Shown here: one piece after another, positions 1-64,000 of the stretch
Layout: each line of letters begins with the position of its first letter
How positions within the stretch are numbered: position 1 is the stretch's first letter
Origin: a bacterium
GTDB lineage: Bacteria > Patescibacteriota > Microgenomatia > UBA1406 > GWC2-37-13
Reading direction: 5' to 3'
Assembly (NCBI GenBank): GCA_021796235.1
Contig: JAJYOJ010000002.1
Coordinates: 34,660 to 98,659, forward strand
Length of the DNA: 64,000 nt
Made by a program: the position numbers and the translations under genes
Notes under the pieces: model-generated
The model's database searches: none
What the model was told of the DNA's origin: nothing
Seen by the model: the letters and a program-made list of their open reading frames with translations, nothing else

Positions 1-469
1 TATATTGGATAACCGCATTCATAAGTCCCGAATCATTTTGGGGATCCATAACTTTTATGACTCGCGGGCCAGCTGCAACAATATTTTTAGCCCCGTTTGA
101 GTAACTTGAAAGAATAAAAATGCCGAGTTTACTTTGGGATAGCCGGGATGTTGCTTGAGGTGTTGGCGTTGGTATTTGCGTTGCTGTTGGGTTGGCAAAT
201 GGGGTTAGTACATAGACGGTTGGAATCGGTGTTGCCGTCGGTAAAATCGTGTAGCGTTTGGGAGGTACGGTAGGCGCCGGTTTTACCGTGACATAAGGAG
301 AGGGAAGAGGCGTAAAGGTTGGATAAGGAGTTGGAGTCAAAGTCGGCGTTGGTCTTGGCAAAAATCGTAAACTAATTCTTGGGGTATTTCCTAAAAAAAC
401 CGTTTTATTCAAAAAAATAATAATAATAAGAGATAAGGAAATAACTGCGATTATTTTTAGTCTGATCAT
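1..469 (-). CDS. Membrane-anchored Pro/Thr-rich secreted protein; N-terminal part only, the C-terminus lies beyond the window edge
   Basis: Own translation from ATG (rc) at 467-469: MIRLKIIAVISLSLIIIIFLNKTVFLGNTPRISLRFLPRPTPTLTPTPYP... It is open to position 1, which is why it is absent from the ORF track. It has a TM helix, an N(S/T)PR motif and a PT linker like the two neighbouring ORFs. Confidence 0.55.
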   Translation of the reverse strand, partial: MIRLKIIAVISLSLIIIIFLNKTVFLGNTPRISLRFLPRPTPTLTPTPYPTFTPLPSPYVTVKPAPTVPPKRYTILPTATPIPTVYVLTPFANPTATQIPTPTPQATSRLSQSKLGIFILSSYSNGAKNIVAAGPRVIKVMDPQNDSGLMNAVIQY

Positions 470-486
470 TACTGTCCTGTCCAAAA

Positions 487-1515
487 CTACCAATCTTCTT
501 TGTAACGAGTATCCATGAAAGACATCGTATCGCGGACAACTATTTTCACTTCATTACTTTGTGCAGTACCAAAGACCTGTCCAGTTGAGATAACCGGCAA
601 ACTTCCGCGTCCCGAAGCATTATCTTTTTGGTACAAAGCCAAAAGATTCGGATCAACGCAGATATCTAAAAAATAAAAAAGATAACCGCCCAAAAGACTG
701 TCGCTATTGCTGTGAGTGAAAGTTATGTCGGTTGGTGTTGCATAAAGAACCATAAAGACGTGGCCGCCACCGATATCGCGTCCGGCTTTTAGACCTAAAA
801 GCTTTTGACCTGGACTAGCTGCAAGCCCTAACATATGTACAGGATAGTTCGGAGTTGCCACCTGAGGGGCTGCGCTTTTATTATTTTGGAAATCCCATTC
901 AAAAATTTGATAAGTTTTAATGATCTGAGGAAGCGGTCCACCGTAAAGGCTGCTGATCTGCGGTGGCATTTGATTATCAAGTCCATAGTTATTGCCGTTT
1001 CTACTGATAAGGCTTGTGCCCTGATTTACTGGAGTAAATCCGCGTAAGCGCAAATTTATCTCTGGATTGTTTTCGACAGGTCCATTGATTGGTATATCGG
1101 CCGAGGAGCGTTCTGCTCCCAGACTTGTATAATTTTGGCTCGATGTGGTTGGACAAACCGTAAAAGTTGGAGGCGTAGTCACAGTCGGGGTTGGGATGGT
1201 GGGTTGAGGAATAGTGCTTGGTTGCGGGACCGAAGTTGGATTTTGGCTGACAAATTCAGTTTGAGTTAGAGTCGGCGACGGTTCGGGAGTCAGGAAATTA
1301 AACGGCTGGACTGAATAGGTTGGTAGGGGAGTAACAGCTAAAGTTGGCGTAGGAGTCGCGGTTGGTTTTGCGGCAAAAAGTGAATCAAGATATTTTGTGT
1401 TTATTCGCGGCGAATTGGCCAGAAAGAAATTTTGGAGTATAAAAGACACTCCCAAAGCAGCAAGAATTGCGAAAACCAGCTTTAAATTTGCGATTTGCGA
1501 TTTGCGATTTGACAT
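487..1515 (-). CDS. Membrane-anchored Pro/Thr-rich secreted protein (hypothetical)
   Basis: ORF 487..1554. The likely start is MSNRKSQIANLK at 1515. It has an N-terminal TM helix, the motif FFLANSPRIN, a long P/T linker and a globular C-terminal domain of unknown family. Confidence 0.7.
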   Translation of the reverse strand: MSNRKSQIANLKLVFAILAALGVSFILQNFFLANSPRINTKYLDSLFAAKPTATPTPTLAVTPLPTYSVQPFNFLTPEPSPTLTQTEFVSQNPTSVPQPSTIPQPTIPTPTVTTPPTFTVCPTTSSQNYTSLGAERSSADIPINGPVENNPEINLRLRGFTPVNQGTSLISRNGNNYGLDNQMPPQISSLYGGPLPQIIKTYQIFEWDFQNNKSAAPQVATPNYPVHMLGLAASPGQKLLGLKAGRDIGGGHVFMVLYATPTDITFTHSNSDSLLGGYLFYFLDICVDPNLLALYQKDNASGRGSLPVISTGQVFGTAQSNEVKIVVRDTMSFMDTRYKEDW

Positions 1516-1560
1516 GATATTAATATATACATTATTATAGAGATAAATAAACATAACTTC

Positions 1561-3360
1561 ATGAAAAAAAGTCAGAGAGGAGAAATAATAACGCTTTTGA
1601 TGCTTGGTACATTAGTCGTGCTCGGAGTTTCTGCCTTTATTTCTACGGTTTTTTTAAAAAATAAGGCAACGACTTCTTCTAAAGCCGAAGTGGCGCCACC
1701 TGCGTGTACATCTTGCGTAGGCAACCAATGCGTATACCATCCGGAGTTAGATTGTAATACTATTCGCGGGGGGACAAATGTCAGCGGATCAAATTGCTGC
1801 GAAAACACGGGCTGTACCTTAAATAGTCAGTGCGGTGGAGTAAATCCGACTCCTTGTCCAGGTAAAGTCGACGCATCAGGCGCCTGTAATCCTGCCTGTT
1901 GCGATCCGAAACTTGATCCAAAAAATCCCGACGCCAACTGTCCATCAGGCCAAACCTGTACTCATGCCAATGGATACTGTCAGGGAGGATTTTCCTGTGA
2001 ACCTAAGGGGAGTTTAGGAAAAAGTATCTGTACACAAAACCAATGTGCTTGGATATTGTGTGACCCTAATGATTCATCCTGCTGTTCCAGCCAATCAGAC
2101 ACCCGTTGTCAGTATTGTAAAAGCAACAGTGAATGTGTGGGTGTTAATCCGACTCCTCCGACATCGACAGCGAGCAAATGTTTCAGTTTATCAGCCCAGG
2201 TAAGCCAAAAGCCTGTTCAGGGAGGAGTGCAGTTCTCAATCCAGCCAACAATCACGAACCTTGCCAAAATCGGGGCGCACATCCAGATGTGGGTTAACGG
2301 CAATCGGACATTGTTTAATAATTGGAATAAATATCCCGGAACAATAGACTTTGTACCCGGTCAGGAATATTCCGGATCTCCAGTAACCGTATTAAAGGGC
2401 AGATCGGCATCAATAACTTACACGGTTAAGGAAGATGAATGCAATACGCTTGGCAATCAAGATTCTCTTTCCTGCACTTTTCAGGTAGACAATGCAGGCA
2501 ATCCTTATTCAAGTTGTGGCCTGACGAATCCAGCCGCAGTAATTTCAGGGTCGGTTCCACAGGAATCGTCAACTCCAACTTCTGGAAAAACAGCCAATCA
2601 ACCGTGTGTTGCTCCCGCGACTCTTCAGTACCTAGGTTCAACTTTAGAGTGTGTTACGCCAATACCAGTTGCTGAAGGATTGCAATGCACACCACCGGCA
2701 GTACCCCAGTACACCGGTGCAGAAATGCAATGTGTAACTCCGATACCTGTTCCAACTGAAGGGACCAAATCGGTTAGTACCTGTATTAACTACGGAGTAA
2801 ATCCTCCCCAAAAGGATGTCGCTTGTCCTTTTACTCGTACAGAAATCTGCTCTCGTCTTATTAGTCGAAGATTGGCATCGGGCACTCGCTATGTTAAGAT
2901 TGATTGTGGAAATGATGCAAACAAAAATTCATGTTCATATAGTTGCAAAAAAGTCGACGATCTTGTAACAAATAATTATTCTGGTGCCTGTAATTCACCC
3001 GATACCTGTCTTGGATCTTTCGATGCCGCAGAATCAACTGTAAATGCAACTATCAATGCAACACTTATTAATTGCGCCGGTAAAAGAAATATTGCGTCGA
3101 TTTTTGTCCGTGACGCCGATAGCGGAAAAACTTATTCTTCAAAAACTTACAATCAATCGGTAAGTTATAACATCATAGACACATTAAGTTTTCAACTACC
3201 CAAATATCCTTTGTCTACTGTTAATCTACAATCTTTTGTCAACCTTCAAAATGTTAGCAATCCAAATGATAACGTTGGTTATTGGTCAGAAAACAAAGAA
3301 AGCATAAATTCAGTTCAGGGTGGGTCGGTAAGTTTACAAATTTCTTATACCTGTCAATAA
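1561..3360 (+). CDS. Cys-rich secreted/surface protein with N-terminal signal anchor (hypothetical)
   Basis: 599-aa ORF with an N-terminal TM helix. I count about 40 Cys, about 25 of them within residues ~48-207. Internal repeats are NSQCGGVNPTP/NSECVGVNPTP and LQYLGSTLECVTPIPV/PQYTGAEMQCVTPIPV. Confidence 0.75.
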   Translation: MKKSQRGEIITLLMLGTLVVLGVSAFISTVFLKNKATTSSKAEVAPPACTSCVGNQCVYHPELDCNTIRGGTNVSGSNCCENTGCTLNSQCGGVNPTPCPGKVDASGACNPACCDPKLDPKNPDANCPSGQTCTHANGYCQGGFSCEPKGSLGKSICTQNQCAWILCDPNDSSCCSSQSDTRCQYCKSNSECVGVNPTPPTSTASKCFSLSAQVSQKPVQGGVQFSIQPTITNLAKIGAHIQMWVNGNRTLFNNWNKYPGTIDFVPGQEYSGSPVTVLKGRSASITYTVKEDECNTLGNQDSLSCTFQVDNAGNPYSSCGLTNPAAVISGSVPQESSTPTSGKTANQPCVAPATLQYLGSTLECVTPIPVAEGLQCTPPAVPQYTGAEMQCVTPIPVPTEGTKSVSTCINYGVNPPQKDVACPFTRTEICSRLISRRLASGTRYVKIDCGNDANKNSCSYSCKKVDDLVTNNYSGACNSPDTCLGSFDAAESTVNATINATLINCAGKRNIASIFVRDADSGKTYSSKTYNQSVSYNIIDTLSFQLPKYPLSTVNLQSFVNLQNVSNPNDNVGYWSENKESINSVQGGSVSLQISYTCQ

Positions 3361-3749
3361 TGAAACAGAGGCCGTTTTATTTAAAAATACTGGTTGCTTT
3401 AGGAATTGGTTATTTTATTGCGAGTATACTTACAAAAAATGTTTTTATAGTTAATTCTCCCAGACTTAGACAGAATCTCGGTCAATATCTTTTAGCACAA
3501 TTAACCGGAGTAATTAACAATAGTGGCAGTTTTCTTGCCAATGTAGTCGGCGGTCGAAAAACTCCAGAGCAGGCGTTGGGGAACGTACCTTTGCAACAAG
3601 TTGCTAAAGGTGTCTATGCAAAAAACGGAAACGGTTATTCCTATACTATAATTAAAGAGAACGAAGTTGAGTGGGTAGTCTACAAGACCATCTTAAATGG
3701 TAAGCAAATAACCATTAAGATTCCTAAAGGCCAGATGCCGCCGCCATAA
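3360..3749 (+). CDS. Small membrane-anchored protein (hypothetical)
   Basis: In-frame ATG at 3360 overlaps the upstream stop (TAATG). Sequence MKQRPFYLKILVALGIGYFIASILTKNVFIVNSPRLRQNL: a TM helix followed by the same NSPR motif as ORFs 1..469 and 487..1515. Confidence 0.65.
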   Translation: MKQRPFYLKILVALGIGYFIASILTKNVFIVNSPRLRQNLGQYLLAQLTGVINNSGSFLANVVGGRKTPEQALGNVPLQQVAKGVYAKNGNGYSYTIIKENEVEWVVYKTILNGKQITIKIPKGQMPPP

Positions 3750-3915
3750 AAATGATGGATTTTATAACTGAAAAAGAATCACAAAAAGGCGAAATAATAT
3801 TGTTTATATAAAAGTTGATCCGGGTACACAATACGAGGAAAAAGTTAGCAATTATAATGGTCAACAAATAAAGGTGAGATTTCCCAAGAGAACTTTTAGC
3901 GGACAATAGTTAAAA

Positions 3916-3939
3916 CTCCAATGAATCGATTCATTGGAG
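3916..3939. repeat. Perfect 24-bp palindrome ctccaatgaatc|gattcattggag
   Basis: Read directly; the left half is the exact reverse complement of the right half. It lies in the intergenic region between ORFs 3360..3749 and 3989..4285. Confidence 0.9.
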
Positions 3940-3988
3940 CAAAATAACTTTAGTTGACTTTTAACTTTTAACATTTTATATTAATTTT

Positions 3989-4285
3989 ATGTACATCGGC
4001 CCATTTTACTTCGATACCAAAGAAATCTTCCTTATTTTAGCTGCGATTTTGGTAGGGCTTGCGCTTCAGTTTGGGTGGGGGATGTACTGGTTTGACAAAA
4101 GATCGCTTTTTACAATTATTATTTTAATGCTTGTCACAAAAGGTTTACTGCCCTCGATTCATAACGAAGCATTTTTTATCCTAGCGATAGTTACTATCTT
4201 TTTGACTCTTTACTTGCCGATTTTTCAGATAGTTCTTTTCTACTTCCTAAGTTTTGTTCTTTTCCGTCTTTTGAAAGTAATATAA
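3989..4285 (+). CDS. Small integral membrane protein (hypothetical)
   Basis: 98-aa ORF with three hydrophobic segments and no recognisable motif. Confidence 0.5.
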   Translation: MYIGPFYFDTKEIFLILAAILVGLALQFGWGMYWFDKRSLFTIIILMLVTKGLLPSIHNEAFFILAIVTIFLTLYLPIFQIVLFYFLSFVLFRLLKVI

Positions 4286-4322
4286 TTGACTTTTTCTGCC
4301 AACTTCTTTATTATTGAAATTA

Positions 4323-4973
4323 ATGAAAAAAGAGTTTTTGTCGTGGTTGATTTTATTTTTTTTGACAATTTTAGTTGCGCCTTTATTTGGGACTGTTAAA
4401 GCAGCCTCATTGACTTTTGATCCTCCGAGCGTTTCAACTCCTTCTGCCCAGACTTTTAATGTTAATGTCGATATAAACGCCGGCACGACAGAGGTTAACA
4501 GTGCCACAATCTATGTTTTATACGACCAAAATCTGCTTCAGGTCCAATCGGTGAGTGCCGGAACATATTTTCCTACCGTTACACCTGATTACACGACAAC
4601 TCCCGGCAAAGTTGTAATCATAGCCATGGAAAATGATCCGTCAGTTGTCGCATCCGGCTCGGGTACAATTGCTACGATTGCTTTTTCGGGACTAACCAAC
4701 GGAAGCGGAACCTTGAGTTTTGACTGCCAGCAAAGCAGCGGCAACACCTCGCTTATTACCGATATAAACAATAATAACGTCATTAACTGCGCTCAAAATG
4801 GCACCTCGGCAATTACCATAGGTACGGGTGTTTCAACTGCCAGTTTGTCTGGCACTCTTGCTCCCAGTCCCTCCGCCTTGCCACGAACCGGATTTTTTGA
4901 TAACGTTGTCAAGGCCGCAGTACCTGGCGCCATATTATTAATTGTTGGTGGGGTAGCAAGATTGTTGTTATGA
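4323..4973 (+). CDS. Cohesin-like domain surface protein with LPXTG-type (LPRTG) C-terminal sorting signal
   Basis: Signal peptide. A beta-rich domain (FNVNVDINAGTTEVNSATIYVLYDQNLLQVQSVSAGTYF) resembles cohesin-type modules. The C-terminus ALPRTG + hydrophobic stretch + R is the classic sortase tripartite signal. ATG at 4323; the track start 4314 is TTG. Confidence 0.6.
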   Translation: MKKEFLSWLILFFLTILVAPLFGTVKAASLTFDPPSVSTPSAQTFNVNVDINAGTTEVNSATIYVLYDQNLLQVQSVSAGTYFPTVTPDYTTTPGKVVIIAMENDPSVVASGSGTIATIAFSGLTNGSGTLSFDCQQSSGNTSLITDINNNNVINCAQNGTSAITIGTGVSTASLSGTLAPSPSALPRTGFFDNVVKAAVPGAILLIVGGVARLLL

Positions 4974-5554
4974 AAGATTCTAAAACCATCAGAATAGTTG
5001 CGACAGTAGTTGGTGTAATTCTTGCAATTGGTCTTATTTTCATCGGTTTCAAGGTTTTCTCGAGTGTTTTTACCCGCGCTTCCGACGTTGAACCGCGTGA
5101 CGTAATAATTGGTACAGTTACTCAAAACTCCGCTAACATTTCCTGGTCAACCGGTGTCGTTACCCAAGGCGTGGTTGAATACGGAACGTCGCCGACTGCT
5201 CTGAATTTTTTTGCGCCTGATCAAGCGGCCACCCAAAATCACTCGATCGATCTGACGCTTTTATCGCCGACTACGACGTATTATTTTCAGATTCGGGTGG
5301 GCCAAAATAAATTTGATAACGGAGGAGTGCCCTGGACTTTTACGACCAAAGGAAGTAGTCCAACTACTCAAGCTCCGACTCTGGCTCCGACGAGCCCGGC
5401 TTCCAGTACTTTACCTACTCCAGTCCAAACCCTGGAGATTCCGGCAACCTCCTGCACGTTCACGGACTGCACTCAGATCCGGTCTCACCTAGGCAAAGGC
5501 TGCAGCACACAAGATTATTTTAGATGTCTGAAAAAATTAACGCCAACTCCTTAA
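4970..5554 (+). CDS. Membrane-anchored fibronectin type III-like domain protein
   Basis: TM helix, then NISWSTGVVTQGVVEYGTSPTALN...TTYYFQIRV, an FN3/PAP-N-like pattern. P/T/S-rich tail with 4 Cys. ATGA overlap with the upstream gene. Confidence 0.6.
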   Translation: MKDSKTIRIVATVVGVILAIGLIFIGFKVFSSVFTRASDVEPRDVIIGTVTQNSANISWSTGVVTQGVVEYGTSPTALNFFAPDQAATQNHSIDLTLLSPTTTYYFQIRVGQNKFDNGGVPWTFTTKGSSPTTQAPTLAPTSPASSTLPTPVQTLEIPATSCTFTDCTQIRSHLGKGCSTQDYFRCLKKLTPTP

Positions 5555-6210
5555 ATAGTGCCTGAAGCTCCGAAACTTCCGGGCAAAAGCAGGTTGAGAA
5601 GAAAAGTAAAAGCCGGTCGGATCAAAATATCTAGCATTGAAGTGTTGCCAAAAGGAAAAATAAGCATAAGCAAAAAGATTATTCCGTAGCGTTCGAGTCC
5701 GTACCACTCCTTGGAACGTTTTTCAGAAAGCAGACCGCCAACGATTTTGAATCCATCCAGTGGGTTGATCGGCAAAAGGTTAAAGACTCCCAGAATAACA
5801 TTTAAAGTAATTAAAGGTACAAATAAAATCATTCCTATAGTTATTAAAACAGAAAGATGTAACAATATGAACGATCTTAGTAGTAGAGAAAGTATAAAAG
5901 CTAAAAGAAAGTTAGAAATTGGGCCGGCAATTGAGATTAATGCCGCTTCCTTGCGCGGGTCCTTTAAGTTATAAGGATCAAACTGGACAGGCTTGCCCCA
6001 GCCAAAGCCGACTAAAAGCAAAAAGGCGAGACCGAGTAGGTCAAGATGAACAAATGGATTTAAACTTAGCCTTCCTTGAAGCCTTGGAGTTGGGTCGCCC
6101 AGACGGTCGGCGACGAGCGCGTGGGAAAATTCGTGAATATCGATAGCCACGAGCAAAGCCACGATGTAGATAACGAAAAGAAGTGGATTGGTAAAAAGAT
6201 AATTTAACAT
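5551..6210 (-). CDS. Site-2 protease family zinc metalloprotease (peptidase M50)
   Basis: HEFSHALVADRLGD (HExxH) and NLLPINPLDG (NxxPxxxLDG) motifs in a multi-TM protein. Confidence 0.85.
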   Translation of the reverse strand: MLNYLFTNPLLFVIYIVALLVAIDIHEFSHALVADRLGDPTPRLQGRLSLNPFVHLDLLGLAFLLLVGFGWGKPVQFDPYNLKDPRKEAALISIAGPISNFLLAFILSLLLRSFILLHLSVLITIGMILFVPLITLNVILGVFNLLPINPLDGFKIVGGLLSEKRSKEWYGLERYGIIFLLMLIFPFGNTSMLDILIRPAFTFLLNLLLPGSFGASGTI

Positions 6211-6298
6211 TTAATTTAAATCGAAAAAAAATTCAATACCTTGCTTAGTTTAATTCAGAAATTGAAAATGCTGCTTTAATATGATATCATAAATCCTT

Positions 6299-6637
6299 AT
6301 GTTAGTTTGTTATCATTGTAGAAAAGGTCTTCTTTACGGCCGGAGTCACACTCACCACAGAGGTGTTGCGGGTGGACGCTGGAAGAAAAGAGCGCCCAAA
6401 ACCAGGCGCATCTTTGAATCTAATCTACAAAGAGTAGATATTTTAGTGGGTGGGCAAGTCAAGCGCGTGGTGCTCTGCACAAGGTGTTTAAAACGGGTTA
6501 AAAAGGACATTAAAGACGGCAAAAAACCGTTTGTTCAGCTAGCTCGTTTGAGGACCAAATCCGAAACTCGAAGCACGAAACTCGAAACAAATCCTAAGCT
6601 TAAAAAAAACAAAACAAAAACTGTTTCGAAAATTTGA
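6299..6637 (+). CDS. rpmB: 50S ribosomal protein L28 with basic C-terminal extension
   Basis: N-terminal CxxC...GxxxSH pattern and ...FESNLQRV...VCTRCLKR resemble L28. The tail contains a 14-bp x2 tandem repeat at 6562-6589. Confidence 0.65.
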   Translation: MLVCYHCRKGLLYGRSHTHHRGVAGGRWKKRAPKTRRIFESNLQRVDILVGGQVKRVVLCTRCLKRVKKDIKDGKKPFVQLARLRTKSETRSTKLETNPKLKKNKTKTVSKI

Positions 6638-6641
6638 ATTT

Positions 6642-7277
6642 TTAATACTTCAGCTTCTCTAATTCTCCATCTTTTTCCTCATAAAGAGGGATGTTCTGTT
6701 CAAGCGCCCGTTGGGTGAACATGATGCCCCGGAGATGGTCGACTTCATGCTGGATTATGATTGAGTCAAATCCGCCAAACCACTGTTTTTTTACTTCTCC
6801 GGCCAAATCCTGATATTCAAGAAGAATTCTTCCGCTTCGGGTTATCGGACTCCAGATCCGAGGGATGGAAAGGCAACCTTCAAGCTTCTGGGGAGGTTTT
6901 TTCTTTTGCGACAGTTTCTGTCGCTCGTGCTGCTTCTCTTCTGCGAGGCTCTCCGCCCGGCGGGCGGAATCCGCTTCTCGAAGAGTTTCCTCACTCGCGA
7001 CACCTATTGTATCTTTTACTTGGTTTGAATGTTTTATTATTTTCGGATTTATGAAGACCTGAAGTTTCGCTTTCTTATTTTTTTTAACGATAAAAAGCGC
7101 GAGATCTTCGCCGACCTGAGGAGCTGCCAACCCGACGCCTTGCGGATCAACCTGCGCATCCAGAGTTTTTGCCATCTGATTGACCAACTCGACAATTTTT
7201 TTGTCAATTTTTTTTACAGGTTTTACAGTCGAGGTTAAAATTTTATTTGGAACTACGACTATCTTGAGCATAGGCAA
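6642..7277 (-). CDS. def: Peptide deformylase carrying an extra segment of roughly 40 aa
   Basis: Motifs GVGLAAPQVG, EGCLSIP and QHEVDHLRG are present. Motifs 1 and 2 are about 86 aa apart, versus about 45 in E. coli Def. The extra segment coincides with repeat copy 6916-7008. Confidence 0.9.
   Translation of the reverse strand: MPMLKIVVVPNKILTSTVKPVKKIDKKIVELVNQMAKTLDAQVDPQGVGLAAPQVGEDLALFIVKKNKKAKLQVFINPKIIKHSNQVKDTIGVASEETLREADSARRAESLAEEKQHERQKLSQKKKPPQKLEGCLSIPRIWSPITRSGRILLEYQDLAGEVKKQWFGGFDSIIIQHEVDHLRGIMFTQRALEQNIPLYEEKDGELEKLKY
6916..7008. repeat. Family-1 GC-rich palindromic element, copy A (inside def)
   Basis: About 79% identical (73/92 by hand alignment) to 8148-8238. The 14-nt left end and 18-nt right end are identical. 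Termini form an imperfect inverted repeat, tgtcgctcgtg/cactcgcgaca. Confidence 0.85.
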
Positions 7278-7788
7278 GAAATATGATATTTAATACAAAA
7301 GCCGTAGCCGCCATAAGAGGTATCGAGATATACCCGAGATAAAATTGGTAACCTTTTACGCAGGAAACACCTGAGGCATCGCAGGGTGAAAGTAAAGAGG
7401 AGGGAAAACGTTGTAAAATATATTGATAGATGCCCAAAGCGGCGCCGAGCGTGTTCATTACCAGTAAACAGGGTTTTAAGACCTTTTTACTGCGCAGTAT
7501 TCCAATATATAAAAGAATCGGTTGGGGATACAGTAAAATTCTTTGATACCAACAAAGAGCGCAGGGTTTAAGTTTTACGATGTCAGAGAAAAAAAGACTG
7601 CCCAATATTCCAAATAACGAGATAAGAAATACAAAATAGTACGAATTTTTGCTAAGAATTTTTTTGACCATTTTATGAAGCTCCAAAAGCTTGAATTTTT
7701 CCAGCAAAAAGAGCGTACCTAATCCAGCTATAAAAAGCTCGCCAAGAACTGTCAGGCAGGCCAAAAGCTGCGGAATAAACTTTACCAT
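7243..7788 (-). CDS. DsbB/BdbC-family disulfide bond formation protein
   Basis: Multi-TM protein with CALCWYQRILLYP (CxxC + WYQR, BdbC-like) and a second Cys pair (CDASGVSC). The likely start is MVKFIPQLL at 7788. Confidence 0.75.
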   Translation of the reverse strand: MVKFIPQLLACLTVLGELFIAGLGTLFLLEKFKLLELHKMVKKILSKNSYYFVFLISLFGILGSLFFSDIVKLKPCALCWYQRILLYPQPILLYIGILRSKKVLKPCLLVMNTLGAALGIYQYILQRFPSSLLSPCDASGVSCVKGYQFYLGYISIPLMAATAFVLNIIFLAYAQDSRSSK

Positions 7789-7810
7789 GGAGATATTATA
7801 TAATAAAATG

Positions 7811-7838
7811 TCAAAGCTCAAATCTCAAAGCTCAAATC
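7811..7838. repeat. Perfect tandem duplication tcaaagctcaaatc x2, directly abutting the GT2 start codon
   Basis: Read directly: 7811-7824 = 7825-7838. The ATG of ORF 7840 follows 1 nt later. Confidence 0.9.
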
Positions 7839-7839
7839 T

Positions 7840-8709
7840 ATGAAACTGTCTTTATGCATAGCTACCTTTAATGAAGAAAAGAATATTCACTACCCATTAG
7901 ATTCAGCTTACGATTTAGCCGACGAAGTAATTATTGTGGATGGTGGATCAACCGACAAAACGGTTGAAGGTGCTAAAAAATATGGGAAAAAAATCAGCGT
8001 AATTATTGCCGACAACCCCGCCATGTTTCATAAGAATAAGGAGAAGGCGATTGAGGCGGCAAAAGGGGAGTGGATTTTACAGCTGGATGCAGATGAAGCT
8101 TTGTCAGAAGAGTTAAAAAAAGAAATCGAGCAAATTATTGCGATAGATTCTGTCGCTCGTGATGCTTCTCTCCTGCGAGCCTCTCCTATGAAAACCGGAA
8201 TCCGGTTCTCGGAGAGTCATCTCACTCGCGACACCTATCGCAACAATGTTGCTTACTGGGTTCCCCGCAAGAATTGGTTTTTAAGTCGATTCCTCACAAA
8301 AGGTGGTCAGTATCCCGACTACACGATAAGACTTTACAAAAACGGCGTTGCTCATTTTCCCTGTAAATCAGTCCATGAAAACGTTGATGTCACAGGTACG
8401 GTTGGTTATCTGAAAAATCCAATTCTCCATTATGCCGATCCGAATTTCTCCCGTTATTTGTTGCGTTGGGACCGTTATAACAATCTTGAGGCAGAAATAC
8501 TCAAAAAAAAGATCAAAGATCAAAAATCAAAGATCAAAAATTTGCAATATTTTTTTGATTATTTGCTGATCAGACCGCCGGTTACTTTTTTTTCTATGTA
8601 TTTCAGGCACCTAGGATTAGTTGATGGGTTGCCGGGTTTCATTTTTGCCTTATTTTCCTCAATTCGATTTTGGGCAATCTATGTTAAAACTATACAACAC
8701 ACTAACTAG
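7840..8709 (+). CDS. Family 2 glycosyltransferase carrying an in-frame repeat insertion
   Basis: LSLCIATFNEEKNI..., IIVDGGSTDKT and LQLDADE are GT2 signatures. The segment DSVARDASLLRASPMKTGIRFSESHLTRDTY is encoded by repeat copy 8148-8238. Confidence 0.85.
   Translation: MKLSLCIATFNEEKNIHYPLDSAYDLADEVIIVDGGSTDKTVEGAKKYGKKISVIIADNPAMFHKNKEKAIEAAKGEWILQLDADEALSEELKKEIEQIIAIDSVARDASLLRASPMKTGIRFSESHLTRDTYRNNVAYWVPRKNWFLSRFLTKGGQYPDYTIRLYKNGVAHFPCKSVHENVDVTGTVGYLKNPILHYADPNFSRYLLRWDRYNNLEAEILKKKIKDQKSKIKNLQYFFDYLLIRPPVTFFSMYFRHLGLVDGLPGFIFALFSSIRFWAIYVKTIQHTN
8148..8238. repeat. Family-1 GC-rich palindromic element, copy B (inside GT2 gene)
   Basis: See copy A. It has the same + strand orientation, but the host gene is on the opposite strand relative to def. 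Confidence 0.85.
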
Positions 8710-9820
8710 AAAAAAAGGAAAATTCGTTCCTCTTAAAGATAAAAAAGCAACCCTTTACGTTTGCGGGATAACTCCTTACGACACGACACATTTGGGCCAT
8801 GCCTTCACCTACATTTCTTTCGACGTTTTAGTCCGTTACCTTAAGTTTAAAGGTTATGAAGTTACATACACGCAAAACGTTACCGACATGAACGATCGGG
8901 ATAATGATATTTTAGCTCGGGCGAAAAAGTTAAATATTCCCTGGACAGAACTTGTAAACTACTGGACGAATCGGTTTTTAAACGATATGCAGGCCTTAAA
9001 CTGGATCAAGCCATCCAATTATTTATGGGCCTCAAAAAATATTCCCGAAATGATTATTTTAATTAAGAAACTTCTGAAAAACGGCTATGCTTATGAAGTT
9101 TCCGGCAGTGTTTATCTTGATGTAGCTAAGAAAAAAGACTTCGGCAAGCTTTCCCGCTACAGTGTGGCTGAAATGTTAAGGGTTGCCAAAGACTTTGAAG
9201 AGGACTTAACTAATTCTGACAAGAGACATCCTTTGGATATTACTCTCTGGCGGGCAACCGAAAAAAATCAGGAGCCGCATATTCCTTCATTTGAAAGTCC
9301 GTTTGGGAAGGGCAGACCGGGCTGGCATATTGAGTGCTCAGCCATGGTGATTAAAACCTTGGGCAGTCAGATCGATATCCACGGGGGCGGCCATGATCTC
9401 ATTTATCCCCACCATGAAAGTGAGATTGCTCAGTCGGAAGGGGCAACAGGCATAGTCCCGTTTGTGAGTTACTGGCTGCATACCGGTACAGTCCATTATC
9501 AGGTTAAAAAAATGTCAAAATCGTTAGGCAACCTTGTTTTAGTCTCCGATCTTTTGAAAAAATATTCCGCCAACGCCATTCGTTATTTACTTTTATCCCA
9601 TCACTATCGGGAGCCTTGGGAATTTTTTGAAAAAGATTTAATTGTAGCGGAGCAAAAGATTAAAGTTGTTGAAAAGAGATTGGTGGATAGTTCAGAAGGA
9701 AAAGAAGAGTTTGAACAAGCGATGAATAATGATCTAGATAGTCCTAGCGCCTTAAAGATCCTTGATAGAAAACCTTCATTGGAAATTTATAAAGCCCTTG
9801 GGTTCATCTCTAATTTTTGA
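8681..9820 (+). CDS. cysS: Cysteine--tRNA ligase, short form (379 aa)
   Basis: MLKLYNTLTRKK...CGITPYDTTHLGHA (HIGH-type), HIECSAM, HGGGHDLIYPHHESE and KMSKSLGN motifs. ATG at 8681; the track N-terminal extension overlaps the GT2 gene. Confidence 0.9.
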   Translation: MLKLYNTLTRKKGKFVPLKDKKATLYVCGITPYDTTHLGHAFTYISFDVLVRYLKFKGYEVTYTQNVTDMNDRDNDILARAKKLNIPWTELVNYWTNRFLNDMQALNWIKPSNYLWASKNIPEMIILIKKLLKNGYAYEVSGSVYLDVAKKKDFGKLSRYSVAEMLRVAKDFEEDLTNSDKRHPLDITLWRATEKNQEPHIPSFESPFGKGRPGWHIECSAMVIKTLGSQIDIHGGGHDLIYPHHESEIAQSEGATGIVPFVSYWLHTGTVHYQVKKMSKSLGNLVLVSDLLKKYSANAIRYLLLSHHYREPWEFFEKDLIVAEQKIKVVEKRLVDSSEGKEEFEQAMNNDLDSPSALKILDRKPSLEIYKALGFISNF

Positions 9821-10041
9821 AGTCTATTTTCGTGATCACCCAGAACAATTCGATTGCCGCGCACTTCTATTTTAGTTTTTTTAACCTCTACCATAACGTC
9901 TCCGATATCTTGAGCTAAAGTGATGAGGACATTATCTATTTTATTATTAATCCTAGCTTCGACTTTTTTAATATCTTCTTTCGTTACAAAAGTTTTTTTA
10001 AATTCAGCAACAAGATTTTTTATATCAATTTTCGTAAGCAT
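9787..10041 (-). CDS. Small coiled-coil protein (hypothetical)
   Basis: 84-aa charged, helical-looking ORF at the 3' end of the minus-strand operon. Confidence 0.4.
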   Translation of the reverse strand: MLTKIDIKNLVAEFKKTFVTKEDIKKVEARINNKIDNVLITLAQDIGDVMVEVKKTKIEVRGNRIVLGDHENRLQKLEMNPRAL

Positions 10042-10101
10042 ACGAGCATTTTAGTTTTTCAAAAATTATAGTCAATCGCTTATAAGCGACAAAATAGAGA
10101 C

Positions 10102-12264
10102 TTAAGCCTTTCTTCCGAATTTTTCTTTGGAGAGTTTGATGATCTTTTCGCGGTTGTCGTTTTTTAGAGCGGGAAGAGGCAGGGTCGTTGCCGGGAAGGG
10201 AGCCGAAGTCATACCGTCAATTGACAGCTTCAAAACTATTTCATATTTACCGAGAGCCACCAGATCATTTTCATCATAAATTTCACCGAATTCATAAGTA
10301 AGCACATGGCCGTCACGCGCTCCTACGACAAAAGAAATTAGAGAGCCGACGTTGCCAAAAATTGCCTGGGTGACTTCTTCATCAAGCTGTTCAATATATT
10401 GGTTTGCCAGAGAAAGGGAAAGCCGATATTTCCGGGCCTCCGACAGAATTTTTATAAATGAGGTTGTTGCGAAGTTCTGAAACTCATCAACAAAAAGGAA
10501 AAAATCCCGGCGATCGCTTTCTTTGACAAATGAACGATTCATGGCAGCCAGTTGAATTTGAGTGATGATCATCGCTCCAAGTAGGGCCGCATTATCTTCA
10601 CCCAATTTTCCTTGCGAGAGGTTTAAGATTAGAATTTTTCCTTCGTTCATAATCTTTTCGAGATCGATTGAAGATTTGGGCTTGCCCAAAATATTTCTAA
10701 TCATTTTTGAGGTTACAAACTGGCCGACTTTGTTTTGGATCGGTGAGATGGCCTCGGCTTTAAGGCGGTCGGGCATTTTGGCAAACTCGTGTTCCCAAAA
10801 ATTCTTGAGTACAGGATCTGCAAGGTTGCTGACGACTTTTTTCCGGTAATTTGCATTGGACAAAAGATTCAGGATGTCAACCAGGGTTGCGTCGGGCGTT
10901 TCCAAAAGTGTAAGTATGACATTTCTTAGAATGTACTCAAGTCTCGGACCCCAGCTTTCCTTGTAAAGTTTATAAAAAATCGAGACAATCCCGGAAGCCA
11001 CCAGATCTTTCTGCTGTTTATTTTTAACTTCCAAGACATTTAAAGAAAACGGCCGTTCGGTATCGAATGGTTCAAGATAGACGACATCGTTTATTCGGCG
11101 CTTGGGAATAAAGTCCAGAATGGTTTCTGACAGGTCGCCGTGCGGATCGATAATACCAACACCGCGGTCTTTTCTGATATCGTCAATTGCCATATTGGCG
11201 ATAAGTGTTGATTTTCCGGCGCCGGTTTTTCCGATGATGTAGACGTGTTTTCTGCGGTCCTCGGTTTTTATGCCGAAAATCGTTTCTTTATTTTTAAACT
11301 CGGTCTTGGCAAAAAAATTGACGTCTTTTTTCATTTCATCTTTTATATTGTCTGCGACCGGTAGGTTTTCCGGCGGCTCACCGCTCAAAGTCTTTCCCCA
11401 GGCAATATTTTTGACTCCCGCCATAAGATATCCCGGCGGATGCCATAAAGTCGCAAGTTCTTGGGCGTTTAAAACCTGAAATCTTCGCTCAAAATAATAA
11501 GTGGTTCGCTTTTTTATCCTCTCAAGCAAAAGCGGTTTAAAAATATAAGGACGCTTAAAAACAAACTGGTTGCCTTCACCCAGAGAGAAACTTCCGAATG
11601 TCCCGGAAAGATTTTGCAGATAGGGCAGAGCCGGAAGATTTTGGGGAGTTGCAACCAGAAGCCGGACGAGCGCCTTACCACCCTGGAAGGAGGCTTTTCG
11701 CATAATTATTTGGCGCTGCGGATTTTGCGTGTACTTGTCGGCGGCCGGATCGTAGACCATGTGATGTGTCTGTTCGACCGCACGGTCCGCCCAGGCAAAA
11801 ACTGCCGGAGTTACCAGGATTTGGATGAGCATTTTGACATCGGCAGGCTGGCGTGCCAAAAAACCGATTAGCGACGACAGAGGATCAATATCTTTAAAAT
11901 CAAAATAGGTTTTTATGGGAAGGTAAAAATAGGAGTTTAGCGCAACCTCGCCGACTGCCAGATTTGCGGATTTAGTGACGATACTCATCGGATCGGTGGT
12001 TTTTTTGACGATTGAAGACGGAAACGAAGAGGTAACCAGACTTTGGATAAAAGTTTCATTTTCAGTTGGAGTGGTTACATAAAAATAAATCGTCTGGCCC
12101 ATTAAGAATATCTCAAAAGCATAGGTTTTGGGCCGTAAAAAAGGCCGCTTCCACCACGGGATATAGGGGTAAGAGAGGAGTGAGGCGAAAATCTGCGACG
12201 CCGCCTCAATCGGTGTTTCGTCGTCTTTAGGATTACGGATTTGGAGGTGCGAAAGTTTAGCCAT
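10102..12264 (-). CDS. VirD4/TraG/TrwB-like (HerA-FtsK superfamily) P-loop ATPase with no TM segments
   Basis: Walker A IIGKTGAGKSTLI, then IIDPHGDL, and Walker B FLFVDEFQNF. About 330 aa of non-hydrophobic N-terminal domain of unknown family. Confidence 0.65.
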   Translation of the reverse strand: MAKLSHLQIRNPKDDETPIEAASQIFASLLSYPYIPWWKRPFLRPKTYAFEIFLMGQTIYFYVTTPTENETFIQSLVTSSFPSSIVKKTTDPMSIVTKSANLAVGEVALNSYFYLPIKTYFDFKDIDPLSSLIGFLARQPADVKMLIQILVTPAVFAWADRAVEQTHHMVYDPAADKYTQNPQRQIIMRKASFQGGKALVRLLVATPQNLPALPYLQNLSGTFGSFSLGEGNQFVFKRPYIFKPLLLERIKKRTTYYFERRFQVLNAQELATLWHPPGYLMAGVKNIAWGKTLSGEPPENLPVADNIKDEMKKDVNFFAKTEFKNKETIFGIKTEDRRKHVYIIGKTGAGKSTLIANMAIDDIRKDRGVGIIDPHGDLSETILDFIPKRRINDVVYLEPFDTERPFSLNVLEVKNKQQKDLVASGIVSIFYKLYKESWGPRLEYILRNVILTLLETPDATLVDILNLLSNANYRKKVVSNLADPVLKNFWEHEFAKMPDRLKAEAISPIQNKVGQFVTSKMIRNILGKPKSSIDLEKIMNEGKILILNLSQGKLGEDNAALLGAMIITQIQLAAMNRSFVKESDRRDFFLFVDEFQNFATTSFIKILSEARKYRLSLSLANQYIEQLDEEVTQAIFGNVGSLISFVVGARDGHVLTYEFGEIYDENDLVALGKYEIVLKLSIDGMTSAPFPATTLPLPALKNDNREKIIKLSKEKFGRKA

Positions 12265-12267
12265 AGA

Positions 12268-15102
12268 TTAGTTGTTCTTTATCTTCAGTATACATAAGAA
12301 AGTTATTATGAGCAATCCGAAGCCTATAAATTCCAGATACTGCGGCCAGAAAATAATTGTAATTTTTTTTGTTCCCGACCCAACGGACCACCCATTTGCC
12401 CAGTTATTGACAAGGACATGATCTGTCAGAAGTTTGCCATTAGCAAAAGCGATCCAACCGAGGTCAAAGCTCTGGTTCAAAACAATATAACTACTATTTG
12501 TTGTTACTTCATAAGTGAAGTAATTGATTTTTTTGGCTTGAAAATCTAGACTGGATCGAGATGGAATTTCAAAATAGCCTTTCTTTACGAATTTTATATT
12601 TTTTAATAGATTGTAGGGGAAAAGATAAACTTCCAGAGCTTTAATTTCATTTAAAGAAGTAATTCCATTATATGAGTTATTCTGAAAGTCAAGGCTATAG
12701 CCCAATCCGTACTTATATTTTGGAGGCACGATGTAATATTCGAGATTTTTTATCAATCTATCTTCGATATACGATTGATCCTTAGTCTCATCTAGAAGAT
12801 AGAAAAATAAACGTCTTCCTGATAAATTCGTATTATTTATACTTATCAAGTAACCATAATTTTGGTCAAGAAAAGGAGCATTATAGCCAAAACAGGTTGT
12901 TTTTGAGGCGCATTTAGTTATAGCAGTTAGTTTCGGATCGAAGTTTTTAACCAAGATTTTGGGTATGTAAACAGTAAGTAGTTTATCAGTAATATCTGTG
13001 ATTAGGCTCGACGTCAAGTAGGTTATATTACCGTTGATATTAAGTATCGCTTGATTTTGCGTTGTGGGTACAACAATATTGTAGTCTTGTGGATTTATCT
13101 GCAAATTTACTTTAACGATAAAGTTACTTTGATCTTCGCTTATAGTCCAGTTCTTATTTGAAATACGTGTTTGGCTCATTAATTCTGAAAAAGGGTAGTA
13201 CTCATCATACAATCCAGATTGGTCAGTCTGAAAACCGTTGGTATCTAAATATGCCCTGTCATCATTAGTTATCCTATATTTTGGGCCAATGTTGGGAATG
13301 TTTTGGTAAGTAGTTATAAAGTTTTTAACATTAGTTTGTTTCACCTGATAAAGCGCCAGATCGGGCCATTTTTTAACAAGAGAAACCATTGGACTTTCAT
13401 TTAATAGCTTATCAATTCGATCATATTGCATGCCTTTAAGAGATGAAACTACAGGCAAGAGTGAAGAATCCACCAAAAGATAGTCTATATCATATTTTTT
13501 TAATACCATCTCGAATTCATTAATATTTTCCGACTCAGTCGCAGCTTTCATTTCCCAAAAATAACCCTCACTTTTATCACTCCAAACGTCAAATGTTCGA
13601 GAAACAATCGGTTGCTCAATCCCGTACCACAAAAAACCCGAGCCATCATAGCCCCAGTGCGTGAAGAACCAGCCCCAAAATGTATAATCGGGCAGGAGAG
13701 CAATTCTTTGGTTTTTATCTACAGTTTTCATGTAATTAATTAACTGCGCATATTCGTCTGGTATTTGTATCTTCATGGTTGGAGAAAAGAAGGAGCCTTG
13801 GAAAGCCGGAAATGCGTACAAAAAAATAAAAAAACAGATAAAAGCTTCAAATAAATGTATTCGCTTAAAGACCGGTACCAAGAGCAGAATTCCTTGAGTG
13901 AAAAAGTAACTGAATAAGAATGAATAAGGAATAATAAACTTAGTAAAAGGCGATCTAAAGATCTGATCAATGAAGTGAATGCTTCGTAATGTGTCATTGA
14001 GGGTTTGAATCAGAACCGTATTATTTAATAAAGCTACAACAATTGGAATCAGGGCTATTGTGAAAGGCAAACTATATTTATTTTTTTTAAAGTTTCCTAT
14101 GAGACCAATTAAGGCAATGCCAAAAAAAATGTAAGGTAGGGTTCCAATTAAAGATATTCGAAAATATTTTTTCCAGGGTGCAAAAAGTTGACGATTGCTT
14201 TTATCGAAAAGGTCAAAATAAAAACCTTCCATTTTAATAAAGTAGGGGAGAGTTCCTTTTTCTTTGTTTTGGTAAAAAACATCTCCGGTTGCGATTTGAT
14301 TTATCTTTGCCGATTCAACTATACTTCCACCTCCGTTTTTCAAAAAATAGAGCTGTGGCAAGATCCAGAACGAGTTAACCAGGAAAATAATGAAGAAGAC
14401 AATTAGAGACTTCTTAATCATTAATGTTGATCTTGACTGAATTAGAAGGCCTATTAATAAACAAACCAGTATGATGATGTAGACTACGAATAACGTTTGA
14501 ATATATGCCTGGCCCACTGCAAGCAGATTTATTATAAAAAGCAGAAAATAATCGCGTTTTTGAACCTGTTCTTTATTAATTGTTTTTAAGAATATCCAAA
14601 CCTCCCAAGGCAGAAAGGCAAAAAAGGTTGAGAATGCTTCAAAAGGCACATAGAAAATTTGTATTGTTCCCAGATTAAGCATATAAAATAAAGATCCTAA
14701 GAAATTAACGAAGTTATTTTTTTTATCTTTATTAGTAAAATCTAAAAGTTTTAGCATTCCCAGTCCTCCAATAAGGAATAGAAACAATTGAACAAAATAA
14801 CGGATAATATTTTGAGGTAAAGCGAAAGATATCAACCAAACGAATGTTGCTCTTACCAAATCCGAAGCATGCGCCATCCCCGCGGTTAAGCCTAAGCTTT
14901 GATATTCTTCCCAAACGGAAAATAAAGCACGCTTAAAGGCTAAAGATGGGTATAGTTCTGTTTGTAGACTGTCCCAGCCAAGAAGATAGCTACATGGTTT
15001 ATAATTTATAAAAAAAACAAGCGCAGCTATCAAGATTATTAGAATTAAAAAGAGGTTTTTTTTAAAAAAAATCTTCATGGATTTACATCTATTGTACTTC
15101 AC
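12268..15102 (-). CDS. Large polytopic membrane protein, GT-C-like (AftD/DUF3367-like) putative glycosyltransferase
   Basis: 944 aa with about 12 or more TM helices in the N-terminal ~480 aa. The early loop GWDSLQTELYPSLAFKRALFSVWEEYQSLG resembles AftD-type GT-C enzymes. Large extracytoplasmic C-terminal domain plus a final TM. Alternative start at 15078. Confidence 0.45.
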   Translation of the reverse strand: MKYNRCKSMKIFFKKNLFLILIILIAALVFFINYKPCSYLLGWDSLQTELYPSLAFKRALFSVWEEYQSLGLTAGMAHASDLVRATFVWLISFALPQNIIRYFVQLFLFLIGGLGMLKLLDFTNKDKKNNFVNFLGSLFYMLNLGTIQIFYVPFEAFSTFFAFLPWEVWIFLKTINKEQVQKRDYFLLFIINLLAVGQAYIQTLFVVYIIILVCLLIGLLIQSRSTLMIKKSLIVFFIIFLVNSFWILPQLYFLKNGGGSIVESAKINQIATGDVFYQNKEKGTLPYFIKMEGFYFDLFDKSNRQLFAPWKKYFRISLIGTLPYIFFGIALIGLIGNFKKNKYSLPFTIALIPIVVALLNNTVLIQTLNDTLRSIHFIDQIFRSPFTKFIIPYSFLFSYFFTQGILLLVPVFKRIHLFEAFICFFIFLYAFPAFQGSFFSPTMKIQIPDEYAQLINYMKTVDKNQRIALLPDYTFWGWFFTHWGYDGSGFLWYGIEQPIVSRTFDVWSDKSEGYFWEMKAATESENINEFEMVLKKYDIDYLLVDSSLLPVVSSLKGMQYDRIDKLLNESPMVSLVKKWPDLALYQVKQTNVKNFITTYQNIPNIGPKYRITNDDRAYLDTNGFQTDQSGLYDEYYPFSELMSQTRISNKNWTISEDQSNFIVKVNLQINPQDYNIVVPTTQNQAILNINGNITYLTSSLITDITDKLLTVYIPKILVKNFDPKLTAITKCASKTTCFGYNAPFLDQNYGYLISINNTNLSGRRLFFYLLDETKDQSYIEDRLIKNLEYYIVPPKYKYGLGYSLDFQNNSYNGITSLNEIKALEVYLFPYNLLKNIKFVKKGYFEIPSRSSLDFQAKKINYFTYEVTTNSSYIVLNQSFDLGWIAFANGKLLTDHVLVNNWANGWSVGSGTKKITIIFWPQYLEFIGFGLLIITFLCILKIKNN

Positions 15103-15982
15103 CGATAAATTGCAGACCCAGTCGAGAATACTTCATCGAGTAATGAAGTTTACGCATTTTCTCATAGAGCCAGAAGACAAGTGTCTGCGGTAAAAGTAAA
15201 ACTAATAGTGCTTGAAACAGCGTAAAAATTATTCCGGTTATTGTTGGACGATAATGATATTTTATAACAGCTCTAAATCTTGACAAAAGAGTGTATAAAA
15301 ATGTTTTTTTAATGTCTTTAAGTGAAGTGTTTTTATCGTGCAGTCTATAAAGTAATACGATATCTCCTAGATTTTCAACTTTTCCGTATTGGAATAGTTT
15401 AAATAATAGTTCTAACTCTTCTGCCGTATCCAGTCCGTCGTGGTAAAACTCAAAATCCTTAGGTAATCTTTTTCGCGCGATCATTAATGTGGGTTGCTGC
15501 AAAGGTACAAACTTAAAAATGTACGAATATATTTCCTTAAATTTGGTCGGAAATATTTTTTCTCCAATAACTTCACCGTTTTTATTAATTATTGAACACT
15601 GACCACCAACCGCCACTGTATTTCTGTTTTTTAACAAAAATACCACCTGTTTACTTATTCTGGTTTTAATCGCAACGTCATCAGCGTCCATTCTGGCGAT
15701 AAAATCGCCTTTTGCTTTTGTAATTGCATATTTTACAGTTTCTGAAACTCCGATATTTTTTTTGGCGATACGAAAAATTCGAATTCGTTTATCCCGTTTT
15801 TTAAATTTTTTTAAAATTTGGTATGAACTGTCGGTTGAAGCATCGTCAATGATAATAAATTCGAAATTTTTGTAGGTCTGTTTTAAGATACTTTCAATTG
15901 ATTGCACTAAGAAATCGCCAGCATTATAAACTGGCATGATGACCGAAACGAAAGGTCTTTTTGTGTTTTGATTTTTTTTCAT
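15089..15982 (-). CDS. Family 2 glycosyltransferase
   Basis: VSVIMPVYNAGDFLVQSIESILKQTYKNFEFIIIDDASTDSS and RMDADD motifs. The start MKKNQ at 15982 is preceded by GAGGAAAT. Confidence 0.85.
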   Translation of the reverse strand: MKKNQNTKRPFVSVIMPVYNAGDFLVQSIESILKQTYKNFEFIIIDDASTDSSYQILKKFKKRDKRIRIFRIAKKNIGVSETVKYAITKAKGDFIARMDADDVAIKTRISKQVVFLLKNRNTVAVGGQCSIINKNGEVIGEKIFPTKFKEIYSYIFKFVPLQQPTLMIARKRLPKDFEFYHDGLDTAEELELLFKLFQYGKVENLGDIVLLYRLHDKNTSLKDIKKTFLYTLLSRFRAVIKYHYRPTITGIIFTLFQALLVLLLPQTLVFWLYEKMRKLHYSMKYSRLGLQFIGEVQ

Positions 15983-16269
15983 ATTTCCTCTGACCACAAA
16001 GTTATTTATGGTCATAGGAAAGAGCGGAAAAATATTAGTGCTTTATGGACATTGGCGGGGAGCCAAGGTGGACCTCAAAAAGAGGTACACAAAGCATAAT
16101 ATATTCCGCTCATCGGGTTCAGGGCAGCGCATCGCGCTGTTAAAGAGCTTTACGGCCGGGGTACTGTCAGAGACAGTGTTGGTCCATCCGGACGGGGAAA
16201 GCAATCGGGGAAGCCGAGATCTCATGCGGCGATGTCAAAGAATGACATCCTTTTCTGTTTTAGCGCTGT

Positions 16270-17115
16270 CTACTGGCAGGCAGACCAACCGCTAAGCGGT
16301 GTTTCGGTGGCATGTGCCCAACCGAATTGAACCGCTTGCGCGATACGGAAGCAAAACTCCGTATTGGCCCACTCATTCTTAGTGATAGCGACAAAGCCGT
16401 CGGTGACGGTTGTGTCGAGAGTACCAGGACCCGCAACTGCCTTGTAGACGCCATTTGACGTACCATCTACGTTAAAACCGCCAACAATCGCTGTGGTTCC
16501 AGTGAGCAATGGGATTACCCAATGCTTGGTGTGGTCATTCAAGTCTGCACAGACTGTTCCTTGCGGGACATTCTTGCAGGGTACACCGGTTTCTAGATAC
16601 ACCGATGGATGACCGATCTCTGGTTGGGGCGGTAAGTTGTAAGGCGCCACGTTAGTCGTGATTGGCGACGGTGCGGGTTGGTTCCCAAAGTTCGAGTCGG
16701 ACAGTCCAGCAATTTCCTGTGGCCAAGGGTTGATTACCCCACTTGTGACGTTGCCGCCAACCGGTGTGTTGTGAATAAGACAGTTTCCGCCATCGCACAT
16801 TTGACCGCTGTCTAGGACGATCTTCCATCCAAAAACAGTGGACCCTGCATCAAAATGCAAACTGCGATTTTGACCAGTTTCCATGCGTTGTGGCGAAGAC
16901 GGCGTCGGTACGACGGGTGGCGCTACAGGCGGTGCAGGTGCGGGCGGCGCAACGGGCGCTGGTGTTGCAATGGGCGGCGTAGGCCAGTGGAACGCGAGAA
17001 CAGCATAGAAGCCGCTCACAGCGAGATAAACGATGGCCGCAACTGCGAGTACGACAACGACAGCGAGTGCTACCCAAAGTAGCAACCGCGCAATGGTTCC
17101 AAGAACTCCAAACAT
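16270..17115 (-). CDS. GC-rich island: membrane-anchored protein with Pro-rich linker and Cys-containing ectodomain (hypothetical)
   Basis: 281 aa. N-terminal TM region LLLWVALAVVVVLAVAAIVYLAVSGFYAVLAF, linker PPIATPAPVAPPAPAPPVAPPVVPTP. RBS GAGGAGG is upstream of the ATG at 17115. Confidence 0.7.
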   Translation of the reverse strand: MFGVLGTIARLLLWVALAVVVVLAVAAIVYLAVSGFYAVLAFHWPTPPIATPAPVAPPAPAPPVAPPVVPTPSSPQRMETGQNRSLHFDAGSTVFGWKIVLDSGQMCDGGNCLIHNTPVGGNVTSGVINPWPQEIAGLSDSNFGNQPAPSPITTNVAPYNLPPQPEIGHPSVYLETGVPCKNVPQGTVCADLNDHTKHWVIPLLTGTTAIVGGFNVDGTSNGVYKAVAGPGTLDTTVTDGFVAITKNEWANTEFCFRIAQAVQFGWAHATETPLSGWSACQ

Positions 17116-17152
17116 TCTAGGCCTCCTCGTACAGGATTTACGTACTCACGAC

Positions 17153-17461
17153 TCACGACTTTCCCGTCAGTTTGTCCCAGAAATCGCGGGGCGATCCAAT
17201 CCAATCCTTGCGGGATTGGGGAGCCGGCGACGGGGTGACGGGCGGGGTCGGGACAACGGGCGGGACGGGGACGAGCGTGCTGGGAGCACCACATTTGCTG
17301 CAGAAGTTCGCAGAGTACCGATTTTTGGTTCCGCAGTTAGCACACGTCCAGTCAACGGATTTTGCAACTCCGCACTCCGAGCAGAACTTAGCGCTCATAG
17401 GCGCTTTGTGACCGTTTGAACAGGTCCAAGTTCTACCACCTTTCTTCTTTGTAATAGCCAT
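17153..17461 (-). CDS. GC-rich island: double zinc-ribbon protein with Pro-rich tail
   Basis: 102 aa. CSNGH...CSECG and CANCG...CSKCG form two CxxC-type ribbon pairs, followed by PVPPVVPTPPVTPSPAP. RBS AAGGAGG is upstream. Confidence 0.75.
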   Translation of the reverse strand: MAITKKKGGRTWTCSNGHKAPMSAKFCSECGVAKSVDWTCANCGTKNRYSANFCSKCGAPSTLVPVPPVVPTPPVTPSPAPQSRKDWIGSPRDFWDKLTGKS

Positions 17462-17487
17462 TTTAGGCCTCCTTGAGAAAATAGTCG

Positions 17488-17565
17488 CTAAAAGCGACGG
17501 GTTTTTACGACACTAACTTTACTTACCTCTAAAAGAACGATTTCGGTACCGTCAGACCATTTCAT
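17488..17565 (-). CDS. Possible 25-aa leader/micro-ORF at the head of the island operon
   Basis: Own translation: MKWSDGTEIVLLEVSKVSVVKTRRF. It is preceded by AAAGGAGGTGATAA. Too short to judge coding potential. Confidence 0.25.
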   Translation of the reverse strand: MKWSDGTEIVLLEVSKVSVVKTRRF

Positions 17566-17587
17566 TTATCACCTCCTTTCAAATAGA

Positions 17588-17634
17588 ATACGTGCGCTCT
17601 AAGGACAAAAAATTTATCCTCATAGTGCACGTAT
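17588..17634. promoter_or_regulatory. 18-bp-arm inverted repeat (operator-like) upstream of the island operon
   Basis: atacgtgcgctctaagga (17588-17605) versus the rc of tcctcatagtgcacgtat (17617-17634): 15/18 match, 11-bp A/T spacer. Confidence 0.5.
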
Positions 17635-17744
17635 CCTAGAGCTTAATCAAAATAACCGTTTTGCAACAATTATTTCTTTCAGCATAAAGGATGTGATTGC
17701 TTCAAGGAGTACCATGTGGTCTATCTTTCCCACATAAAATAAAA

Positions 17745-18055
17745 TATTCCCTGTCAGCTTTTTTGAAAAGCTGATAGGCATCAATTTCTCATTTCCGCAA
17801 ACTCAAGCAAATTGAGTTTTGGATCTTCGAACGATGCCTAAACTCATTTGTAAAAGTGCGACAAGATTTGCTGCTTACGCTTGCTTGTTTTACGCAAGCC
17901 TCCTCTTGTCACCGATATCCCTCTTTTCATCGAGGGTTGGCAAAAGCTATCTTTGCCCCCTCGATGGGGGATTTCCTCGGGTTTTTAAGCCCAAGAAGTG
18001 AAGGGCAGCCCTTCTGCTGATTTAAGAGCACCCTCCACTTCCTAGACTTAAAGCC
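17745..18055. ncRNA. Candidate structured non-coding RNA (family and strand unresolved)
   Basis: About 300 nt with no ORF and many nested complementary segments: catcgaggg...ccctcgatg enclosing ggcaaa..tttgcc; gaagtg...cacttc; aggcatc...gatgcct enclosing aaactcaa..ttgagttt; tcagctttt-ttg-aaaagctga. Confidence 0.3.
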
Positions 18056-18084
18056 AAAAAAAACCCAAGAGGTTGTTTCTTGGG
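18056..18084 (-). terminator. Intrinsic terminator of the DUF11 gene
   Basis: Stem cccaaga/tcttggg with a 7-nt loop. An A8 run on the + strand gives a U-tract on the - strand. Confidence 0.7.
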
Positions 18085-18278
18085 TTCAATGACAACAATC
18101 TCAGCAGCGATTGTACTACCTATAGTAAACATATCAGCAGTTATATTTTTGCTATAGTTAAGTTTGCAAAAGTCCATATTATTTTATCCACAGACACAGC
18201 ACAATATCCTAATTAAAATTACTATATCCAATCAGCACGGATAATGATGGACTTTATGCCTAATTGTCAAAGCTGCGA

Positions 18279-18917
18279 TTAACTAATTTTTTTCTTCAAG
18301 AGCCAGCCGGCTCCAACGCCAATTAAATCGAGGGAGAGAAGTACGGCGCCGAATTCCGGTCCGGCTGACGGAGTGGTTGCCACGCCTAAAACCTGTTTTT
18401 CGATACAAAACTGCGAACTGGAGTTGTCAGATACGGTTCCGTTGGAAGCCGTAGCTGTATTTGTTTGACAAAATAATCCCTGATCAGCGGGAAGCTGATT
18501 TTGGGGTAAGACCTGCATCTGAAGATAATAAGTTTTTTGATCACCCGGATTAAAGTCGCCGGCGCCGAAGGTCAAAACTCGGCTATTGGAATCAAACGAT
18601 CCGGGGCCTGAAATAGGCTGGATGTCAGTTGGAACATTATCGGTTACAGTGACATTGGTTATTGTTACATTTGAGGTATTTTGGACCACTAATTTGAAAA
18701 AAAGCGTTTGTCCGGGTGCGAAGCGAGGATCAGAAGGTGAAAGATTGTCAACGAAGGTAGCGTTGGTTGCCTGGCCGCCCGATGTACCGGGTGTGCTTAC
18801 CATCTTTTCGATCAAAATCGACAGCGAGGGACCGGGTGCACCGTACTGTCCGTACGCAGCAGTGGCAAGGAAAAGTAAAGTAGAAATAGCCGACAGAACT
18901 AATGCCAGTTTTGTCAT
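18279..18917 (-). CDS. DUF11-like repeat-domain surface protein with C-terminal PEF + TM + KKK anchor
   Basis: Signal peptide. LVVQNTSNVTITNVTVTDNVPTD is typical of the DUF11/conserved repeat domain. The C-terminus is SAGPEFGAVLLSLDLIGVGAGWLLKKKIS. Confidence 0.6.
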   Translation of the reverse strand: MTKLALVLSAISTLLFLATAAYGQYGAPGPSLSILIEKMVSTPGTSGGQATNATFVDNLSPSDPRFAPGQTLFFKLVVQNTSNVTITNVTVTDNVPTDIQPISGPGSFDSNSRVLTFGAGDFNPGDQKTYYLQMQVLPQNQLPADQGLFCQTNTATASNGTVSDNSSSQFCIEKQVLGVATTPSAGPEFGAVLLSLDLIGVGAGWLLKKKIS

Positions 18918-19018
18918 AGGATTGTATTATACTATAAGATCAAATCGTTGTCAACTATAGGACCAATCAGAATTATTAATTATTAATTCTTAATTTTTAA
19001 AGTATAATAGAGCTCATT

Positions 19019-19612
19019 ATGAAGCTAAATGCCAGGGAGTTACGGGAGTTGGAGGAAAAACGGGCGCAGGGGAAAATTCGTGAGATTAAGCGAAATCCGA
19101 TCTATTTTATCCTGGAAAATATTTATGATACTTACAATATCGGCGGCTTATTTCGTTTGGCTGATGCTTTGGCAATTGAAAAAATGTATCTCTGCGGCGA
19201 CACCGAAATTCCTCCCAATTCGCGGATCAAAAAAGCTTCGATAGGTACCTATAAAATTGTTCCTTGGGGATATAAAAAAAATACTAAAGAAGCAGTTTCA
19301 GACTTTAAGGACGACTCGAAAAAATTTTTAGCTCGGCTCAACTTGAATGACTCTAACAACGAGTCTCGTAAAAATTTTTCCTCGTCGTCCATTATCGCAG
19401 TCGAACAGCATATCGAAGCAGTTTCCTACACAAATGCAGACTATTCATTTCCCATTGCTCTCATTTTCGGTAACGAGACCTACGGAATTTTGCCCGAAAC
19501 TTTAAAGTTAGCAGATCAGATTGTTGAAATACCGATGTGGGGGATAAATAAATCGTTGAATGTGATTGTTTCTGCGGCAATTGTGAGCTATTGGGTTATA
19601 AACAAACTTTGA
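19019..19612 (+). CDS. TrmH/SpoU-family RNA 2'-O-methyltransferase
   Basis: YNIGGLFRLADALAI, LIFGNETYGI and IPMWGINKSLNVIVSAAIVSY motifs. There is a low-complexity insertion of about 30 aa between motifs 1 and 2. Confidence 0.8.
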   Translation: MKLNARELRELEEKRAQGKIREIKRNPIYFILENIYDTYNIGGLFRLADALAIEKMYLCGDTEIPPNSRIKKASIGTYKIVPWGYKKNTKEAVSDFKDDSKKFLARLNLNDSNNESRKNFSSSSIIAVEQHIEAVSYTNADYSFPIALIFGNETYGILPETLKLADQIVEIPMWGINKSLNVIVSAAIVSYWVINKL

Positions 19613-19683
19613 GCCGACAGTGGGAATCGAACCCACAGTCTAACCCTTACCAAGGGTTTGTTTTACCACTAAACTATATCGGC
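19612..19683 (-). tRNA. tRNA-Thr (anticodon GGU)
   Basis: Hand-folded cloverleaf: acceptor GCCGATA/TGTCGGC, D stem GTTT/AAAC, anticodon stem AACCC/GGGTT with loop TTGGTAA, T arm GTGGG-TTCGATT-CCCAC. It abuts the TrmH stop codon. Confidence 0.85.
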
Positions 19684-19753
19684 TAAAAAAAGTTTTCGCT
19701 AATTATTATACCATTGAAATTGCCTAGTTCATTTGCTATCCTTTCTTCCACTT

Positions 19754-20416
19754 ATGGACATTAAATATTTGGGCCATGCTTCGTTCTTCATGAAATCCAA
19801 AGACGCAAAACTTGTAACAGATCCGTATGACGCCTCGATCGGAATAAAGTTTCCCAAAACTGAGGCAGACATTGTTACAGTTTCACACCAGCATCGTGAT
19901 CACAATCGGTCCGACCTGGTTGTTGCGCCGCCCGATCAACAGATTTTGGTTATCGACATGCCCGGAGAGTTTGAAAAAAATGGTATGCGGATTTTTGGTT
20001 TTCAGAGTTTTCACGACAAAAAAAAGGGGGCGGAACGGGGCGGAAATATATTGTATAAATTCGAAGCAGATGGCGTTTCGGTTCTTCACTGTGGCGATCT
20101 CGGAGTTGTGCCCGAAGATAGTTTTTTGGATGCGATCGGCGAGGTGGATGTTTTGATGGTGCCGGTGGGTGGTTTTTTTACAATTGACGCCGACGATGCA
20201 GCTCAACTAATTAAAAAAGTGGAACCGTCGATTGTTATTCCGATGCATTATAACCAGCCCAAACTCGATCAGAAAGTTTTTTCCAAACTGGGAACCGTAC
20301 AGGAATTCCTAAAAAAAATGGGAAAAGAAAACCTTCCTCCAGTTTCCAAACTAACAGTGAAGGCTGAAGAGTTGGAAGAAGAAATGAAAATTGTTGTGAT
20401 GGAGATTAGTAGTTAG
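19754..20416 (+). CDS. MBL-fold metal-dependent hydrolase (UPF0173-like)
   Basis: MDIKYLGHASFFMKSKDAKLVTDPY and VSHQHRDHN motifs. Confidence 0.8.
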   Translation: MDIKYLGHASFFMKSKDAKLVTDPYDASIGIKFPKTEADIVTVSHQHRDHNRSDLVVAPPDQQILVIDMPGEFEKNGMRIFGFQSFHDKKKGAERGGNILYKFEADGVSVLHCGDLGVVPEDSFLDAIGEVDVLMVPVGGFFTIDADDAAQLIKKVEPSIVIPMHYNQPKLDQKVFSKLGTVQEFLKKMGKENLPPVSKLTVKAEELEEEMKIVVMEISS

Positions 20417-20421
20417 TAAAT

Positions 20422-21756
20422 ATGCCTACCTCAAACGATGCGCTCAAGATTCCGCCTCACGATATTGAGGCCGAGAAGTCGGTTCTTGGTGCCATTCTCA
20501 TTGATTCTGCCGCTATAAACCTAGTTGCCGAATTTTTAAAGCCCGATCATTTTTATGTACCGGAACATCAGGTGGTATATGATGCGATGCTCACCTTGTT
20601 TGAAAAGCAGCAGCCTATCGACGTTGTAACCCTTCAAGACGAGCTAAAGACTGAAGGGAATTTAAAAAAAATTGGCGGAGTAGGCTATTTATCGGATTTA
20701 ATAAATACCGTGCCGACTTCAGCGTATATCGAGCATTACGGCCAAATTGTCAAAAATCACTATGTCAAACGAAAACTGATAGATCTTTCTTCTCGCCTGG
20801 TGGAAAAATCGTTTGAGGAAAAGGGAGATGTGCAGAAACTCTTAGACGAGGCAGAAGTTGAGATTTTTGCTTTATCACAGCAACATTTAAAACAGGATTT
20901 TATTGAACTTAAAGAAATTTTGGCTGAAAGTTTCGAGAGACTCGATGAATTTATGAAACGGGGTACACATCTGCGCGGTGTGCCGACCGGTTTTCCCGAA
21001 CTTGACAATAAACTTGCCGGCATGCAGGACTCAAACCTTCTGGTTTTAGCGGCGCGGCCGGGAATTGGTAAAACAACTCTGGCTTTAAATATGGCTCTTC
21101 ATATTGCGACTAAAGAAAAAATACCGGTCGGTTTTTTTTCTCTGGAAATGAGTAAGGAAGAGCTGGTTGATCGTTTATTGGTCGGCAAGGCCGATATCGA
21201 CGCCTGGCGCTTAAAAACCGGCAGACTTTCCGATGACGATTACAAAAAGCTTACCGAAAGCATGGGCGAACTTTCTGAAGCGCCGATTTATATCGACGAT
21301 ACGCCGGGAATTTCAATTTTAGAGATGCGGACAAAAGCGAGAAAGCTGAAAATCGAAAAAAAGATAAAACTTCTTATTGTTGATTATCTGCAGCTTGCCG
21401 ATGCCGGCCGCAGGTTTGACAGCCGGGTCAACGAGGTTTCTTTTGTATCGCAAGGATTAAAGAATCTGGCGCGTGAACTTCATATACCGGTTTTGGCAAT
21501 TTCCCAACTTTCCCGGGCCGTTGAACAGCGCGGAAGCAGAAAACCCCAATTGGCAGATCTTCGGGAGAGTGGAGCAATTGAACAGGATGCCGACGTTGTG
21601 ATGTTTTTATACTTTGAAGAGGAGGGCGAAGATATGTTAGATCAGAATAAACGTTTGGTCAAGCTTTACATTGCCAAACACCGAAACGGTCCGACCGGGG
21701 AGATGGATCTAATGTTTAGAGGCGACCGCATCAAATTTTATAGTGTAGAGAAATAA
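20422..21756 (+). CDS. dnaB: Replicative DNA helicase DnaB
   Basis: N-terminal PPHDIEAEKSVLGAIL, Walker A ARPGIGKTT, LIVDYLQL, and SQLSRAVEQR...DLRESGAIEQDAD. Confidence 0.95.
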   Translation: MPTSNDALKIPPHDIEAEKSVLGAILIDSAAINLVAEFLKPDHFYVPEHQVVYDAMLTLFEKQQPIDVVTLQDELKTEGNLKKIGGVGYLSDLINTVPTSAYIEHYGQIVKNHYVKRKLIDLSSRLVEKSFEEKGDVQKLLDEAEVEIFALSQQHLKQDFIELKEILAESFERLDEFMKRGTHLRGVPTGFPELDNKLAGMQDSNLLVLAARPGIGKTTLALNMALHIATKEKIPVGFFSLEMSKEELVDRLLVGKADIDAWRLKTGRLSDDDYKKLTESMGELSEAPIYIDDTPGISILEMRTKARKLKIEKKIKLLIVDYLQLADAGRRFDSRVNEVSFVSQGLKNLARELHIPVLAISQLSRAVEQRGSRKPQLADLRESGAIEQDADVVMFLYFEEEGEDMLDQNKRLVKLYIAKHRNGPTGEMDLMFRGDRIKFYSVEK

Positions 21757-21758
21757 AT

Positions 21759-22049
21759 TTAGTTAACGTGTCTAAAGGCCTGCCCCAGACCAACCGCCAT
21801 TGTTCCAATGCCCGCGACTTTCGAGGTAAAATCAACTGCCGGTTTAAATACTTCAGCCGGGATATAAGTTCCACTTGCTAAAAGGGCTGCAATTTGAGGT
21901 TGGAAAATTTGTCCGCCCAGCAAAGCGGCAATTCCTACAGCTACAAGAGTAACATCTTGCCAATGAACGCGTCTTTCAGCTCGGGGTAATTGAATTGGAG
22001 CACGTGATTCAATACAACCCCGTCCGATTTGTTGAACTTGATGCTTCAT
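21759..22049 (-). CDS. Hypothetical small protein with Gly/Ala-rich hydrophobic segments
   Basis: ORF 21759..22070; the internal start MKHQVQQIGRG is at 22049. No recognisable motif. Confidence 0.35.
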   Translation of the reverse strand: MKHQVQQIGRGCIESRAPIQLPRAERRVHWQDVTLVAVGIAALLGGQIFQPQIAALLASGTYIPAEVFKPAVDFTSKVAGIGTMAVGLGQAFRHVN

Positions 22050-22095
22050 GTAAATTACATTATAGCACATGATAAAGGCCTTTTCAACATTGAAC

Positions 22096-22124
22096 TTGAC
22101 AAAATATTTTATTCTCTCTATAAT
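22096..22124 (+). promoter_or_regulatory. Consensus sigma70-type promoter of the csoR-cop cluster
   Basis: TTGACA (22096-22101), a 17-bp spacer, then TATAAT (22119-22124). Both hexamers are perfect. Confidence 0.75.
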
Positions 22125-22143
22125 CCTATGGTAGAGGATAGGA
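22124..22143. promoter_or_regulatory. 6-8-6 inverted repeat overlapping the -10/TSS (candidate CsoR operator)
   Basis: tcctat-ggtagagg-atagga, read directly, between the -10 element and the csoR ATG. Confidence 0.4.
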
Positions 22144-22145
22144 CA

Positions 22146-22409
22146 ATGTTAAGTTCATATAAAACCAATCTGTTGCATCGTTTAAAAATATCTAAAGGTC
22201 ATCTGGACAAAGTCATTCAGATGGTTGAAAAAGAAGATTATTGTCTTGATATCACTCAACAGACTCAGGCGATAGAGAGTTCACTTCGGAAAGTTGACGA
22301 GCTTCTTTTAGAACATCACTTAAAAACCTGTGTCAGGGAAGCGGTTATGACCGACAAACATGTTGATGACAAAGTTAAAGAAATTGTCGAAATGTTTCGC
22401 AGAAAATAA
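22146..22409 (+). CDS. csoR: CsoR/RcnR/FrmR-family metal-sensing transcriptional repressor
   Basis: LLHRLKISKGHLDKVIQMVEKEDYCLDITQQTQAIESSLRKV...HHLKTCV matches the DUF156/CsoR helix pattern with C...H..C ligands. The start at 22146 lies downstream of the promoter. Confidence 0.8.
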   Translation: MLSSYKTNLLHRLKISKGHLDKVIQMVEKEDYCLDITQQTQAIESSLRKVDELLLEHHLKTCVREAVMTDKHVDDKVKEIVEMFRRK

Positions 22410-22416
22410 AAATAAA

Positions 22417-22917
22417 ATGTCAAGTAAGATTCTTATTATTGCTCTAGTTATTGTTTCAGCCTTTGTTATCGGCCTATCATATTCCTTAATCAACAAGAAC
22501 CCATCCTCGGAGGTTCGGGTCGCTTCTTATACTGCTTCGGATAAAGAAAAGCCAGAAGCCGGTGTTGTCTCAACGAGTTTTAATTTGGGGAAAATGAAGG
22601 TTTCCGATGAGAAATCGGCCGACTTCATTGTTAAAAACTCTGGAAACAAACCGCTCCAACTTTCAAATATTACATCAAGCTGCATGTGTACTGCCGGGCA
22701 GGTAATTCTCAACGGACAGGCGAGTGAGGAGTTTGGTATGCATTCCGACAGTTCTTATGTTGCGCAAATTAATCCTGGTCAGTCTGCTACTGTCCGGGTT
22801 ATCTACCGTCCCTTTCAAATGCCGGTATATGGATCAGTCGAGCGGGAAGTTTATGTCGCAACCAATGATCCCGATAATCCGAAGCTTGTATTTAGCGTTA
22901 AAGCCTACGTCCAATAA
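22417..22917 (+). CDS. DUF1573-like membrane-anchored protein
   Basis: TM anchor, then VKNSGNKPLQLSNITSSCMCT..., a DUF1573-type motif. Confidence 0.55.
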   Translation: MSSKILIIALVIVSAFVIGLSYSLINKNPSSEVRVASYTASDKEKPEAGVVSTSFNLGKMKVSDEKSADFIVKNSGNKPLQLSNITSSCMCTAGQVILNGQASEEFGMHSDSSYVAQINPGQSATVRVIYRPFQMPVYGSVEREVYVATNDPDNPKLVFSVKAYVQ

Positions 22918-22920
22918 CTA

Positions 22921-23733
22921 ATGAATAATTTTATATTCGGAATTTCGCTGACGGCTTCCTTCTTGGCGGGCGTGTTGGCACTTTTTGCCCCCTGCTGCAT
23001 CACCTTTCTTTTTCCTTCCTATCTGGGAACTATTTTTACCCAAACCAAAAGGGTTTCGTTTTATACGCTGGTTTTTTCCTTAGGACTGGCGACGATTTTA
23101 ATTCCCATAGCCTTTGGAATCCGCTTTTTCATCTTTTTCTTTAATGCATTTCATCAACCTGTTTATTATTTAGGGGGTTTGGTCCTTATTTTTATGGGGA
23201 TAATTACTCTCAAACCCCTCATCCGGTTTCCCAGCCTCTTCCACGTAAAACCACAGGTCGGGAAAAATGTTAATATATTTTCTGTTTACGGTTTGGGTCT
23301 TCTTTCCGGTCTGACTTCCTCCTGCTGTGCCCCGGTGCTTTTTGCTGCAGTCACATTGACGACACTGGCTCCCACCTTTCTTCAGGCGTTAGTTGTTGCT
23401 TCGGCCTATGTTTTAGGAATTGTTTTTCCTTTATTTATTTTGTCTTTAGGCTACAAGAAATTAACTGTACTTTTTTCCGGCAAGAAGAGGGAACGAATTT
23501 ACGGAATTTTTAAAAACCTAGGTGCCGCAATTTTTATTATGTCGGGAATAGCAATATTAATTTTAGCCTTTTTTAACAAGATTCAGATGAACCAATTTGA
23601 AGGGTATAGCAATAGCATTAGATATTTTGTGTTTGGGATGGGCCGGTATTTTCGTAATCCGCTGACTGATATTTTAAGCTTTTTCTTGATTATTTTTATT
23701 TTTTATAAATTATTAAAAAATTCCCAAAAATGA
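22921..23733 (+). CDS. ccdA: CcdA/DsbD-type thiol:disulfide transmembrane electron transfer protein
   Basis: Polytopic protein with LFAPCCITFLFPSYLG and a second SSCCAPVLF motif. Confidence 0.7.
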   Translation: MNNFIFGISLTASFLAGVLALFAPCCITFLFPSYLGTIFTQTKRVSFYTLVFSLGLATILIPIAFGIRFFIFFFNAFHQPVYYLGGLVLIFMGIITLKPLIRFPSLFHVKPQVGKNVNIFSVYGLGLLSGLTSSCCAPVLFAAVTLTTLAPTFLQALVVASAYVLGIVFPLFILSLGYKKLTVLFSGKKRERIYGIFKNLGAAIFIMSGIAILILAFFNKIQMNQFEGYSNSIRYFVFGMGRYFRNPLTDILSFFLIIFIFYKLLKNSQK

Positions 23734-24620
23734 AAAAAATAGTTTTCTTTCTGATTGTAGGTTTTTTACTCGGGTATTTTGGTCCAAAGCTTACATTGCA
23801 GTTTAAATCTTCCTCGGCGGCAAAAACAGCCGAGCAGGAAAGGAGCGATATTTTTGCGCAAATTAATCCGGAAAAGGGTTATTTATTGAATTCATCATAT
23901 GGTTATCTGGGTCCTAAGATGGTTACTGCAGGCATTATTGACCTTAATAAATTTAAGAACGTATACGCTCAAGCCAATCAAGCTCTAACGCAAAATGAGC
24001 TAAATATTTTGACCAATGGTTCTAATAAGAAAATAGCTATCAACCGCCAAAATTCCTATTTTTTGCTCAATTTTTTTTGGGCGGTAGGCTTAGGGAATAA
24101 GACTAGCATTTTAACCAACGGAGATATGACAAAATACGGTCAAAATCAGGTAGGCAATTTTGCCTCAACGGGCGGCTGGTCGCTGGCCGCGGGTAATCCT
24201 ATTGATTATTACGCAAAGTCGAACCTGGTTTCTCTAACTCCCGCCCAAGAAGCAAAAGTGTTGGCCGTTTCCTCAAACATTTATCGTCCTTGCTGCAATA
24301 ATCCAACGTCTTTTCCGGACTGCAACCACGGAATGGCACTTTTGGGGCTTCTCGAAGTCATGGCGGCTCAAGGATCAAGCGAAAATCAGATGTATGAAGC
24401 AGCCAAATACTTTAATGCCTTTTGGTTTCCAACAAATTATTATGACTTGGCTGTCTATTTCAAAAATAAAGACGGAAAAAGTTTTGCAGAAGTCCCAGGC
24501 GAAGTTATCTTAGGAAAAGACTACTCTTCGGCAACTGGTTGGCAAAATATCAAACAGTGGCTAACTGCAAAAGGAATTGAGCCGCCTCCTTCGTCGCAAG
24601 GCGCGAGTTGCGGAGTATAA
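23730..24620 (+). CDS. Membrane-anchored Cys-motif protein of unknown function within the copper cluster
   Basis: N-terminal TM helix. Contains YRPCCNNPTSFPDCNHGMALLG and a terminal ...GASCGV. Overlaps ccdA by 4 nt. Confidence 0.5.
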   Translation: MKKIVFFLIVGFLLGYFGPKLTLQFKSSSAAKTAEQERSDIFAQINPEKGYLLNSSYGYLGPKMVTAGIIDLNKFKNVYAQANQALTQNELNILTNGSNKKIAINRQNSYFLLNFFWAVGLGNKTSILTNGDMTKYGQNQVGNFASTGGWSLAAGNPIDYYAKSNLVSLTPAQEAKVLAVSSNIYRPCCNNPTSFPDCNHGMALLGLLEVMAAQGSSENQMYEAAKYFNAFWFPTNYYDLAVYFKNKDGKSFAEVPGEVILGKDYSSATGWQNIKQWLTAKGIEPPPSSQGASCGV

Positions 24621-24628
24621 TTTTAATT

Positions 24629-26560
24629 ATGGATCACTCAATGAATCACTCATCCATGCAGCAGGGGGGAGAAGATGCTGCCCGACAATTTTTGCAGAGA
24701 TTTATTATCGTTACGATTCTTCTCGTTCCTCTTATTCTTCTAAACTTCATTAGCTTCAGTTTTAAAAAATATCTGCAGTTTGGAATAGCGACCGGAATTT
24801 TTTATTTTGCCTTAATTTTTTTTGAACACGCAAGGCACGAAATTAAAATGCGGAAGTTTGGAATGATGACTCTAGTTTCTTTAGGCGTCGGATCAGGCTA
24901 TCTCTTTTCAGCTGCTTCGACGTTTATGCCGGTCTTTGCCGGTACAGAATTTTATTTAGAGATATCTACTTTAGTCTGGGTTTTGCTTTTAGGTCACTAT
25001 TTGGAGGCGCGATCTTCCTCGGCGGCCGGAGACTCTCTAGCAGAGGTCGCAAAATTACTGCCAAAACAAGCCCACCTCGTTAAAGGCGACAAACTGGTTG
25101 AAACAGATATTGATAAGTTACAAAAAAACGACATTGTTTTAGTTAAACCTGGTGAAAAAGTTCCTGCCGACGGAACAATTATTTCAGGAAAGGCTAATCT
25201 TAACGAGTCGCTGATCTCCGGCGAAGCAAAACCGGCCGAAAGAAAAGAAAGAGGAAAAGTTATCGCTGGTTCAATTTGTCTGGACGGCGCCTTAAAAATT
25301 AAACTAGAAAAAGTTGGCGAGGATTCAACGATCGGCCAAATTCAGAAGCTGATCGCGCAGGCTAAGGAAACCAAACCGTCAGCTCAAAAAATTGCAGATA
25401 AAGCGGCCTCAATTCTTACATTTACCGCGCTTGGCGTCTCTCTTTTCACTGTTTTTGTCTGGTCATTTCTCGTCGGAAAACCTCTCGTTTTTGCTATACC
25501 CTTAGCAATCACGGTTTTAGTCATCGCTTGCCCGCACGCATTAGGTCTTGCGATTCCGACGGTTTCTACTATAGCTACGACGCTAGCAATTAAAAATGGA
25601 ATATTTATTAAAGACCTGGCAAAACTTGAAGTCGTTAAAAAAATTGGTTATGTGGTTTTTGACAAAACTGGCACATTAACTCAGGGTTCATTTGAGGTCG
25701 TTGATGTTTCAGGAACCGATAAAGATAATCTTATAAAAATAGCTGCTTCGTTAGAAAAATATTCGTCTCACGTAATCGGCAGAGCAATCGTTAAATACGG
25801 AGAAGATAAAAAGATCAAGTTTATTCCCGTTTCCGATTTTAAAAATATTGCCGGAAAAGGAATCTCGGGAAACATTGGAGGTGTAAACTATCTGGTTGGT
25901 AATGCAACTTTAATGAAAGAAAAAAACCTTTCAAATGAGAAAAAAGGCGCAGATACCGCAGTCTATGTTTCTGACAATAAAAGGGTATTAGGATCCATAG
26001 TTCTGGCCGATAAGATTAAAAGAGAATCTTTTTCGGCGGTTGAAAAACTCCATGGTTTGGGAGTAAAAGTCGCAATGTTGACTGGCGATAACGAAAGGGT
26101 TGCAAAAACGGTTGCGGAAAAGCTTGGAATCGATACTTACTTCGCCAGGGTTTTGCCCGAGGATAAATATAAATACATTAAATCCCTGCAGCCAGATGGC
26201 AATAAAGTAATGATGGTGGGAGACGGAGTGAATGATGCTCCGGCTTTGACCCAGGCAGATGTCGGCGTTGCTATTGGAGCCGGTACTGACGTTGCAGTTG
26301 AGGCGGGGGACATTGTTTTAACCCGCAATAATCCGGAGGATATCGCAAGGCTAATTATTTTAGCCCGAAAAGTTTATCGGAAGATGGTTGAGAATTTACT
26401 TTGGGCTACGGGTTATAATGTCCTGGCAATTCCGGCCGCAGCCGGTCTTTTTGCTTCTTGGGGAATTTTTTTAAAACCGGAAATCGGAGCGATTTTAATG
26501 AGTCTGTCTTCAGTAATTGTTGTTGCCAACGCACTGACTCTTCGGCGTGATAGACTATAG
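24629..26560 (+). CDS. Heavy-metal (copper) translocating P1B-type ATPase with CPH motif
   Basis: ACPHALGLAIP, DKTGTLT, MLTGDN and GDGVNDAPAL motifs. His/Met-rich N-terminus MDHSMNHSSMQQ. Confidence 0.9.
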   Translation: MDHSMNHSSMQQGGEDAARQFLQRFIIVTILLVPLILLNFISFSFKKYLQFGIATGIFYFALIFFEHARHEIKMRKFGMMTLVSLGVGSGYLFSAASTFMPVFAGTEFYLEISTLVWVLLLGHYLEARSSSAAGDSLAEVAKLLPKQAHLVKGDKLVETDIDKLQKNDIVLVKPGEKVPADGTIISGKANLNESLISGEAKPAERKERGKVIAGSICLDGALKIKLEKVGEDSTIGQIQKLIAQAKETKPSAQKIADKAASILTFTALGVSLFTVFVWSFLVGKPLVFAIPLAITVLVIACPHALGLAIPTVSTIATTLAIKNGIFIKDLAKLEVVKKIGYVVFDKTGTLTQGSFEVVDVSGTDKDNLIKIAASLEKYSSHVIGRAIVKYGEDKKIKFIPVSDFKNIAGKGISGNIGGVNYLVGNATLMKEKNLSNEKKGADTAVYVSDNKRVLGSIVLADKIKRESFSAVEKLHGLGVKVAMLTGDNERVAKTVAEKLGIDTYFARVLPEDKYKYIKSLQPDGNKVMMVGDGVNDAPALTQADVGVAIGAGTDVAVEAGDIVLTRNNPEDIARLIILARKVYRKMVENLLWATGYNVLAIPAAAGLFASWGIFLKPEIGAILMSLSSVIVVANALTLRRDRL

Positions 26561-26564
26561 TTAA

Positions 26565-28436
26565 ATGCGTAAAGCCTTAACTTTGGTTGTTTTATTCCTG
26601 GTTTTAAGTTTATGCGGGAATGTTTGGGTTGCAACCAAATCCTATTATTTTCCCAAAGTTAGCGTTAATGTTCAAATAAATAAAGACGGTAGTTTTTTAG
26701 TACGCGAAGAAAGACAGGCGTATTTTTCAGGCTCATATAGCCGTATTTACTGGGATATTCCACTTAAGTCTGGTCAAGGAATAGAAGACGTTAATTTTTT
26801 TGAGGAAAATAATGGTCAAGAAACCCCTTACAACAAGCTTCAAACTACAGATACTAGTCGGCCCGTAAGTAATTATGCGGTTGTCCAATATTATGGTTAT
26901 ACTCACATAGAGGCTTATTTTAGCGCTAATAACGAATACAAAACTTTTTTACTTACCTACAAAGTTTTGGGCGGAATTACTAAATACAAAGATGTAGCTG
27001 ATTTTTATTGGCAGATCATAGGTTCAGGCTGGGCTGCAAAAACAGATTTAGTTAAGACGACAGTCAGACTTCCAAATAAAGTACAGATAAGTGACATTAA
27101 GGTCTGGGGACATGGTCCATTAAATGGAAGAGCTAAGATAGTTGACGGTCAGACTGCAACATTTAGCGCCAACAATCTTGCGCAAAATAAATTTTTTGAA
27201 ATCAGGGTTGTTTTCCCTGCAAATTTGATAGACGGTATGCCTAAAGGTGAAGATGGTCTTGCTAAAATCCAGACAGAAGAATTAAATTTTCAAAATAAAA
27301 CAAAGTTAGAGAATCAACTTAAAGTTTTTGGGCTTTTTGGATTGGGAATAGGAGTAATTCTTTGGATAGCGTTCTCGTTTATTATCTGGGAGAAGGAGGG
27401 AAAAGAATATAAAGTAGTTGATGTCCCCGATCATCTGCCGTTTCCACCCAGCCAGATTTCTCCAGCGCTTGTTGAAACCTTGGTCAGTCAAGAACAAAGG
27501 GTGACTCCGAATTCGTTTTCTGCAACGATCTTGTATCTTGGAAAAAAACACGTGCTTCGGATCGAAGAGCAACCTTATGATAGTGGAGGATTCTTAGGTA
27601 TCGGCGGCGGGAGAAAATATAGATATATCCTTCATCTATACCGCGACGTCAATGATTTCAAGAAGCTTTCACCAGCCGAGCTCTTGGTTTTTGAATTTAT
27701 TGAAGGTTTTTGCACCGATGGGAAAACTGTTTCGTTTGATGATATGAAGGACCAAATGAAAGATCAACCAGTTTCCACTTATGATTTTTTCAAATCCTGG
27801 AAAAATGAAGTTAAAAAAGAGGCAGACGAGGCTAATTTCGTTGAGGATAAAAGCAAAAAATGGCAGATGATTTTTACCGTTTCAACGGTTTTATTTATCA
27901 TTGGTTTTTTAACTGCTTTAAGTTACATTCTAGGCTTTCCGATGCCTATTGGCGGCCTCTTTAGTGTATATATTTGGTCCGGAATTTTTTTAGGTGCATT
28001 TTTATATTTTATTGGACGAATTTTTTTACGCTGGTCAAAATCCGCTGAAGTTGAGGCAAAAAAATGGTTGGCATTCAAAAAATTTATAAGTAATATCGCG
28101 AGTTTTAAAGACGAACTTCCCCAAGCTGTTGTCATCTGGGAAGATATACTGATTTATGGCACGGCATTAGGCGTCGCTAAGAAGGTGATTCAAAATCTGC
28201 CTTTAATTTTAGCCTATGCTCATACAACAACTTATCCGTACTGGTATTATTCAAGCGGCGGGACCGGTTCGTTTACCGGTTCGTCGGGACTGGGGCTGGA
28301 TTTTTCAACCAGCTTGTCGCAAAGTCTTACCTCTTTGAATACGGCATTTACATCTTCATTTAGCAGCGGTGCGGGAGGCGGATTTTCGGGGGGCGGCGGG
28401 GGAGGTGGAGGCGGCGGGGGAGGCGGAGCAGATTAA
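26565..28436 (+). CDS. DUF2207-family membrane protein with poly-Gly C-terminal tail
   Basis: Signal peptide, a large ectodomain, several TM helices and a terminal GGGFSGGGGGGGGGGGGGAD, typical of DUF2207. Confidence 0.65.
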   Translation: MRKALTLVVLFLVLSLCGNVWVATKSYYFPKVSVNVQINKDGSFLVREERQAYFSGSYSRIYWDIPLKSGQGIEDVNFFEENNGQETPYNKLQTTDTSRPVSNYAVVQYYGYTHIEAYFSANNEYKTFLLTYKVLGGITKYKDVADFYWQIIGSGWAAKTDLVKTTVRLPNKVQISDIKVWGHGPLNGRAKIVDGQTATFSANNLAQNKFFEIRVVFPANLIDGMPKGEDGLAKIQTEELNFQNKTKLENQLKVFGLFGLGIGVILWIAFSFIIWEKEGKEYKVVDVPDHLPFPPSQISPALVETLVSQEQRVTPNSFSATILYLGKKHVLRIEEQPYDSGGFLGIGGGRKYRYILHLYRDVNDFKKLSPAELLVFEFIEGFCTDGKTVSFDDMKDQMKDQPVSTYDFFKSWKNEVKKEADEANFVEDKSKKWQMIFTVSTVLFIIGFLTALSYILGFPMPIGGLFSVYIWSGIFLGAFLYFIGRIFLRWSKSAEVEAKKWLAFKKFISNIASFKDELPQAVVIWEDILIYGTALGVAKKVIQNLPLILAYAHTTTYPYWYYSSGGTGSFTGSSGLGLDFSTSLSQSLTSLNTAFTSSFSSGAGGGFSGGGGGGGGGGGGGAD

Positions 28437-28495
28437 AAAACCAGATCAATAAGCTGAAGCAAAGTTAAAGGATATTTTCGTGCTGGACAACGAAA

Positions 28496-29026
28496 TTATA
28501 AAGGCCGTTTTCTGAAGTTTCTGAACATGGACAAGAGCAGTAATTTGCTTATCATAAAACCCATAACTGATCCTCCAGCAATATCCAAAAGAAAATGACA
28601 TTGAAGATAAATTCTTGATAGAGCAATTAAAACCGCAACTAAAAAATACCCCCATTTCCTTTTTTTGTCAAATTCGGCGAGGATAGTGGCCGAAGCAAAG
28701 GCGATTGTCGCATGCCCGGAGGGAAATGAGAAATCGGTACCGCAAAGAGTTGATGGTCTAGCCCGTCGGAAAATGTCCTTTAAAACAAAAACCGCAAGTA
28801 AGCTGATTGCTATAGAAACCAAAAAATAGATAATAAATTTTTTATCGATTTTTTCTTCGAAGAAAATGAGAAGAATTATAATGACAATCCAAATCGGAAG
28901 TGAGTTAGTCCGGATCGATAGGAAAGAAAAGAATTGATTAAATAGCCAATTATGGGGAATCAATCGATTAATAAATTGGGTTAATTGTTGATCAAAAGTC
29001 AGTATAGATGAAAATATCATGAGCAT
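28496..29026 (-). CDS. PAP2-family phosphatase
   Basis: KDIFRRARP, FPSGHA and SRIYLQCHFLLD are the three PAP2 motifs. Confidence 0.85.
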   Translation of the reverse strand: MLMIFSSILTFDQQLTQFINRLIPHNWLFNQFFSFLSIRTNSLPIWIVIIILLIFFEEKIDKKFIIYFLVSIAISLLAVFVLKDIFRRARPSTLCGTDFSFPSGHATIAFASATILAEFDKKRKWGYFLVAVLIALSRIYLQCHFLLDIAGGSVMGFMISKLLLLSMFRNFRKRPL

Positions 29027-29534
29027 AGCCTTTTTTAATTGTCTCAAATTTTTTAAGACTTTTAATAGGATACATATACGAAATGACCGAGAATTTTTTA
29101 ATTTTTAATTTTAAGTTTTTAATCACTTTTTCCAGAAACCAGGGGGAGATATAAAGGAAGATTATCAGATTTGATATTTTAGATTTAAGATCTATCTTAA
29201 ACATATCAGCCCATACGATTTTTATATTTTTTTTATTCGGGTGAAAAAGATGACGGATATTCAGGATGAGAATAAGAACGGGATTTATTTCGACGGCAAC
29301 AAACTGCGTATTTAATTTTTTTTGTTGAGCCTGCTTAGCCGTTGCAAATATAACCGATCCATCACCAGCACCCAAATCATAAATAATTTGATTATTTTTC
29401 AGGTTAAAGCTTTTTATAATAAGAGGAATATCACGCTTATTGGTGGGAAAGTAGGGAATAGGTGAGAGTTTGTGAGAGGAAAAGAGAATAATTACGATAA
29501 AAAGAGTAATAATAAACAAAAAAAGAAAAATCAT
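28992..29534 (-). CDS. Membrane-anchored class I SAM-dependent methyltransferase
   Basis: N-terminal TM helix. Motif I is IIYDLGAGDGSVIF. Confidence 0.65.
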   Translation of the reverse strand: MIFLFLFIITLFIVIILFSSHKLSPIPYFPTNKRDIPLIIKSFNLKNNQIIYDLGAGDGSVIFATAKQAQQKKLNTQFVAVEINPVLILILNIRHLFHPNKKNIKIVWADMFKIDLKSKISNLIIFLYISPWFLEKVIKNLKLKIKKFSVISYMYPIKSLKKFETIKKGYAHDIFIYTDF

Positions 29535-29593
29535 GTTGTTTCATATTGTACCATTTGACAAAATCTTTATTCTCTGTTACAAATAAATCCTAA

Positions 29594-32192
<2,599 letters not shown>

Positions 32193-32202
32193 TAAATTGG
32201 AT

Positions 32203-33255
32203 ATGTTAGTAATAAAAAAAACAGGCTTAACTTTTGACGATCTTCTGTTAGTTCCGAAAAAAACCGCTCTTGTTTCTCGTTCGGATGTCGATTTATCGAC
32301 CTATTTTACGCCAAAGATAAAACTTAAAATTCCGTTTGTTTCAGCTAATATGGATACGGTGACCGAGTCGGCTATGGCGATTGCTTTAGCAAAAGAAGGC
32401 GGTATCGGGGTTATTCACAGATTTTTAACAATCGAGCAGGAAGTCAATGAGGTTAAGCTGGTAAAAAAACAGGGTTTAAAAGTCGCGGCCGCAATAGGTA
32501 TTTCAGACGACTGCAAAGAACGGACAGCGGCTTTAGTGAAAGCCAAAACCGACGCTATAGTTATCGATATTGCACACGGTCATAGCGCATTTTTGCTTTC
32601 GGTTTTAAAGGATTTGGTAAAAAAATACCCCAAGGTGGAATTTATTGCCGGTAATGTCGCGACCGCCGAGGGAGCAGCCGAACTGGTAAAAAACGGAGCC
32701 TCTTCGGTAAAAGTCGGGATCGGACCCGGGGCTTTATGTACGACTAGAGTCGTTACCGGTGCAGGTGTTCCGCAAATGACCGCAGTTGACGACTGTGCAA
32801 GAGCCGTTGGAGCTAATGTTCCGATCATAGCCGATGGCGGAATTAGAATGTCAGGTGATGTCGTTAAGGCTCTGGCGGCTGGAGCTTCAAGCGTTATGAT
32901 CGGCGCTATGTTCGCCGGTTGTGATGAAAGCCCCGCCCTGACAATTTATCGAAATAACAGAAAATTCAAACTAACTCGCGGCATGGCATCGTTACTGGCC
33001 AATTATGACCGCCAGAAAAATGAGGGGAAGATCCGGAAAGATTTAAAAGCTTATGCTGCCGAGGGTGTTGAAGCGATTGTGCCGTACAGAGGTTCTGTGG
33101 TTGATCTGTTAAAACAATTCTTAGGCGGAATACGTTCGGGTTTTTCCTATTGTGGTTCAAAAGATATTAAAGAACTTTGGGAAAAAGCTGAGTTTATTCA
33201 GATCACGCAAAGTTCGCTTATCGAATCAAAGCCGCATGATGTGGAAGTGTTATAA
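32203..33255 (+). CDS. IMP dehydrogenase/GMP reductase family protein lacking the CBS subdomain
   Basis: [21 protein letters not shown] and IADGGIR motifs. About 350 aa, so there is no Bateman insert. IMPDH versus GMP reductase cannot be decided by eye. Confidence 0.8.
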
Positions 33256-33326
33256 AAGGCTTGACAGTAATAAAAAATGTGTAATAATAATATATGGGTG
33301 TCAGCCAAAAAGACATCAAAAATTAG

Positions 33327-33351
33327 ATCGGCCACTGCGGCCGATTTTTTT
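33327..33351 (+). terminator. Intrinsic terminator after the purB-purA-IMPDH-like operon
   Basis: atcggcc-actgc-ggccgat followed by T6. Confidence 0.7.
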
Positions 33352-33372
33352 ATAAGTTAAAGAGGCTTAATT

Positions 33373-33975
33373 ATGTCAGCTGAACTGAAAGGAATTGATT
33401 TAACAACTTTGACTCCGGAAATGTTTAAACCAGGTGAGATTTTAATTCATAATAAAGATGTAACAAAAAGATTGAAAGAGCTGGGTCCTTATATAGCCGA
33501 AAGATTTAAAGGTCAAAATTTATTAGTAGTTGGTGTATTAAAAGGAGCTGGAATGGTTACTCACGATCTTATAAGCGAAGCTGAGGAGGCCGGTTTAGAT
33601 GACGTCACCTTAGACTATTTAACTATAGAAAGTTACGGCAGTTCAACTCAAAGTTCTGGCAATATCGGGTTGGTTTACGATTTAAACCCCAATACGCAAG
33701 TCGTCGGAAGGCGTGTATTAATAGTAGAAGATATTGCAGACACCAATAGAAGTCTTGCTTTTTTGCAAACCCATATGCAAAGCAAAGGGGCCGCTTCTGT
33801 TAGTATGTTTACTTTATTAGAAAAACCATCTAGACATGAATTTCCTTTTGATATAGATTATGTTGGTTTTAAAATTGCAAATATCTTTGTCCAAGGTTAC
33901 GGGTTGGATTATCAACAATATGGAAGATTTAAGAAAAACATTATCGTCGGTCCTTTTATCCCACCAGGCAGATGA
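33373..33975 (+). CDS. hpt: Hypoxanthine(-guanine) phosphoribosyltransferase
   Basis: The PRPP-binding motif VLIVEDIADTNRSL and the overall length fit the 6-oxopurine PRTases. Confidence 0.8.
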   Translation: MSAELKGIDLTTLTPEMFKPGEILIHNKDVTKRLKELGPYIAERFKGQNLLVVGVLKGAGMVTHDLISEAEEAGLDDVTLDYLTIESYGSSTQSSGNIGLVYDLNPNTQVVGRRVLIVEDIADTNRSLAFLQTHMQSKGAASVSMFTLLEKPSRHEFPFDIDYVGFKIANIFVQGYGLDYQQYGRFKKNIIVGPFIPPGR

Positions 33976-34012
33976 TACGTTGATACACTAGCAGACTTAT
34001 AATTTATTGTTG

Positions 34013-34097
34013 TGCCGGGGGAGGGAGTCGAACCCTCATGAGAATAAATCCTCATAGGTTTTTGAGACCTACGCGTCTGCCATTCCGCCACCCCGGC
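34013..34097 (-). tRNA. tRNA-Leu (anticodon CAA)
   Basis: Acceptor GCCGGGG/CCCCGGC, anticodon stem TAGGT/ACCTA with loop CTCAAAA, a long variable arm, T arm GAGGG-TTCGACT-CCCTC. Confidence 0.85.
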
Positions 34098-34173
34098 TTA
34101 TTCGTCTGCTCCTTCATTGCATTCAGGACTAACTCGCAGTAATGCTCACATTGTTCGCAAACTGTGAGTTGAG

Positions 34174-34190
34174 CATTCCGCCACCCCGGC
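34174..34190 (-). repeat. 17-nt duplicate of the tRNA-Leu 5' end (non-functional fragment)
   Basis: cattccgccaccccggc at 34174-34190 is identical to 34081-34097. No T arm or anticodon arm follows it. Confidence 0.85.
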
Positions 34191-34221
34191 CGTACACAAA
34201 TTATATCAGCTGAAAATGCTC

Positions 34222-34250
34222 TTGACAAATTTTCTAAAAGTCTTTAATAT
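34222..34250 (+). promoter_or_regulatory. Sigma70-type promoter upstream of the pyr cluster
   Basis: TTGACA (34222-34227), a 17-bp spacer, then TAATAT (34245-34250). Confidence 0.6.
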
Positions 34251-34300
34251 CTTTATTTCAGAATATGAAAATTCTGAAATTAAAATTTATAAGACAAATG

Positions 34301-34325
34301 ATCCGCCGAAGGGCGGATTTTTTTT
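34301..34325 (+). terminator. Intrinsic terminator in the pyr leader
   Basis: atccgcc-gaag-ggcggat followed by T7. It is preceded by a perfect 9-bp hairpin, tttcagaat-atgaaa-attctgaaa (34256-34279). Confidence 0.7.
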
Positions 34326-34344
34326 ATTTCTTATTTATTCAATT

Positions 34345-34581
34345 ATGATTGATAAATTACAACTTTCCCGTAAGTCTCCCGAAGATATAATTGGTGCTGC
34401 TGATAAAGGTCAACTTAACAGTTTAGCAGTAGCAATATTTTGTGGTCCCGGTTCTCCAAGACATATGACAAAGCATCCTCTGATTTGGCAACACGACGCT
34501 GGCGAGTTGGTAGAGATTGAGGACTGTCGGAAATGTGGATCTTTATCTATATGTCAGGCAAAACCATTATTTAGGTTTTAA
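34345..34581 (+). CDS. 78-aa ORF, possibly a degenerate remnant of the PyrK (DHODH-B electron-transfer subunit) C-terminus
   Basis: AVAIFCGPGSPRHM resembles the CGPxxM motif of ferredoxin-reductase-type NAD domains. EDCRKCGSLSIC is a Cys cluster in the position of the PyrK 2Fe-2S motif, but with different spacing. The ORF lies immediately upstream of pyrD. Confidence 0.3.
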   Translation: MIDKLQLSRKSPEDIIGAADKGQLNSLAVAIFCGPGSPRHMTKHPLIWQHDAGELVEIEDCRKCGSLSICQAKPLFRF

Positions 34582-34582
34582 T

Positions 34583-35500
34583 ATGAATATTCATTTGAAA
34601 ACGAAATTTTGTGGAGTTCTTTTTTCAACTCCCTTAGTGTCGCTTTCCGGAATTGTGGTTGATATCTCTGGTAATACCAGGTTGGCAAAGTTTAAGGGCA
34701 TCGGAGGAATTACAACTAAGTCGGCTAGTATTTTACCCCGGGAAGGACATCCGATTCCGCGTATCGCCAGTTTCGGGGCAGGATATTTGAATAATGTCGG
34801 TCTGCGAAATCCCGGCATCGATAAAAGCGTTAAAGAGCTAATCGAATTAAAAAAAACCACAAAAAAACCAATAATCGCCTCGATAGTCGGTTTTCAACTT
34901 CAGGAGTTACCAATCCTTGCCCAAAAAATTGCTGCAGCAAAACCGGAATTTATCGAGCTAAATCTTTCTTGTCCCAATGTCGATGATGAGGCAGGAAAAC
35001 CAATCGCTTCCGATCCATTGCTGTCGGCGATTGCTGTTTCCGAAGTAAAAAAAGTTGTTAAAAACATTCCCATCATTGCTAAATTGACCCCGAATGTTGT
35101 TGACATAAAGAAAGTTGCGTATGAAGTTGAAGAAGCAGGAGTTGATGCGATTTCAGCTATAAATACGGTCGGCCCCGGCATGCTGATCGATTTCAAAAGA
35201 CGAAGAGCGGTTTTAGGAAGCAGGGTAGGCGGAGTTTCTGGTGCGGCGATCAAGCCGGTAGCTTTACGCTGTGTCAATGATATTTATAAAACAGTTAAGG
35301 TGCCGATTTTGGGTATGGGAGGCATTGAAACCGGTAGGGACGCTCTAGAAATGATTATGGCCGGAGCAACCTTGGTAGGAGTTGGGTCTGCAATCTATAA
35401 AGGTGGACAACAGGTATTTGATAAAATATTTTCCGAGATGCAAGAACTTTGCCAGGAAGAAAAAATCGGGTCATTAAAAAAAATTAGAGGAATTATTTAA
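34583..35500 (+). CDS. pyrD: Dihydroorotate dehydrogenase, class 1
   Basis: ELNLSCPNV (catalytic Cys type), NTVGPGM, GGVSGAAIKP and GMGGIETGRDALEMIMAGA motifs. ATG at 34583. Confidence 0.9.
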   Translation: MNIHLKTKFCGVLFSTPLVSLSGIVVDISGNTRLAKFKGIGGITTKSASILPREGHPIPRIASFGAGYLNNVGLRNPGIDKSVKELIELKKTTKKPIIASIVGFQLQELPILAQKIAAAKPEFIELNLSCPNVDDEAGKPIASDPLLSAIAVSEVKKVVKNIPIIAKLTPNVVDIKKVAYEVEEAGVDAISAINTVGPGMLIDFKRRRAVLGSRVGGVSGAAIKPVALRCVNDIYKTVKVPILGMGGIETGRDALEMIMAGATLVGVGSAIYKGGQQVFDKIFSEMQELCQEEKIGSLKKIRGII

Positions 35501-35505
35501 CACCT

Positions 35506-36030
35506 ATGCCGTTTAATCAAATTCTCAAAGAACTTAAAAAAGTTTTTAGTCATGTCGAAGAAAAAGATGTAAAAATATTCATTCAAGAAATTATAGCTGC
35601 CAAGCGCGTTTATGTAGTTGGCGCAGGTCGTTCTGGTCTTATTGCCAAAAATCTGGCGATGCGTTTAGTCCGCGTGGGTAAAGATACATTTGTTGTCCAT
35701 GAAACGGTCAATCCCCAGATGAAAAAAGGTGACCTTTTAGTTGTAATATCGGGATCTGGGGAAACGAGCGATATTCTTGATGCTGCTAAGGTGGCGCGTG
35801 TCATGGGAGCGCGTGTTATAAGTTTAACTGCAGACAGCCAATCTCCAATTGTAAAAATTTCTCACACAACTATTGTCATTCCGAGTCAGATCCCCAAGCG
35901 TCTAGGTCAACACTATTATCTGCGCGAATTAATCGGGGTACCCGAACGCTCAGCGATAAAATCTCTTTTTGAAGTTTGTGCTCTAATTTTTGTCGAGGTA
36001 GCAACAAGTAGGATTAATGGAGAAAAATAA
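35506..36030 (+). CDS. SIS-domain protein, 6-phospho-3-hexuloisomerase-like
   Basis: VGAGRSGLIAKNLAMRLVRVG ... VISGSGETSD ... matches the PHI/SIS pattern. Confidence 0.65.
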   Translation: MPFNQILKELKKVFSHVEEKDVKIFIQEIIAAKRVYVVGAGRSGLIAKNLAMRLVRVGKDTFVVHETVNPQMKKGDLLVVISGSGETSDILDAAKVARVMGARVISLTADSQSPIVKISHTTIVIPSQIPKRLGQHYYLRELIGVPERSAIKSLFEVCALIFVEVATSRINGEK

Positions 36031-36034
36031 AAAA

Positions 36035-36283
36035 ATGGAAATAATAACTCATATTATTAACTTTCCCGCAGACTCGAGAGAGGCGAGAGTGCTGCACGGA
36101 GCTTCCGCCACAAGTTGTGATACATCTTTTGACACCTGCGGACAGTTTAAACTTTCAGGTCGGCAAGTTCTTAAAGATGTACTAGGTTCAACTAATTTTG
36201 ATAATATCGAAATTGGAAAATGTAAAATCACCGGATATGCATGTTTAGCCATGGCAAGAAAAGTTACAAGTTCCTTAAAATGA
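36035..36283 (+). CDS. Small Cys-containing protein (hypothetical)
   Basis: 82-aa ORF between the SIS gene and pyrE, with 4 Cys. No recognisable motif. Confidence 0.35.
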   Translation: MEIITHIINFPADSREARVLHGASATSCDTSFDTCGQFKLSGRQVLKDVLGSTNFDNIEIGKCKITGYACLAMARKVTSSLK

Positions 36284-36287
36284 AAAT

Positions 36288-36923
36288 ATGAAAAAAAATG
36301 TGGTTGATATTCTAAAACAAGCCGGTGCGATTATTACTAATGATCATATTGTTCTGGTTTCGGGCCGTCACTCAGACGCCTACATTAATCCTGACGCGCT
36401 ACTACCACATACTTTAGCCTGTTCTCAGGTCGGAAAATTATTTGCAGAGCTCTATAAAAATGCCAACATTGATGTTGTTGTAGGTCCAGCTTATGGAGGA
36501 ATTATTCTGTCTCAATGGGCCGCATATCATTTATCCGGGATAAAAAAGAAAGATATTCTGGGCCTCTTTACTGAAAAAACACCCGATAAAAACCAAATCT
36601 TTGAACGCGGTTTTGACAAACTTGTTAAAGGAAAAAGAGTTTTAGTAGTTGAAGATATCGGAACCACTGGTGGTTCAGTTAGAAAAAGCGTTGATCGGGT
36701 TAAAGCAGCTGGTGGAAAAGTTGTTGCCGTTAGTATAATGGTTAACCGTGATACAAAATTAGTGACATCCAAAGCAGTCGGTGGACCTTTGAAATCTCTT
36801 GCAACCTTTAAAATAGCTTCCTATGAAGAAAAAGATTGCCCTTTGTGTAAAAAAAATATTCCGGTAAATCCCAACTTAGGACACGGAAAAGAATTTTTAG
36901 AGTCCAGACGAAGAAAATTATGA
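36288..36923 (+). CDS. pyrE: Orotate phosphoribosyltransferase
   Basis: PRPP motif VLVVEDIGTTGGS; context between pyrD and pyrF. Confidence 0.8.
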   Translation: MKKNVVDILKQAGAIITNDHIVLVSGRHSDAYINPDALLPHTLACSQVGKLFAELYKNANIDVVVGPAYGGIILSQWAAYHLSGIKKKDILGLFTEKTPDKNQIFERGFDKLVKGKRVLVVEDIGTTGGSVRKSVDRVKAAGGKVVAVSIMVNRDTKLVTSKAVGGPLKSLATFKIASYEEKDCPLCKKNIPVNPNLGHGKEFLESRRRKL

Positions 36924-37720
36924 CTTTTCAGCAAAAACTCGACAAAATCGTAAAAAAAAACAATTCTTTGGTTTGTGTTGGACTGGATTCTGATATTGAT
37001 AAGATTCCGGAAAAAATTCGAAACGGTGAACATTCACAAACTACATTCAACAAGACGATTATTGATTCTACCCACGATCTGGTTTGTACCTACAAACCAA
37101 ATACAGCCTTTTATGAACAACGGGGTAAGGGAGGAATTGAGGCTTTGAAGATGACCTGTGATTATATCAGGGAAAAATATCCGGAAATCGTTATTATTAT
37201 TGATGCTAAACGGGGCGATATTGGAAATACTAACGAAGGTTATACCAAATTTATTTTCGATTATTTGGGTGCTGATGCAGTTACACTTCATCCATATTTG
37301 GGAAAAGAAGCTTTGGCGCCATTTTTTGAACGGAAAGATAAAGGCTGCATCATACTTTGCCGGACATCCAACAAAGGAGCGGGGGAATTCCAGGATTTAA
37401 TAATAAACGGCAAAGAACTTTACAAAATTGTTGCAAATCGGGTTGTCAAAGACTGGAACTTCAATAATAACTGTTTTTTGGTCGTTGGTGCGACATTCCC
37501 TAAAGAGTTGAAAGAAGTTAGAAAAATTGCTGGCGACATGACGTTTTTAGTTCCGGGAATTGGGACACAGGGAGGGGACGTTGAAACAACCGTCAGAGCA
37601 GGGCTTAACTCTAAAGGGGCAGGAATGATTATCAACTCGGCCCGAGGAATTATTTTTAGCGCTAATCCGAGAGTTGAGGCGAAAAAACTGCGTGATGCGA
37701 TCAATAAATATCGTATATAA
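36920..37720 (+). CDS. pyrF: Orotidine 5'-phosphate decarboxylase (type 2)
   Basis: VCVGLDSD, IIIDAKRGDIGNT and LVPGIGTQGG motifs. Confidence 0.85.
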   Translation: MTFQQKLDKIVKKNNSLVCVGLDSDIDKIPEKIRNGEHSQTTFNKTIIDSTHDLVCTYKPNTAFYEQRGKGGIEALKMTCDYIREKYPEIVIIIDAKRGDIGNTNEGYTKFIFDYLGADAVTLHPYLGKEALAPFFERKDKGCIILCRTSNKGAGEFQDLIINGKELYKIVANRVVKDWNFNNNCFLVVGATFPKELKEVRKIAGDMTFLVPGIGTQGGDVETTVRAGLNSKGAGMIINSARGIIFSANPRVEAKKLRDAINKYRI

Positions 37721-37729
37721 TAGTGTCTT

Positions 37730-39190
37730 ATGCAAAAACAACTTCTAGAGATTCTTTCTCTTATTCCGAAAGTCCAGTATGCCGACCTGCGAATTGTCGA
37801 AAAGAAAAACCAGAATATCGAAACGAAAGACGGTGTAGTTGAGGCTTTGGCGTCATCTACAAGTTTAGGATATGGAGTTAGGGTTTTGGTCACCGGCGCT
37901 TGGGGATTTGCTGCTTCCTACGACTTTTCCAGATCCGGAATTGAAAGGACTATTAAAAAAGCTGTTTCTATTGCTAAAGAATCGGCCAGATTTAAAACAA
38001 AAAATGTAGTTTTAACCAAACAAAAACCAATAAAGGCATCGTATAAAACTCCGGTAAAAGAAGATCCGTTTAATGTTCCAATTAAAGACAAAATAAAATT
38101 ATTATTGGAAGCAGATCGGGCCCAGCGGGTAAGCCCCGAGATCGTTATTTCCCAGTCCTTTTTTTCTGCCAACTCGGAAAAGAAATGGTTTGCCTCGACC
38201 GAAGGGTCGATTATTGACCAGGAAATTATTTGGACAGGAATAGGTATAGAGGCTTCTGCAGCAGGCAATAGCGACTTTCAAAATCGAAGCTACCCAAACT
38301 CATTCCGAGGTCAAAATCAAACGAGAGGTTATGAACTTGTTAGGGAATTGAAATTGATTGAAAATGCCCCAAAAATTGGCGAAGAGGCGGTAAAACTTTT
38401 GCGGGCAGACCTTTGTCCAACAGGCGATTTTGACATTATTTTAGACGGTAATCAGGTAGCTTTGCAGATTCACGAAAGTTGCGGACATGCCTCCGAATTG
38501 GATCGAGTTTTCGGTTATGAAGCCTCTTATGCCGGTACGAGTTTTTTGACCGCTGAAAAATTAGCAAATTTTCAATACGGTTCAAAAGCTGTAAATATAA
38601 CAGCCGACGCGACAATCCCGGGCGGATTGGGAACGTTTGGCTATGATGATGAAGGAGTAGCTGCGGAGCGTACATTTCTTGTTAAAAACGGGTTATTTTC
38701 CGACTATCTGACCTCAAGAGAAACGGCAACTGAGCTTGGGGAAATTCATCCCGGATACAAAAAAGGAAGCACAGGTGCGATGCGGGCTTCATCTTGGGAT
38801 AGAATTCCTCTTATTAGAATGACCAATGTGAATCTGGAGCCTGGAAATTGGAAGCTGGCTGATTTGATTGCCGATACGAAATATGGAATCTTTATGTCAA
38901 CCAATCGTTCCTGGAGTATTGATGACCGCCGTTATAACTTTCAATTTGGTACAGAAATCGGCTGGGAGATAAAAAATGGCAAACTGGGGAAAATGCTTAA
39001 AAACCCTACTTATCAAGGAATAACGCCCGAATTCTGGAACAGATGTGACGCGGTTTGTGATAAAAGTCACTGGGAAGTTTGGGGAACGCCGAACTGCGGC
39101 AAAGGCCAACCTCAACAGGTTATGTATACAGGCCACGGAGCGAGTCCTACAAGGTTTAGGAAAATAAAAGTTGGAGTAGTCAGATGGTAG
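37730..39190 (+). CDS. tldD: TldD-family metalloprotease
   Basis: The HESCGH motif, GTSF, and a C-terminal Gly-rich beta domain are typical of TldD/PmbA. Confidence 0.8.
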   Translation: MQKQLLEILSLIPKVQYADLRIVEKKNQNIETKDGVVEALASSTSLGYGVRVLVTGAWGFAASYDFSRSGIERTIKKAVSIAKESARFKTKNVVLTKQKPIKASYKTPVKEDPFNVPIKDKIKLLLEADRAQRVSPEIVISQSFFSANSEKKWFASTEGSIIDQEIIWTGIGIEASAAGNSDFQNRSYPNSFRGQNQTRGYELVRELKLIENAPKIGEEAVKLLRADLCPTGDFDIILDGNQVALQIHESCGHASELDRVFGYEASYAGTSFLTAEKLANFQYGSKAVNITADATIPGGLGTFGYDDEGVAAERTFLVKNGLFSDYLTSRETATELGEIHPGYKKGSTGAMRASSWDRIPLIRMTNVNLEPGNWKLADLIADTKYGIFMSTNRSWSIDDRRYNFQFGTEIGWEIKNGKLGKMLKNPTYQGITPEFWNRCDAVCDKSHWEVWGTPNCGKGQPQQVMYTGHGASPTRFRKIKVGVVRW

Positions 39191-40521
39191 GAGAACAAAA
39201 ACTCAAACAAATAGCTAAAGACGTTTTAGCCTTATCAAAGGGAGACGAAACGGAAGTTATTTTAATGGTTTCTGAAAATGCTTTGACGCGTTTTGCCAAT
39301 TCCCAGATTCATCAGAATATGGAATGGGAAGATCTGGGCATATCTGTACGCGTTATTTTAGGCAAGCGAATCGGCGTTGCGTCGGGAAATAATTTTGCAA
39401 AAAAAGCCCTGGAAGATATAGTCGAGAGAGCCACAGAGCTTGCGAAACTACAAAAAGAAGACTTACATTTTCAAGGGTTGCCTAAGCCGCAAAAAATTCC
39501 AAGACTGAAGGAGCGAGTCTATCGTTCTTCGGAAAAATTACGGGCCGAAGTTGTCAACGCAGTAATTCAGCAGGCCAAGAAAAAAAATATTATTGCCTCC
39601 GGCGCATTTAGTTGTCCGATTACAGAAATCGCCGTAGCCAATTCCCATGGCATTTTTGCTTATCATAGCAGTAGTGCGGCCGATTTGTCGACTATTATGT
39701 TGGGCGTGACGTCAACCGGATTTGCTTCAGACGTCGGTCCAGATCCAAAAAAAATTAATCCGGAAAAGGTTGCAGACACAGCTCTCAATAAAGTAATAAA
39801 AGGGGAGAACCCGATCGATGTCGCGCCGGGAGACTGGGATGTTATTCTTGAACCGCAGGCAGTTTCCGAACTCATGGCGTTTTTTTCCTGGCTTGGGCCC
39901 AATGCGCGCATATATTATGAACAGGCAAGTTGCTTATCGGGAAAACTGGGGAAAAAAGTCTTTGGCGAAAATGTTTCAATAATTGACGACCCTCTAAACC
40001 AGGATTCGATGCCGCTCCCATTCGATTTTGAGGGTGTGCCAAAAAAACGATTAGAGATAATTAAAAACGGCGTTTTGAAAAACTTAGTCTACGACTCATA
40101 TTATGCCAACCGCTATAAACAAAAAAATACCGGTCACGCTTTGCCCGCTCCAAATACCGCAGGTCCGATCCCAATTCATCTCACAATGACTCCAGGTAAA
40201 AAATCCATAAAAGACATTATTGCCCGTACGAAGAAAGGCCTTTTAGTAAGCAGATTATGGTATGTACGGGTTTTAAATACCAAGCAGTTGTCTTTGACCG
40301 GAATGACCAGAGACGGAACATTTTTAATTGAAAATGGCAAACTGCTGGCCGGGGTAAAAAATCTGCGCTTCAACCAAAGCATTCCCGAGACATTTAACAA
40401 TGTTTTGGAGGTCAGTCGGCAGATCGAACCGGTAGCCAGTTTTGAGGCAGAACTCGGTATTTCCCGTATGCCATACCTTAAAATCAAAAACTGGCATTTT
40501 TCCAGCGGTACCCTCTTTTAG
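39184..40521 (+). CDS. pmbA: PmbA/TldE-family protein (partner of TldD)
   Basis: Paralogous fold without HExxxH. Overlaps tldD by 7 nt. Confidence 0.75.
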   Translation: MVGEQKLKQIAKDVLALSKGDETEVILMVSENALTRFANSQIHQNMEWEDLGISVRVILGKRIGVASGNNFAKKALEDIVERATELAKLQKEDLHFQGLPKPQKIPRLKERVYRSSEKLRAEVVNAVIQQAKKKNIIASGAFSCPITEIAVANSHGIFAYHSSSAADLSTIMLGVTSTGFASDVGPDPKKINPEKVADTALNKVIKGENPIDVAPGDWDVILEPQAVSELMAFFSWLGPNARIYYEQASCLSGKLGKKVFGENVSIIDDPLNQDSMPLPFDFEGVPKKRLEIIKNGVLKNLVYDSYYANRYKQKNTGHALPAPNTAGPIPIHLTMTPGKKSIKDIIARTKKGLLVSRLWYVRVLNTKQLSLTGMTRDGTFLIENGKLLAGVKNLRFNQSIPETFNNVLEVSRQIEPVASFEAELGISRMPYLKIKNWHFSSGTLF

Positions 40522-40565
40522 AGTGACTATTGATTTTCTTTAATTTTTTTATAAAATAAGTCATA

Positions 40566-41579
40566 TTGCGAAATCTTACTAGAGCTAATAAATTAATTGG
40601 AAATATTGCTAAAAAGCATAAAGAGATTACTCCTATCTCCCTAAAAGATATCTCGCTCTTCGAAAAATTTTTTAAAAAAGAACCGCATACGTATGGCAAT
40701 TCTTGGACTTATGTAACCCAAGGTATGTATGGAATAGGACCATACGGTTTGGGTTATAAATATTATGACGGTAAAAATCTTTCCGCAGTCTGCGTTTATC
40801 CAAAGTTAGAGCACCCTAATATATTTTGTTTTTATTGGGTAAGACCGATGGGGAATCAAATCCTAAATATTATTGATGAATTTTCCAAAGATTTGTTAAA
40901 AACAAAATCTATGCCAACCTATGTAAAAAAAATCTTTAAAGAACAATTTTTATTTCTTAAAAAAAAAGGTTTTAAAGATCCAGCAAAGTTTCCTTGGTAT
41001 TCTAAATGCCCTTTGGAAGACGATTCGTTACCCGAATTAATTGTTGATATTGATCTATTATTGAAAGAAATTAGTACTAATAAAAAAAGTAAGAGATTGA
41101 AAAGGATTATGAAGAATTATTTATCATTTCCATTAGAACATGAGGTGAAAATTCGAGATATAAATAAGACAAATTCAAAGAAAATATGGAAAGCAACGAT
41201 TGATTTTTTTGTATATAGAAAAGAGAACCCGAATGAGTATATGATTTCAAGAGAATACGATTTCTATAACATGATTTTCTATCCCTGCAGAAACAGATTA
41301 AGAATGGCTAAAGAAATAATAATAGGTAAAGAAACAGTTGGTTTTTATAGCGCTGAGATTCAATCAGATAAAACCGCAGGAATATATGGTGTAATTTTAC
41401 ATAGGTATAAATATAAAAATTTAACAGAATACGCTATGATTGATGCTTTTCTTAATCTTAAGAAAAAGGGAGTTAAGTATATAAATCTAGGTGGATCAGA
41501 ATACCAAGGAGTTGAAGATGCAAAACTTAAATATCATCCTTCTATTATTCAACCAATGTATTGGGCGTGTTTATATTAG
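40566..41579 (+). CDS. DUF2156-like (lysyl-PG synthase C-terminal domain-like, GNAT fold) protein
   Basis: Weak pattern match only: ...LFEKFFKKEPHTYGNSWTYVTQ... The size is about 337 aa. Confidence 0.35.
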   Translation: MRNLTRANKLIGNIAKKHKEITPISLKDISLFEKFFKKEPHTYGNSWTYVTQGMYGIGPYGLGYKYYDGKNLSAVCVYPKLEHPNIFCFYWVRPMGNQILNIIDEFSKDLLKTKSMPTYVKKIFKEQFLFLKKKGFKDPAKFPWYSKCPLEDDSLPELIVDIDLLLKEISTNKKSKRLKRIMKNYLSFPLEHEVKIRDINKTNSKKIWKATIDFFVYRKENPNEYMISREYDFYNMIFYPCRNRLRMAKEIIIGKETVGFYSAEIQSDKTAGIYGVILHRYKYKNLTEYAMIDAFLNLKKKGVKYINLGGSEYQGVEDAKLKYHPSIIQPMYWACLY

Positions 41580-41582
41580 ATC

Positions 41583-42338
41583 TTAAGAAAGAAGATTCCA
41601 CAATAAATCAAATATGGACTTAAGTCCTTCAAACAAAGTTGGATTAGTGATACTCACTCCGAGTGGTTCATGTTGTTTATAATCGATAAGAGCGACAGTA
41701 TTTTTGAACAACATAAAATCCATCTTTGAAACGTGGGTATTTTTAGGTAGTCGTTTACTATGATAATAATTTGTATTTAATGTTTGTAAATATGTATGCT
41801 TTTCGCTATCTTTATCTAATATTTCCCACATTTTTAAACCTTTTTTTATCGAATCGCTGAATTTTCTTTCATTTTCTGGAAATGTTGAAAGCACCTCATC
41901 AATATTAACAATTGACCAAAGTTTTTTTGTCTTAGAGGTTTCATCGTAGAGCCTTTGCAATTGTTTTTTTCCTTGGTAATACTTAATTTCCATAGTTCCT
42001 TTTGATTGTTGAGTACGTGCTGTTTTTTGTAGCATGTTGAGAATTTCAGAATAGCCCTGTTTAAGATTTTTGATATCGTATTCTTTTTTTTCCACAAGAT
42101 AATATAAATATCTTGGTTCCTCGGGAATAATCTGCCGGCGCGATCCTTTTATACTTTGAATAACTAATCCTTTTTTGATAAGACTTTCGATATTGAAATG
42201 CGTTGTTATCCGCTTAATGCCGGTATGTTCGGAAAGATCCATAACCGTTGTAGGTCCGGTTTCCAAGAGTCCTTCATAGAGTAGAGCCTCTATTTCCGTA
42301 AGACCGAGCTCTTGTAGGTAGTCGGTGACTTTCTTCAT
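41583..42338 (-). CDS. TrmB-family transcriptional regulator
   Basis: N-terminal wHTH: LGLTEIEALLYEGLLETGPTTVMDLSEHTGIKRITTHFNIESLIKKGLV. Confidence 0.75.
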   Translation of the reverse strand: MKKVTDYLQELGLTEIEALLYEGLLETGPTTVMDLSEHTGIKRITTHFNIESLIKKGLVIQSIKGSRRQIIPEEPRYLYYLVEKKEYDIKNLKQGYSEILNMLQKTARTQQSKGTMEIKYYQGKKQLQRLYDETSKTKKLWSIVNIDEVLSTFPENERKFSDSIKKGLKMWEILDKDSEKHTYLQTLNTNYYHSKRLPKNTHVSKMDFMLFKNTVALIDYKQHEPLGVSITNPTLFEGLKSIFDLLWNLLS

Positions 42339-42526
42339 AATTCGACTAGATTATACCAAAAATTTTGTTGTATGATGGAAACTGTTAAATTTGTATAACA
42401 TGTTTTCTAGGTTCGACAGAGTCAAAGTGTTTTTGTTAATTGACATGTTGTTTGATTAAAACAACAACCGCCTTGACAAGAATTTGCTAAAGAAGGATAA
42501 TATATCTGGCTGAAGTTAAATAAGAG

Positions 42527-42555
42527 TTGACAGACGTAAAGATTAAGTTTATTAT
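42527..42555 (+). promoter_or_regulatory. Sigma70-type promoter upstream of the CBS-domain gene
   Basis: TTGACA (42527-42532), a 17-bp spacer, then TATTAT (42550-42555), overlapping TATAAT. Confidence 0.6.
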
Positions 42556-42595
42556 AATTTTTACCAACAGAATTGCATAATATTTTGTTGATATT

Positions 42596-43663
42596 ATGAC
42601 AAAAACGGATAGTTTTATTAAAAATGATGTTCTTAAGCTTAATACTCAAGAAACGCTGCCGTCCGCCCTGTCAAAATTAAGCACTTCGCATGATGCTGGT
42701 TTTGTTTTTTCCGATAATAATGAATTTATGGGAGTAATAAACCCCTATTATTGCTTAATAAAATCTTCCTATCCGAGTAATGCGAAAGTCGAGCATTGTC
42801 TTTACCATCCTCCGCACGTGCATGCTTCAGATTCGATCACGAGGATTGCCAGATACTTTATAGACACTAAAATTCATTATCTTCCCGTATTTGACAATCA
42901 GGAGAAATTTCTCGGTATTGTTTCAGCTCGTCACATAATTTCATTATTTAAGGATTATTCCGTTTTTAAGGTCAAGATACAAGAAGTGTTACAGATGAAG
43001 AATAAAGCTTTGATAACGATATTTGAAGACGACCCAATCAATCACGCAATAAACATATTTAAGAAAGAAAAGATTTCAAAACTGGTCGTGGTCGGAAAGT
43101 CCCTCAAATTAAAGGGAATTCTCAGTTATTATGACCTTATTTCCTATCTATCCAGACCAAAAGATTCGCAGCATCGGGGAGAAAGGGAAGGGAATAAAGT
43201 AAGTTTTTTCCATCTTAAGGTCAAGAATTTTCAGAAAAATTATGTGCTTACTTTGACTCCAGATAACCTAGTTTCGGATGCTATGGACTTGATAATAGAA
43301 AAAAAAATTGGGAGCGTTGTCATAGTGAACGAAGAGCGTTATCCGATTGGAATTATAACTACCAAAGACCTCCTCCGTTTTTTTATTTCCAAGAATATCG
43401 GAAAGCGAATTGAGGTCGTGAGTCAAAACCTTACACCGGAAAACCGCCGCACCTTGGGCGGTTTTTTTGATGGGCTGTCAGCCTGGGTCAAAAAAGTTCC
43501 CGATGTTAATGGCGCCCGTCTTTTTGTGAAAGAAGAGAAGGGAGGAAACCTATTCAAAGTAGTTTTATCCTTATTTTTCAATCACGGTCAACCTACCGTC
43601 ATTGAAAGAGAAGGAAGAGATCTTCGTTTTGTCCTCAAAGATGTTGAGAAAAAAAAGAATTGA
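42596..43663 (+). CDS. CBS-domain protein
   Basis: Repeated CBS-like segments, e.g. IHYLPVFDNQEKFLGIVSARHII and GSVVIVNEERYPIGIITTKDLL. Confidence 0.65.
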   Translation: MTKTDSFIKNDVLKLNTQETLPSALSKLSTSHDAGFVFSDNNEFMGVINPYYCLIKSSYPSNAKVEHCLYHPPHVHASDSITRIARYFIDTKIHYLPVFDNQEKFLGIVSARHIISLFKDYSVFKVKIQEVLQMKNKALITIFEDDPINHAINIFKKEKISKLVVVGKSLKLKGILSYYDLISYLSRPKDSQHRGEREGNKVSFFHLKVKNFQKNYVLTLTPDNLVSDAMDLIIEKKIGSVVIVNEERYPIGIITTKDLLRFFISKNIGKRIEVVSQNLTPENRRTLGGFFDGLSAWVKKVPDVNGARLFVKEEKGGNLFKVVLSLFFNHGQPTVIEREGRDLRFVLKDVEKKKN

Positions 43664-43679
43664 TATAATTTCATAATGT

Positions 43680-45353
43680 ATGAAGTTTAAAAAACTCCTG
43701 TTTCTTGCAATATTATTACTAGCTTATCTTTTTCGCTTCAATAATCTGAACTGGGATTCCAATTTTCACCTCCAGCCAGACGAGAGATTTTTAACCATGA
43801 TAGGGTTGGCGGCTAAAATACCAACCAATCTCAGCAATTATTTTAATTCTGGAGTATCCTCACTAAATCCCAGCAATATCGGATTCAAATTTTTTGTCTA
43901 TGGAATATTGCCAATCACTTTTACCAAAGTTGTCTCAATTATTACAAATCAGCAGACCTATGATCAATTTACGTTGCTTGGAAGACAGCTTTCGGCATTC
44001 AGCGATGTTTTAGTTCTTATCGTGGTTTACAAAATAGTAGAGATATTTGAAATAAAGTTAAAGCTTAATAAATCAGTCAAATTTTGGGCAAGTTTTTTTT
44101 ACGCCGTTTCGGTTCTTCCAATACAGTTATCGCACTTTTTTACTACGGATTCATTTCTAAATTTTTTTTTGCTGCTATCCTTTTATTTTTCGTTAAGATA
44201 TTGGGAGAAAAGACGAGATAAAAACCTATTCTTAAGTGCAGTTTTCTTTGCCTTAGCTCTTGCAACAAAGCTTAACGCAGTTTTTATTTTGCCTCTTAAT
44301 CTTTATTTTATTTTGATTAATTCAACTAAAGAAAAGAAATGGAATTTTTTAATTCGAAACCTAGTTGCTTACGGGTTGGTATCTTTTATTACGTTATTTA
44401 TTGCCGATCCATATTATTTTTCCCAAGATTTCATAAATAGCATTAAAGAATTAGTCTCGTTTGACAATCCAAATATCTGGTATCCGCCCGGCGTACAATG
44501 GATTCATAAAACACCAGTTCTCTTTAGTCTGATCAATCTTGCAGTCTTCGGAGTTGGAATACCTTACTTCATTTATATAATTCTAGGAATAATAAAAATA
44601 ATTAAAAATTTTAAATTAAAAATTAAAAATTTAACCTTGCCTATTATCTTAGTTTGGATGGCCCTTTTTTTCCTTTATCAATCGACTGTTTATGTTAAGA
44701 CAGTCCGCTATTTTATTTTCCTCTATCCGTTTTTAGCAATTTTTGCAGCTTTTGGTGTTGTTACATTATTAAAATTTTTTAAAGACAATTTTTTTATTAA
44801 AGTTGCGATTGTCATTTCACTTCTGATCTGGCCGGTTATGTTTTCTTCCATATATTTACATGAGCATACAAGAGTTACGGCATCTAAATGGATTTATCAA
44901 AATTTACCAGATAACAGTTTGATCTTAAGCGAATCCTGGGACGATGCTTTGCCATTGCCGGTAGACAATATTTATAACAAGAGGTTTACTATAGAAGCTC
45001 TTCCGGTTTTTGATCAAGACACCCAAGAAAAATGGGAGGTCATGAATCTGATGCTGAAAACTGCTGATTATTACGTCTTATCATCCAATAGGGGATGGGG
45101 GAGTATTCCTACGGCGCCGGAAAAATATCCATTAATGAGCAAGTTTTATAATGACTTACTGGCCAATAAAACACCTTACAAGAAGATTGCGGAATTTACA
45201 TCTTATCCCCAATTTAAAGTTTTCAATTTTCAGTTTAATTTTAATGATGACTGGGCAGAAGAAGCATTCACTGTTTATGATCACCCGAAGGTAATGGTTT
45301 TTGCGAAGCAAAAATTTGTCTTACTTAAAACAGAGGGAAGAACTGAAAAATAA
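43680..45353 (+). CDS. GT-C fold glycosyltransferase (ArnT/PMT family 39-like)
   Basis: Polytopic membrane protein with an early loop containing PDERF, and a soluble C-terminal domain. Confidence 0.55.
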   Translation: MKFKKLLFLAILLLAYLFRFNNLNWDSNFHLQPDERFLTMIGLAAKIPTNLSNYFNSGVSSLNPSNIGFKFFVYGILPITFTKVVSIITNQQTYDQFTLLGRQLSAFSDVLVLIVVYKIVEIFEIKLKLNKSVKFWASFFYAVSVLPIQLSHFFTTDSFLNFFLLLSFYFSLRYWEKRRDKNLFLSAVFFALALATKLNAVFILPLNLYFILINSTKEKKWNFLIRNLVAYGLVSFITLFIADPYYFSQDFINSIKELVSFDNPNIWYPPGVQWIHKTPVLFSLINLAVFGVGIPYFIYIILGIIKIIKNFKLKIKNLTLPIILVWMALFFLYQSTVYVKTVRYFIFLYPFLAIFAAFGVVTLLKFFKDNFFIKVAIVISLLIWPVMFSSIYLHEHTRVTASKWIYQNLPDNSLILSESWDDALPLPVDNIYNKRFTIEALPVFDQDTQEKWEVMNLMLKTADYYVLSSNRGWGSIPTAPEKYPLMSKFYNDLLANKTPYKKIAEFTSYPQFKVFNFQFNFNDDWAEEAFTVYDHPKVMVFAKQKFVLLKTEGRTEK

Positions 45354-45378
45354 TAAGATAAAGCTGAACCTCTCATAT

Positions 45379-46152
45379 TTATCGATTTTTCTGCAAGTAG
45401 AAAAAAAGCGATGCAGACTCTGCTGCCGGCACATTTTGCTTAGTTATTTCATTTATTTTAGCAACAAAGAGGTCATTCGACCAAAATTTCGGAAGCAAAA
45501 CCCATTTACGCAATAAGATATAACTGACTAGGGAATATGCGGACAGATAGTGAGAAAGATCAAGGAGTTGCGAATTTTGTTTTGCTAGATATCCGACTTC
45601 CTTAATTACACGAAAACCTGATCCTTTAAATAACTTTTTCCAGTTATTTTGCGATAAAAGGTGATAGTGTTTTTGTTTTTGACGCAAAAAGTTGAGATAT
45701 CGTTTCCCAAAGAGTTTTCTGCCAACCAGGTAATCTTCCCATTTGTCGGTCATAACAGTTGTAAGCAATGTGCCGCGTGGTTTGAGGATTCTCGCGATTT
45801 CTTTAAGCGAATTGTTAATATTAGGCACATGTTCGAATACAGAATTAGAAATGACAGAATTGACGCTACAAGTTGGAAGCGGTAAAACCGAACCGTCGTA
45901 TCTTATTATTTTTTTGTAACAATTAAGCTTTTCAGCTTGCCTGAGACGTCTTTCATCTTCAAGATCAACTCCGAAATCCAAGGTTTTTTTAAAACAGGAA
46001 CGACTAAAAAAGCCATCGCCACAGCCAAAGTCAAGTATTGGCGGTTTTAAATACCGACTATATTTATGCATCAAATAGGCTTCTTGAGGTCTGATAAAGG
46101 AAAAAAAAAGAGGACGGTTTCCAAGATATTTTTTAATGTAATATTTCAGCAT
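45379..46152 (-). CDS. Class I SAM-dependent methyltransferase
   Basis: Motif I is ILDFGCGDGFF. Confidence 0.75.
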   Translation of the reverse strand: MLKYYIKKYLGNRPLFFSFIRPQEAYLMHKYSRYLKPPILDFGCGDGFFSRSCFKKTLDFGVDLEDERRLRQAEKLNCYKKIIRYDGSVLPLPTCSVNSVISNSVFEHVPNINNSLKEIARILKPRGTLLTTVMTDKWEDYLVGRKLFGKRYLNFLRQKQKHYHLLSQNNWKKLFKGSGFRVIKEVGYLAKQNSQLLDLSHYLSAYSLVSYILLRKWVLLPKFWSNDLFVAKINEITKQNVPAAESASLFFYLQKNR

Positions 46153-47266
46153 AAAATTTGTACGTTTTTTGAATATTGAATAATTTTTTGGCGTTAGCCA
46201 TTAATTTTCGGCTGCTGAATTGATTTTTATGGGTTAGAACTTCCTCAATTTCGGTTGCTAATGCCTTGGAATTTTTTGGCGGTACACTTTTTCCCATTTT
46301 GGTGAGATTAATTGGAATACGTACTCCCGGCAAATTGCTCGCGACGACGGGCGTTCCCAAAAGCATTGCTTCGGCCTGAACCATTCCAAACGCCTCGGTG
46401 CTGTTTAGCGATGGTAGGACCAAGAGATCCAGTGATTTATATAATGCTCCTAAGTCTTTTTCTGCAACCTGGCCAAAAAAAATGTGGGGGATTTTTTTAC
46501 TTGCCAAGAGTTTTTTTATGTAAAAAAAATATTTATCTTCTCCCGCTACATTTTTTCCCTGCGGACCTGCAAAAACAAGAACTGCATTTCGCTTAGTAGT
46601 TCTTAGATTGGAAAAGGCCTCAATAAGAAAATCAATGCCTTTTTCCGAAGCGATTCTGCCGACATAGCCAATCCAAATATTATTTTTTTTAAGCTTCTGA
46701 AAAGAAGTTAAAGATTTTAAATTAACTTCTTTTTTTTCGATGGGGGGAAGTACGGTTTTTATCTTCATTTTGAAGAACCTTCCAAAGGAAACGTTTTCCA
46801 TATAATCTGGATGACCTATTATCAAATCACTTAAGAAGAGCTGAAAAAAAACGGAAGCATTAAGGAATAGAGCAACAAAATTCGAAGGTAAACTTTTCCC
46901 CAGTTTCACCTCGCAATGAAAAATTATAATTACTTTTTTTCTTAAAAGCTTACTCAATATTACCAAAGGTAACCCTTCGAAATTAGGTACATTAATAACA
47001 AGAATATCCGCTTCTTTTATTTGATTTAAAAAGTATAGGAGAGATTGGGGCGAAATGAAGCCTTTTGAAACTTTAAAAAGGAATGGCATTCTAACAACCT
47101 TAATTTTATTTATATATTGACGCGGGGGCAGGGAGCTGTCGAACCGGAATGTTAATACCGTTACGCTATTTTTTTTACTTTCGTTGTTTAATATCGTATA
47201 TAAGTATGTTGTCATTCCGGATAGGTATGGGGTAAAATAGGTAGAGAAGACTAGAATTCTTTTCAT
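46133..47266 (-). CDS. GT4-family (GT-B) glycosyltransferase
   Basis: The C-terminal motif EAFGMVQAEAMLLGTPVVASNLPG is the EX7E region. Confidence 0.85.
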   Translation of the reverse strand: MKRILVFSTYFTPYLSGMTTYLYTILNNESKKNSVTVLTFRFDSSLPPRQYINKIKVVRMPFLFKVSKGFISPQSLLYFLNQIKEADILVINVPNFEGLPLVILSKLLRKKVIIIFHCEVKLGKSLPSNFVALFLNASVFFQLFLSDLIIGHPDYMENVSFGRFFKMKIKTVLPPIEKKEVNLKSLTSFQKLKKNNIWIGYVGRIASEKGIDFLIEAFSNLRTTKRNAVLVFAGPQGKNVAGEDKYFFYIKKLLASKKIPHIFFGQVAEKDLGALYKSLDLLVLPSLNSTEAFGMVQAEAMLLGTPVVASNLPGVRIPINLTKMGKSVPPKNSKALATEIEEVLTHKNQFSSRKLMANAKKLFNIQKTYKFYAEILH

Positions 47267-47823
47267 CGCAGTTTTGCTAACGCTTTCTTAAGTGTAGGAA
47301 ATTTATTAGGATATCGTATATTACGGTCAAAAATGTTATAAATCCAAAAAATTTTTGCTGCTAATTTTTGGGCTGTTAAGTATTTAACAATATCCCAGTT
47401 ATCTTCAACGAAAACATCTATTTTTAGTTTCTTAATCATCTTTTCCTTAAAAAAATGAGGTTGTTCATTGGTGTCATTATAAAACCATCCGGTAAAAAGA
47501 TTATCCGGGTCAATTTTTTTTTGCCAGCTTTTGAAATCACTTTTTAAAAATTCATAGCGTGCCGAGATAATATAAACCTCGATGTTCTTGTTGACAATAA
47601 GTTTCTTTATATCGTTGAGACCTCCAGCCGGCCAGATACTAGTTCGATGGAGAAATAACCAAACTGTTTGTTGCAGTTTATCGGCTGGATAGTGAAACGT
47701 ATATTTTTCTTTAGGAAAGAATATTTTTTTGAAGAGAACAATAATCGGTCGTGCAATGCGAGCTGGATTATAAAGAAGGACGCCATCAAGATCGAGGCCA
47801 ACACGCAATGGTTGTTTTTTCAC
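47263..47823 (-). CDS. HAD-superfamily hydrolase-like protein
   Basis: N-terminal VGLDLDGVL (DxDG motif I). Confidence 0.5.
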   Translation of the reverse strand: MKKQPLRVGLDLDGVLLYNPARIARPIIVLFKKIFFPKEKYTFHYPADKLQQTVWLFLHRTSIWPAGGLNDIKKLIVNKNIEVYIISARYEFLKSDFKSWQKKIDPDNLFTGWFYNDTNEQPHFFKEKMIKKLKIDVFVEDNWDIVKYLTAQKLAAKIFWIYNIFDRNIRYPNKFPTLKKALAKLR

Positions 47824-47847
47824 AATTCATAAATTATACTAAAACGT

Positions 47848-48702
47848 ATGCTGCCAATCCTTTTAGATCTGGGATTTGTCAAGATTTATACTTTCGGGGT
47901 ATTTTTGGTACTGGCTTTTTTCTGGGGCGCGTTCCTATTATGGAAAAATATAAGGCTGACTTCATACAAGGAAACTGACATTTTTGATGGATTATTTATC
48001 GCGCTTTTTGGCTCCCTGTTTTTAAGTCGGCTAGTCTACGTAATTTTAAATTTTAACAGTTTTGGATTTGATATTTTAAAGATCATTTTGATTAACGGTT
48101 ATCCAGGACTATCTTTATATGGCGGGATCTTCGGCGGCGTGATTAGTCTCTGGCTATTTTTTTATTTAAAAAAAATTGATTTTCGAAAGATCGTCGATTA
48201 CTTTGTAAGTCCAGTTTTCCTGGCCCTTACAATCGGCAAAATTGGGAGTTTTTTTTCAGGGGCAGAGATTGGTACGCAGACGAAATTGTTGCTGGCTGTT
48301 CATTATGCCGGATTCCCAGGGAGTCGTCATCTCACGTCGTTTTATGAGGCACTCTTATTTGCCATTGCTGGATATATTTCCTACAAACTTATATACGAAA
48401 TAAGGAAGGAGAAATATGAAGATGGAGTTGCTTTTGTTTTCATGCTCTGGTATATTAGTGCGGTTGTTTTGCTCTTTGATCCTTTATACGAAACTCATTT
48501 GATAATTTTACGGCTAAATTTTAATCGTACAGTTTCGGGAGTTTTACTCTTGACAACTAGTGTTTATTTCCTATATCATTTTAAGAACCTAATTTTAAAA
48601 AGAAGCAAACTTATTATTGATTCAATAAAATTATATGGCACAAAAAATATCGCAAGAATTACTAAAAGATCTGCGAGGAAAGCTTCTTCTGACAAAAGCT
48701 AA
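47848..48702 (+). CDS. lgt: Prolipoprotein diacylglyceryl transferase
   Basis: IYTFGVFLVLAFFWG, GLSLYGGIFGG and GKIGSFFSGAEIG are Lgt-like motifs. Confidence 0.75.
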   Translation: MLPILLDLGFVKIYTFGVFLVLAFFWGAFLLWKNIRLTSYKETDIFDGLFIALFGSLFLSRLVYVILNFNSFGFDILKIILINGYPGLSLYGGIFGGVISLWLFFYLKKIDFRKIVDYFVSPVFLALTIGKIGSFFSGAEIGTQTKLLLAVHYAGFPGSRHLTSFYEALLFAIAGYISYKLIYEIRKEKYEDGVAFVFMLWYISAVVLLFDPLYETHLIILRLNFNRTVSGVLLLTTSVYFLYHFKNLILKRSKLIIDSIKLYGTKNIARITKRSARKASSDKS

Positions 48703-49000
48703 AATTGAGGCGCAGGTTGAAGGATTGAAGAAAGATGATCCTTTCGCCGATCCAGATCACGCATCGGATAACGCTGCCGTCGATACCGACGTGCGTGAGG
48801 AAGTCGGACATGAGACGATTGAAGCGCAGATTAAAGACTTACAGATAAAGCTTGAAAATATTGACATGGCTCTGCGTAAAATAACTAAAGGTAAATATGG
48901 GATTTGTGAGAGATGTGGCAAGACTATTCCTATTGCACGTCTTAAAATTCTTCCTGAGGCGCTCTACTGTGTGGACTGTGAAGAAAAACTGCGCAAATAG
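48635..49000 (+). CDS. TraR/DksA-family C4 zinc-finger protein
   Basis: CERCGKTIPIARLKILPEALYCVDC. Confidence 0.8.
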   Translation: MAQKISQELLKDLRGKLLLTKAKIEAQVEGLKKDDPFADPDHASDNAAVDTDVREEVGHETIEAQIKDLQIKLENIDMALRKITKGKYGICERCGKTIPIARLKILPEALYCVDCEEKLRK

Positions 49001-49027
49001 CCTAAACCTGTTATACTAAAATTTAGT

Positions 49028-50752
49028 ATGACTGATATTTCCTACAATCTTCTCCTTGGCGCGTTGCTGTTTTTTACATTTCCACTGATAACGGGGTATT
49101 TGGCGGTAAAATACAGGCTTTCACCGCTTATTGGTTACATTGCGGGAGGAATTTTGCTTAATCTTTTTTTGGGACAATTATTACCGCAGTCATTTGTTAC
49201 TAACTTTTCAATGCTTGGTCTTGTGCTTCTGGTTTTTACAGTTGGTTTGGAAACCAATCTCGGCATGATTCGTCGTTTTGGCAAATTCGTGCTTTTAGGA
49301 GGTATTTTACAGATAGTTCTAAGCGGTTTTGCCATAATGATCCTGTCTTTTTTATTCAACTTCACTTTTATCGAATCGTTATTTTTCGGTTTTGCTTTTG
49401 CTTTGTCTTCGACGGCAATAGTCAGCAAGATTATCCAAGAGACCGGAATAGAGGATTCGCTGTTAGGCGGGCTGGCAACCGGCGTTCTTATCCTTCAAGA
49501 TCTAGCTTTCATTCCTATCTTGATTGTTTTTTCTTCTTTTGATCATCATACAAGCACTTTTGATCTAATAAGGGATATTTTTTTCAATGGAATAAAAGCA
49601 ACCTTAGTGTTAGCAGTCGTATACTATTTTGGTTTGCAGATAGTTCCGTTTGTCTTCAATCGAATTGCCAAAATATCGCGTGAAATCCTCAACCTTCTTA
49701 TGATTGTATTTATTTTAGCTTCTTTAACGCTTTTCTCTTTCTTTGGACTATCAAGCTTGTTGGCAGCTTTCATGGCCGGAGTTTTAGTCGGGCAGACACT
49801 CGAGCACTATCATATTTTTTCGGAGATAAGACCCCTTCGCGATCTTCTCTTAATAATGTTCTTTGTTTTCTTAGGTCTTACGGTCAAAGTTGGCTTTGTG
49901 GCTACGCACCTTCTCCCGATACTGCTTTTTACAGTCGCAATAATTCTTATCAAAATGGTTATCGTGCTTTTAATTTACCTATTTTTCAAATTCCATTCCC
50001 GCACAGCTTTTTCGTTATCTGTGCTTTTGTTTCAAATAGGTGAGGACGCCTTCATCTTGATCTATCAAGGTTTATTAATTGGCGTTATTCGGTCGGACAG
50101 TTACTATTTTGCCATCACGTCGGTTCTTATAACTTTGTTCTTAACTCCGATTCTTATCCATGAGAAGGATAGAATGTATGGGATTATTCGCAAATTCATT
50201 AAAAAGTATCTTCCTTTCCTGGAAAATTTTATAGCCTACAGGCTGGATAGAGATGTTCCAAATATTGATGTTTTGCCTTTAAAAAACCATATTGTGCTTT
50301 GCGGTTATGGCAGGGTAGGGAGGTATATAGGGCAAGCTCTAATGTCTTCCAACATTCCGTTTATAGCTGTCGATTACAACTTTCATGTGGTAGAGCGTGC
50401 CAAAAAGGAAGGTGTCACTATCATGTATGGAGATCCAACTGAAATAGATGTTTTGGACTACGCCCAATGCGAAACTGCAAGTATTCTTATCTCAGCAGTT
50501 CCGGAACGTTTTTCCCAAGAGCAGATCATTTTTAATGCCCGTAAATTAAATCCTAAAATTATCATATTTACCCGTGTACACCGGGAAGATGACCACTTAA
50601 GGATGAAGGATTTAGGTGTTCAGGTTGTCGTGCAGCCGGAGTTTGAAGCTTCTCTATCGATAATAAGGAGGGTTCTGCATTACAAAGGTTTATCTACAGA
50701 TAAGATTAGCTCTGAGATCAAAAGGTTAAAGGTAGAGCACGGGATGCTATGA
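49028..50752 (+). CDS. CPA2-family cation:proton antiporter with C-terminal RCK/TrkA-N domain
   Basis: About 12 TM helices, then a Rossmann motif VLCGYGRVGRYIG. Confidence 0.85.
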   Translation: MTDISYNLLLGALLFFTFPLITGYLAVKYRLSPLIGYIAGGILLNLFLGQLLPQSFVTNFSMLGLVLLVFTVGLETNLGMIRRFGKFVLLGGILQIVLSGFAIMILSFLFNFTFIESLFFGFAFALSSTAIVSKIIQETGIEDSLLGGLATGVLILQDLAFIPILIVFSSFDHHTSTFDLIRDIFFNGIKATLVLAVVYYFGLQIVPFVFNRIAKISREILNLLMIVFILASLTLFSFFGLSSLLAAFMAGVLVGQTLEHYHIFSEIRPLRDLLLIMFFVFLGLTVKVGFVATHLLPILLFTVAIILIKMVIVLLIYLFFKFHSRTAFSLSVLLFQIGEDAFILIYQGLLIGVIRSDSYYFAITSVLITLFLTPILIHEKDRMYGIIRKFIKKYLPFLENFIAYRLDRDVPNIDVLPLKNHIVLCGYGRVGRYIGQALMSSNIPFIAVDYNFHVVERAKKEGVTIMYGDPTEIDVLDYAQCETASILISAVPERFSQEQIIFNARKLNPKIIIFTRVHREDDHLRMKDLGVQVVVQPEFEASLSIIRRVLHYKGLSTDKISSEIKRLKVEHGML

Positions 50753-51648
50753 TAATTAAATCAAAAGGCAAGAATAACAGGTCAAAAAAAGCCTTAAATA
50801 TAGGATTTATACTTGTTGTTTTCATTATTTTGATAAGTGTTATTAACGCGTTACGCTCCTCTTTGTTTTTCCAAACCAAGGATAGAATAAATCTGGTTTT
50901 TTATCAAAAAATTCCAGTTCTTTATTCATTGGGCCTGGTTGACAACGTCAACTACAGTATAGTCTTCTATCCTGATCTTCAGATGCTTGTTCCCGGCGGC
51001 TATGGCAAATATAGAGTTGGGGCATTTGGTAAGCTCGTCAGTCTTGAAAAAGATCCGGAAATTTTCAAAAGAACATTCTCCTTGGCGACAAGTAGTTTTG
51101 TCAACTTTTATTTTTATCCAAAGAGCCCTGATATTTATTTTGGAAAGGGTTCGGAAAACGGTTTAAAACTACCAACCTTGTCGCAAATTTTTCTTGAAAA
51201 CTCAAATGTCAATTTTTTTGATCGAGTTTACATCTTTCTACTTTTTTGGGGGAAGACAACCGGGTCATTTCAAATAATTAATCAATTACCTATAGTCAAC
51301 GGTGAACAATTTGATGCAACAGAGTTTGCTAATCGCTATACGGGTTATTTTTATCGAAGAACCTATAGAACTGAAAGTCAAAACGTTCAAATACTTTATA
51401 CAAACGACTATAATACGGCTGAAAGTCTTTCAAATATTTTGGAGGGAAATGGTATCAGGGTTGGGGATGTGAGCCAGCAAGATTCAGGTAGCTCGGGCTG
51501 TGAAGTTTTAGAAAACTCCCAAAATTTTTCAAAAACTGCTTCCGATTTGAACCGGTTTTTTGACTGTCCTTTAAAACCCGGGGACACAGGCGCTTATGAT
51601 ATAATTTTAAAATTGGGTAGTCTTGAAAAGACATGGAAACTGCAATAA
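50749..51648 (+). CDS. Membrane-anchored hypothetical protein (weakly LCP-like N-terminus)
   Basis: TM helix followed by DRINLVFY, reminiscent of the start of LytR-CpsA-Psr domains. Not otherwise recognisable. Confidence 0.35.
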   Translation: MIIKSKGKNNRSKKALNIGFILVVFIILISVINALRSSLFFQTKDRINLVFYQKIPVLYSLGLVDNVNYSIVFYPDLQMLVPGGYGKYRVGAFGKLVSLEKDPEIFKRTFSLATSSFVNFYFYPKSPDIYFGKGSENGLKLPTLSQIFLENSNVNFFDRVYIFLLFWGKTTGSFQIINQLPIVNGEQFDATEFANRYTGYFYRRTYRTESQNVQILYTNDYNTAESLSNILEGNGIRVGDVSQQDSGSSGCEVLENSQNFSKTASDLNRFFDCPLKPGDTGAYDIILKLGSLEKTWKLQ

Positions 51649-51803
51649 TTTTATTAGGAATTCTAGTAATCGCATTTATCTTATCTCTGCGATCGATGAA
51701 AGATTTTGCCATACCTAAAGAGGTTAGAAGAATTCTTGAAACGCGGAAAATTAAAGGAACGATAGTTTTTTTAAGAGGCAGAATTACTCATTACCATAGA
51801 TAA
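51633..51803 (+). CDS. Possible 56-aa single-TM protein
   Basis: Own translation: METAIILLGILVIAFILSLRSMKDF...ITHYHR. It is below the ORF-track cutoff and overlaps the upstream stop. Confidence 0.3.
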   Translation: METAIILLGILVIAFILSLRSMKDFAIPKEVRRILETRKIKGTIVFLRGRITHYHR

Positions 51804-51812
51804 AAGTCAGGA

Positions 51813-52613
51813 TCATTCCTCCTCATCCTCGTTTTCGTCTTTATCTTCTGGTTTAAAAGGCATATATTCTTTTTCCTCTGAGGTTAGTGTTTCGGCAAGT
51901 TTTTCTATATCGCTTTCGGTAAGCTCCTCGCCGTCGGAAGTGTCATCCTCTGGTGTATTTAGTGTGACCTGACTAATGCTTTCGCCAATTTTTTGCGGCG
52001 GGAAAGAAAGATATTTGGCTACTTTTTTACCTTTTGTTTCTTCTTTAATGAATATGATTATTCGATTAAGAGCCGCTTCTTTGATGTAGGCGTTATATTT
52101 ACTTTTGAATTTCAAAAAAAAGAGAAGCCGTTTGGAAAGATCGTCGGGCAGACAACCAATATAGTCCTGATCGGTCGTTCGTATCTCAACTCGACGTTTT
52201 TTGGGCCGAAGTATTACTTCCTGGCCGATGATAAGTTGGGCCAAAATATTTTTTTGACCTATGTTTACGAGGGCGACCGTGCGTGTTTTACCGGGAATTT
52301 CAAGGAACAGGCTTGGGCTTAAAGATGAAGAGGTAAAGGCCTTCTTTTTTGATTTCTTTAACTCAAGTATTTTTATACGCTCAAGATTTTCTTTGGCAAC
52401 ATTGTTGGTCGGTTGAATTTTAATTACTTTGCGGTAAATTTTTTTAGCTTTTTCCCATTCACCAAGCTGCAGATAGGCAAAACCCAAACGTAGGTGTGCA
52501 CCCAAATTGTTTTTTTCTAGATTGATAACTCTCTTATTTGTGTCAATTGCTTTGGTCCATTCCAGATTGATTGCGGCATTTACTGCGATCTCCTCAAGTA
52601 TGTTAATATCCAT
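51813..52613 (-). CDS. TPR-repeat protein with acidic C-terminal tail
   Basis: TPR-like LGAHLRLGFAYLQLGEWEKAKKIYRKVIKIQP; tail DKDENEDEEE. Confidence 0.6.
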   Translation of the reverse strand: MDINILEEIAVNAAINLEWTKAIDTNKRVINLEKNNLGAHLRLGFAYLQLGEWEKAKKIYRKVIKIQPTNNVAKENLERIKILELKKSKKKAFTSSSLSPSLFLEIPGKTRTVALVNIGQKNILAQLIIGQEVILRPKKRRVEIRTTDQDYIGCLPDDLSKRLLFFLKFKSKYNAYIKEAALNRIIIFIKEETKGKKVAKYLSFPPQKIGESISQVTLNTPEDDTSDGEELTESDIEKLAETLTSEEKEYMPFKPEDKDENEDEEE

Positions 52614-52670
52614 AGTCGTATGTTACAGTATATTTTAATTTAGTTGGTTGTCAAGTATAATAGAGACGAA

Positions 52671-53417
52671 ATGTCAGGTCATTCTAAGTGGTCACAGATT
52701 AAGAGAAAAAAAGGGATAGCGGACCAGGCGCGCGGTAACCTTTTCTCCAAACTTTCTCGCATTATTACGCTTGCAGTTTTGGAAGGCGGAGGCATTACCG
52801 ATCCAGATAATAACGTGAAGCTTCGTTTGGCTGTAGAAAAAGCCAAACAATCCAATATGCCAAAGGAGAATGTTTTACGCGCGATAGAGCGGGGAGTCGG
52901 TCCAAATAAAGCCATGATCAAAGAAGTCGTGTATGAAGTTTTTGCTCAGGAAGGTGTGTCCCTTATAATTTTAGCTACATCTGACAATGTTAATAGAACT
53001 TTAAGCGATATAAAAAATATCTTGGAGCGAAACGGCGCGAAACTCGCCGGTCAAGGTTCTGTGGATTATCTTTTTCAAAAATGCGGTTTGGTTACATTTC
53101 ATAAATCAAATACTTCGGAAGAGAAGGTTCTAAATTTTGCCGAGAGATTAATGGCGCAAGACATTGATCAAGATAACGAACTTTATTACGTTTATATACC
53201 TTTCGAGGCTCTAGGACACGTCAAAGATAATTTGAATGGATTGGTTCCAGACGTTGTAGAACTTGATTACAGGCCAAAAGCTAAGATTGAGGTGAAAACT
53301 TCGAGCGATGCCAAAAAAATTCTTAATCTTGTAGATTCGTTAGAAGAACTAGACGATGTCCACAAAGTTTTTGGAAATTTTGATATTCCCGATGAAACAA
53401 TTCAATCACTTGCTTAA
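52671..53417 (+). CDS. yebC: YebC/PmpR-family DNA-binding regulator
   Basis: MSGHSKWSQIKRKKG N-terminus and family-typical length. Confidence 0.9.
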   Translation: MSGHSKWSQIKRKKGIADQARGNLFSKLSRIITLAVLEGGGITDPDNNVKLRLAVEKAKQSNMPKENVLRAIERGVGPNKAMIKEVVYEVFAQEGVSLIILATSDNVNRTLSDIKNILERNGAKLAGQGSVDYLFQKCGLVTFHKSNTSEEKVLNFAERLMAQDIDQDNELYYVYIPFEALGHVKDNLNGLVPDVVELDYRPKAKIEVKTSSDAKKILNLVDSLEELDDVHKVFGNFDIPDETIQSLA

Positions 53418-54207
53418 ATTCATAGAAAAAAAAGCTGTAAAGATTGAGAAGCGGCTGCGTTTCGCTTTATCCTCTTTGTGTTTGGCGCTCCTACTGCTTT
53501 TTTCAACTTTCTTCTATTTTGATAAGGCTTTTATTTTTATTCCATTATTGGTGGTAACGACATATGTACTAACGTATTTTTCGGTTTTGGAAGGGATTCA
53601 TGACATTGAATGGTTTACCTTATTTTTTATGCCGATCGTTGTCTCTGTCTCATTTTATCTTTTCTACTTTCTTTTTCCGGTAAGGTGGTTGACGAGATTA
53701 CCATTTATCGTGATTTATGGAATTTCGACATACGCAATTCTTTTAACGGCAAATATTTTTAACATCGGGGTAGAGAAGAGCCTTCAACTTTATCGAGCTG
53801 CCTTTTCCGTTAATTTTTTTTATCAAACGGTGTGCAGTTTTTTACTTTTTAATATTATTTTATTTTTTCGTCTAAATTTCTTATACAACGCAATTTTGGC
53901 GGGGGGAATAGGGTTTTTGTTGGATATTCATCTGTTTTGGACATTAAAGCTCGATAAAACAATTGAGAAGCGACTTTTACTTTTTGCTTTCCTTATCGGT
54001 AGCGTAATTTTTGAAGCAGCATCTCTAATGTCGTTTGTGCCCATTAACTCCACAATATTTTCTCTTTTTTTGACCGGGATCTTATATTCCCTAAGCGGGC
54101 TAAGTTACAGCTACCTTGACCAACGGTTATTTAAAGAAACGATTCGTGAATATTTAATTGTGCTCGGATTTATTTTTGTAATCACATTATTATCTATAAG
54201 TTGGTAA
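53392..54207 (+). CDS. Polytopic membrane protein (hypothetical)
   Basis: About 8 hydrophobic helices. No motif recognised. Confidence 0.55.
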   Translation: MKQFNHLLKFIEKKAVKIEKRLRFALSSLCLALLLLFSTFFYFDKAFIFIPLLVVTTYVLTYFSVLEGIHDIEWFTLFFMPIVVSVSFYLFYFLFPVRWLTRLPFIVIYGISTYAILLTANIFNIGVEKSLQLYRAAFSVNFFYQTVCSFLLFNIILFFRLNFLYNAILAGGIGFLLDIHLFWTLKLDKTIEKRLLLFAFLIGSVIFEAASLMSFVPINSTIFSLFLTGILYSLSGLSYSYLDQRLFKETIREYLIVLGFIFVITLLSISW

Positions 54208-54381
54208 GTTCTTTATGTAAATCTGCCCGGCGGCGAGTAGAGAACAGGGTAGAGGCCCAGACTAGATGGGTAAGGGAAGTGTACGGACGTGAAGTATTTA
54301 TCCTATAGTATATTAAATACTATAGGGTATTAAATAAATGTAAGAATCCGGCTCCAAACTTAATATTATTAGTTTTAAATC

Positions 54382-54682
54382 GAGGCTAATTTAATAAGTT
54401 TAGTAAGCTACTACGCTCCAAAGTTGAGTATCACTCTATGTGGATAACTGCCAGGATTTGAGGCTAAAAATTAGAATTTAGATCTGTATGACGCTCTAAA
54501 TTACATTCATTCTTACATTGTTTAGCGTTCTAATTTATTAAAATTTAGCCTCAAAAATTATATTTTAGACCAATATTATCTTCTAAACTTAATAGGGTTC
54601 TATTTCTCGTGCGTTCCTTATGTGCTATTTCTTAATAATTTAGCCTCGAAATCGATAGTTTAGAGCAATTATATGTTCTAAA
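54382..54682. repeat. Degenerate array of four 41-42-bp units, each ending in a 24-bp TTTAGN-N12-NCYAAA palindrome
   Basis: The units are 54382-54422, 54460-54500, 54546-54587 and 54641-54682. Each has a core gaggcta (units 1-2) or its complement tagcctc (units 3-4) plus an A/T tract, followed by tttag(a/t)-N12-tc(t/c)aaa. Confidence 0.7.
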
Positions 54683-55259
54683 TATAACGACGTTTCTAGC
54701 CTCAATTTAGCCTCAAAAAAAGAGTGCGAGAGAGGTTAAAAAAAGGTTGAAATAACTGAGTTATAACCGGAGAAAATAAAGTTTATTCACGTCATGTTAA
54801 GAGAAGAGAAAGATTCTGTTCTCTCCTAAAATGTAGTAATAAAAAATAAAAATACCCCAATCGGCAGCCGGCTAAAAAATGAAATACAACTCCGGGAGCA
54901 GAAGCATGTATAACGTCGTAAATTGTATCTTTTACGACGTCAACCGTGGCTAGTTCCAGGCGAGTGGTTTAAAATTAGAAATTAATAATTTTAAATTTAT
55001 TTAAAAATAATTCATTTCTTTCTTTTCTCCCCTAATTTATCTCTCTGTTATCTTCAGAGATCCGGGGTCCTTTTTAGCCCTTTAAAACCTGCTAACTCTC
55101 CCCCGGATTCCGCCTTTTTTAGCCTTATAACAATCTAATTCTTCCCTATCCCCTAAAGAATTGCTAGATTGGGGAGTGCTTAAAAATAAGCCAACATAAT
55201 TATTGGAATGATAATCAGGCACTTGATACGGGCTAACTTTAATATATAATCTATCTATC

Positions 55260-56189
55260 GTGCAGGAAGGATACAGTCCAGTAAAACAGGCTAATTTGAA
55301 ACAAGGTTTAATCGACAGAGCATTAAATATTATTGCCAATTCAGTTGAGATGGATTTCCCTCAGGATACATTACGTCAGACCGCTCTTCAAATAGCCTCC
55401 GGTATTCCGGTCATACTTGTTTCCAATCATCAAAGTCATGTTGACGTAATGCCTTTAGCGGTTATTGCTAATCAGGTCAGAAGAGCCGCCAATGATTATA
55501 TCTCTACCGGTAAATACCCTCGTAAAAAGGCATTTTCTCATTTCTTATGTCCGATGGCCTCTTCGGTAGTGACTGGTGGACAGACGCAGGACATCACAGC
55601 CGGATACATCAATACCAGAGATTGGTTATTAAAAAACGGAATCGTGACAGTGCCGGTCACTCGTGACAGAGACATAAAATATTATGGAGGTCAAGGACTT
55701 CCGCCAACAATCGATTCTATGAGAGCTCTTTTAACCGCTTTTAAAGATGGTCACGGATTAGCTATAACTATTGCCGGTACCGTCGAGGAAGGCAGGCGGA
55801 AAAAAGGTGGTCGCTCGGGAAAAAGAATCGGACTGAAGAAGCTCTCTAGCAAAAATTTGCTGACTGAAACTGTCGTGAGACAACATGCGGCCGGTATTAA
55901 TACGTTGATTGTCCCAATTGCCATTTCGGGCACATACCTCTTATTTGATCCCGATGAAAGAAAAGTTACTTTATCTTCGGTTAGAACTTTAGTTAGAAAT
56001 TTAGTCCCTTTCTCTTTAACCAAAGCTACGACTGTTAAAGTAGCACAACCGATAATGACCGAAGAACTATGGGCAGATGCACCGGAAGATGAGGCAGATC
56101 TTCATACTTTTTTGAATAACCGTTTATTGGTAATTATTGCTAGCAAATTACCTCCTGAAGCACGGGGTGAATTCGCCAACATGGTTTGA
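55260..56189 (+). CDS. PlsC/LPLAT-family acyltransferase
   Basis: The NHQSHVD (HX4D) motif and a later AGTVEEG block. GTG start; an alternative ATG is at 55350. Confidence 0.65.
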   Translation: MQEGYSPVKQANLKQGLIDRALNIIANSVEMDFPQDTLRQTALQIASGIPVILVSNHQSHVDVMPLAVIANQVRRAANDYISTGKYPRKKAFSHFLCPMASSVVTGGQTQDITAGYINTRDWLLKNGIVTVPVTRDRDIKYYGGQGLPPTIDSMRALLTAFKDGHGLAITIAGTVEEGRRKKGGRSGKRIGLKKLSSKNLLTETVVRQHAAGINTLIVPIAISGTYLLFDPDERKVTLSSVRTLVRNLVPFSLTKATTVKVAQPIMTEELWADAPEDEADLHTFLNNRLLVIIASKLPPEARGEFANMV

Positions 56190-56207
56190 TTAAGATAAGT
56201 GTCAATA

Positions 56208-57308
56208 TTACACTCCTCTTCGCCAAGCTAAATATTTTTCGTAAAGATAAGTTAAATAATATTTTGGTGAGATAATGAAATCCTGCGTTGCTAAATAATC
56301 GAGCTGTTTTCCGCCGAAACCTTGTTTAAAGAGAGTTAAACCAGTCCAAGCTTTAGGAGTTCGACCCGGTTCGTGTATACCCCAAAAGTTATAAAGTTTA
56401 CAACCACGTTTTTTGGCTTCCTTGATTGCTTCCCACTGAAGCAAATACGGAACCGGAATTTTGCTGTGGATCGAGGCGCCCTGATGATAAAAGGAAGTTG
56501 TTTTTGTAAAAATAATTAAAGCCGAAGCTAAGGCGGTGGGTGTCGAGGCGTCAGGGCTCCTGGCAGCGCGCAGATCAGGCGATATTCGCCGCCTGTCAAG
56601 CACTGACGGGAAAGACGAAGAGACAGGTCCAGCCGCCCCAGTCCTTACTTTACCAAATAAAAACAAGGCATTTCCGGTTTTATTAAACGCGTCAAACTCG
56701 TTTCTGATGAATTCTTCTGAAAACGGAATAAAAGCTTCACGTTTAGTCGTTTCCTCATAGATTTTGTAAAAATCATGGACGGCATTTTTGTCGGTTCTTT
56801 TTTCTATAGTTACTCCATCACGGTCGATCCTTCTAATTAGATAGCGGGTTGTCTTTCGCATGTCTGCCAAAAGTTCCTCTTCTGATTTTTCAAGCGGCAG
56901 GACCCACATCCGTTCGGCATGCATATATATTGGTCCTTCTTTAAACCCTAAGGCTTTAAAAATTTTTCTATTTGTTTCCGTAGCTTCGAGATTAGGCGCA
57001 ATACGAATGAACGAATAGTTTTCCTCCCGAGCCAGTTTTAAAAGATAGTTTTTGAAAGCGCTAAAACAATTCTGAATTGTTAGCGGTCCGTATGGAACAA
57101 ACAAAAAATTGCCCCGCCGAGTTTTCATCTTTTCAACCAAAGCGATGCCAATGAGCTTGTTTTTGTCATAGATTCCCAATCGTAATATTTCGTAGCCTTG
57201 AAGTTTTTCGAACTCTCCCCATTCCCAAGACTGAAGGAATATAGGTGATCCGGCTTCTTCAAAAAAATTTTGCCAGATTTTTTTATCGGTAACCTCTTTG
57301 ATTTTCAT
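56208..57308 (-). CDS. FemAB-family peptidoglycan interpeptide-bridge aminoacyltransferase with an in-frame GC-rich insertion
   Basis: N-terminal WQNFFEEAGSPIFLQSWEWGEFEK and C-terminal YNFWGI are family-like. The segment RTGAAGPVSSSFPSVLDRRRISPDLRAARSPDASTPTALAS is encoded by repeat 56538-56639. Confidence 0.7.
   Translation of the reverse strand: MKIKEVTDKKIWQNFFEEAGSPIFLQSWEWGEFEKLQGYEILRLGIYDKNKLIGIALVEKMKTRRGNFLFVPYGPLTIQNCFSAFKNYLLKLAREENYSFIRIAPNLEATETNRKIFKALGFKEGPIYMHAERMWVLPLEKSEEELLADMRKTTRYLIRRIDRDGVTIEKRTDKNAVHDFYKIYEETTKREAFIPFSEEFIRNEFDAFNKTGNALFLFGKVRTGAAGPVSSSFPSVLDRRRISPDLRAARSPDASTPTALASALIIFTKTTSFYHQGASIHSKIPVPYLLQWEAIKEAKKRGCKLYNFWGIHEPGRTPKAWTGLTLFKQGFGGKQLDYLATQDFIISPKYYLTYLYEKYLAWRRGV
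56538..56639. repeat. Family-2 GC-rich element, copy A (inside the FemAB gene)
   Basis: The head gggtgtcgaggcgtcagggctcctggcagcgcgca matches the rc of 58527-58561 at 29/36. The tails gacgggaa...cagg(t/a)cc also match. Confidence 0.75.
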
Positions 57309-58474
57309 AAGACGTCGTTTAATGTTTTTACTACCTTTTCAGCTTCTTTGAGCGAAATATTCGTCGGTAAATTAATTATTTTTTTGCTTAGTTCTTCAGC
57401 GACAGGACAGTTGCCTTTTTTATACCCTACCCTATCGAGATTTAGGGCAATAGGAGCTACAACTTGCTCATACCAATTACCTAAAAAGATATTCTTTTTA
57501 GCAAGCTTTGCTATTATCTGATTGCGATTTGCTATTAACAGTGGGTATCTAAGCAGGGCCCCTTCATAGCTATTGCCAGAAAAATAATGATTGTAAAGGC
57601 TGACAGTTCGGGCTCTTTGTTTTTGTGCACGTGATAATTTATCCAACTGATTTAGTAAAAGGATTGCAAAAGCGTTTGGATAGGCCTTATCGAGCCAGTG
57701 GTCAAAATTCCCACCCTTTTCTTTAGTGGTTATTTCAGGAATTAGAAAGTTTAATTTAAGTAATATTTTATGAATTATTTTTCCCAAATAAATATAATAG
57801 GTTTTTTTAATAAAATAGGTAAGGGGTTTATAAAGGAGAGCCCGGAAGATAAATAATTTAGAGGGCATATTCAAGTTTATCGTTAGCGGTTTTTGTGAAA
57901 CAACTGCTCCACCAAACACCGAGGAAATAGCCTTCGAACGCCCAAAAGACATTAATAAATATGAATTCCCGATTTGCGATTTACGATCTGCGATTTTATC
58001 TTTATTATATCCGTGCGCTATATCTTCAATTAGCACCAAGTTATGCTTTTTGACAACGGAGTGTATTTCCGCTCTTTGGGCCGGTGTCAAACCAAAAGTA
58101 TGTTGGAGAATGACTACTCTTGAGCTTGGGCCTATCCGTCTTTCCAGTTCTATAGGGTTCATTGAAAAAGTTTTTTTCTCGATATCAACGTAAACGGCCT
58201 TTAAGCTATTTGCTAGTATCGGCAGTACAACGGCTTCGCAAGTAAAAGCCTGAATCAAAATTTCACTATTTTTTGGCAGTCTCATAGTTTTAAGGAGGTG
58301 AAACAAAGCAGATCTACCGGTTAAAAAGAGAGAAACATTAAGATTTGGGAAAAGAACCTTTTTGAGCTCATTTAACTCTTTTCCCGTCTTCCATCGCCAC
58401 GGTTGCCAGAGAAGCTTAAGGCTTAATAACGCGTCATCCAGCTCTTCATTTGGAGCAAAATCTGTGCTGATCAT
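57305..58474 (-). CDS. DegT/DnrJ/EryC1/StrS-family PLP-dependent aminotransferase
   Basis: IEDIAHG..., the SFGRSKAIS lysine motif and a length of about 389 aa from MISTDF at 58474. The track N-terminal extension runs through repeat copy B. Confidence 0.7.
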   Translation of the reverse strand: MISTDFAPNEELDDALLSLKLLWQPWRWKTGKELNELKKVLFPNLNVSLFLTGRSALFHLLKTMRLPKNSEILIQAFTCEAVVLPILANSLKAVYVDIEKKTFSMNPIELERRIGPSSRVVILQHTFGLTPAQRAEIHSVVKKHNLVLIEDIAHGYNKDKIADRKSQIGNSYLLMSFGRSKAISSVFGGAVVSQKPLTINLNMPSKLFIFRALLYKPLTYFIKKTYYIYLGKIIHKILLKLNFLIPEITTKEKGGNFDHWLDKAYPNAFAILLLNQLDKLSRAQKQRARTVSLYNHYFSGNSYEGALLRYPLLIANRNQIIAKLAKKNIFLGNWYEQVVAPIALNLDRVGYKKGNCPVAEELSKKIINLPTNISLKEAEKVVKTLNDVL

Positions 58475-58482
58475 AAGTTTTA

Positions 58483-58561
58483 GGGTCCTGCCGCGGCTCT
58501 CATTCCCGTCGATCCTCACTTCCGTTGCGCGCTGCCGGGATCCCTTTCGCCCGCGCCACCC
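58483..58561. repeat. Family-2 GC-rich element, copy B (inverted; fills the TGase-DegT intergenic spacer)
   Basis: The rc reads gggtggcgcgggcgaaagggatcccggcagcgcgcaacggaagtgaggatcgacgggaatgagagccgcggcaggaccc. See copy A. Confidence 0.75.
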
Positions 58562-58562
58562 T

Positions 58563-59402
58563 TCAAATATATACAGGGCTCTGAAACAAATCAATTTTAT
58601 AATTTTTAGTTCCAATATTTAAGTCGAAGTCTTCCCCATAAGAAAGTACAAGCCGGTCATCCGGGATTATTCCAAAGTCTCCTTGGGAGCTTGTAAAATT
58701 ATTAACTCGCTGCCATTCGATCGAAGGATCAAGGGGAAACCAGGAGTCATCCGGTAATAATATTTCAACCCAGACGTGCATGGATAGTGAACGGAATGTC
58801 AATGAATCGATTCTTAATTTTGTCAGAAAAAGTTTGGAAAGGCTTGGTCGTAAAAGATATCCTACAACTAGCCGAGACGGTATGTTGACCGATTGTAAAA
58901 GTGATAATAAAAGAGTTGAAAAGCCACCACAATCTGTTGTCCTCTCCCTCAATGCCTGTTTATATGTATAAAGTGCTTTGTTGGGTTTGCCGTAAGTCAA
59001 GTACGTTAAAACAAATCGATAGATGTTTTTTATTGTCTTAGCGAGCGATTTTTCTTCCCCGACAATTTTTTTTGCTAAACGTTGTATTTGCACATCCTTA
59101 CCATTAATAAACCGATCGGGATTTGTAATTCTTGAATATTCGTTTATTTTAAATGTTGAGTCAATCGTCTGATTGATCGAGATAGCTTTGTGATTAAAAT
59201 TGATGCAGGCATAATGTTTAACGTCGTTTAATGTAAAAGATACGATATCATTCCCCCACTTGTTTTCTTTGAATCTTTTATACTTTCTTGGTTCAATTTC
59301 CAAACTCGTTATTTTTTGATACTGATTGGTTTGAGGAAGTGAAAACAAGACATACTCCCCGGCTTTTTTAGGAAGCTCGAGTCTAAATTCTAGTTGAGAC
59401 AT
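58563..59402 (-). CDS. Transglutaminase-like cysteine protease-fold protein
   Basis: TTDCGGFSTLLLSLLQSVNIPSRLVVGY ... HVWVEILL...WFPLDPS gives a Cys-His-Asp arrangement. Confidence 0.8.
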   Translation of the reverse strand: MSQLEFRLELPKKAGEYVLFSLPQTNQYQKITSLEIEPRKYKRFKENKWGNDIVSFTLNDVKHYACINFNHKAISINQTIDSTFKINEYSRITNPDRFINGKDVQIQRLAKKIVGEEKSLAKTIKNIYRFVLTYLTYGKPNKALYTYKQALRERTTDCGGFSTLLLSLLQSVNIPSRLVVGYLLRPSLSKLFLTKLRIDSLTFRSLSMHVWVEILLPDDSWFPLDPSIEWQRVNNFTSSQGDFGIIPDDRLVLSYGEDFDLNIGTKNYKIDLFQSPVYI

Positions 59403-60052
59403 TATGGCGATAAAAGGAGCGTCTTAAATTGGTCAAATGACGTAATGGAAAGTTTTTTTCCGTTTAAATAAAAGGTTGGCGTTGCATCAACTCCGGCTTG
59501 CTGGCCGGACAAGAGATCATTATTTACCTTATCTTTGACTTCTTTCGAGTTCCAGTCTTTTTGGAACTGATCAACATTCAAACCAAGCTGTTTTGCGAAG
59601 GAGACAAAAGTGTTTTTATAGTTTGGATCATTTTCCCATCTCTGTTGATTGGTAAAAAGCAAATCCGCCATTTCGAAGTACTTGCCCTGCAGTCCGGCAG
59701 CTTCGGCGGCATAGGCAGAATCATAGGCTTTATCGTGAATTTGATAAAGCGGAAAATCGCGTTCCACAAAAGTTATATTTTTGATAATCTTGGAATCTGC
59801 ACTGCCTGAAGCTTCCATCTGTTTTAAAAATGCATGAAACTCCGCACAGCTTGGGCACTGAAAATCCGCATACTCAACCAAAATATTTTTTTTATCTGGC
59901 GACCACTCCACATGATCGGTTGCGTTTATTACGCTAACATTGGGATTTACAACCGAAGAGGATTGTCCGTTATTAGTTAACTGGTATGCAACAAATAAAA
60001 ATCCGACTATAGCGATGGCAGAAACTACAGTTATTAATATTTTGTTATTCAT
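59402..60052 (-). CDS. DsbA/BdbD-like thioredoxin-fold thiol:disulfide oxidoreductase
   Basis: TM anchor. YADFQCPSCAEFH contains the CxxC motif; C-terminal VDATPTFYLNGKK. Confidence 0.8.
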   Translation of the reverse strand: MNNKILITVVSAIAIVGFLFVAYQLTNNGQSSSVVNPNVSVINATDHVEWSPDKKNILVEYADFQCPSCAEFHAFLKQMEASGSADSKIIKNITFVERDFPLYQIHDKAYDSAYAAEAAGLQGKYFEMADLLFTNQQRWENDPNYKNTFVSFAKQLGLNVDQFQKDWNSKEVKDKVNNDLLSGQQAGVDATPTFYLNGKKLSITSFDQFKTLLLSP

Positions 60053-60077
60053 AAATAATGATTATATCAAATACTGA

Positions 60078-60872
60078 TTAACCACTAGCTGAAGTATAAT
60101 ATCGGAGTGCAAATTTCCAAAACCAGCGAGAAATTAAAAAAATAAGCACCGAAAAAAACAATAATCCTGAAATATCACCTAAAAGTACCTTATGCAAAAG
60201 CACTTTAGTCGGAGTGGCCATGATAAACGTTAAGGGCACAAGAAAAAAAAGAAAATAGTTCTTTATTTCATAAACCATTTGAGGCGGAAATTTGCTTACA
60301 CTGCTTACGTTATATAGAAGATCGATCAGGTTGGATAAGCGTGGATACCAAATAAGCGTGGTTGCAACAATAAACCAAAAGGAATAAATAAGAACTAAAC
60401 CAAAGAGGCCAAGAACCAAAAAACCGATTATATTTATTGCAGAAACGCCGGTATGAGTAATAATCAACATATAAATAAGCACAGCTGTTCCCAGAAGTAT
60501 TCGGAATATGCCGGCAAAATTAATAATCCAAAGGCTTAAACTAAACTGGGAATCAATTGGTTTAACCAATATAGTATCGAGTTCTCCGTAATCTATAACT
60601 CGCGAAAGACGACCAAAATTTCTGGCAAAAATAAAGTGAAAAATCCCCCAAAAAAAAGTGTAAGCAGCAGTAAGAATTATTAGCTCATCTCTTGTCCAGC
60701 CATAAACAGTCTTGGTTTTTGAGGTTAAAAGAAGAATTAATATAAATTGTAAAGACGACCAGACAATTGCACCTGCCAACCTACTGTAAAAACCACCTAA
60801 ATAGGCAGTTGTTCTTGAAAGATTCATATCAATGATTTTTTTGTAAACGCGCAAATATTTTCCTAGTTTCAT
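60078..60872 (-). CDS. ABC-2-type transporter permease
   Basis: 6-TM protein, translationally coupled to the upstream permease and ATPase. Confidence 0.6.
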   Translation of the reverse strand: MKLGKYLRVYKKIIDMNLSRTTAYLGGFYSRLAGAIVWSSLQFILILLLTSKTKTVYGWTRDELIILTAAYTFFWGIFHFIFARNFGRLSRVIDYGELDTILVKPIDSQFSLSLWIINFAGIFRILLGTAVLIYMLIITHTGVSAINIIGFLVLGLFGLVLIYSFWFIVATTLIWYPRLSNLIDLLYNVSSVSKFPPQMVYEIKNYFLFFLVPLTFIMATPTKVLLHKVLLGDISGLLFFSVLIFLISRWFWKFALRYYTSASG

Positions 60873-61666
60873 TGTCCGATTGCCGTAAATTTTTTAATGC
60901 CAGCTGACCAAGCCTTCTTATAAACAAGACTCAAAACAAGGAGCCAAGCGAATTGAATAAATATTACATTCAGAGCTTCTTGGTTTGTTAAACGACCGAT
61001 AAAAGCGATGACCGGGTAATAAATCATATAGGCAAAGGGCGAAAGGTTAGCTGCGACTTTAACAAACGATGGTAAGAGTACGACCGGCATTGCAAATCCG
61101 GCGAGAACAACCTGGGCAACCTCAACAACATCAAAGATTCCCCACACCTCAACTATCCAGAAGGCCAAAAGTCCCAGTATTTCTTTAAAGGTATTGGATA
61201 AAAAAAAACCAAGTACCGCAATTATTACTGCCAATGTCAAGCTTACGAAGTTATTGGTAATTGTAATAAATTTACTAAAAAAGAAATAAATAATAACCAG
61301 AACAATTATGCCGTATATTCCCTGAAGCAACCGATATGGCATTTCCTCAAAAAGCTTTATCCAATAATAAGGAAAAGGTTTAACAAGATAGCGTACGAGT
61401 TCTCCTTTTTGAATGTCGTACTCAGAGATATCTTCTTCGATATGGGAAATCAGGAAGGCGCCGGCGATTGCCACTAAAAAATAATACGAGGTAATTGTTG
61501 AGATATTCCAACCCGGAAGTATTTCTTTATTGCTTGTTAAGGCACCGCGCCAGAAAAGAATCATAACAAGCGGGTTTACAAAAGTCACAATGAACCAGAT
61601 TAAAGAACGTAACCGTTGTTCAAAAACATGCTCAAAATGCAGAAATAAAATTCTAAGGTAGCGCAT
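60869..61666 (-). CDS. ABC-2-type transporter permease
   Basis: 6-TM paralogue-like partner with a 4-nt overlap. Confidence 0.6.
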   Translation of the reverse strand: MRYLRILFLHFEHVFEQRLRSLIWFIVTFVNPLVMILFWRGALTSNKEILPGWNISTITSYYFLVAIAGAFLISHIEEDISEYDIQKGELVRYLVKPFPYYWIKLFEEMPYRLLQGIYGIIVLVIIYFFFSKFITITNNFVSLTLAVIIAVLGFFLSNTFKEILGLLAFWIVEVWGIFDVVEVAQVVLAGFAMPVVLLPSFVKVAANLSPFAYMIYYPVIAFIGRLTNQEALNVIFIQFAWLLVLSLVYKKAWSAGIKKFTAIGQ

Positions 61667-61668
61667 AG

Positions 61669-62649
61669 CTATTTTTGTTTCCCGGAAAAAATCTTGCGTA
61701 TAACGTCTTCAATTTCAGGATTTTCAATATTGATGTCTTCAACCGGAAACTCTTCTAAAAGCTTGGCAGCAACCCTTTTTACCTGAGCAAGAGAAACCGT
61801 TAAGGTTACCTTAGGAAAATCATAAGCTTCAATTTTTCCCAGTTTTTCTAGTTTTTCACGACTTACCTGATCGGAAAAAACTATCAAAAGCTGTTTTTCC
61901 GGTGAATATTTTTTGACAACATTTTCTAAAAGTCCATCATAAATTATTTTTCCGTAACTAATTATGATAACTCGTTTACAAAGCTCTTTTACATCATCCA
62001 TATAATGACTGGTTAAAATTATTGTTGCGTTGAAACGGCGGTTATATTCACGGATGAAATCGCGCAGTTTTTTTTGCATAAAAACATCAAGCCCAATTGT
62101 CGGCTCATCCAAAAAAAGCACTCTAGGTCGGTGTAGTAATGATCCAATCAGCTCCATTTTCATGCGCTGTCCGAGCGATAATTTACGGACCTGGACGTTT
62201 AAAATTTTTTTTACATCCAGAAGTGTCGCCAGCTCATCCAGAGTTTCGTTAAATTCCGGCGTTGGTATTTCATAGATTTCTTTATTGAGGAGAAATGTTT
62301 CGACTGCGGGAAGATCCCACCAAAGTTGGTTTTTTTGGCCCATGACAATTGCCATCTGTTTCAAATAAGCGTCTTTTCTGTCATATGGAGTAAAACCTAA
62401 AACTGAAATTTCACCACTTGTTGGCCATAAGAGACCGGAAAGACATTTTAAGGTTGTAGTCTTCCCTGCTCCGTTGGGGCCGATAAAGCCCACGAGTTCG
62501 CCTTCATTTATCTCAAAAGAAATGGCGTCGACAGCTTTTGTTTCAAAATATTTTCGATTAACCAAAGACTTTATTGACCCAAAAATTCCAGGTTCTTTTT
62601 TGTAACTTTGGTAAGCTTTTACAAGACGTCTAACCGTGATTATGGCCAT
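61669..62649 (-). CDS. ABC transporter ATP-binding protein
   Basis: GPNGAGKTT, LSLGQRMK and LFLDEPTIGLD motifs. The start MAIITVRR at 62649 is used because the longer track ORF would overlap tRNA-Ser. Confidence 0.9.
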   Translation of the reverse strand: MAIITVRRLVKAYQSYKKEPGIFGSIKSLVNRKYFETKAVDAISFEINEGELVGFIGPNGAGKTTTLKCLSGLLWPTSGEISVLGFTPYDRKDAYLKQMAIVMGQKNQLWWDLPAVETFLLNKEIYEIPTPEFNETLDELATLLDVKKILNVQVRKLSLGQRMKMELIGSLLHRPRVLFLDEPTIGLDVFMQKKLRDFIREYNRRFNATIILTSHYMDDVKELCKRVIIISYGKIIYDGLLENVVKKYSPEKQLLIVFSDQVSREKLEKLGKIEAYDFPKVTLTVSLAQVKRVAAKLLEEFPVEDINIENPEIEDVIRKIFSGKQK

Positions 62650-62699
62650 AAGACCATTATAGCTAAAATGCTCGGGAATTGATAAAATATAGCTGCAAA

Positions 62700-62786
62700 G
62701 GAGAAGTCGCATAGTGGACGAGTGCGTACGCCTGGAAAGCGTATAAGACCGCAAGGTCTTCGCGGGTTCGAATCCCGCCTTCTCCG
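62700..62786 (+). tRNA. tRNA-Ser (anticodon GGA)
   Basis: Acceptor GGAGAAG/CTTCTCC, anticodon stem TACGC/GCGTA with loop CTGGAAA, long variable arm AGACC-GCA-GGTCT, T arm GCGGG-TTCGAAT-CCCGC. Confidence 0.85.
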
Positions 62787-62887
62787 CCCTGATTTGGAGC
62801 GTCTCAGCGACCTGAATACTACCATTAAACAGCTCGCTGGGGCTTGCTCAAAATCTTGGGATTCAAGACTTTTCGGTTTTACATCCT

Positions 62888-62935
62888 GGAGAAGGAAAAA
62901 GAGAAAAACACCTGAGAATCTCTTTTTCCTTCTCC
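62888..62935 (+). terminator. 17-bp perfect-stem hairpin followed by a T-rich run
   Basis: ggagaaggaaaaagaga (62888-62904) and tctctttttccttctcc (62919-62935) with a 14-nt loop, followed by ttttctttc. Confidence 0.5.
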
Positions 62936-63024
62936 TTTTCTTTCAAACTGTCATGTATTTACAAAATTACTCTCAAAAATAGATAATCCTGTAACAGTTG
63001 GAAAAGACCGCTATAAGGATCCAC

Positions 63025-63120
63025 TTACTTTATTTCCCAGACAACACGTCCTTCTTTCAGACGTTGCACCGGCCGAAAGCCTACCAGAATAAGCCAAAGA
63101 ATTATTTGTTTAGCTTCCAT
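63025..63120 (-). CDS. Possible 31-aa ORF downstream of the recombinase
   Basis: Own translation: MEAKQIILWLILVGFRPVQRLKEGRVVWEIK. GGGAGG lies about 8 nt upstream of the ATG. Confidence 0.2.
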   Translation of the reverse strand: MEAKQIILWLILVGFRPVQRLKEGRVVWEIK

Positions 63121-63194
63121 ATAGAAAACCTCCCTTCATAAATATATTTTAAGTAATTCTTGTCAAGTTTTTTTTAAACCTTCTGAAAAGAAAG

Positions 63195-64000
63195 CTAAAT
63201 TATTCGCAGTTCCCGGTTATGAAGAATGAATTTGGTTCTGATAACAACCATGATTTGCTGTCGCTCCTCCGGAGTTCCGGCTTTGAGAATATGGAGAAGG
63301 TATGATTTTGCCATTTCTGGCGATAAGGTACCAGAAGCTACTGATACCTCCGCCTCTTCTTGCAGATTGCCGGTTATATATTCCTGATGAAGCACTTGCG
63401 TTCTTAATGTATGGAACCGCTCAATCTCTGATTTGATGGATTTAGATAGCAATCGTTCGTCGATTTTAATCTGGTCAATATGGGAAATCAACTGTTTAAT
63501 CAAGTCTGCTTCGGTGATGTACGGTTCTTCACAATCATAATCAATGGCTCGGGCACAGTGGTAATAGATATGTTTTGAGTACCCGTTATATTTAAGTTTC
63601 TTAAACTTTTCCTCAGCGGTTACACTTCCTCCGCATGATCCACATTTGCAGACGGATTTAAAAGGAAAGATGTTTTTGTGCCATTCCCTGGGAGGAACTA
63701 TTAGTTGATTTTGAACTTTATTAAATATTTCTTTTGTTGTTAATGGTTGATGTTTGCCGGTATATTTCATTCCATTAAAGGTAAAGACACCGTAGTAAAA
63801 AGGGTTCTTAAGGGTAGCATAAATACGACTTAATGATAGTTTCTTTCCATTTTTAGTAGTAAAGCCTATGGTATCAAGCCATTTCTTGATGGTTCTTCCC
63901 GAATGACCACGGTTAGCTACCCTGTGAAACATTTGGGTTACAACTGGTCCTCTCTCTTTATCTATGTCAATCCATTCAATACGATTATTCTCCATAATGT
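63195..64000 (-). CDS. Large serine recombinase; recombinase and zinc-ribbon domains only, with the catalytic N-terminal domain beyond the window edge
   Basis: ...SLSRIYATLKNPFYYGVF...GKHQPL... is the recombinase domain. CKCGSCGG...YYHCARA is the zinc ribbon, followed by a coiled-coil tail. The frame stays open to position 64000. Confidence 0.75.
   Translation of the reverse strand, partial: IMENNRIEWIDIDKERGPVVTQMFHRVANRGHSGRTIKKWLDTIGFTTKNGKKLSLSRIYATLKNPFYYGVFTFNGMKYTGKHQPLTTKEIFNKVQNQLIVPPREWHKNIFPFKSVCKCGSCGGSVTAEEKFKKLKYNGYSKHIYYHCARAIDYDCEEPYITEADLIKQLISHIDQIKIDERLLSKSIKSEIERFHTLRTQVLHQEYITGNLQEEAEVSVASGTLSPEMAKSYLLHILKAGTPEERQQIMVVIRTKFILHNRELRII

Follow-up and report, generated by a model that had tools for sequence, protein, structure and literature searches.

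A stretch of 64,000 nucleotides of DNA (64 kb; hereafter the window) harbours a single-copy, cis-acting chromosomal locus of ~0.8 kb that is conserved across the class Microgenomatia, with four repeat units, which are homologous copies of one composite DNA site, as its central module. On balance, the favoured explanation is a protein-binding DNA array within a cis-acting locus of the replication or recombination type. As to function, we infer, tentatively, a replication control region that combines origin and terminus on chromosomes replicating mostly in one direction; under this leading reading, replication of these chromosomes may both begin and end at the locus.

Patescibacteria account for a large share of bacterial diversity, and to our knowledge almost nothing is known of how their chromosomes are replicated and segregated. 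If the leading reading is true, the locus would be the long-sought replication origin, together with the terminus and its dimer-resolution site, of one-direction Microgenomatia chromosomes, and would account for the reported one-strand G/C disparity of Microgenomatia. It is a concrete candidate site: lineage-wide, single copy and combining a DnaA box, iteron-like sites and an Xer-type dyad. With a candidate locus named, the question of origin and terminus becomes directly testable using existing complete genomes and read coverage. Even if the origin reading fails, a previously undescribed non-coding element of ~0.8 kb is at hand, with an unusual design in which the composite site is rigid and its hexamer occurs in either orientation at one position; no report of the motif or of DUF5656 was found in the literature.

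Architecture of the locus

The locus spans window positions ~54236-55016, of which the initial annotation, describing an array of four units, had covered only the middle third. A conserved order was found along it: a purine-rich box, TATAG repeats, a DnaA box, one to five composite units, a constant-length spacer, a 28-bp dyad, a second purine-rich box and an AT-rich tract (Table 1).

Table 1. Features of the locus and of its conserved left-hand genes in the window.
Feature	Position	Strand	Remarks
yebC gene (TACO1/YebC family)	52644-53417	+	Pfam PF01709, PF20772; conserved left-hand gene block
DUF5656 multi-pass membrane-protein gene	53356-54207	+	Pfam PF18900; locus begins just past its stop codon
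5′ purine-rich box (AGTAGAGAACAGGGTAGAGG ... GGGTAAGGGAAGTG)	54236-54282	+	Corresponds to the conserved RGTAGAGRAGAGGGNAGNGG block that opens the element in the 25-sequence alignment
ACGGACGTGAA box	54283-54293	+	Conserved ACGRACGTGAA columns in the 25-sequence alignment
TATAG repeats	54299-54329	.	CCTATAGTA (54302-54310) and TACTATAGG (54318-54326), 13-bp inverted pair
Unit 1	54382-54422 (feature 54379-54423)	+	GAGGCTA-N10-TTTAGT-N12-TCCAAA, degenerate dyad; other-genome GAGGCTA-type profile E = 5.7e-6
Consensus DnaA box TTATCCACA	54439-54447	-	Between units 1 and 2; perfect 9-mer
Unit 2	54460-54500 (feature 54457-54502)	+	GAGGCTA-N10-TTTAGA-N12-TCTAAA; profile E = 3.8e-9
Unit 3	54546-54587 (feature 54543-54590)	+	TAGCCTC-N11-TTTAGA-N12-TCTAAA; profile E = 6.7e-7
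Unit 4	54641-54682 (feature 54638-54685)	+	TAGCCTC-N11-TTTAGA-N12-TCTAAA; profile E = 1e-8
Two extra TAGCCTC copies without dyad	54697-54703 and 54708-54714 (feature 54697-54719)	+	Partial profile match, E = 0.034
Middle purine box (AAGAGTGCGAGAGAGG)	54720-54735	+	Aligned with conserved AGAGAAGTG, alignment columns ~900-910
Spacer, last unit to 28-bp dyad	54736-54910	.	Sequence variable, length conserved
28-bp dyad ACGTCGTAAAT-TGTATC-TTTTACGACGT	54911-54942 (dyad 54913-54940)	.	11-6-11 geometry
3′ purine box (CAGGCGAGTGG)	54958-54968	+	Aligned with conserved GGAGAAGTGG, alignment columns ~1195-1210
AT-rich tract with degenerate terminal unit	54966-55016	.	Direct repeat matches the terminal unit to unit 2

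The 5′ purine-rich box recurs in the distant loci L121 and L136, and the ACGGACGTGAA box is duplicated in several loci. TATAG repeats number two to four in other genomes, at variable spacing and as both direct and inverted copies, an arrangement that counts for recognition at the DNA level; Levy-type loci carry GATATAGT direct repeats. For 36 of 43 loci, the stretch extracted from the last unit to the dyad is 300-345 nt long (overall range 287-445) and, as it includes a fixed flank of ~100 nt, the spacer itself is mostly ~200-245 bp; in the window, the dyad lies 230 bp downstream of the units, and the spacer contains a purine/pyrimidine inverted repeat at 54800-54827. Across 43 aligned elements, AT content is highest (bins of 0.75-0.80) immediately to the right of the dyad and the adjoining purine box, and in other loci a GATTGTTATAACAATCTAAAT unit occupies the position of the AT-rich tract.

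Distribution and gene neighbourhood

With both units and dyad, the locus was found in at least 43 genomes of ultra-small Patescibacteria, all of them Microgenomatia (Roizman-, Levy- and Gottesmanbacteria), and one Roizmanbacteria locus (L014) is without the dyad. Each stretch examined has it once, and ~400 kb of related sequence contain no further occurrence of the motif. To its left, an order of four genes is conserved, encoding a LytR_C-like protein, a TPR protein, YebC and DUF5656: yebC is in the same place in 32 related loci as well as in L134 and L136-L139, and a DUF5656 orthologue lies immediately upstream of the element in 41 loci other than that of the window (tblastn). Among the 36 loci with a left neighbour called, this is a same-strand open reading frame of 257-293 aa in 34, the remaining two (105 and 113 aa) being cut by the locus end.

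To the right, the neighbours belong to many unrelated families, which bears on whether the units form a local operator or promoter array for a flanking gene; an operator array was among the identities that the initial annotation had offered. Dyad sites are typical of operators, and the next gene of the window (55260-56189) is co-directional. However, in 17 of 33 related loci the gene to the right points towards the element, so that in about half of them the array lies between converging genes, in a gap without a flanking promoter; in the window, it stands 580-880 bp from the start codon of the next gene. Given these positions and the unrelated right-hand families, an operator array is highly improbable.

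Nor do the iteron and centromere-like classes named in that annotation apply as such. Its suggested co-occurrence with a Rep or Par gene was seen neither in the window nor beside the array in any related locus, and no rep, par or dnaA gene was found within 10 kb in any locus examined. Rep-family matches were absent among the conserved LytR_C-like, TPR, YebC and DUF5656 neighbours; Par families, such as the parAB or sopAB genes to which parS and centromere arrays are linked, were likewise absent among the neighbours of the array.

Several further candidates were tried. Neighbouring proteins gave no structural or family matches that would make them binders of the units, and YebC is only a lead. 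No tRNA or tmRNA was found at the locus, and small conserved open reading frames were rejected, the dyad region having stop codons in some lineages and invariant wobble positions in others. A phage or mobile origin was also rejected: the 28-mer is absent from viral contigs, where 11 matches to the unit pattern are single chance matches, and the only viral match with several 7-mer copies (L123) lies inside coding sequence.

A rigid composite unit with a hexamer inverted in place

All four units described initially are present with their sub-structure, at start-to-start distances of 78, 86 and 95 bp, and the constant 24-bp span of the half-sites can be read in every one. Exact TTTAGA-N12-TCTAAA has three matches in 64 kb, all in the array, against none expected (100 shuffles of the window). 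The enrichment is significant also in the AT-rich control proposed with the annotation: among 20,000 local shuffles, which preserved the dinucleotides of the 34%-GC gap itself, none contained three palindromes, six copies of the 7-mer or four composite units. The 7-mer GAGGCTAA occurs six times in the window, five of them within the locus.

Profiles built solely from the units of other genomes recovered exactly units 1-4 from the 64-kb window, with no further significant match in it. Unit 1, whose dyad has two mismatches, is not above chance by pattern alone, yet it is detected by the other-genome profile. The units are degenerate (units 3 and 4 are 74% identical), and unit 4 is the best conserved of the family, holding the invariant columns of the 25-sequence alignment.

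Each unit is rigid, with GAGGCT or its reverse complement at a fixed position, followed by an A-tract and then by the 24-bp dyad, the half-sites of which are invariant across 90 units and without covariation. Two earlier descriptions were refined by this comparison. The flip of the leading 7-mer between units is real, but the part that is inverted, in place, is the hexamer GAGGCT/AGCCTC: the spacing to the dyad is uniformly N11 in all 69 TAGCCTC units, GAGGCTA units have N10 (28) or N9 (4), and in orthologues of unit 2 the hexamer is often inverted. The N12 cores, described as variable, do differ within the window, but a weak consensus YYRWTATWACRN emerges from the 90 units of 43 loci.

The units are not CRISPR repeats, as the initial annotation had stated: they are degenerate, the array is orthologous across species with position and spacer lengths conserved, and no Cas families lie nearby. 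A CIRCE-like resemblance of TTAGCCTC/GAGGCTAA was rejected, spacing and order being wrong. TIGR-Tas arrays have two alternating repeats of 8-12 nt, 9-nt spacers and a 36-nt period, with a Nop-domain Tas gene (PMC12045711); a TIGR array was rejected, as the period of the locus is 78-95 bp and no Nop-domain gene lies nearby.

Recognition as double-stranded DNA or as RNA

The units might alternatively be protein-binding hairpin modules of a non-coding RNA gene of ~0.75 kb, or of a long 3′ extension of the yebC-DUF5656 transcript, the RNA acting together with the neighbouring membrane protein in the manner of OLE RNA and its membrane partner OapA. The orientation of the locus and its adjacency to the DUF5656 gene are strictly conserved, it stands alone in gaps between converging genes, its purine-rich boxes are all on the same strand, its spacer is constant in length and variable in sequence, and a block of 28-34 nt shows a degree of conservation usual for RNA genes. 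Of these features, the one-strand purine boxes and the fixed adjacency to the membrane-protein gene would suit RNA too, and so count against the favoured explanation. Folding is also better than that of shuffles, with z ~-1.8 on either strand and hence no strand asymmetry, and with z -2.9 for the array of the window; structured spacers were rejected, as hairpins of differing sequence occur in some loci and are missing from many, including the window.

No Rfam match was obtained for the window and 18 related loci at either gathering or permissive thresholds (E up to 5). RNAalifold returned the dyad hairpin only, without covariation; within the inner 12 bp of the unit dyad, complementarity is not above base-frequency expectation (for example, 30 observed versus 26 expected, and 41 versus 43), and an extended hairpin there was rejected. 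A nested fold pairing U1 with U4 and U2 with U3 is predicted for the window but not conserved, and the long-range helices of the window survive in only 55-69% of cells, with covariation not above shuffles (42 of 500 reach the score). Read as RNA, the dyad would contain C-A mismatches, and the strand that has them differs between lineages. An in-place inversion of the hexamer alters an RNA sequence, not a double-stranded DNA site; an exact DnaA-box consensus would be unexpected in RNA; and neither a positionally conserved sigma-70 promoter nor a terminator was found.

Invariant half-sites without covariation, together with the in-place inversion of the hexamer, thus favour sequence-specific binding of double-stranded DNA over RNA structure, and an RNA gene or transcript extension is judged unlikely. 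From the initial proposal of binding sites for a dimeric protein, the core is retained, repeated sites for a sequence-specific, probably dimeric, DNA-binding protein being the best reading, while the specific classes attached to it are not. The units would be read on double-stranded DNA by sequence-specific proteins, with a dimer recognizing the dyad one helical turn beyond the hexamer and A-tract.

The 28-bp dyad and Xer-family genes

The 28-bp dyad was found in 43 loci, is near-invariant across 25 aligned genomes without covariation, and occurs once in the window and once in each of the 20-kb loci. Its geometry is that of dif/Xer sites, with two 11-bp inverted arms and a 6-bp centre; the arms are invariant and the centre is more variable, and the Levy-type dyad has unequal arms (ATGTCGCACAA / TTTTACGACGT). 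In 10 loci, representing at least three lineages, a co-oriented Xer-family gene (E ~1e-73) is found downstream at a distance of 0.5-4.6 kb; none was found within 9-10 kb rightward in the window or in L134. A canonical dif was rejected, as three dif patterns matched the window weakly and best at places other than the dyad. With respect to the terminus, where skew would be at its maximum, no sign change was seen at the dyad in 42 pooled and four 20-kb loci, and a terminal position fits only if the chromosomes replicate in one direction.

These features could also describe a site-specific recombination site with a role other than dimer resolution at the terminus, in which the dyad would be an Xer crossover core and the repeats accessory sequences for assembling a synaptic complex, on the model of plasmid cer/psi or of the arms of phage attachment sites. 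The 11-6-11 dyad with its variable centre, the constant-length spacer between repeats and core, the Xer genes downstream and the hexamer in both orientations, like arm-type sites, are consistent with this. However, no second copy of the dyad lies within 20-64 kb as a partner, the dyad is unlike the dif consensus and absent from viral contigs, and the DnaA box is left unexplained. Moreover, accessory sequences of cer and psi are roughly 160-200 bp, a length far exceeded by the ~580 bp at the locus. Such a recombination site is very unlikely. Two Logan contigs ending exactly at the dyad were rejected as signs of recombination, being best explained by a 31-mer common to co-occurring species.

DnaA box, GC skew and replication

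Of the 43 elements, 28 contain the perfect DnaA box TTATCCACA, without exception in one orientation, and it is ~76-fold enriched there (28 in 39 kb of elements versus 3 in 320 kb of flanks). It lies between units 1 and 2 in many Roizman-type loci, and in 14 loci 37-39 bp before the next dyad. Most Roizman-type loci, including that of the window, have one box only, and one-mismatch box-like matches are not enriched in the window; Levy- and Gottesman-type loci have two to three DnaA-box-like motifs within 60 bp.

Strand-corrected GC skew, pooled over 42 loci, is +0.048 on the left and +0.052 on the right, with 1-kb bins in agreement; it is of the same sign on either side in the four 20-kb loci (L136-L139), the strand of the element is G-rich in 39 of 42 loci, and the left 54 kb of the window has a skew of +0.067. 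The skew keeps its sign across the locus, which excludes both a bidirectional origin and a terminus of the classical kind. For the former, the left-hand skew has the wrong sign, and a dnaA gene, which like dnaN commonly though not universally adjoins oriC, is missing, with no DnaA signature motifs in six-frame translations of the window and no Bac_DnaA in the gene tables of L001, L134 and L136-L139. For the latter, the cumulative skew of the window peaks at 54-56 kb and genes converge there, but no flip occurs in the 42 related and four 20-kb loci. A polar genome-wide motif (KOPS- or SRS-like) was also rejected as the explanation of the purine boxes, no strand bias being seen in the window.

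Under the leading reading of a combined origin and terminus, the DnaA box and iteron-like units would serve as an origin of the plasmid type, a polar fork barrier or both. Forks would depart rightward, in the yebC-DUF5656 direction (G-rich strand), and return from the left, leftward forks being blocked. Chromosome dimers would be resolved at the 28-bp dyad by the Xer recombinase, whose gene in many lineages lies a few kb downstream. Near-linear cumulative skew was reported for three complete Microgenomatia genomes by Kadnikov et al. 2020 (PMC7143001), who did not locate the origin and proposed that origin and terminus are adjacent or that replication is unidirectional. Whole-chromosome one-strand skew is reported only for the order UBA1400, not for the element-carrying lineages, and one related family is normal. 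One-direction replication of a plasmid-derived chromosome is documented in Pseudoalteromonas (PMC7858055). Skew of the same sign is equally expected of an ordinary mid-replichore locus. Two further points count against the explanation: the skew falls to about zero a few kb rightward in the window and in L134, and the AT-richest tract is ~500 bp away from the DnaA box.

The locus might instead be neither origin nor terminus but an off-origin site where DnaA and other proteins assemble, serving initiator control as do datA, DARS and the Bacillus subtilis clusters, or the organization or segregation of the chromosome in the manner of a centromere, possibly with a tether through the neighbouring membrane protein. 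A conserved DnaA box beside other repeated protein sites, the single copy with no motif elsewhere, the lack of a skew flip and the lack of a nearby dnaA gene would all agree with such a site. Yet datA and DARS depend on several DnaA boxes where most Roizman-type loci have one, no par genes are adjacent, and the recombinase-type dyad and the conserved gene order with an Xer gene are left unexplained; we consider an off-origin site improbable.

Comparison with known systems

In iteron-type origins (RK2 oriV, pSC101 ori and Vibrio cholerae oriCII), as at the locus with its one to five units adjoining a DnaA box, one or more DnaA boxes stand beside repeated initiator-type sites, followed by more sequence. 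The order in RK2 oriV, DnaA box then repeats, is that seen here, and such origins often fire in one direction. In contrast to their 17-22 bp tandem iterons, however, the locus has dyad-containing modules of 41-42 bp at 75-95 bp intervals, is without an adjacent rep- or rctB-like gene, belongs to the main chromosome throughout a bacterial class and has its AT-richest tract away from the repeats.

The dif/Xer sites (XerH/difH, XerS/difSL and archaeal XerA/dif) share with the locus a strongly conserved, single-copy 28-bp dyad of 11-bp arms and 6-bp centre, and an Xer-family gene near it in many lineages. In single-recombinase systems, dif adjoins the recombinase gene, whereas here the Xer gene is 0.5-4.6 kb away, with none nearby in the window; in addition, the dyad has no similarity to the dif consensus and does not sit at a sign change of GC skew.

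The datA and DARS sites of Escherichia coli and the DnaA-box clusters of B. subtilis are non-coding, off-origin chromosomal sites that, like the locus, bring together DnaA boxes and sites for other proteins, but they have several boxes together with IHF or Fis sites and are limited to narrow taxa, whereas the locus usually has one box and unrelated motifs. OLE RNA with OapA offers another large conserved non-coding stretch beside a multi-pass membrane-protein gene; its extensive covariation-supported structure, as set out in PMC9723947, is unlike the locus, where no covariation was found.

Arrays of dyad units bound by a dimeric protein are seen in sopC of the F plasmid and in the family of repeats of EBV oriP. 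Their repeats, of 43 or 30 bp, follow one another in strict tandem and are linked to the gene of the binding protein or to a virus, whereas between the units of the locus lie other motifs and spacers whose length is conserved. In EBV, the repeats additionally form a barrier to forks and so render replication one-directional.

Repeat units in a gene-free gap

The four units lie in a gene-free gap of 1,052 bp (54208-55259). Their positions, sub-structure and spacings (78, 86 and 95 bp), as described in the initial annotation, were all borne out on re-reading the sequence, each unit consisting of a hexamer (GAGGCT or its reverse complement AGCCTC) followed by a 24-bp dyad, TTTAGA-N12-TCTAAA. The exact dyad occurs three times in 64 kb, every time inside the array (expected, 0). 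Shuffling the 34%-GC gap 20,000 times with dinucleotide composition preserved never yielded the 3 palindromes, 6 copies of the 7-mer (GAGGCTA or TAGCCTC) or 4 composite units found in the real sequence; the array therefore withstands the comparison with AT-rich shuffled controls by which that annotation proposed to refute it. Unit 1, which carries two mismatches, was not significant as a bare pattern; profiles built only from the units of other genomes recovered it at E = 5.7e-6 and units 2-4 at E = 4e-9 to 7e-7, and matched nothing else in the window.

Distribution and gene neighbourhood

Scanning one genome per species with the composite pattern returned 119 stretches, many of them Microgenomates, Roizman-, Levy- and other Patescibacteria records, in which the 7-mer repeats every 75-110 bp. 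The units and a 28-bp dyad were found together in 43 loci (the window included), and in 41 loci other than the window an orthologue of the membrane-protein gene DUF5656 is immediately upstream on the same strand. The proteins nearest to the DUF5656 of the window are from Candidatus Roizmanbacteria, and homologue searches placed further carriers near Levybacteria and Gottesmanbacteria, so that the locus covers much of the class Microgenomatia. To the left, the order of four genes is kept (a LytR_C-like protein of ~290 aa, a TPR protein encoded on the other strand, YebC and DUF5656). What lies to the right varies from locus to locus (inositol monophosphatase, FemAB, ABC transporters and trehalase among others), and the right-hand gene points toward the element in 17 of 33 loci; therefore, the element is autonomous and not a regulatory region of flanking promoters.

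In the window, the longest yebC ORF overlaps that of DUF5656 by 62 nt. The two genes abut in related genomes (for example, at 9998/10001 in the related stretch L134), which suggests that they form one operon. Fifteen element-bearing records with a Patescibacteria-type DUF5656 are titled 'uncultured Gammaproteobacteria bacterium' (L004, L024, L037, L041, L048, L049, L069, L072, L078, L080, L096, L098, L103, L110 and L113, from binchicken or SRP co-assemblies); their GC content is 27-48%, and the names look like placeholders or errors.

Anatomy of the element

The order of parts was read on the DUF5656-gene strand, from an alignment of 25 loci and inspection of others, and comprises at least five sequence-conserved motif classes. 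The TATAG repeats are present in two to four copies, direct or inverted and variably spaced, and Levy-type loci carry GATATAGT. Spacers between units are quantised in length, at about 31-33 nt or 49-50 nt, and the extract of the long spacer (including a fixed flank of ~100 nt) measures 300-345 nt in 36 of the 43 loci. The 28-bp dyad is near-invariant even between genomes with only about 40% protein identity.

Features of the element and its surroundings in the window; letters give the order of parts across loci
Feature	Window position	Strand	Sequence or remark
yebC (longest ORF)	52644-53417		
DUF5656 membrane-protein gene	53356-54207	+	left border of gap
GC-rich stretch	54218-54260		ctgcccggcggcgag
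(a) Purine-rich box	54236-54282		RGTAGAGRAGAGGGNAGNGG
(b) ACGRACGTGAA and TATAG repeats	54283-54329		CCTATAGTA / TACTATAGG
(c) Unit 1	54382-54422		right half-site variant, TCCAAA or TCCAGA
(d) DnaA box	54439-54447	-	TGTGGATAA, as read on the DUF5656-gene strand
(e) Further units	54460-54500, 54546-54587, 54641-54682		one to four across loci
Extra TAGCCTC copies	54697-54703, 54708-54714		downstream of units, without palindrome
(f) Second purine box			AGAGAAGTG
(g) Spacer			sequence variable, length conserved
(h) 28-bp dyad	54913-54940		ACGTCGTAAAT-TGTATC-TTTTACGACGT
(i) Third purine box			GGAGAAGTGG; terminal unit often next
(j) AT-richest tract			75-80% AT; last part of element
309-aa ORF	55260-56189	+	right border of gap
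Switch of gene orientation	56190-56210		+ to -
tRNA-Ser	62700-62788		
Large serine recombinase gene	63195-63995 and beyond	-	Resolvase, Recombinase and Zn_ribbon domains

In some lineages the spacer ahead of the last unit holds inserted palindromes that are long and perfect, for example GGACAGTTCCTC-GTA-GAGGAACTGTCC (in the related stretches L089, at about 6470-6500 as oriented, and L103, in the spacer), which are absent from the window. The first 40 nt past the DUF5656 stop in the window are unusually GC-rich for the gap, and this window-specific stretch does not align with relatives. Independent short-read (Logan) contigs break off at conserved blocks: L002 and L003 exactly at the 28-bp dyad (window 54939), and L135 70 bp past the DUF5656 gene, at the conserved box that follows its stop. 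These breaks likely reflect branching of the assembly graph, because species that occur together share identical blocks of >31 nt.

DNA site or RNA structure

The outer hexamers of the 24-bp dyad are essentially invariant in 90 units, and the inner 12 bp have a weakly defined consensus whose pairing shows no excess over the base-frequency expectation (observed vs expected, 30 vs 26, 53 vs 43 and 41 vs 43). The distance to the dyad is exactly 11 bp from TAGCCTC (69 of 69 units) and 10 bp (n=28) or 9 bp (n=4) from GAGGCTA, thus the hexamer holds the same six positions in either orientation. Its orientation varies among orthologous units: unit 2 reads GAGGCTA in the window, and roughly half of the relatives in the alignment have TAGCCTC there. 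Such inversion in place keeps a double-stranded DNA site and alters the RNA.

That the locus works as an RNA structure is improbable. In the fold predicted for the window, units 1 and 4 pair with each other, as do units 2 and 3, but only 55-69% of cells retain these helices, and covariation measures are no higher than in shuffles. The sole hairpin reported by RNAalifold is the 28-bp dyad, with zero compensatory change, and the strand of its single mismatches differs by lineage. Moreover, folding z-scores of the spacer are alike on both strands, spacer hairpins occur in some loci only (the window having none), no promoter or terminator was seen at a conserved position and no Rfam family matched. 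With invariant half-sites, hexamer inversion and negative RNA tests, recognition as double-stranded DNA is the better-supported reading. A dimeric protein may occupy the unit dyad, and the hexamer, which lies one helical turn from it, may be contacted by another domain or a second protein.

DnaA box, 28-bp dyad and Xer gene

A perfect DnaA consensus (TTATCCACA) is present in 28 of the 43 elements, in one orientation throughout (28 copies in 39 kb of elements versus 3 in 320 kb of flanks), and Levy- and Gottesman-type loci have one or two extra TTTTCACR motifs within 60 bp. The 28-bp dyad is laid out as 11-6-11, like the core sites of tyrosine recombinases (its arms being unequal in Levy-type loci), occurs once over 20-64 kb, is absent from viral contigs and bears no resemblance to dif consensus sequences. 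In 10 loci, of Levy-, Gottesman- and one Roizman-type lineage, a full-length Xer-family recombinase gene is found 0.5-4.6 kb downstream and runs in the same direction (E about 1e-73 against XerC, XerD and XerA, with XerC and XerD equally near). No Xer gene was found within 9-10 kb of the element in the window or L134. A Roizmanbacteria locus, L014 (5760-5800, minus strand), has units, DnaA box and purine boxes without the dyad; not every genome, therefore, requires the dyad. One alternative for the locus is a recombination site equipped with accessory sequences.

The locus is single-copy, lineage-wide, autonomous and non-coding, and combines rigid composite units with a DnaA box and a recombinase-type dyad, an architecture surprising to the specialist. 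Its grammar is like that of iteron-type origins and its dyad geometry like that of Xer sites, and it fails the defining tests of bidirectional oriC, canonical dif, parS/sopC and TIGR arrays (as defined in PMC12045711), as well as those of CRISPR, which the initial annotation had likewise rejected. Searches of the literature found no description of the locus or of DUF5656. It was grouped with the repeat arrays that proteins bind at replication or recombination loci, and there is a realistic chance that it points to something less ordinary.

GC skew and a model of replication

Cumulative skew in the window climbs over the first 54 kb and levels off after that, and the genes converge at 56.2 kb. 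This first suggested a terminus, yet strand-corrected skew in related loci showed no flip. With the strand effect separated from that of gene orientation, strand skew pooled over 42 loci was +0.048 to the left and +0.052 to the right, and was positive in 1-kb bins on both sides; four 20-kb loci likewise kept one sign (L136 at about +0.12 on both sides). The G-rich strand is that of the element in 39 of the 42 loci. Skew of the same sign on both sides therefore excludes a classical bidirectional origin or terminus. It is exactly what a coinciding origin and terminus would be expected to produce, and would look no different at an ordinary mid-replichore locus.

Near-linear cumulative skew has been reported in three complete Microgenomatia genomes (Ch65, Collierbacteria and Beckwithbacteria), a fourth, more distant genome having normal skew, and an origin adjacent to the terminus or one-directional theta replication was proposed (Kadnikov et al. 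2020, PMC7143001); DnaA is mentioned nowhere in that text, nor is an origin site named. We infer a link between the element and these linear-skew genomes. Through the locus, the published one-strand-skew puzzle of Microgenomatia becomes directly testable.

A combined replication origin and terminus is the leading specific model, and a tentative one. The DnaA box and iteron-like units would work as in plasmid or chromid origins; in RK2 oriV, too, a DnaA box precedes the repeats. The protein-bound array would stop one fork so that replication proceeds rightwards, matching the G-rich strand of the element; the fork coming back would terminate at the array, and Xer would resolve chromosome dimers at the 28-bp dyad. 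Against this model stand the single DnaA box of Roizman-type loci, the absence of an adjacent initiator gene, the distance of about 500 bp between DnaA box and AT-richest tract, the near-zero skew a few kb to the right in the window and L134, and the dyad-less L014. A datA/DARS-like or centromere-like platform is a further alternative.

Gene orientation switches from plus to minus 1-4 kb to the right of the element (at about 14480 in L134), beyond which GC skew falls to about zero in the window and L134. The minus-strand FemAB-DegT-DsbA block has an identical gene order in both. Farther right in the window, the tRNA-Ser and the large serine recombinase gene that follows it may mark the border of an integrated element.

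Follow-up and report, generated by a model that had tools for sequence, protein, structure and literature searches.

One stretch of 64,000 nt (hereafter the window; contig JAJYOJ010000002.1 of assembly GCA_021796235.1, 39% GC overall) contains two GC-rich patches, one inside a FemAB-family gene and one in an intergenic spacer, and these raise the question of whether the patches are copies of a single repeat and how such a repeat might persist within a translated gene. The original prediction was that a short structured GC-rich repeat family is colonising this AT-rich genome, including its coding sequence, and it is supported by the existence of copies outside the window, by covariation and by preservation of the reading frame. 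We conclude that the two patches, copies A and B, are very probably diverged members of a single family of GC-rich, non-autonomous mobile elements, which survive as selfish DNA in tolerant loops and spacers. The features concerned are the following.

56208..57308, minus strand: FemAB-family gene, host of copy A (Pfam FemAB, E 1.3e-34)
56532..56639, minus strand: copy A, same sense as the FemAB mRNA; core 56538-56633, paired flanks GGCGGC / ACCGCC
57305..58474, minus strand: DegT/DnrJ/EryC1-family aminotransferase gene, true ATG start at 58472-58474
58483..58561, plus strand: copy B, 79-nt intergenic family member, antisense to the surrounding operon
58563..59402, minus strand: transglutaminase-like gene, stop codon 58563-58565

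Alignment confirmed that the similarity of copies A and B far exceeds chance expectation. The predicted shared head was recovered at 29/36 identical positions with one gap, the tail motifs GACGGGAA and CAGG[T/A]CC were present in both copies as described, and GGCAGCGCGCA occurs twice in the window, in copies A and B only. The lack of a statistically supported alignment had been named as grounds for abandoning the prediction; the Smith-Waterman score of 35 exceeded those of all 1000 dinucleotide shuffles (15.8 +/- 2.4; 0 shuffles attained 35). Both patches were also as GC-enriched as claimed (0.70-0.74 GC in 50-nt windows, vs 39% for the window). A hidden Markov model (HMM) trained on 65 copies taken from other genomes, with the window copies left out, matched both, copy B at 45.8 bits (E 1.2e-13) and copy A at 37.9 bits (E 3.4e-11), and it matched nothing further in the rest of the window at E <= 10. 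The HMM scores of both copies fall in the lowest 5% of the family, and both look worn and diverged, as old copies would.

Several details of the original prediction required revision. Copy A, which had been placed at 56538-56639, extends over 56532-56639 once its paired flanks are counted, and the pairing 'cgtcag...ctgacg' proposed within it corresponds to no helix in the family consensus structure; copy A does carry an apical hairpin module, GGCGAATATCGCC, which is also present in one copy from another locus (L065). The patch at 54221-54290, suggested as a third copy, was missed by both the covariance model and the HMM, and the match nearest to it (54273-54361; E 1.2, AT-rich) is not credible. 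The GC-rich islands at 16.9-17.3 kb and 28.35 kb were rejected as elements, being Pro/Ala/Val-rich or poly-Gly low-complexity coding sequence. Because the folding energies of the window copies did not differ significantly from those of shuffles (z -1.7 to +0.5), we take structural support from family covariation only.

We sampled the family by running the exact 22-base pattern TGCGCGCTGNCNGGANCCCTN{8,13}CACCC over genome contigs, which biases the sample of copies toward this exact pattern, located in the 3' block. At least 119 stretches matched, in many genomes and at more than 100 unrelated loci, and the blocks GGGTCCTG and TTTCCCTCCCGCCAGTGCTC were common to the matches even though they lie outside the search pattern. 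Matches with a lineage in their record came almost always from Roizman-, Levy-, Curtiss- or Blackburnbacteria, or from the 'Patescibacteria group', and about 40 further loci among the matches listed were otherwise labelled, mostly as 'uncultured Gammaproteobacteria'. These records suggest that the family is specific to the Microgenomates, a class-level group of CPR/Patescibacteria, to which almost all of the matches listed would belong. The elements are about 75-190 nt long, with lengths of 75-176 nt measured among the matches listed, and have a GC content of 58.7%, vs 40.7% for the rest of their loci. The pattern matches listed were complete short elements, with the exception of one partial copy (L009); no longer, gene-bearing version was present among the 123 listed, and no transposase or parent element was found. 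Carriage by phages was ruled against by the 0 matches to the pattern in 2.9 million viral contigs. No published description of the family was found in the searchable literature.

The part of the prediction that held this genome to be actively colonised was not borne out by the window itself. Recent activity is evident in another genome, JACOYT01, which contains 14 copies, among them three with 100% identical 76-nt cores and two with identical 89-nt cores at unrelated loci. In its 64 kb the window contains only two copies, both old, which do not establish activity in this lineage.

RNAalifold and pair counts show that the element forms a strongly covarying, rod-like hairpin whose parts, from base to apex, are as follows.

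P1: GGGT/ACCC and flanking pairs, followed by an internal loop that is conserved
P2: 5-7 bp helix that covaries freely
Conserved loops: UUUCCCU / CCCUUCC
P3: nearly invariant helix, CCCGCCAGUGC / GCGCUGUCGGG
Apex: exchangeable hairpin module

Paired cells made up 90.3% of the alignment of predicted partners, vs 79.7% after shuffling and 34-49% once the partners had been slid, and cells in which both bases had changed numbered 229, vs 86.5 +/- 8.2 in shuffles. G.T pairs (156) greatly outnumbered A.C pairs (22). The termini, GGGTCCTG.../...CCACCC, pair over four conserved nucleotides and variable pairs only. Outside them, class I copies carry copy-specific perfect flanks of 5-13 nt that are inverted, not direct, and in young copies these, at 6-13 nt, are unique even within conserved coding sequence; class II copies are bounded on either side by CTCG (exactly so in 13), which is possibly part of the element. 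Comparison of flanks found no clear target-site duplication, and copy-specific inverted flanks are not predicted by ordinary cut-and-paste transposition. Orthologues of GT39 and GT2 were aligned to see whether the flank arms add residues; both loops are very variable, and at GT2 both arms occupy native-looking positions. At the gathering score, neither the window nor 10 loci gave a match for the element in Rfam 15, and a search at E <= 10 (window, loci and one canonical copy) returned only tRNAs and chance-level matches.

About 65/116 copies among the matches listed lie within long ORFs, and about 40% of those listed are intergenic. Among the listed copies with 60 or more open codons on each side, 64 preserve the frame, free of stops, and 1 (ambiguous) does not. 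The genic copies listed comprise 48 in the same sense as their gene vs 18 antisense, and 45/48 of the same-sense copies use one phase, reading xGPVSSFPPASA...LRAVGSPSSxATP, though stops are often absent from the other phases too; of the frames not used, some are rich in Cys or Leu and others include a stop, and antisense copies encode an unrelated peptide. Judging from these reading frames, translation of the element would appear to add 25-60 residues to the host protein, and its Gly/Pro/Ser/Ala-rich peptide is probably disordered. The host genes include those for LeuRS, Obg, RadA, CarB, GT2, GT39 and FemAB; housekeeping genes of this kind are normally single-copy. One LeuRS gene holds four copies, and some host genes have 3-4 each.

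The FemAB gene of the window illustrates such an insertion. As predicted, copy A keeps the FemAB frame, being read through as ...VRTGAAGPVSSSFPSVLDRRRISPDLRAARSPDASTPTALAS..., and in the family's usual frame its reading is GPVSSSFPSVL...LRAARSPDASTPT. The Pfam FemAB match to the gene consists of two stretches that flank the insert, which covers approximately aa 222-257, between modelled beta-strands at 214-221 and 258-267; in the AlphaFold2 model pLDDT falls to 45-66 at aa 221-260 vs 87 overall, where the model shows a loop of low confidence joining the two strands. FemX of S. aureus has about 70 extra residues at this position. The loops of FemAB, GT2 and GT39 are hypervariable in length among orthologues, about 80% of FemAB orthologues are without any insert, and short relics and empty sites were seen in the FemAB and GT2 loops as well. 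Conservation of the inserted peptide as a feature of the FemAB family had been raised as a potential objection, and the element family does recur in the same loop of orthologues that are 57-64% identical, yet its orientation and its offset within the loop differ from one orthologue to another, which indicates repeated insertion and not a conserved feature. The GT2 loop likewise has the family in both orientations among different orthologues. Metagenome scans with flank-gap-flank patterns found no empty alleles of the FemAB copy at L004/L005.

Copy B was correctly placed in the spacer that separates the transglutaminase-like stop codon from the DegT ATG (58475-58562, 88 nt), where it leaves 1 nt to the former and 8 nt to the latter. 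The ORF 57305..58615, which starts at a TTG at 58615 and runs through copy B, is a spurious extension of DegT, as had been suggested, because orthologous DegT proteins begin at the residue aligned with the ATG. In relatives the element is missing from this junction, at which stop and start overlap by 4 nt (L004) or are separated by a 12-nt gap (L001); as read from these sequences, copy B is an insertion that split a junction normally overlapping or 12 nt wide. Some blocks of copy B are nearer to L004-type copies than to copy A. Neither a terminator nor a promoter role was retained for copy B: sequence prediction gave no terminator-like site, and the 2 promoter-like sites across 56300-58800 are fewer than the shuffle mean of 5.0.

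The original prediction also distinguished a separate 'family 1', two copies of which lie in the window.

6906..7010, plus strand: 'family 1' copy, in frame and in opposite sense within the 211-aa ORF 6642..7277(-)
8138..8240, plus strand: 'family 1' copy, in frame in GT2 glycosyltransferase gene 7840..8709

From its motifs, the ORF 6642..7277(-) is a putative peptide deformylase gene. The copy at 8138..8240 gives a weak covariance-model match to the family of copies A and B (family 2) and has similar termini (ATTCTGTCGC...GCGACACCTAT), and its GT2 loop carries family 2 copies in other genomes. Given the similar termini, the weak match and hybrid copies, 'family 1' seems to be distantly related to family 2 and not a separate invention.

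Family membership, multi-copy dispersal, covariation, frame preservation and repeated insertion at the same loops in both orientations are thus demonstrated, and explanations other than mobility have to be weighed against them. Strong covariation, conserved internal loops, the strand-specific excess of G.U (156 vs 22) and the sense bias in genes (48 vs 18) are what might be seen if the family were a structured RNA that serves the host or itself at the RNA level (intervening sequence, processing or stability, antisense or regulatory), its DNA copies being secondary; copies A and B, as reverse complements on one polycistronic transcript, could even pair across DegT. We nevertheless regard such a role as unlikely, as an excised element would be expected in frame in about 1/3 of cases, whereas 64 genic copies are in frame vs 1 that is not, with no in-frame stops and a single preferred frame; moreover 18 of the copies in genes run antisense, Rfam offers no matching family even at the permissive threshold of E <= 10, the window copies fold no better than shuffles, and a terminator is absent at copy B.

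The use of the same frame by 45/48 same-sense genic copies, and a peptide recognisable across genera, could instead indicate that the peptide GPVSSFPPASA...LRAVGSPSS is itself selected as a protein-level module spread by recombination, with the nucleotide hairpin incidental. Of all the explanations this is the one in which we place least credence: covariation in P2 alters residues on both sides while the base pairs are kept, about 40% of copies are intergenic, antisense copies yield an unrelated peptide, and in FemAB the model shows only a loop of low confidence. It is scarcely more plausible that the FemAB insert stems from a single ancient insertion inherited vertically and copy B from local duplication or gene conversion in the operon, with no current or general mobility. 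The same family at the same loop of 57-64% identical orthologues, and copies A and B only 1.9 kb apart with no others in 64 kb, agree with such a history, but the loop shows both orientations and different offsets and is without an insert in about 80% of orthologues, the family occupies upwards of 100 unrelated loci, with identical copies shared by unrelated genes, and copy B is in some blocks closer to L004-type copies than to copy A.

If, as we favor, the family consists of mobile elements, copies would move to new sites within genomes, where intergenic copies would be freely retained and genic copies would be retained only if the net insertion is in frame, stop-free and in a tolerant surface loop, mostly in the orientation and frame yielding a Gly/Pro/Ser/Ala-rich peptide. 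Copy A would then be a survivor within the hypervariable FemAB loop, and copy B an intergenic survivor that would have driven the transglutaminase-like and DegT genes apart. We infer that upkeep of the helices reflects a need to stay mobilisable and, because G.T is far commoner than A.C, that one folded strand is recognised by a putative trans-acting enzyme, possibly as single-stranded DNA. Flank-gap-flank scans of metagenomes, including scans for the young copy L014, found no pair of empty and filled alleles from near-identical strains. We suggest only tentatively, and with some doubt, that the element may use or trigger an undescribed, hairpin-centred insertion chemistry. It could integrate at palindrome apices, leading to Russian-doll nesting in other palindromic repeats and to its own exchangeable apical module; it could duplicate its target in inverted form; or template switching could replace one flank by a complementary copy of its partner. 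Any of the three would account for the unique perfect inverted flanks of young copies. Were this chemistry true, a strand-specific, hairpin-targeting element would be remodelling essential proteins across a whole CPR class.

Genomes of CPR/Patescibacteria are read almost wholly via automated annotation, and the 25-60 added residues inflate the lengths of LeuRS, Obg, RadA, CarB and cell-wall enzymes, sometimes several times per gene. The element also gives rise to spurious ORF extensions, such as that of the DegT gene here, and disturbs the alignments behind phylogenomics and structure prediction. The many independent insertions in the same loops serve as a natural record of where essential enzymes tolerate extra sequence, and the conserved fold together with the inverted flanks makes the mechanism of mobilisation a tractable question. 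The family would be the second large natural case, after Rickettsia, of selfish DNA within translated genes, in this instance in free-living or episymbiotic ultra-small bacteria with genomes of about 1 Mb.

Several known systems share features with this family. Translational bypass elements, known from T4 gene 60 and as the 'byp' elements of Magnusiomyces mitochondria, are likewise short GC-rich structured mobile inserts in coding regions of an AT-rich genome; they differ in that they need not be multiples of three and carry stops, and an excised intervening sequence or bypass element was rejected here because 64/65 genic copies are frame-preserving and stop-free. Inteins and integron attC sites were dropped on size, context and motifs. 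The GC clusters of yeast mitochondria are sometimes tolerated in coding sequence, for example in var1. They resemble our family in being mobile, palindromic and GC-rich within a strongly AT-rich genome (PMC4478555), but are organellar, much shorter, of other sequence and mostly intergenic. The coding palindromes of Nematomorpha mitochondria are similarly inverted repeats in translated genes with both arms in native coding sequence, and their upkeep by template switching or repeat conversion has been proposed (PMC6649704), processes that by analogy could explain the copy-specific arms described here; those palindromes are perfect and made of host sequence, with no dispersed family that has a conserved core. 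RAYT-associated REP/BIME elements are 20-40-nt palindromes that lie outside genes and bear a GTAG or CGTC tag (PMC3733652), and were rejected, as the present elements are 75-190 nt long, more than half intragenic and begin with GGGT at the 5' end. Bacterial MITEs such as ERIC, BOX and Correia (PMC10969869) are also small, non-autonomous, structured and multi-copy, with occasional translational fusions with host ORFs; the genic in-frame fraction of our family is much higher (about 55%). Long terminal inverted repeats matching a known IS were not found in it, nor was a consistent target-site duplication.

The closest parallel in lifestyle is offered by the RPEs of Rickettsia (Ogata et al. 2000), which are summarised elsewhere (PMC10969869) as short hairpin-forming palindromic repeats dispersed in a small AT-rich genome, approximately half of them in frame at tolerant positions of unrelated housekeeping ORFs, each family encoding a recognisable peptide and with no transposase known. 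Measured against that description, our family is likewise repeated, dispersed, hairpin-forming and around 100 nt long, is commonly found in frame within ORFs of unrelated genes, where it encodes a peptide peculiar to the family, and occupies surface or tolerant positions of proteins, the last judged here from the FemAB case only. It differs from RPEs as described there in its hosts (Patescibacteria vs Alphaproteobacteria), its size (75-190 nt vs about 100-150 nt), its high GC content relative to the host, its modular apical hairpin and its copy-specific inverted flanks, as well as in its presence in several order- or family-level lineages with up to four copies per essential gene. As host phylum and base composition differ, we claim a likeness of lifestyle and not homology: by analogy with this account of RPEs, the family is an instance of the RPE lifestyle in a new phylum.

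The two GC-rich patches at 56538-56639 and 58483-58561 reached a GC content of 0.70-0.74 (in 50-nt windows), compared with 39% for the window. The features concerned are:

56532-56639 (-), copy A, inside the FemAB-family gene
56208..57308 (-), FemAB-family gene, host of copy A (Pfam E 1.3e-34)
58483-58561 (+), copy B, between the transglutaminase-like and DegT-family genes

The original prediction had described these patches as related, one lying in frame within a gene and the other filling a spacer, and this description was correct. The alignment of 56538-56639 (+) with the reverse complement of 58483-58561 matched at 29/36 head positions, with a local score of 35 relative to 15.8 +/- 2.4 in dinucleotide shuffles (0/1000 shuffles as high), and the 11-mer GGCAGCGCGCA was present in the window only at copies A and B. 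Reading-frame analysis showed that the host frame stays open through copy A. Copy B occupies the 88-nt spacer from the transglutaminase-like stop codon to the DegT-family ATG; because these genes overlap by 4 nt or lie 12 nt apart in two related contigs, copy B is an insertion into the junction. DegT orthologues from two related contigs begin at a residue that aligns with the window ATG, so that the upstream TTG ORF reading through copy B is spurious, as had been proposed.

An HMM built from 65 copies, with the window sequences left out, recovered both copy B (E 1.2e-13, 45.8 bits) and copy A (E 3.4e-11, 37.9 bits). As copies in the contig loci had a median score of 73 bits, the two in the window are true members of the family that have diverged. 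Folding of copies A and B was no better than that of shuffled sequence. When the entire window was scanned with a covariance model and no filters, no further copies emerged, and the patch at 54221-54290, suggested to be a third copy, was not one. The interpretation that such structured elements colonise this genome was essentially right: copies A and B are both old, and belong to a widespread family of structured mobile elements specific to Microgenomates (family 2).

We searched a species-representative genome collection with a 22-base pattern derived from four known copies, and obtained at least 119 matching stretches that have long blocks in common outside the pattern. Their consensus was X-GGGTCCTGYC-NNNNN-TTTCCCTCCCGCCAGTGCTC-[variable hairpin]-TGCGCGCTGTCGGGAGCCCTTCC-N'N'N'N'N'-GYCACCC-X', with a length of 75 to ~190 nt that varies with the apical module and with whether an additional hairpin is present, and a GC content of 58.7% against 40.7% in the surrounding DNA. 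Among the matches listed, almost all came from Roizman-, Levy-, Curtiss- and Blackburnbacteria, 'Patescibacteria group' MAGs or otherwise-labelled bins. Some element-carrying contigs (L008, L013, L019, L022 and ~35 others; L037; L090) bear the record labels 'uncultured Gammaproteobacteria', 'Nanoarchaeia', 'Saccharimonadales' or 'Chlamydiae'; in those examined, the copies were indistinguishable from Microgenomates copies, and these labels may be wrong. A search of viral contigs gave none.

RNAalifold predicted a rod of three helices (P1, P2 and P3) from 67 aligned copies. Paired cells amounted to 90.3%, relative to 79.7% in column shuffles and 34-49% with partners slid, and 229 double-change cells were observed versus 86.5 +/- 8.2. 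Each of five P2 pairs had 17-28 compensatory cells, and P3 was nearly invariant. Since P2 covariation alters the amino acids specified, it is the pairing that is constrained and not the peptide; furthermore, the excess of G.T over A.C pairs (156 vs 22) indicates that pairing is kept on the strand reading GGGTCC...CACCC.

Frames were taken straight from the DNA, so that gene calling did not bias the frame counts. Among the matches listed, 64 of 116 copies had flanks of at least 60 open codons on each side in the same frame, and only one, ambiguous, copy had open flanks in different frames, where chance insertion would be in frame one time in three. The sense genic copies used one phase in 45 of 48 cases (xGPVSSFPPASA...LRAVGSPSSxATP), and most of the 18 antisense genic copies would encode a Gly/Ser/Arg-rich peptide; the alternative frames were often without stops, but their predicted peptides were Cys-rich or Leu-rich. 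Host genes include those for LeuRS, Obg, RadA, CarB, GT2, GT39 and FemAB, with up to four in-frame copies in an essential gene (four in LeuRS, L099:2072-5071; three in Obg, L060:4697-6157) and same-site copies in different genomes (L017/L019 in LeuRS, L057/L060 in Obg). Judged from these reading frames, in-frame translation appears to be how family 2 persists inside genes.

The Roizmanbacteria MAG JACOYT01 held 14 pattern-matching copies, including three 76-nt cores that were 100% identical and two 89-nt cores identical to each other; the genes and spacers holding them were unrelated. Apical modules and P2 variants were recombined among the copies in a mix-and-match manner. The FemAB homologues were from Roizmanbacteria wherever named and have a basic length of ~335-340 aa; 23 of 120 had 5-53 extra residues at the loop that holds copy A, and length varied in other loops too. 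Family 2 occurred at the copy A loop in sense (P0001, P0004, P0014, P0052/89/111) and antisense (P0002, P0010, P0030, P0082) orientation, at differing offsets from the conserved FLFGK motif. The contigs of two insert-bearing homologues retained the transglutaminase-DegT-FemAB order, and their inserts had DNA-level homology to copy A. In an AlphaFold2 model of FemAB (mean pLDDT 87.2, pTM 0.85) the insert lay between strands 214-221 and 258-267 at pLDDT 45-66. Alignment to S. aureus FemX (6snr; query 23-217 to chain 22-230, query 255-351 to chain 299-397) was interrupted exactly at the insert, where the staphylococcal enzyme is ~70 residues longer; in Fem proteins this region is a coiled-coil arm. 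A loop of GT2 likewise carried, among 120 orthologues, sense and antisense copies of family 2 and of family 1; in other orthologues it held only short relics (GPVSNS, TGPVSD) or was empty, at 5-7 residues. The copies in both loops represent repeated independent insertions, filtered by tolerance and then decaying.

Several loops of FemAB homologues P0011, P0020, P0037, P0059 and P0104 also contained recurring insert peptides (..SRQA, ..LPAGR..) that look as if translated from a GC-rich palindrome like GCCTGCCGGCAGGC, a sign that these genomes may harbour additional families of elements. Family 1 is represented in the window by two copies:

6906-7010, antisense, in frame in ORF 6642..7277(-), by eye a peptide deformylase
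8138-8240, sense, in frame in GT2 gene 7840..8709

These were 88-90% identical across aligned blocks and had strong hairpins (z -3.6 to -6.6). Their termini (ATTCTGTCGC...GCGACACCTAT) were similar to those of family 2, whose model matched family 1 weakly (16.8 bits, E 0.014). GT2 orthologues P0242 and P0244 carried family 1 at the same loop in opposite orientations, and P0265 and P0283 look like hybrids in which the interior is of family 2 and one end resembles family 1 ('DRIYR'). Elsewhere in the window, two 66-nt direct repeats (54527-54592 and 54622-54687; 95 nt apart, 74% identity) are found in AT-rich DNA from the ORF end at 54207 to the ORF start at 55260, and runs of the heptamer GCGATTT (AATTTGCGATTTGCGATTTGCGATTTG) occur at 1485-1520 and, within the DegT gene, at 57964-57999. 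The strongest GC islands (16870-17316 and 28348-28449) were rejected as repeat elements, both being low-complexity coding sequence: one encodes Pro/Ala/Val-rich segments of two small proteins, and the other a poly-Gly C-terminal tail.

About half of family-2 copies (class I, C/GGGT...ACCC/G) had perfect, copy-specific inverted flanks, and the other half (class II) had the form GCTCG/.../CTCGC. Flanks were 6-13 nt long in the young JACOYT01 copies, and 27 of 115 copies had inverted flanks of at least 5 nt, where random re-pairing of flanks gave essentially none. Such flanks may arise from insertion at the centre of pre-existing palindromes, and several copies were placed mid-way in another palindromic repeat, whose arms GCTCGATACCGAATTT...GGTAGATCGAC and GTCGATCTACC...GCAAAAAATTGGTATCTTCGC enclose a centre:

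L043:2252-2351, third palindromic repeat
L081:4964-5077, third palindromic repeat
L010:7406-7506, third palindromic repeat
L014:~577-680, further copy
L016:~2799-2890, further copy
L055:~4038-4120, further copy

Several copies of this repeat have a family-2 element as their centre and the rest have other sequence; the former are nested 'Russian-doll' palindromes. Alternatively, the flanks may result from inverted target duplication upon insertion, or, by analogy with the template-switch conversion proposed for coding palindromes (PMC6649704), they may have been produced by later conversion of this kind. Two paralogous copies differed at two arm positions, both compensated, and both flank arms in the GT2 loop occupied native-looking positions. 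Two metagenome scans found no empty alleles.

No Rfam family matched the family-2 element, and we found no description of elements of this kind from CPR bacteria in the full-text literature, as far as it is searchable. REP sequences, Rfam families, introns and bypass elements were each rejected, as family 2 lacks their characteristic features. As to the hallmarks of MITEs (terminal repeats derived from an IS, and a target-site duplication of fixed size), the family-2 termini pair over 4 conserved nt plus variable pairs, and the CTCG bordering class II copies on either side (13 exactly) may belong to the element itself. The closest known system is that of the Rickettsia palindromic elements, dispersed palindromic repeats that encode a peptide particular to each family, about half of them being in-frame insertions in housekeeping ORFs (PMC10969869). 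Family 2 has the features that define this lifestyle, and it is in lifestyle that the two are alike.
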